Source: Spirochaetia bacterium
GTDB lineage: Bacteria; Spirochaetota; Spirochaetia; UBA9216
DNA: 24,000 nucleotides
Assembly: GCA_963677925.2 (NCBI GenBank)
Contig: CAXXYH010000003.1
Coordinates: 876,621-900,620, forward strand
Direction of reading: 5' to 3'
A program made the position numbers and the translations under genes. Shown here in pieces: positions 1 through 24,000 of this stretch. The notes under the pieces were generated by a model that made no database searches, was not told the DNA's origin, and saw only the letters and a list, made by a program, of their open reading frames with translations. Position 1 is the stretch's first letter; every line of letters begins with the position of its first letter.

Positions 1-1242
1 TCACTTAAACTGGAATCACTGCTAACTGAAAGTGAATCAATGGAGGAGGAAAACGCCCTTCTTTTCATTGACATGGACAGGTTTAAAATTATCAATGATA
101 CATGCGGACATACGACAGCTGATACAATGCTGGTCAATGTTGCCAATATCATAAAGGATCATTCAGAAACTTCTGAGCACAGCGCAAGACTCGGCGGAGA
201 CCAGTTCGGGCTCATCCTTAACGGCTCCGACAGAGATGATATTGTTGCAAAAGCAACTAAGCTTCATAATCAGTTCCACACGCTTAGACTCGAATGGGAA
301 GAAAAGGTTTTTCCATACGATACAAGCATTGGAATAGCCTTTCTGGAAGGTACGGAAAAATCGGTCTCAGTTCTACTGGCCGAAGTAGATGATGCCTGTT
401 TTGTTGCCAAAGAAGAAGGCGGCAACAGGATTAAAATCTATAACGAGATGGAGAACCAGTTTCAAAAACGCCGCGGCGAAATGGAATGGGTATCTAAACT
501 CTCCAGGGCTCTTGATAAGAACAGATTTGAACTGTACATCCAGGAAATCAGACCTCTTAACAGCAGTGCAGATACACCCAGCAAGGGTGAAATTCTTATC
601 AGGATGAGAAATGAGGAAGGCCAGATTGTAATGCCGGCCGACTTCATTCCTGCAGCGGAACGTTATAATATGATGGCTCAGATTGACAGATGGGTAATTT
701 CAGAGTCTATCCGCCTCTTTCGTGAAAACATGAAGCATGGAAGGCTGAAGCATATTCAGCAGTTCTCTGTGAACCTTTCAGCACAGTCCATGACAGACAA
801 CAGCATACTTGGTTTTATTAAGGAACAGTTCAGGGATGCCGGGATTTCTCCCGAGCATTTCTGTTTTGAAATAACTGAAACAGCCACCATCAGCAATATG
901 GCATCGGCACATGAGTTTATAAACGATTTAAAACAGACAGGCTGTTCATTCGCCCTCGATGATTTCGGCAGCGGTTTCTCTTCGTTCAATTACCTTAAAA
1001 ACCTTCCGGTCGATTATCTAAAAATTGACGGTGTGTTTGTACGGAATATGCATGAGGACAGTGTGAACAAAGCGATGGTTGAGGCTATTAATACAATGGG
1101 CCATATCATGGGCAAGAAAACAATCGCAGAGTTCGTAAGCAATTCAACAATAATCAACATGCTTAGTGAATTGAAGGTAGACTACGCCCAGGGTTACGAG
1201 ATATCAAAACCCATACCGCTTGAATCCAAAAACTGGGCTTAA
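1..1242 (+). CDS. GGDEF-EAL domain signalling protein, 5' end truncated by the window edge; degenerate cyclase motif GGDQF with an apparently intact EAL phosphodiesterase half
   Basis: The frame of the 40..1242 ORF stays open back to nt 1 (SLKLESLLTESES-MEEE). GGDEF-domain motifs: FIDMDRFKIINDTCGH and RLGGDQFG. EAL-domain motifs: EILIRM, IPAAE, CFEITE, DDFGSGFSS, KIDG, QGY. The usual start of a GGDEF domain (about 30 aa before D-x-D-x-FK) is missing, so the gene continues upstream of the window. Confidence 0.9.
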   Translation, partial: SLKLESLLTESESMEEENALLFIDMDRFKIINDTCGHTTADTMLVNVANIIKDHSETSEHSARLGGDQFGLILNGSDRDDIVAKATKLHNQFHTLRLEWEEKVFPYDTSIGIAFLEGTEKSVSVLLAEVDDACFVAKEEGGNRIKIYNEMENQFQKRRGEMEWVSKLSRALDKNRFELYIQEIRPLNSSADTPSKGEILIRMRNEEGQIVMPADFIPAAERYNMMAQIDRWVISESIRLFRENMKHGRLKHIQQFSVNLSAQSMTDNSILGFIKEQFRDAGISPEHFCFEITETATISNMASAHEFINDLKQTGCSFALDDFGSGFSSFNYLKNLPVDYLKIDGVFVRNMHEDSVNKAMVEAINTMGHIMGKKTIAEFVSNSTIINMLSELKVDYAQGYEISKPIPLESKNWA

Positions 1243-1257
1243 CAGTATCCCGGCGTA

Positions 1258-2532
1258 TTAATTAGTAAGGCCGGCGACAGCAGCACCTATTACCGGGGCG
1301 TTGTCAACCTTTTTAATCACATAATGAAGTCCGCGTTTGGAAAACTCCGCTTTCAGGTACTTCTCTACCCTGTCCCTGAAACCGCTTAACATCCAGAAGG
1401 TAGAGCCGTCCGGACATATGCAGATGGGATGCTCAGTACTGAGTCCGCTTTCAGATTTCACCGCAACTGCAGTCAGCTTAACGGCAGTCAAAAGAGCCGC
1501 TCTTTCAATTACAGCATCGCATATCAGTCTCGACGCTTCAGCAGCTGCACTGTCAGCAGAACCAGCTTCAATTGCCGAAGAATCATCACCGTCCATGAAA
1601 CTGCTTAAACCTGCTCCGTCCATATTTTTTATTTCAGCCTCAAATACATTTTCTGACGCGGCGGATTTAAGAGTAAAACTGCATAGAGGTCCAAGATAGG
1701 CACCGGAGATCATCTTTTCGTAATGATATATAGCCGGATCTACCGTTGAGGCTCTGAATGCAGCATCGATATCGGTAGAAGGAGCTTCGTGATAGGAGCC
1801 TGATTCCATATTTATGATCTGCTTTTCAGTCTGCTGCAGACCTGGTACCTTGGATATGTTTGAATTCTTCTCCTGATAACAGGCATTTATTCCGGTTCCC
1901 ACTATCAGACCTATAAAGGAATCATAGTTTTCCGAACCTGGAGCAGATTTTCCGGCCAGCATTGTAGCAACGGTATCGTTTAAAAGGATAATCTTTTCGA
2001 TATGGGAAACGCCCCGCTCAGCCAGCGCATCTAAAACACCCTTTCCGACAAGGCAGCCTTCGACTTCTGGGGCTTTGATTTCTTTGCTGAATTTAAGAAG
2101 TCTGCCGTCCCTTTCCGGAGTTTTTTCCATGGCATAACTGAAACAGAACCCGATCTTCGCAGCTTTTGGTGCAAGATCCATTATAAAATCAGCTATCTCT
2201 CCGAAAAACTCGGACTTTGAAAGCTCTCGTTCAATTCCGGGCATACTTCTTTTTTTGAAATTGCTTATTACAGCATTTTTGTCAGAATCGAATTTGACCA
2301 GCGCGGCTCTGAAATTTGTTCCTCCGGCATCAAGGACAAGTACACTTTTATCAAGGGGAAGTTCACCAGCGGATTCAATATAAGTAGGAATCATGGGAAG
2401 AGAGGATGAACTGCTTAAGCCCTTTTCCATTTCTGCAAGGAAATCATCCGTACATTTATCAAAGTTATAAAACTCTGAGGAAAGTCTGTGTTTTGATAAA
2501 AATTTTTCGGCCTTGATCAGATTATCTTTCAT
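1258..2532 (-). CDS. Hexokinase-family sugar kinase (eukaryote-type hexokinase fold)
   Basis: 424 aa. Hexokinase signature blocks: LDAGGTNFRAALV (phosphate-1), ILLNDTVATMLAG, GLIVGTGINACY, INMESGSY and YEKMISGAYLGPL. ATG start preceded by AAGGTGG. Confidence 0.85.
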   Translation of the reverse strand: MKDNLIKAEKFLSKHRLSSEFYNFDKCTDDFLAEMEKGLSSSSSLPMIPTYIESAGELPLDKSVLVLDAGGTNFRAALVKFDSDKNAVISNFKKRSMPGIERELSKSEFFGEIADFIMDLAPKAAKIGFCFSYAMEKTPERDGRLLKFSKEIKAPEVEGCLVGKGVLDALAERGVSHIEKIILLNDTVATMLAGKSAPGSENYDSFIGLIVGTGINACYQEKNSNISKVPGLQQTEKQIINMESGSYHEAPSTDIDAAFRASTVDPAIYHYEKMISGAYLGPLCSFTLKSAASENVFEAEIKNMDGAGLSSFMDGDDSSAIEAGSADSAAAEASRLICDAVIERAALLTAVKLTAVAVKSESGLSTEHPICICPDGSTFWMLSGFRDRVEKYLKAEFSKRGLHYVIKKVDNAPVIGAAVAGLTN

Positions 2533-2596
2533 TTAACCACCTTTTCAAGTATAATACATTAAATTAAAATAAAATGAAAAGGGTAGATCAGACATA

Positions 2597-3700
2597 ATGC
2601 CTTCGCAATCCGATGTAGCAAAACTTGCAAATGTCTCGTTCATGACCGTATCAAGAGTCATTAACGGTAAGGACAATGTAAAGGAAGATACCCGACGCAG
2701 GGTTCTCAAAGCCATTGAAGAACTTGGTTACTATCCCAACGCAGCGGCAAGAGCTCTTAACAACAACAAAACGGATGGAATAGGTATTATTATACCTCAT
2801 GCCGAGTTTATGACTGTTGCTCCCTATTTTCTTGATCTCATTACAAGCCTGGAAAGAAATATAGATAGAATGGGCTACCATCTGGTATTCAAACTTCCAA
2901 GTGCCATTAAGACAGCATCAGATTACTCACAGCTGTATCTGGAAAGAAAGGTTGACGGGGTCATTGTACTTGCGCCCTCTGTTGACCAGTGGCTGCTTAG
3001 AAAACTTGTTACCGATAATGTGCCATCTGTAGTTGTTTACGGACGTGATGATGAACTTGATATTAACTATATAGATGCCAATAACCACAAGGGTGCGCTT
3101 TCGGCAATCGACTATCTGATAAACCTCGGCCATAAGCGCATAGGGATGGTAACAGGAAGCACTACTCTGATTTGCGGACGCGATAGAATAAGCGGCTACC
3201 TTGAGGCCATTGAAAAAAATAATCTGCCTGTTGATAAAAGGCTTATTTACTATGGAGACTGGCAGCCGGAGAGCGGTAAAAAGGCTTTTAAATACTTCAT
3301 GGGCCTGGAAAAACAGCCTACAGCCGTATTCTGCGCCAATGACCACATGGCTCTCGGCCTGATGAATGCAGCATTTGAAGCAGGACTGCGTATACCTCAG
3401 GATCTTTCAGTTTTCGGATATAATAATATTACCTACTCGGAATTTCTCACTCCGCCGCTTACGACCATGAAACAGCCGCTTGAAGAAATCGGCAACATGG
3501 CTGTTGAACTGCTTGTGAAGGTAATTGAGGAACCCTCAAGGCCTAAAGAAAAGATTATGATGGATACCGAACTGGTAGTGCGAAAATCCTGCTGTCCGCC
3601 CCGGAAGACTGATCATATTAAAATCAAACCCTCAGATCCTCTTGAACTTCCAGCTCTCAGGGTGGGTCCTGTATACCCCCACCCCTACAGGAAGGAATAA
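2597..3700 (+). CDS. LacI/GalR family transcriptional regulator
   Basis: N-terminal HTH SQSDVAKLANVSFMTVSRVINGKDNVKEDTRRRVLKAIEELGYYPNAAARALNN, followed by a periplasmic-binding-protein-like sugar-binding core (TAVFCANDHMALG). Divergent from the hexokinase-family gene across a 64 bp gap. Confidence 0.9.
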   Translation: MPSQSDVAKLANVSFMTVSRVINGKDNVKEDTRRRVLKAIEELGYYPNAAARALNNNKTDGIGIIIPHAEFMTVAPYFLDLITSLERNIDRMGYHLVFKLPSAIKTASDYSQLYLERKVDGVIVLAPSVDQWLLRKLVTDNVPSVVVYGRDDELDINYIDANNHKGALSAIDYLINLGHKRIGMVTGSTTLICGRDRISGYLEAIEKNNLPVDKRLIYYGDWQPESGKKAFKYFMGLEKQPTAVFCANDHMALGLMNAAFEAGLRIPQDLSVFGYNNITYSEFLTPPLTTMKQPLEEIGNMAVELLVKVIEEPSRPKEKIMMDTELVVRKSCCPPRKTDHIKIKPSDPLELPALRVGPVYPHPYRKE

Positions 3701-3704
3701 AGCA

Positions 3705-5096
3705 TCAGATCATCGAATCAATATCGAATACACTCTCAAGCTTTTCAGGGCTTAGAATTCCTTCTTCTGCTGCAACATCCTTAACCTTGCGTTTTTCCTT
3801 ATACGCCCGATATGCAATAGCTGCGGCTTTGTCGTAGCCTATTTCAATCGCAAGCGGAGTAACCACCGCAAGGCTCCATTCTATAAAATCACGGCATCGC
3901 TGTTCATCAGCTTCTATTCCGCTGATGCATTTTTCTGCAAAGCTCACACTGACCCGATCAAGAAGATCAATCGAAGTAAGAATCTCATGTACGAGGAGAG
4001 GCTGCATGATATTGAGCTCTAGCGGTGAATTCTGACAGGCTACAGTTACCGAGGTATATTTACCGCTTATATGAGCAGCCGACTGAATTACCATCTCGGG
4101 AATTACCGGATTAACTTTTCCCGGCATTATTGACGAACCGGGCTGCAGTGACGGAAGAACAATTTCTCCGAGTGCGCCTCTGGGCCCGCTTGCAAGAATA
4201 CGCAGGTCCTGAGCTATTTTCATCAAACTGACAGCTATGCTGTTTACAGCCCCCATAAGCTCAAGCATTGAATCACGGGCGGCTATAGCCTCAAACAGAT
4301 TCTCAGCCTGCCTGAAGGGCACCCCTGTTTCTGCCCCTGTAAAGTCTGCAACTTTCTTTCCGAAATCAGGATGGGTATTAATGCCGGTTCCAAGCGCTGT
4401 TCCGCCGATTGCAAGCTCTTCAAGATTACCGAAAGTATTTCTGAGTCTGGCAGCCCCCTTTCGAACCTGAACCGCGTAGGCAGAAAATTCCTGGCCCAGG
4501 GTCATAGGCACCGCATCCTGGAGATGGGTTCTTCCGAGCTTCGGGACTCCTGAAAACTCCTCAGCCTTGGCTTCAAGTGCTGTCGCAAGTATAATCAGTG
4601 ATTTTTCAAGATTGGATGCGGCAAGACGGGCTGCAATATTCATTGCAGTCGGAATTACATCATTTGATGACTGACCGCGGTTTACATGGTCATTTGGATG
4701 GACAGGCTCCTTGCTTCCGATTCCCGTGCCGGCTTCTGCATTCGAAATATTAGCTATAACCTCATTTATATTCATGTTCCAAGAGGTTCCCGATCCTGTC
4801 TGAAATACATCAAGAGGAAATTCCGAGCTGAACTCTCCCTTCTCTATCCTTGAGGCTGCCCTCATTATAAGATCACGAACTTCTTCGTTAACGAGTCCCA
4901 GACTGCAGTTTACAGATGCCGCAGCCCTCTTTATAAGTGCAAGAGCGGAAAGATAAGATTCCGGAATACGGTATTCGGAGACTGTAAAATTCTCAACTGC
5001 ACGCTGAGTCTGAGCCCCCCACCACCTGTCTGATTTTATTCTTACTTCGCCCATTGAGTCTTTTTCTATTCTGAATCCTTCATTCATAAGCTGCAT
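3705..5096 (-). CDS. fumC: Class II fumarate hydratase (fumarase C)
   Basis: 463 aa, collinear by eye with E. coli FumC: EKDSMGEV...WGAQTQRAVENF, FQTGSGTSWNMNINEV, HPNDHVNRGQSSND, GRTHLQDAVPMTLGQE. Carries the fumarate-lyase signature GSSIMPGKVNP. WGAQTQR favours fumarase over aspartase. Confidence 0.88.
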   Translation of the reverse strand: MQLMNEGFRIEKDSMGEVRIKSDRWWGAQTQRAVENFTVSEYRIPESYLSALALIKRAAASVNCSLGLVNEEVRDLIMRAASRIEKGEFSSEFPLDVFQTGSGTSWNMNINEVIANISNAEAGTGIGSKEPVHPNDHVNRGQSSNDVIPTAMNIAARLAASNLEKSLIILATALEAKAEEFSGVPKLGRTHLQDAVPMTLGQEFSAYAVQVRKGAARLRNTFGNLEELAIGGTALGTGINTHPDFGKKVADFTGAETGVPFRQAENLFEAIAARDSMLELMGAVNSIAVSLMKIAQDLRILASGPRGALGEIVLPSLQPGSSIMPGKVNPVIPEMVIQSAAHISGKYTSVTVACQNSPLELNIMQPLLVHEILTSIDLLDRVSVSFAEKCISGIEADEQRCRDFIEWSLAVVTPLAIEIGYDKAAAIAYRAYKEKRKVKDVAAEEGILSPEKLESVFDIDSMI

Positions 5097-5218
5097 TATT
5101 TACTTTTTAGACAGCTTTTTCAACACCCGGAACAGGGTGCTTCAGCTGTTAATTACAAACATAATTTCTGTTCAGGGATGCCCTTGACCGGTAAGGTTGC
5201 TTTGTTTATTGTAGGAAG

Positions 5219-5770
5219 ATGCTGAAGCTATTCAAACCGCTGCTGATTACAGGAATGAAGCACAGCGGTAAAACAACAACCGGAAAAACACTTTCCAGGA
5301 TGACAGGAATCAGGTTTCTCGATATCGATGATCTCATTGAGGAACTTTATTTTGAAAAAACAGGAAACCGTAAAACCTTCCGCGAGATATACAGGGAGGC
5401 GCCGGAAAACTTCAAAAAGCATGAAGCCGGTGCAGCAGAGGTTCTTGTAAACAGGAAACAAATCCTTATAGCCGCTGCCGGCGGCGGATTATGCGCTAAC
5501 GAAGATGCAGTAAAAATACTTAAAGATGAATTTGTTTTTATCTGCATCAATGAAAAGAAAGAAGTTCTTTTACAGAGAATACTCGCAGGAGGTATTCCCG
5601 CGTTTCTTGACCCTGATAATCCGGAAGAGCATTTCAGCAGACTGTATGATGAGCGGACAGCAATCTATCATAGTTTATGCCGTATAAGTATAGAAGCAGA
5701 AGAACGGCATCCGGAAGATATAGCCGAAGATATCATTGAGAGTTTAAAGGAGCATGGATATGCCAGGTAG
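5219..5770 (+). CDS. aroK: Shikimate kinase
   Basis: 183 aa. Walker A GMKHSGKTTTGK, FLDIDDLIE, FREIY..E and AAAGGG match the shikimate kinase layout. Overlaps the downstream chorismate synthase gene. Confidence 0.78.
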   Translation: MLKLFKPLLITGMKHSGKTTTGKTLSRMTGIRFLDIDDLIEELYFEKTGNRKTFREIYREAPENFKKHEAGAAEVLVNRKQILIAAAGGGLCANEDAVKILKDEFVFICINEKKEVLLQRILAGGIPAFLDPDNPEEHFSRLYDERTAIYHSLCRISIEAEERHPEDIAEDIIESLKEHGYAR

Positions 5771-6818
5771 CAGTTTTGGCCAGAATTTCAGAATAACAAC
5801 TTTCGGAGAGTCTCACGGAATTGCCGTAGGCGTAATAATTGACGGAGTAACCCCCGGTATTGAATTGACCGAGGCAGACATCCAGAAGGAAATGGACCGC
5901 CGGAAGCCCGGGCAGTCAGCGGTAACAACTCCCAGAAAGGAGAGCGACACTGTAGCCATTGTCTCGGGTATGTTTGAAGGCAAAACAACCGGAACGCCGC
6001 TTACTGTTATTCTTTATAACAAGGACGCAAACCCCGAGGCTTATTCCAACATCAAGGATTTCTACCGCCCTGGTCATGCCGACTATACATACCAGCAGAA
6101 ATACGGAATCCGTGATTTCAGGGGCAGCGGGCGAGCTTCGGGGCGGGAAACCGCAGGACGTGTTGCAGCAGGCGCCGTGGCAAAGAAGATGCTGGCCGAA
6201 CATGGTATAAAAATTACCGCCTACACACTTGAGGTTGCAGGCATAAGGTGCGAAAGCATTGATCTGTCAATTATTGAGGAAAACCCGGTAAGAGCTGCAG
6301 ATGCGGCCGCTGCCTGGAAAATGACCCAGAAAATAACTGAACTTGCCGAGAAGGGGGATAGTACCGGAGGCATTGTTGAATGCGTCATTACAGGAGTTCC
6401 GGCCGGACTCGGCGAACCTGTATTCGACAAGATTGACGCTGAACTTTCAAAGGCAGTGATGTCGCTCGGCGGTGTCAAGGGTATCGAGTTCGGAGCAGGT
6501 TTTGCCGCTGCAAAGATGCTCGGCAGCGAACACAATGACTGGATGGATAAAGAAGGGTTTAAAACCAACAATGCCGGCGGAATACTCGGAGGCATTACAA
6601 CCGGCAATGATATTATTTTCCGGATTGCAGTGAAGCCGACATCATCAATCGAACATCCACAGCAGACCATCGGACTTGACGGCGAGGAGACTGAAATTAT
6701 CACAACAGGAAGACATGACCCCTGCCTTACTCCGCGAATTGTTCCGGTTGTTGAATCAATGGCCGCCCTGGTGCTGATTGACCATATGAAACGGCATACT
6801 GCTCAGCTCAGCAGGTAA
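5760..6818 (+). CDS. aroC: Chorismate synthase
   Basis: FGQNFRITTFGESHG at the N-terminus, plus RPGHADYTY, GRxSGRETAGRVAAGA and GGILGGITTG. The ORF track starts at 5754, but GGAG at 5749-5752 sits 7 nt before the ATG at 5760 and only 1 nt before the ATG at 5754, so 5760 is favoured. Confidence 0.92.
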   Translation: MPGSSFGQNFRITTFGESHGIAVGVIIDGVTPGIELTEADIQKEMDRRKPGQSAVTTPRKESDTVAIVSGMFEGKTTGTPLTVILYNKDANPEAYSNIKDFYRPGHADYTYQQKYGIRDFRGSGRASGRETAGRVAAGAVAKKMLAEHGIKITAYTLEVAGIRCESIDLSIIEENPVRAADAAAAWKMTQKITELAEKGDSTGGIVECVITGVPAGLGEPVFDKIDAELSKAVMSLGGVKGIEFGAGFAAAKMLGSEHNDWMDKEGFKTNNAGGILGGITTGNDIIFRIAVKPTSSIEHPQQTIGLDGEETEIITTGRHDPCLTPRIVPVVESMAALVLIDHMKRHTAQLSR

Positions 6819-7609
6819 CCCCTGTCGACTGTAATAATGCCTCCTGTAATGCTTGCAGAAGCCCCTGAGGCAAGAAAGAGCACTGTTGAGGCAATATCTT
6901 CGCCGGTTACCAGGCGTGAACTTCCGTCTGCACATTTGAGAGGATTACGGGCTTCAACCATTTCTGCAAGCTCTGAAGAGCCTTCCCTGAGAGCATCCGA
7001 TTCAACCAGCCCCGGAGCCACGGCATTTACTCTGATACCGGAAGGACCGAGCTCAGCAGCCAGAGAGGCTGTGTAGGCCGCGACCGCGCCCTTTGTGGCA
7101 TCATAATGAGCTGTATTACCGAATCCGGGATGAAGCGCGTTGATACTGGCAATGTTGATGATGGAACCTCTCTGGGCGCAGGAGGAGGCCTTGTTTGCTT
7201 TCATAATCTTCGCCGCTTCACGTGAGCAGAGAAACAGACCCCGTGTATTTACAGCAAAGACCCTGTCCCACTCATCCGCACTTAATTCTTCCTGGGGCAA
7301 AACACTCAGGACCCCGGAATTATTCACAAGTATATCTACAGTGTCAAAATCAGGATCATCGCTTATTTCTTTAAACAGTCTGACAACCTGGACTTCATTG
7401 CTTATGTCAGCTTTAAAAGCTTTTGCAATACAGCCCGCGTTCCTTAGCTCAGATACCAGCTTATCGGCAGAATGAGCGCTTGAATTATATACTACAGCCA
7501 CGGAGGCTCCGGAATATGCAAGCCTACGGCTTACAGCATTGCCGATGTTAACGGCACCTCCTGTAATTACAGCTGTTTTTCCTTTTAAACTGAACATTGT
7601 GTCGGACAT
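6803..7609 (-). CDS. Short-chain dehydrogenase/reductase (SDR) family oxidoreductase
   Basis: TGGAVNIGNA cofactor loop, NNSGV, and the catalytic YDATK (YxxxK). The maximal ORF starts at 7621. The ATG at 7609 is preceded by GGAG at a 6-nt spacing and is favoured. The 3' end overlaps the convergent aroC by 16 bp. Confidence 0.88.
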   Translation of the reverse strand: MSDTMFSLKGKTAVITGGAVNIGNAVSRRLAYSGASVAVVYNSSAHSADKLVSELRNAGCIAKAFKADISNEVQVVRLFKEISDDPDFDTVDILVNNSGVLSVLPQEELSADEWDRVFAVNTRGLFLCSREAAKIMKANKASSCAQRGSIINIASINALHPGFGNTAHYDATKGAVAAYTASLAAELGPSGIRVNAVAPGLVESDALREGSSELAEMVEARNPLKCADGSSRLVTGEDIASTVLFLASGASASITGGIITVDRGYLLS

Positions 7610-7635
7610 AGTCTGCTCCATGCTTATTATTTCGC

Positions 7636-8109
7636 TTATTTCGTAAATTTCAGGATAATATCTGCTAAATCCGGATACATCGATGAAAGACTATTCTGTT
7701 CACCGTGATCGTATTGTTCATTCGAATAGGGAGGCGCCATTGTAGTACCGAAAAGCGCCCATTTCCCTTCAGCAGCCAGGCGGGTCGACTGCCATACACC
7801 TGCAGGACTGAGAAGCTGGGGAACTTCGCCTTCATTGAAATTCTGCCCGATTCTGAATATTTTATAACTTCCATCCGGGAATATCTGCAGCTGTCTTGCA
7901 GGATCTCCGGCATAAAAATGCCACATCTCATCCGAGCTGAGCCTGTGAAAGGCCGACCAGGAATCGGGCGTAATGAGGTAATATATTGCTGAAGAGTTCT
8001 GTGTAAGGTAGGTACTTCTGAAATACCCGCCTTCAACAGGCAGAGGTTCAAGCCCGAGGCTATCTATTACAGCATTTAAGCTTAGTTTGCTGTTCGCTGA
8101 ATCAGACAT
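7636..8109 (-). CDS. Cupin-fold protein of the DUF985 type
   Basis: About 157 aa. LEPLPVEGGYFRSTY plus SAIYYL..., FHRL.SDEMWHFYAGDP and the later GxW motif resemble the DUF985 cupin family. The track start at 8115 is TTG and the first ATG is at 8109. Lies 14 bp upstream of the SDR gene on the same strand. Confidence 0.72.
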   Translation of the reverse strand: MSDSANSKLSLNAVIDSLGLEPLPVEGGYFRSTYLTQNSSAIYYLITPDSWSAFHRLSSDEMWHFYAGDPARQLQIFPDGSYKIFRIGQNFNEGEVPQLLSPAGVWQSTRLAAEGKWALFGTTMAPPYSNEQYDHGEQNSLSSMYPDLADIILKFTK

Positions 8110-8227
8110 ATCCAAAGATTATCATATTAACTTCTATCTGTCAGACATTAAAATCCTAACACAGTTCTAACATATCAATAATTGACTTTTACACTCAGAT
8201 AAAGCTATGTTTGATGTGGAGTAAATT

Positions 8228-8668
8228 ATGAAGAAAAGCATTCTTTTTCTATGTACAGGAAATTCATGCAGAAGCCAGATGGCCGAAGGCTGGTGCAGAG
8301 CCCTTAAGGGAGATCTTTTTGAAGTCTATTCTGCAGGCATAGAAACACACGGATTAAACCCCAATGCAGTAAAGGTGATGGGTGAAGCAGGAATCGACAT
8401 ATCAGGCCACCAAAGCAAGAATGTTAATGATATGATACAAGCCGGTCAGAGTTTCGACTATGTTGTAACAGTCTGCGGACATGCAGCCGAGACCTGCCCA
8501 TACTTTCCCGGAAAAACAACCCGTGTTCATGCAGGCTTTGACGATCCGCCTGCCCTGGCTAAAACTGCCAAAACCGAAGAAGAAGCCCTCTCACATTACC
8601 GAAGGGTAAGAGATGAAATAAAGGCCTGGATCGAACAGCTTCCAGGCAGCCTTCCTGCAGCTGAATAA
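8228..8668 (+). CDS. arsC: Arsenate reductase, LMW-PTP / thioredoxin-coupled type
   Basis: [19 protein letters not shown]-loop (CX5R). A second cysteine pair, VCGHAAETC, has the spacing of Cys82/Cys89 in the pI258-type ArsC. GGAG lies 6 nt before the ATG. Confidence 0.88.
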
Positions 8669-8670
8669 TA

Positions 8671-8979
8671 TCAGCAGCAGGAAGATTTTCCGCCTTCACC
8701 GCTGCAGGAGGGACCGCAGTCGCAGGAGGGGTCTCCGCCTTTAATCATGCTGTTAAATACAGCTTCGGCACAGCCTACTCCCTTATCGACCGAAAGAGCC
8801 TTGAACGAACAGTTGAGGACACAGGCACCGCATTCCATACAGGAATCTGAATCATCAATCCGGACCTTTCTTTCATCCTCTGCAAAAACCGCATGTGGAC
8901 AGACCTCTATGCACATAAAACATCCGGTGCACTTCTGCAAATCGATTTTGATAGTTGCTGTATTCCTTAGATATTTCAT
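8671..8979 (-). CDS. hgcB: Mercury-methylation ferredoxin HgcB (2x[4Fe-4S])
   Basis: 102 aa. Two CX2CX2CX3CP-type clusters (CTGCFMCIEVCP and CMECGACVLNC). Conserved GVGCA after the ferredoxin core and a cysteine-rich tail ending in the vicinal pair CC, as in described HgcB. The start overlaps the hgcA stop (ATGA). Confidence 0.85.
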   Translation of the reverse strand: MKYLRNTATIKIDLQKCTGCFMCIEVCPHAVFAEDERKVRIDDSDSCMECGACVLNCSFKALSVDKGVGCAEAVFNSMIKGGDPSCDCGPSCSGEGGKSSCC

Positions 8980-17520: not shown

Positions 17521-18477
17521 TCAGGGATACTGAAAAACACCAAGATTCTCCCTGGCTGCTGTCCATGCGGCAGGGATGTCTTTTCCGAGGCTGTAAAGGC
17601 TGACAATGGATCCTACAATGGCACAGGTGGTGTCCCTGTCTCCCAATCCTGCGACGGTATTCCATAAAGCTTCGGCATAGTCATCATAAAACCTCTCAAC
17701 TATCCAGAGACAGAAGGGCACAGTATCTACAGCAAGGATATTCTGCCCTGTACCGAGAATACCGGCAGCATCGTATGCAGTGGTTGTGCCGGGCAGGTTT
17801 CCGGCCTTCTCCACCTCATCTTTGAGCGTTCCGGCGGCAAGATATCTGATGACATATTCAAAAAGCCCCGGAACTTCATTGCGCCTGGTCTTCTGAACAA
17901 CCCAGGAAGCTGCAAGTGCAACAGCTGCAGCGCCCTCCTGCCCTTCGGAGTGCATATGGGTTACCTGAGCGGAGAGCCTTGCCTCTGCAGCTGCTTTTTC
18001 CGGATTATCCCAGAAATATGCGCCGACCGGACCGACCCTCATTGCAGAACCGTTCCCGCATGAGCCCTGACCGTCAAAAGCTGCGGCGGAGAGGGTTTTC
18101 CAGTCAGAATCGTACATATAGTTGCCAAGCATGGCGTGAATACCTCTTCCGTAGCCTCTGGCCGGATCCTTCCTGTATTGCACAAGAAACTGCTTTGCCA
18201 GAAAGTCCCGGTCGATACGCGTGCGGGAAATCAGTGTTTTTACTATAGATATTCCCATCACAGTATCATCTGTACACTTCCAGGGCGGATCAGGCAGAAT
18301 GCGTGAGTCAATTTTAGGAATAACTTCATCGTGATACCCGAAAAATTGTTCACCGAATGCATCTCCGACAGAAAGCCCCTGCAGGCTGATATCCGCAAGC
18401 TGTACACGTTCTGTTTTATCTTTAATTTCTAGCAATTTGTGACCACCTGAAATCCTTCTTCCTTGCTGGTCTCCCAT
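17521..18477 (-). CDS. ADP-ribosylglycohydrolase (ARH/DraG) family protein, copy 1
   Basis: ARH motif series GLSVGDAFGE, CTDDTVMG, GSCGNGSAMRVGP, THMHSEG and GLGDRDTTCAIVGSI. The ATG at 18477 overlaps the upstream Nudix gene by 49 nt. An alternative TTG at 18435 is preceded by AGGTGG at a 7-nt spacing and overlaps by only 7 nt. Confidence 0.85.
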   Translation of the reverse strand: MGDQQGRRISGGHKLLEIKDKTERVQLADISLQGLSVGDAFGEQFFGYHDEVIPKIDSRILPDPPWKCTDDTVMGISIVKTLISRTRIDRDFLAKQFLVQYRKDPARGYGRGIHAMLGNYMYDSDWKTLSAAAFDGQGSCGNGSAMRVGPVGAYFWDNPEKAAAEARLSAQVTHMHSEGQEGAAAVALAASWVVQKTRRNEVPGLFEYVIRYLAAGTLKDEVEKAGNLPGTTTAYDAAGILGTGQNILAVDTVPFCLWIVERFYDDYAEALWNTVAGLGDRDTTCAIVGSIVSLYSLGKDIPAAWTAARENLGVFQYP

Positions 18478-19121
18478 GTCTCATAATCGAAGCGATAGAA
18501 TCTTGCCGCCCTGTGGGAAACATCCTGTTCAAAGCGTTCAAGCGGAATCAGCATTCCTGTCTTGTGAAGCTTCTTCTGAAAATTCCTGCGGTCAAGTGCT
18601 GTCCCGAGTATCAGTTCATATAGATGCTGGACCTGCCTTAGGGTAAACTCTTCCGGAAGAAATTCAAATACAAGAGGCCAACGCTTTACTTTCTGCTGAA
18701 GTTTTGAAAGAGCATCTGTGAGGATCTGTCCGTGATCAAAAGCAGTTCGTGGAAGTTGAGAGACAGGAAACCAGGCTGCCTCACTTGCATCAGTATCAGC
18801 CTTCACATCATGGTCGAAAAGATTGACGATTGCGAAGTAAGCAATAGTGATCACCCGTTCTCTGGGGTCTCTACCGGGTTTGCCGTATGAACCGAACTCT
18901 TCAAGGTAGATGTTTTCAACACCGGTCTCTTCGCGCAGCTCTCTTTTGGCGGCATCAGGGATATCCTCATCAATACCGACAAATCCTCCGGGGATTGCCC
19001 AGCTGTCTTTAAAAGGTTCAAGCAGCCTTTTTATCAGCAGAACCTTAAGTTCATTATTATCAAGTCCAAAAACCACGCAGTCTACTGTAACTGCCGGATG
19101 CGGGTATTTATACTGGTACAT
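18429..19121 (-). CDS. NrtR-like regulator: Nudix hydrolase domain fused to a C-terminal winged-helix DNA-binding domain
   Basis: From the ATG at 19121: MYQYKYPHPAVTVDCVVF. Complete Nudix box GFVGIDEDIPDAAKRELREETGV (GX5EX7REUXEEXGU). C-terminal FTLRQVQHLYELILGTALDRRNFQKKLHKTGML resembles the NrtR wHTH region. The ATG lies 11 nt upstream of the preceding gene's stop codon (14-nt overlap). The track start at 19220 would add 33 aa and a 113-nt overlap. Confidence 0.8.
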   Translation of the reverse strand: MYQYKYPHPAVTVDCVVFGLDNNELKVLLIKRLLEPFKDSWAIPGGFVGIDEDIPDAAKRELREETGVENIYLEEFGSYGKPGRDPRERVITIAYFAIVNLFDHDVKADTDASEAAWFPVSQLPRTAFDHGQILTDALSKLQQKVKRWPLVFEFLPEEFTLRQVQHLYELILGTALDRRNFQKKLHKTGMLIPLERFEQDVSHRAARFYRFDYETWETSKEEGFQVVTNC

Positions 19122-20607
19122 CTGTAATCCTGTCCTTCCGGCAGATTTGGTTTCTGCCGTTTTCCTTAGCGCATCTAGTACGTTCGCTTGTTCTCTGAAT
19201 AAAGTCGATAAGCTGATCATCCTTATGCGATAACTCCGCTACACCGACACTGAGGGTTATTGTAAAACGGCTTCCGTCGTAGGCATTAATCTGTGCCTCG
19301 CCCGCATTTATCCATATACGCTCGGCGACCTCATATGCTTCATCCTCATTTGTATCAGGCAGTACAACACACATTTCTTCCCCGCCGTATCTGGCAACCC
19401 AGTCCACTGTACGAACAGAGCCCTTAATTACTTCAGCCACATGCTGGAGAGCCCGGTCACCGGTCGGCCATCCGTAGGTCTTGTTGACCTGACCGAAGAA
19501 ATCTATATCAACAAAGATAAGTGATAGAGGATGTTTGTATTCCCTGGCCCTGTCAAACTCACGCTTCATCCTGCGGTTGAAATATCCGCGGTCAAAGAGA
19601 GCTGTCAGTCCGTCGGTATCCGCCTGCTGCGCCATACTGCTAACGAACTTCCGGCTGCTGGATGATAGCGCCGCAGTAAGCCTGTCTGTAAGAACTTTAA
19701 CCCTGTTTTCAAAGTATTTTATCATCACATCCGCCGGGTCTGATTCAGGATTATCGGTTCCGCCGGCAACTTCCACCCTGTTGCGTCCTGCACCCTTTGC
19801 CATGTACAGGGCGCTGTCAGCCTCGTTGAACATCTCCTCACTGTCCATAGGTGTATCGGCAACACAGATTCCAATACTGATTGAAACAGAAAAATCACCT
19901 TTAATTTCAACTCCGGAGACTAAATCCTTAATATCAATCTGCTCAACCTCTCTACGGATAAAATCAGCAGCTCCTGCAGCCTGCTGTCTGTTCATTCTGC
20001 TTACAACCGCAAATTCATCACCGCCCATGCGGCAGATCCCGTTTTCACCGGTCATGCAGTTCCGGAGAATACCAGCAATTCTTCGAAGCAGCCTGTCTCC
20101 GTTTTGAAAACCGAAGGTGTCATTGATTATTTTAAAATTATCTATATCCATCATCATAAGTGAAACAGGTTTCTCAGATTCATTCATAAACAGTTCGAAC
20201 CTTAGACGTCTTGAAATTTCACTCCGTGGAAGAAGTCCGGTTAACGGATCTGTAAGCGACATTTTTAGCGACCGCTGTCTTGCATGAGTGTTTATACAGA
20301 ATCTTACCAGATGAAGTGTAAAGTTTTCGTCAAAGGATGAGGAAAGTACAACACTGTCTTCCGGCAGCAGTTTCCGCAGCCATACTGACTCAAGCTCATC
20401 AGGAACAATTACAAGTGACGGGATCGACATTTTTCGGTAGAAATCCTGAGCATCGCAGTATTTGTCCCATCTGCGGGCGTCGAAGATTCTGACATCCGCT
20501 CCTGCCGGAACCTGAGTAAATCTGTAATTGATCTTCTGAAAACTCACCTGTTTTACAGGAAATTTCGTATCGCCTTCCCAGATTATTTTATAGCTGAAAG
20601 TTTTCAA
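19108..20607 (-). CDS. Tandem-GGDEF diguanylate cyclase with an N-terminal receiver-like domain of unknown type
   Basis: 499 aa. Domain 1: LTDPLTGLLPR, MDIDNFKIINDTFG, RMGGDEFAV. Domain 2: DGLTALFDRGYF, VDIDFFGQVNKTYG, RTVDWVARYGGEEMCV (GGEEM with RxxD five residues upstream). TTG start at 20607, preceded by AAGGAG at a 6-nt spacing. Confidence 0.9.
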   Translation of the reverse strand: MKTFSYKIIWEGDTKFPVKQVSFQKINYRFTQVPAGADVRIFDARRWDKYCDAQDFYRKMSIPSLVIVPDELESVWLRKLLPEDSVVLSSSFDENFTLHLVRFCINTHARQRSLKMSLTDPLTGLLPRSEISRRLRFELFMNESEKPVSLMMMDIDNFKIINDTFGFQNGDRLLRRIAGILRNCMTGENGICRMGGDEFAVVSRMNRQQAAGAADFIRREVEQIDIKDLVSGVEIKGDFSVSISIGICVADTPMDSEEMFNEADSALYMAKGAGRNRVEVAGGTDNPESDPADVMIKYFENRVKVLTDRLTAALSSSSRKFVSSMAQQADTDGLTALFDRGYFNRRMKREFDRAREYKHPLSLIFVDIDFFGQVNKTYGWPTGDRALQHVAEVIKGSVRTVDWVARYGGEEMCVVLPDTNEDEAYEVAERIWINAGEAQINAYDGSRFTITLSVGVAELSHKDDQLIDFIQRTSERTRCAKENGRNQICRKDRITDVPV

Positions 20608-20644
20608 TAGAGGCTCCTTTTTTAAATAATGCTATAGCGGCCTT

Positions 20645-20667
20645 CTTAGTGTGTTATTTACACTTAG
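20645..20667. promoter_or_regulatory. Inverted repeat CTTAGTGT-N7-ACACTTAG; candidate NrtR-type operator in front of the GGDEF/NrtR-like/ARH/phosphatase genes
   Basis: 8-bp arms with one mismatch and a 7-nt spacer (gttattt), giving a GT-N7-AC core. Lies 38-60 nt upstream of the TTG start at 20607, in the only sizeable (110 bp) intergenic gap of the cluster. No T-tract follows on the minus strand, so it does not look like a terminator. Confidence 0.35.
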
Positions 20668-20717
20668 ATAAGTTTATACCTGAATAGGTTTTTTTTCAAA
20701 TAAAATATGCGGTTTTT

Positions 20718-21809
20718 TCACAATTCAGGAAGCTCATCATAGACGCCCCCTTCAAGTGAACCTGTCGTAAAATTATACCGCTCCACAGAACGCATATCTT
20801 CATGCAGGGGCAGGTTTTCTATCTTACGGATTTTTTCTCTAATACTCTGTCTGAACGCTGTTACAGCCTTCCATGTATGAGGAACAGAAGGGCATTTTCT
20901 GATAACCTCCGGAAGATGGGAACGTTCTGCTACTTTCACAATATCAAAGGCAAAAAGAAATCCCATAACCGGCCAGAAGGCAAACTTATCTTTGGATTTA
21001 AATTTACGGTTCAGATATACAGGAACTTCTTCATTTCCGTAATATCCTTCAATTCCTCCCAGAATAAATCCTGCAACCGTGGATCTGAACGTCTGCTTAT
21101 CATAGATATACTCAATGCAGTTTTTATAAAAAATAAAGGAAGCTGCAGAATTATCAAGACCCAGAGAGCCCAGATATCCGCCGATCCGCTGCAGTTCACT
21201 TACTGCGCGAAGCGCGGATGCGTCAGAAACATCGTTGAATCTGTCAGCCCCCAGTCCGACTGTGAAAAGGAGTTTAGGTATATCACAGGACAGCAGTGAT
21301 ATAGCAGTGACCGATACAAGATCCTCGATAACGTCTCCAAGACCGGCTTCATCTCCGGTCATAAGAGAGTCGGAACCTCCATCAACTGCAATAATACAGT
21401 CGACAGAATGCTTCTCACATAAATATTCATACAGTCTTTTCAGTTTTCCGACGTTAAAGTCTCTGGCATAATAGGCGTAAACGGAGTGCAAGGTCTCAGG
21501 GTAGACAGCATCAAGATATCTGCATACATTTATCTCGGGAGCATAATGAGGATCCGGGGTAATTGAGCCTGTACAGAGTTTGATTTGAATGTCATTTATC
21601 CCTGGAATATTCAGCATTTCACAATTGATCTTATCAGTTAGACCGAATGAATAGCTTCCTATCACAACATTCTTGTTCAGCTCCATCAGCGCAGGATAAA
21701 GCAGCATCCCGTGAATGAAATCAAACCCCCCGCCGCATCCCACAAGCAGAACATTTTTTATCTCAGGATTTCTTAGTATCTCAAGAAATTTCGGTTCTAA
21801 AAGGTTCAA
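20718..21809 (-). CDS. Uncharacterised protein with a Gly-rich Rossmann-like N-terminus; resembles the DUF1152 family (tentative)
   Basis: 363 aa. NVLLVGCGGGFDFIHG near the N-terminus and IIAVDGGSDSLMTGDEAGLGDVIEDL mid-protein. The family assignment is from memory of these motifs. TTG start at 21809, with an in-frame TAA two codons upstream and AAGGAG 11 nt upstream. Confidence 0.5.
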   Translation of the reverse strand: MNLLEPKFLEILRNPEIKNVLLVGCGGGFDFIHGMLLYPALMELNKNVVIGSYSFGLTDKINCEMLNIPGINDIQIKLCTGSITPDPHYAPEINVCRYLDAVYPETLHSVYAYYARDFNVGKLKRLYEYLCEKHSVDCIIAVDGGSDSLMTGDEAGLGDVIEDLVSVTAISLLSCDIPKLLFTVGLGADRFNDVSDASALRAVSELQRIGGYLGSLGLDNSAASFIFYKNCIEYIYDKQTFRSTVAGFILGGIEGYYGNEEVPVYLNRKFKSKDKFAFWPVMGFLFAFDIVKVAERSHLPEVIRKCPSVPHTWKAVTAFRQSIREKIRKIENLPLHEDMRSVERYNFTTGSLEGGVYDELPEL

Positions 21810-21829
21810 AGCTTATAGTTCTCCTTTCA

Positions 21830-22897
21830 TTATAATTCCTTCATGGCCCTGACAATGGGAAGTTTATCAATATTTTTAAATAACACTTTATCATTCTCCT
21901 CAAGAAGAGCCCACGGGAAAGTTTCATCCTTCATATCAAGAAAATCCTGTTTGACATCTTCACCGCTGCGGGCCCGTATAAAGTAATCAATTAATCTTTC
22001 AATGTAATCATGGTTTTCAATCACTGATAAAAGCCTTTCCGGAATGCTTTCTATTCCCAGATAAGCGCCGCTCAGGGCACAGGCCATGGATGAAATTGTA
22101 TCGGTATCACCGCCTGCGCTGACTGCTTCATAAAGGCAGTCCTCAAAAGAATCCCTGTTCCTTAAGAAGGTAAGAATAGAAAAAGGAAGCGATTCAACTG
22201 CCGTCTCATCCCGAAGAAAGGAGTTCATGCATCCGTCCGAATCAACCCCCTTATTCAATAGTATCCTGTTTTTTTCCAAAGCTTCTCTGAACCCTCCGGT
22301 TGAAGAAACTTTAAGCAGTTCAGCTATAAAATCATCGTTACTGATTTTATCAGCATCTAAAGCAAGCGCTGCAGCCTTTGCCATAATTACAGCTGAATCA
22401 ACGCCCAGCGGATGGATGTGGGTTGTTCGGGCTGATTTTACCGCATTCTTTTTTATAAGCCGGGGTCTGTTGCTGAACCACAGTCCGATTGGAGCAACCC
22501 GCATACAGGCGCCGTTCCCCATAGAACCGCTGCTGTTTTTGTATAAAAGCTCGCTGACAAAGCGGTTCAGCTTCTTTGAGGACACACCCGCTGTATCCTT
22601 TCGGATATTGAAAAGGAAATAGGTACCGGTACCGTATGCCCGATCGAGATTTGCAAGATGATCATACATAAAGATATCGGCCAGCTGCTCAAGTCTGATT
22701 CTTCCATGTATAATAAGCTGCTGACAAACTCCGAAGGTCATCAAAGAATCGTCTGTGTAGCGTATTACCTCGGACTTTTGGAGTTCGGTTTCAATCTCAG
22801 CTTTGTCCCCTGCGCCGAAATTCTCACCGATTGCGTCACCGATGACGGCACCAAAGAGGCATCCTCTGATTTTTTTATTAAGTTCTTTATCAGTCAT
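21830..22897 (-). CDS. ADP-ribosylglycohydrolase (ARH/DraG) family protein, copy 2, with a C-terminal extension
   Basis: GAVIGDAIGE, YTDDSLMT, GSMGNGACMRVAPIG, THIHPLG and SAGGDTDTISSMACALSGAYLG, then about 60 extra C-terminal residues. The ATG overlaps the upstream HDAC-family stop (ATGA). Confidence 0.85.
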   Translation of the reverse strand: MTDKELNKKIRGCLFGAVIGDAIGENFGAGDKAEIETELQKSEVIRYTDDSLMTFGVCQQLIIHGRIRLEQLADIFMYDHLANLDRAYGTGTYFLFNIRKDTAGVSSKKLNRFVSELLYKNSSGSMGNGACMRVAPIGLWFSNRPRLIKKNAVKSARTTHIHPLGVDSAVIMAKAAALALDADKISNDDFIAELLKVSSTGGFREALEKNRILLNKGVDSDGCMNSFLRDETAVESLPFSILTFLRNRDSFEDCLYEAVSAGGDTDTISSMACALSGAYLGIESIPERLLSVIENHDYIERLIDYFIRARSGEDVKQDFLDMKDETFPWALLEENDKVLFKNIDKLPIVRAMKEL

Positions 22898-23901
22898 TTT
22901 ATGCTTCGAAACAGCTCGCTCATATGAGCCGCCGCGGAGTTCACAGTTACATCAAGCTCATATCCGCCTCCGGGCAGGGAAACAACCGGAGCATTGTATT
23001 TATTCGAAACTTCAATGACAGTCCTTGTCATCATAGCAAAATCCTCATACTCAAACTTGGTCACATACTTTCCGCAGTCAAGGGTATGTCCGTCATGTCC
23101 GTCGAAGACAAAGATCATATCCGGTGTGAACGGAAGCGTTTCAAGTTCTAATCGGAACTGTTCCATTACATTCTCAGCCCTGAAGACATCACCCTTCAGC
23201 CCGAGTTCATCATGGAAAAAATCATCGGTATAGTTTTCATCAAGAACCGGAATACTGCAGTGGCCGACAGAAGATGAATATACAGTAGTTCCGAGCTCGA
23301 TTGATTTAACCATACTCATGTACAGGTCGACTGCACTGTGAATATCTATGATGTAAACCGAACTGTCATTCTCAAATATTGTCTGGGTTCCGTCTCCATG
23401 ATGAAAATCCCAGTCAATGATTAGGATATTCCTGAATCCGGATTTCTGCGCATACCGTGCCGCGGCTGCCATGGAATTCAGCAGACAGTAGCCATGCCCC
23501 CTGGATGGAAATGCATGATGACTGGGCTGGGTAAAACAGTATGCCCTATCCAGGACTCCCCTTTTCATCAGATCGACTGCTGAATAAAGACCGCCAAGAC
23601 CGTATTCAAAGCCGGGAAGAGCCAGAGGCAGATTGAAGCATTCCGCACTTATAGTCAGATCAGCCTGTTCATCACCGCCTGCAAAGGCTTTGATTGCATC
23701 AAGATACTCTTTGCCATGAACCGACTTGAACTCATCAAACTCAACCCTGTTCAGAGGCAGTTCAGGTACCCTCAGTTCCTTTCTGATCCCTGCCCGGACC
23801 TTATCATAATAATCAAGCGACTGGCCAATGAATTCAATCTCGTTCATCGGCTTTATTGTCATACAGGTTTCAGGATGGAAATACGTTCCGAAAGTTTTCA
23901 T
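22894..23901 (-). CDS. Zn-dependent deacetylase of the histone deacetylase / acetylpolyamine amidohydrolase family
   Basis: 335 aa. PSHHAFPSRGHGYCLLNS (catalytic HH), IIDWDFHHGDGTQ (D-x-H metal ligands), FDGHDGHTLD and LPGGGYEL (catalytic Tyr). No clear SD. An AT-rich 99 bp stretch lies upstream, up to the window edge. Confidence 0.88.
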   Translation of the reverse strand: MKTFGTYFHPETCMTIKPMNEIEFIGQSLDYYDKVRAGIRKELRVPELPLNRVEFDEFKSVHGKEYLDAIKAFAGGDEQADLTISAECFNLPLALPGFEYGLGGLYSAVDLMKRGVLDRAYCFTQPSHHAFPSRGHGYCLLNSMAAAARYAQKSGFRNILIIDWDFHHGDGTQTIFENDSSVYIIDIHSAVDLYMSMVKSIELGTTVYSSSVGHCSIPVLDENYTDDFFHDELGLKGDVFRAENVMEQFRLELETLPFTPDMIFVFDGHDGHTLDCGKYVTKFEYEDFAMMTRTVIEVSNKYNAPVVSLPGGGYELDVTVNSAAAHMSELFRSIK

Positions 23902-24000
23902 TAACTTAATTATGTACTATTTGAAGTGATCAGACATTAATTTTTTATATGTTTATCCGTTTTTTGCTTAAAACAATCAAAATCTGCGGATGATTATCTG

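Follow-up and report, generated by a model that had tools for sequence, protein, structure and literature searches.

The window, that is, the whole 24-kb stretch of DNA that was analysed, encodes an HDAC-type deacetylase and two ADP-ribosylglycohydrolases (ARH1 and ARH2) in the gene order HDAC-ARH1-DUF1152, followed by tandem GGDEF-NrtR-ARH2-DUSP-like Cys phosphatase. The following features were recognised:

22894-23901, minus strand: HDAC-type open reading frame, 335 aa, Pfam PF00850 (Hist_deacetyl)
22894-22897, minus strand: ATGA stop/start overlap of the HDAC TGA and the ARH1 ATG ('tcat' on the plus strand)
21830-22897, minus strand: ARH1 open reading frame, ARH3-like, 355 aa, Pfam PF03747 (ADP_ribosyl_GH)
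21821-21825, minus strand: Shine-Dalgarno-like AGGAG ('ctcct' on the plus strand), 11 nt 5' of the DUF1152 TTG start
20718-21809, minus strand: DUF1152 protein, 363 aa, Pfam PF06626
20699-20671, minus strand: promoter-like -35/-10 from a consensus scan, DUF1152/GGDEF intergenic region
20649-20663, minus strand: GTGT-N7-ACAC palindrome from a palindrome search, candidate NrtR operator, DUF1152/GGDEF intergenic region
19108-20607, minus strand: tandem-GGDEF protein with the signatures GGDEF and GGEEM, Pfam GGDEF over two stretches (2.3e-74)
18429-19220, minus strand: NrtR-type Nudix plus winged-helix regulator, Pfam NrtR_WHD (1.7e-23) and NUDIX (3e-21)
17521-18477, minus strand: ARH2, a second ARH3-like ADP-ribosylglycohydrolase, 318 aa, Pfam PF03747 (2.9e-49, 169 bits)
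16946-17665, minus strand: DUSP-like Cys phosphatase with the CX5R motif HCWRGISRS, from a weak Pfam DSPc match and a family alignment

Direct reading of the sequence confirmed the ATGA that the first-pass annotation had placed at 22894-22897: the HDAC TGA stop and the ARH1 ATG start, both encoded on the minus strand, have 4 nt in common. Overlaps of this size between stop and start are frequent among operon genes, so that the overlap alone indicates co-expression of HDAC and ARH1 and not a shared function. Hence, the coupled expression proposed at first pass holds, and the overlap by itself is insufficient for the shared substrate or pathway proposed along with it. With the motifs described below, HDAC and ARH1 are predicted to be co-transcribed, translationally coupled hydrolases whose catalytic residues are intact. 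The gap between ARH1 and DUF1152 is 20 nt and includes the Shine-Dalgarno-like AGGAG, and DUF1152 is probably the third member of an HDAC-ARH1-DUF1152 unit. Upstream of HDAC, the window extends for just 99 nt.

The deacetylase matched Pfam PF00850 over residues 45-329 (151.3 bits, E=4.8e-44, cut-off 27.9). The catalytic His pair H128-H129, D163/D165/H167 in DWDFHHGDG and D270 in FDGHDGH with the Zn ligands D165/H167/D270, and G311-G313/Y314 with the GGGY tyrosine were invariant in an alignment of 33 clade sequences, bearing out the earlier reading that the HH pair, the metal ligands and the tyrosine are all kept. The same alignment contained clade-specific invariant residues, e.g., Y7, GHGYC..N142, HS..D192-Y194-M195 and G213-H214..P218. 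Scores were at least 130 bits within the clade versus at most 102 bits against other HDACs, and among 1.84 billion representatives, a profile search recovered just two full-length 50% clusters of the clade. These comparisons place HDAC in a compact, uncharacterised clade of proteins of ~335 aa. Viral contigs scanned with the clade-specific patterns yielded no member of it, and the PLSDB plasmids contained distant HDACs only (~32% identity) and no clade member.

The best PDB matches of HDAC were the HDAC6 catalytic domains CD1/CD2, then HDAC10 and HdaH; chains labelled as HdaH or 'acetoin utilization protein' ranked below the HDAC6 domains, and APAH was absent among the best 60 PDB matches. The NCBIfam scan of HDAC gave no model match, and Pfam scans found no acu genes in the 24-kb window. 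The NCBIfam result, the PDB ranking and the clade bit scores set HDAC apart from AcuC and the acetylpolyamine amidohydrolases; the clustering with acetylpolyamine or acetoin enzymes that had been raised as a counter-argument at first pass was not seen, HDAC6-type enzymes being the closest. The 'AcuC-like' labels of JGI are generic. HDAC shares its fold, with the paired His residues, the Zn site of Asp/His/Asp and the tyrosine of GGGY, with the HDAC6/HDAC10-type class IIb enzymes and the bacterial HdaH-type deacylases, whereas it belongs to a separate compact clade without a characterised member. According to a term search, Graf et al. 2024 (PMC11532494), on bacterial classical deacylases, contains no discussion of an ADP-ribose gene context for the clade.

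ARH1 matched Pfam PF03747 with 159 bits (E=2.5e-46), and its motifs GDAIG(E) 20-25, T48-D49-D50, G127-N128-G129..M132-R133 and GGDTDT 262-267 were invariant in 34 homologues, in agreement with the GDAxG, TDD, GNGxxMR and GGDTDT listed at first pass. Human ARH3 was the best solved match of ARH1 (E=7e-26), and ARH3 was also the best PDB match of ARH2 (E=3e-20). The whole ARH fold of human ARH3 (ADPRHL2) aligns with both proteins, which keep the TDD and GGD(T/R)DT metal-binding motifs, whereas the acidic residue after GDAxG is at +1 (GDAIGE25) in the window ARH as against the E41 position in ARH3. The scores against the DraG equivalog (64.8 bits, NCBIfam cut-off 337) and the Tri1 equivalog (37 bits, NCBIfam cut-off 490) indicate that the ARH is neither DraG nor Tri1. 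Unlike ARH3, ARH1 has a low-confidence C-terminal tail of ~45 aa. The extra region seen at first pass therefore exists, but its size of ~60 aa was an overestimate according to the alignment, in which homologues of 305-318 aa align up to ~residue 310. The tail is confined to the ARH1 lineage and was found in three sequences only, namely ARH1, P0122 (90% identity) and P0123 (45%); the AF2 model of ARH1 has one extra helix (316-326) and then a low-confidence tail (331-355, pLDDT 46-56), and as modelled the tail forms no separate globular domain. A conservation of the pair centred on ARH1 was considered and dropped, because the closest tail-bearing homologue, P0123, is without HDAC in its neighbourhood and P0124 likewise has another gene context.

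The first-pass annotation described an isolated pair and overlooked the genes just downstream, i.e., those for the NrtR regulator, ARH2, the Cys phosphatase and DUF1152; with these, the pair appears as an accessory of a locus responsive to ADP-ribose and no longer as isolated. The DUF1152 family is highly conserved and widespread; neither ARH nor HDAC was found in its neighbourhoods elsewhere, which ruled it out as a conserved partner. No PDB fold significantly matched the AF2 model of DUF1152 (pLDDT 84.5); SurE and LmbE-type deacetylases came closest, with E about 0.02 and TM about 0.3. NrtR is of a repressor family that responds to ADP-ribose; it has its probable true start at 19121 and would then comprise 230 aa, as does the orthologue in the close relative L081; the Nudix box GX5EX7REUXEEXGU could be read intact from its sequence, and it matched NCBIfam NtrR with 3.5e-47, under the equivalog cut-off. 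The NrtR open reading frame overlaps ARH2, and that of the phosphatase overlaps the ARH2 stop. The phosphatase probably starts at 17503 (~185 aa), and its family profile matches DUSP10 (5.5e-7). The -35/-10 and the palindrome at 20649-20699 are a candidate start and NrtR operator of a second unit. Neither the 99 nt that the window offers upstream of HDAC nor the upstream region of L081 contained an NrtR-like operator; since the sole GT-N7-AC-type palindrome lies 5' of the GGDEF-NrtR unit, the HDAC unit may escape NrtR control. A pncB gene was noticed ~5 kb from the locus.

The HDAC-ARH1 pair was exactly conserved only in L081, a 95%-identical relative, so that the adjacency, whose conservation outside this genome had been left open at first pass, is kept at that identity and not beyond. 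DUF1152 occupies the same position in L081 and the tandem-GGDEF gene is syntenic. On the other hand, L081 has neither ARH2 nor the bulk of the phosphatase gene (window 17104-18432), although the flanking DNA is ~93% identical; a remnant of the 3' end of the phosphatase gene is retained. Pfam scans of all major ORFs found no ART, Sir2 or GNAT in the 24-kb window. The earlier statement that no writer is nearby is thus correct within the window, but the window stops 99 nt 5' of HDAC, and L081 contains a GNAT acetyltransferase ~2.8 kb upstream, in another transcription unit. No ART or Sir2 was found within a further 10 kb of L081, and neither ART nor sirtuin adjoins the clade HDACs examined.

Genes for ARH, Macro or DUSP-like phosphatase were found nearby in nine of the 64 clade loci versus one of the 76 control HDAC loci (Fisher p=0.0056, small numbers), and the density of ARH genes was ~14-fold higher around clade HDACs than around the controls; the ARH-only comparison was borderline (p=0.047), likewise with small numbers. 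The controls were the non-clade HDAC loci of the same scan plus later additions, 76 in all, and only 12 of the 80 loci in the contig scan were clade members because the generic DxHHGDGTQ pattern dominated. Among the ten loci whose HDAC is at least 53% identical to that of the window, six carry such partners, HAD and DSPc phosphatases included. ARH genes were found beside the clade HDAC at L081, L124/L016, L096 and L118 (at L118 as an ARH-MavL-macrodomain fusion), and Macro genes at L084 and L082, at the latter with a stop/start overlap. The Macro of L082 weakly resembles the O-acetyl-ADP-ribose deacetylases of the MacroD type and also the macro-domain protein from yeast in PDB 1njr. L087 has ARH and Nudix genes 2.5 kb from the clade HDAC, the Nudix being plain and without a winged-helix domain, and L089 has HAD and DSPc genes beside it. 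Calcineurin-like phosphoesterases (Metallophos) occur beside the clade HDACs of L083, L096, L118 and L102, and the DUSP-like family of the window is also present at L118, L083 and L096, with no occurrence in the control loci. At the other clade loci examined, no NrtR was found near HDAC.

The partner ARHs split in the alignment into two clades (GDAIGE vs GDIIGS..YE), which indicates that the HDAC-ARH linkage arose more than once; partners from at least four families with one biochemical theme, together with these two ARH clades, imply repeated independent recruitment. These data support a non-random linkage of the HDAC clade to ADP-ribose-processing genes in several independent lineages. In ~85% of the clade loci, the neighbours are unrelated and very diverse, including histidine kinases, methyltransferases and sugar enzymes, and several loci, e.g., L086 and L082, lie in mobile or toxin-antitoxin-rich settings. 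No fusion of HDAC with ARH or Macro turned up in the profile search of the 1.84 billion representatives or in a word-indexed search; the long matches were HDAC6-like multidomain proteins. The mostly unrelated neighbours and the lack of fusions indicate that HDAC-ARH is not an obligate two-gene module. With regard to the co-occurrence and fusions suggested as evidence at first pass, the linkage is thus enriched over controls, but the exact pair is confined to L081, ~85% of the loci are without it, and the databases searched contained no fusion. PADLOC gave no meaningful match for HDAC, ARH1, ARH2, DUF1152 or the phosphatase. Our literature search found nothing linking HDAC-type enzymes to ARH or Macro operons, and nothing on DUF1152.

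ARG-centric writer-less ADP-ribosylation-reversal systems are a prediction of Iyer, Burroughs, Anantharaman and Aravind 2022 (Viruses 14:1977, section 3.8; PMC9503650), which extends to protection against phage or toxin ADP-ribosylation and is not experimentally established. Their template combines an ARG with Nudix-HTH and a rhodanese/PTP-superfamily phosphatase, without ART or sirtuin, in actinobacteria, planctomycetes and proteobacteria. The GGDEF-NrtR-ARH2-phosphatase half of the window locus fits these systems: the ARG has no ART or sirtuin neighbour, NrtR (NUDIX and NrtR_WHD) corresponds to their Nudix-HTH or WYL one-component regulator, and the DUSP-like CX5R protein corresponds to their tightly coupled phosphatase (rhodanese/PTP, calcineurin-like, HD or HAD). 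At the clade loci L096, L118, L083 and L089, DUSP-like, Metallophos and HAD genes represent this phosphatase, and the loci with Macro match the versions that have an extra Macro. Modules gained and lost between close relatives are also seen between the window and L081, where the absence of ARH2 and most of the phosphatase gene fits the accretion-and-loss hallmark of these systems. Peptide-binding chaperones (vWA, SseB, TY-Chap), REase and ARPP were not recognised in the window by a Pfam scan that was without TY-Chap and ARPP models; several small ORFs of the related clade loci had no Pfam match.

In contrast, the HDAC-type deacetylase, DUF1152 and the tandem-GGDEF protein do not figure among the components that Iyer et al. 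name in their main text (PMC9503650), and the HDAC-clade loci belong to different taxa, i.e., cyanobacteria, Chloroflexi, a spirochaete, Desulfobacterales and Bacteroidales. The occurrence of HDAC in such an ADP-ribose-removal locus suggests a new variant relative to the predicted ARG-centric systems. DraT-DraG, DarT-DarG, SirTM-Macro and Tre1-Tri1 likewise place an ADP-ribose eraser in a small operon; however, they have an ART or sirtuin writer, whereas the window and the clade HDAC loci examined are without one. Moreover, unlike in the Macro/ARH-sirtuin or ART-coupled systems, the eraser in the window is partnered by a Zn deacetylase in place of an enzyme that depends on NAD.

Zn deacetylases and ADP-ribosylhydrolases are usually studied as separate eraser systems, and the usual link between acetylation and ADP-ribose is through the NAD-dependent sirtuins. 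As the best, still tentative explanation of our data, the HDAC clade is possibly a facultative second eraser recruited to ADP-ribose-removal systems, for which we infer the following co-regulation, substrates and shared-target logic. The ARHs, and the Macro domains in other genomes, would cleave ADP-ribose from modified macromolecules; the released ADP-ribose would lift NrtR repression and would be processed by the phosphatases and the Nudix domain. The Zn deacetylase would take an acyl group, probably acetyl, off these same targets or off co-modified ones, and the outcome would be a reset of proteins modified by an enzyme encoded elsewhere, whether of phage, toxin or endogenous origin. Speaking against this account are the unrelated neighbours of ~85% of the clade loci, the restriction of the exact pair to L081, the lack of HDAC near P0123, the absent fusions, the missing PADLOC match, the lack of clade members on viral contigs and plasmids, the missing operator candidate 5' of HDAC, the small numbers behind the statistics, and the absence of HDAC from the components named by Iyer et al. 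The dual-eraser idea of the first-pass annotation is in this sense partly supported.

Alternatively, HDAC could be a deacetylase of general use, acting on proteins or small molecules and mostly alone, its coupling to ARH1 being a lineage-specific accident and the other ARH and Macro neighbours belonging to variable islands. Such an account, which we consider rather unlikely, agrees with the heterogeneous neighbours and the lack of ADP-ribose genes in most clade loci, with the mobile or toxin-antitoxin-rich settings of several of them, with the restriction of the exact pair to 95% identity, with the absent fusions, and with DUF1152 and ARH1-like genes being unlinked to HDAC elsewhere. The enrichment over the control loci and the 14-fold ARH density speak against it, as do the four or more partner families, the two ARH clades, the stop/start overlaps with ARH in the window and with Macro at L082, and the DUSP-like family, which is present in clade loci and in none of the 76 controls. 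A third account, in which HDAC deacetylates NrtR, a regulator whose DNA binding is under the control of lysine acetylation in mycobacteria, or another locus-encoded protein and thereby tunes NAD/ADP-ribose homeostasis, is highly improbable. NrtR is encoded three genes downstream of HDAC and separated from it by ARH1, DUF1152 and the GGDEF gene, pncB is close by, and a control of NAD homeostasis through NrtR acetylation has been reported (Gao et al. 2019 eLife, as cited in PMC9503650). However, NrtR was not found at any other clade locus examined, and the Nudix of L087 is without a winged-helix domain. The deacetylase of NrtR, moreover, is reportedly a sirtuin.

A small-molecule pathway likewise appears unlikely. 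In it, the pair, joined in other genomes by partners of the Macro, Nudix and phosphatase kinds, would break down an acetylated metabolite of the ADP-ribose type, e.g., O-acetyl-ADP-ribose, or a related compound derived from NAD; the products would be acetate and ADP-ribose, and then AMP and ribose-5-phosphate, feeding NAD salvage under NrtR control. ARH1 and ARH2 are both ARH3-like, and O-acetyl-ADP-ribose is a reported substrate for hydrolysis by ARH3 (Ono et al. 2006, as cited in PMC9503650). The MacroD-type similarity at L082, the intact Nudix box of NrtR with pncB in the vicinity and the abundant phosphoesterase partners, which suit nucleotide catabolism, point in the same direction. Nevertheless, no sirtuin or other producer of O-acetyl-ADP-ribose was found nearby. 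To our knowledge, the characterised enzymes of the HDAC fold are amidases acting on N-acyl amines and none is a sugar esterase; the nearest sequence relatives of HDAC, i.e., HDAC6 and HDAC10, are protein and polyamine deacetylases, and a Zn enzyme would be redundant, since Macro and ARH3 enzymes already hydrolyse the ester. From phyletic patterns, it has also been argued that ARG domains prefer macromolecular adducts (Iyer et al., PMC9503650).

Beyond the facultative second eraser that we favour, the HDAC clade might be dedicated to ADP-ribose-centred reversal, either erasing a second mark, an acyl group, that enzymes of phages or toxins attach along with ADP-ribose, in a dual-modification immune 'reset', or hydrolysing an acylated ADP-ribose conjugate beyond the reach of Macro and ARH; this stronger reading is doubtful at present. 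If true, it would be the first functional link between the classical NAD-independent deacetylases and bacterial ADP-ribosylation signalling. An HDAC clade that repeatedly travels with ARH, Macro and ADP-ribose-processing phosphatases would point to substrates of a new class for the HDAC fold or to a joint system that strips several modifications, and HDAC offers a concrete, testable accessory for the predicted ARG-centric anti-ADP-ribosylation systems. Given the small size of the clade and its lack of characterised members, a single biochemical study could assign its function.

The HDAC-type deacetylase gene and ARH1, the ARH3-like ADP-ribosylglycohydrolase gene coupled to it, are followed on the minus strand by DUF1152, a tandem-GGDEF gene, an NrtR-type regulator, a second ARH gene (ARH2) and a small DUSP-like phosphatase gene.

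Features of the HDAC-ARH1 locus in the window
22894-23901 (-): HDAC-type gene, 335 aa (Pfam Hist_deacetyl, E=4.8e-44)
22894-22897 (-): ATGA overlap of HDAC TGA stop and ARH1 ATG start
21830-22897 (-): ARH1, 355 aa (Pfam ADP_ribosyl_GH, E=2.5e-46)
20718-21809 (-): DUF1152 gene, 20-nt gap after ARH1, AGGAG 11 nt before TTG start
20649-20699 (-): promoter-like -35/-10, then GTGT-N7-ACAC palindrome, inside the 110-nt intergenic DUF1152/GGDEF spacer
19108-20607 (-): tandem-GGDEF protein, two GGDEF domains (signature motifs GGDEF and GGEEM)
18429-19220 (-): NrtR-type Nudix and winged-helix regulator, likely start 19121, Nudix box intact
17521-18477 (-): ARH2, ARH3-like
16946-17665 (-): ORF of small Cys phosphatase (DUSP-like), likely start 17503, HCWRGISRS (CX5R)

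Both open reading frames of the pair are real and lie on the minus strand. The plus strand reads 'tcat' at 22894-22897, so the HDAC TGA overlaps the ARH1 ATG on the coding strand, confirming the shared ATGA reported in the first-pass annotation. All the motifs reported there were also recovered, each at invariant alignment columns: H128/H129, D163/D165/H167, D270 and G311-313/Y314 in the HDAC, and G20-D21..G24-E25, T48-D49-D50, G127-N128-G129..M132-R133 and D264/D266/T267 in ARH1. The two genes are thus co-oriented and overlapping, with catalytic residues intact in both. The extra C-terminal region of ARH1 exists, but extends ~45 aa beyond the end of the 305-318-aa homologues instead of the ~60 aa first estimated, and is common to just two other proteins, P0122 (90% identity) and P0123 (45%). 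The AF2 model (mean pLDDT 84.7) is of high confidence to ~residue 320, with pLDDT 96 for residues 311-320, 78 for 321-330 and ~46-56 for 331-355, and predicts no additional globular domain in the tail. P0123, the closest full-length homologue of ARH1, and the next, P0124, are encoded in unrelated contexts, and ARH1 is not a conserved partner of the HDAC. DUF1152 was likewise rejected as a conserved partner, because its neighbourhoods elsewhere are without ARH and HDAC. The DUF1152 family is strongly conserved (~50% identical across many phyla, with Asp, Glu, Cys and His residues invariant at many positions); its confident AF2 model (pLDDT 84.5) is alpha/beta with parallel strands and matched no PDB entry significantly, and our literature search found no paper mentioning the family.

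Immediately downstream of HDAC-ARH1-DUF1152 lie genes for a regulator of the ADP-ribose-sensor type, another ARH and a Cys phosphatase, neighbours that were overlooked when the pair was taken as isolated. Based on the promoter-like site and palindrome in the spacer, and on the lack of terminator-like sites in the gaps between locus genes, we read two units, HDAC-ARH1-DUF1152 and GGDEF-NrtR-ARH2-phosphatase. The palindrome resembles the GT-N7-AC core reported for NrtR operators and, lying ahead of GGDEF-NrtR, is a candidate site of autoregulation. The Nudix box GFVGIDEDIPDAAKRELREETGV (residues ~78-100) is a complete match to GX5EX7REUXEEXGU, so NrtR may retain ADP-ribose pyrophosphatase activity besides sensing. 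The tandem-GGDEF gene separates the HDAC-ARH1-DUF1152 unit from NrtR. Its product has an unassigned ~100-aa N-terminal region ahead of the two domains, and the last ~14 nt of the gene overlap the beginning of NrtR as placed by the probable start (19121); this position and overlap suggest a possible c-di-GMP output of the ADP-ribose-sensing unit. As first stated, no cognate writer is nearby: ART, sirtuin and GNAT genes are all absent from the 24 kb window, which on the upstream side extends only 99 nt past the HDAC. The corresponding locus of a close relative, L081 (HDAC 95% identical), carries a GNAT gene ~2.8 kb upstream, in another unit. The NAD-salvage gene pncB (nicotinate phosphoribosyltransferase) lies ~5 kb beyond the phosphatase gene, tightly packed with serS and a NeuB-like gene (10552-14361, +); base 11826 is common to the serS stop and the pncB start, and 32 nt are shared by pncB and NeuB, unusual operon company for an NAD-salvage gene near an NrtR.

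In section 3.8 of Iyer et al. 2022 (PMC9503650), 'ARG-centric' systems (ARG being the ARH family) were predicted, the template of which, as set out there, comprises (i) an ARH/ARG gene without a coupled ART or sirtuin; (ii) a Nudix-HTH (NrtR-like) or WYL repressor; and (iii) a tightly coupled phosphatase, in most cases from the rhodanese/PTP superfamily but alternatively calcineurin-like, HD or HAD. Such systems may also include Macro or NADAR domains, as well as chaperones and effectors, and close relatives differ by module gain and loss. The authors propose that ADP-ribose put on host macromolecules by phage enzymes is removed, and that the operon is induced by the ADP-ribose set free. NrtR, ARH2 and the phosphatase, the ORFs of which form an overlapping string (16946-19220, -), fit this template, itself a prediction, point by point. 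DNA alignment with L081 (17104-18432 of the window against 15469-15628 of L081) revealed that L081 lacks ARH2 together with roughly two-thirds of the phosphatase gene. It retains a phosphatase 3′ remnant, and its flanking DNA is ~93% identical to the window. The remnant indicates a recent deletion of the ARH2-phosphatase module, which is the accretion-and-loss behaviour predicted for ARG-centric systems. The component families are all known, and the ARH/NrtR/phosphatase half belongs to a predicted kind of system; an HDAC-type deacetylase is absent from the components in the main text of PMC9503650.

The HDAC homologues form a compact clade of ~335-aa proteins from cyanobacteria, Chloroflexi, Marispirochaeta, Desulfobacterales and Bacteroidales, scoring at least 130 bits with each other in phmmer versus at most 102 bits with every other HDAC sampled. 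When 1.84 billion representatives were searched with a profile, the clade comprised only two full-length 50% clusters and fragments, and the next matches were HDAC6-like multidomain proteins and ~315-aa bacterial proteins. Among solved structures, the HDAC6 catalytic domains come closest, ahead of HDAC10, HdaH and others. None of the NCBIfam models matched the HDAC, which places the clade outside AcuC and APAH, and the acetoin-utilisation or acetylpolyamine assignment that could have undone the first-pass reading is not supported.

Conservation was assessed in 64 non-redundant clade loci from three sources: scanning of genomes, scanning of metagenomes with a trimmed alignment specific to the clade, and look-ups of exact proteins. 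The full HDAC-ARH1-DUF1152-GGDEF-NrtR synteny recurs only in L081, and the 57 likely operonic immediate neighbours (45 loci) show no dominant partner family, including histidine kinases, methyltransferases, sugar enzymes and others. The ADP-ribose/phosphatase theme nevertheless recurs in a minority of loci.

Clade loci with ADP-ribose-processing or phosphatase neighbours
L082: Macro gene directly upstream of HDAC, overlapping
L084: Macro gene directly upstream of HDAC
L124, L016 (syntenic, cyanobacterial): ARH 15-69 nt downstream
L096: operon of ARH-DUF6717, Metallophos, orf, HDAC, phosphatase remnant, ARH and phosphatase; third ARH nearby
L118: Metallophos, DUSP-like, HDAC, ARH-MavL-macrodomain fusion
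L087: ARH and Nudix 2.5 kb downstream
L089: HAD and DSPc directly downstream
L083: Metallophos upstream, two DUSP-like copies downstream

ARH, Macro or DUSP-like genes were present in 9/64 clade loci versus 1/76 control loci with non-clade HDACs (Fisher p=0.0056), and ARH gene density was ~14-fold higher in the clade loci. Among the ten loci with an HDAC at least 53% identical to the window's, six had ADP-ribose-hydrolase/phosphatase partners, counting the HAD and DSPc of L089. The partner ARHs fall into two clades, GDAIGE (ARH1-like) and a short GDIIGS..YE type, so the linkage arose more than once. Statistically, clade HDACs are linked non-randomly, in multiple lineages, to ADP-ribose-processing genes. 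L096, L118, L083 and L089 resemble additional variants of the ARG-centric kind of system. The DUSP-like family (~185 aa, CX5R motif HCWRGISRS or HCHAGVHRS), seen weakly by Pfam as DSPc, was found beyond the window (16946-17503, -) only in clade loci L118 (4186-4779), L083 (6559-7119, 9360-9587) and L096 (9773-10333, 8426-8749) and in 0/76 control loci; it may be a more specific HDAC partner than ARH.

The idea of a paired eraser module holds in part, as a real thematic link, but the pair is neither obligate nor widely conserved as two genes. We tentatively favour, at slightly less than an even chance, a role for the HDAC as a facultative second eraser that joins ADP-ribose-removal systems lacking a writer. 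Its substrate would be an acyl-amide (acetyl-lysine in the simplest case), carried by the same or by co-modified targets; ARH or Macro enzymes would set ADP-ribose free, on which the phosphatases and the Nudix domain would act and which NrtR would sense. The absence of the theme from most clade loci speaks for a rival reading, in which the neighbours are functionally unrelated genes in variable islands; we consider this rather unlikely given the non-random linkage.

Processing of acetylated ADP-ribose-type metabolites would suit both the NAD-salvage context and the resemblance of partners to ARH3 and MacroD, but no sirtuin is present and the chemistry of the HDAC fold is that of an amidase, making this small-molecule route improbable. 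Deacetylation of NrtR itself has a precedent in the acetylation of NrtR documented in mycobacteria, but NrtR was seen in no other examined clade locus, and we give this very little credence. The second-eraser reading draws on small-number genomic statistics, and the substrate or role of the HDAC, possibly a new one for this fold, is offered as a testable lead.

No fusion of HDAC with ARH or Macro, as sought after the first-pass annotation, came up in the profile search of the 1.84 billion representatives or in a word-indexed search; no clade copies were found on phage contigs or plasmids, and PADLOC gave no matches for the HDAC, ARH1, ARH2, DUF1152 or the phosphatase. A term search of Graf et al. 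2024 (PMC11532494), the principal overview of classical deacylases in bacteria, returned no discussion of ADP-ribose context, and the association was not found described in the main texts of openly accessible papers. What appears new is the recognition of a compact HDAC clade without a characterised member, and its recurrent yet facultative association with ADP-ribose-processing genes.

Several other architectures were observed. L118 (6386-8341) encodes a 651-aa protein in which ARH is fused to a macrodomain of the MavL type (Pfam MavL, E=2.9e-109), 522 nt downstream of the clade HDAC. ARH1-clade ARH domains with a fused C-terminal DUF6717 (563 aa) occur in L096 (4070-5761), as the first gene of the operon with the Metallophos gene and clade HDAC, and in protein P0211. 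On a Bacteroidales contig (L085, 7003-7890), a gene for a SLATT-domain membrane protein, a family linked to conflict systems, lies 3 nt downstream of the clade HDAC. Elsewhere in the window, a eukaryote-type hexokinase gene (Pfam Hexokinase_1 and Hexokinase_2; 1258-2532, -), to our knowledge uncommon in bacteria, adjoins a LacI-family regulator.
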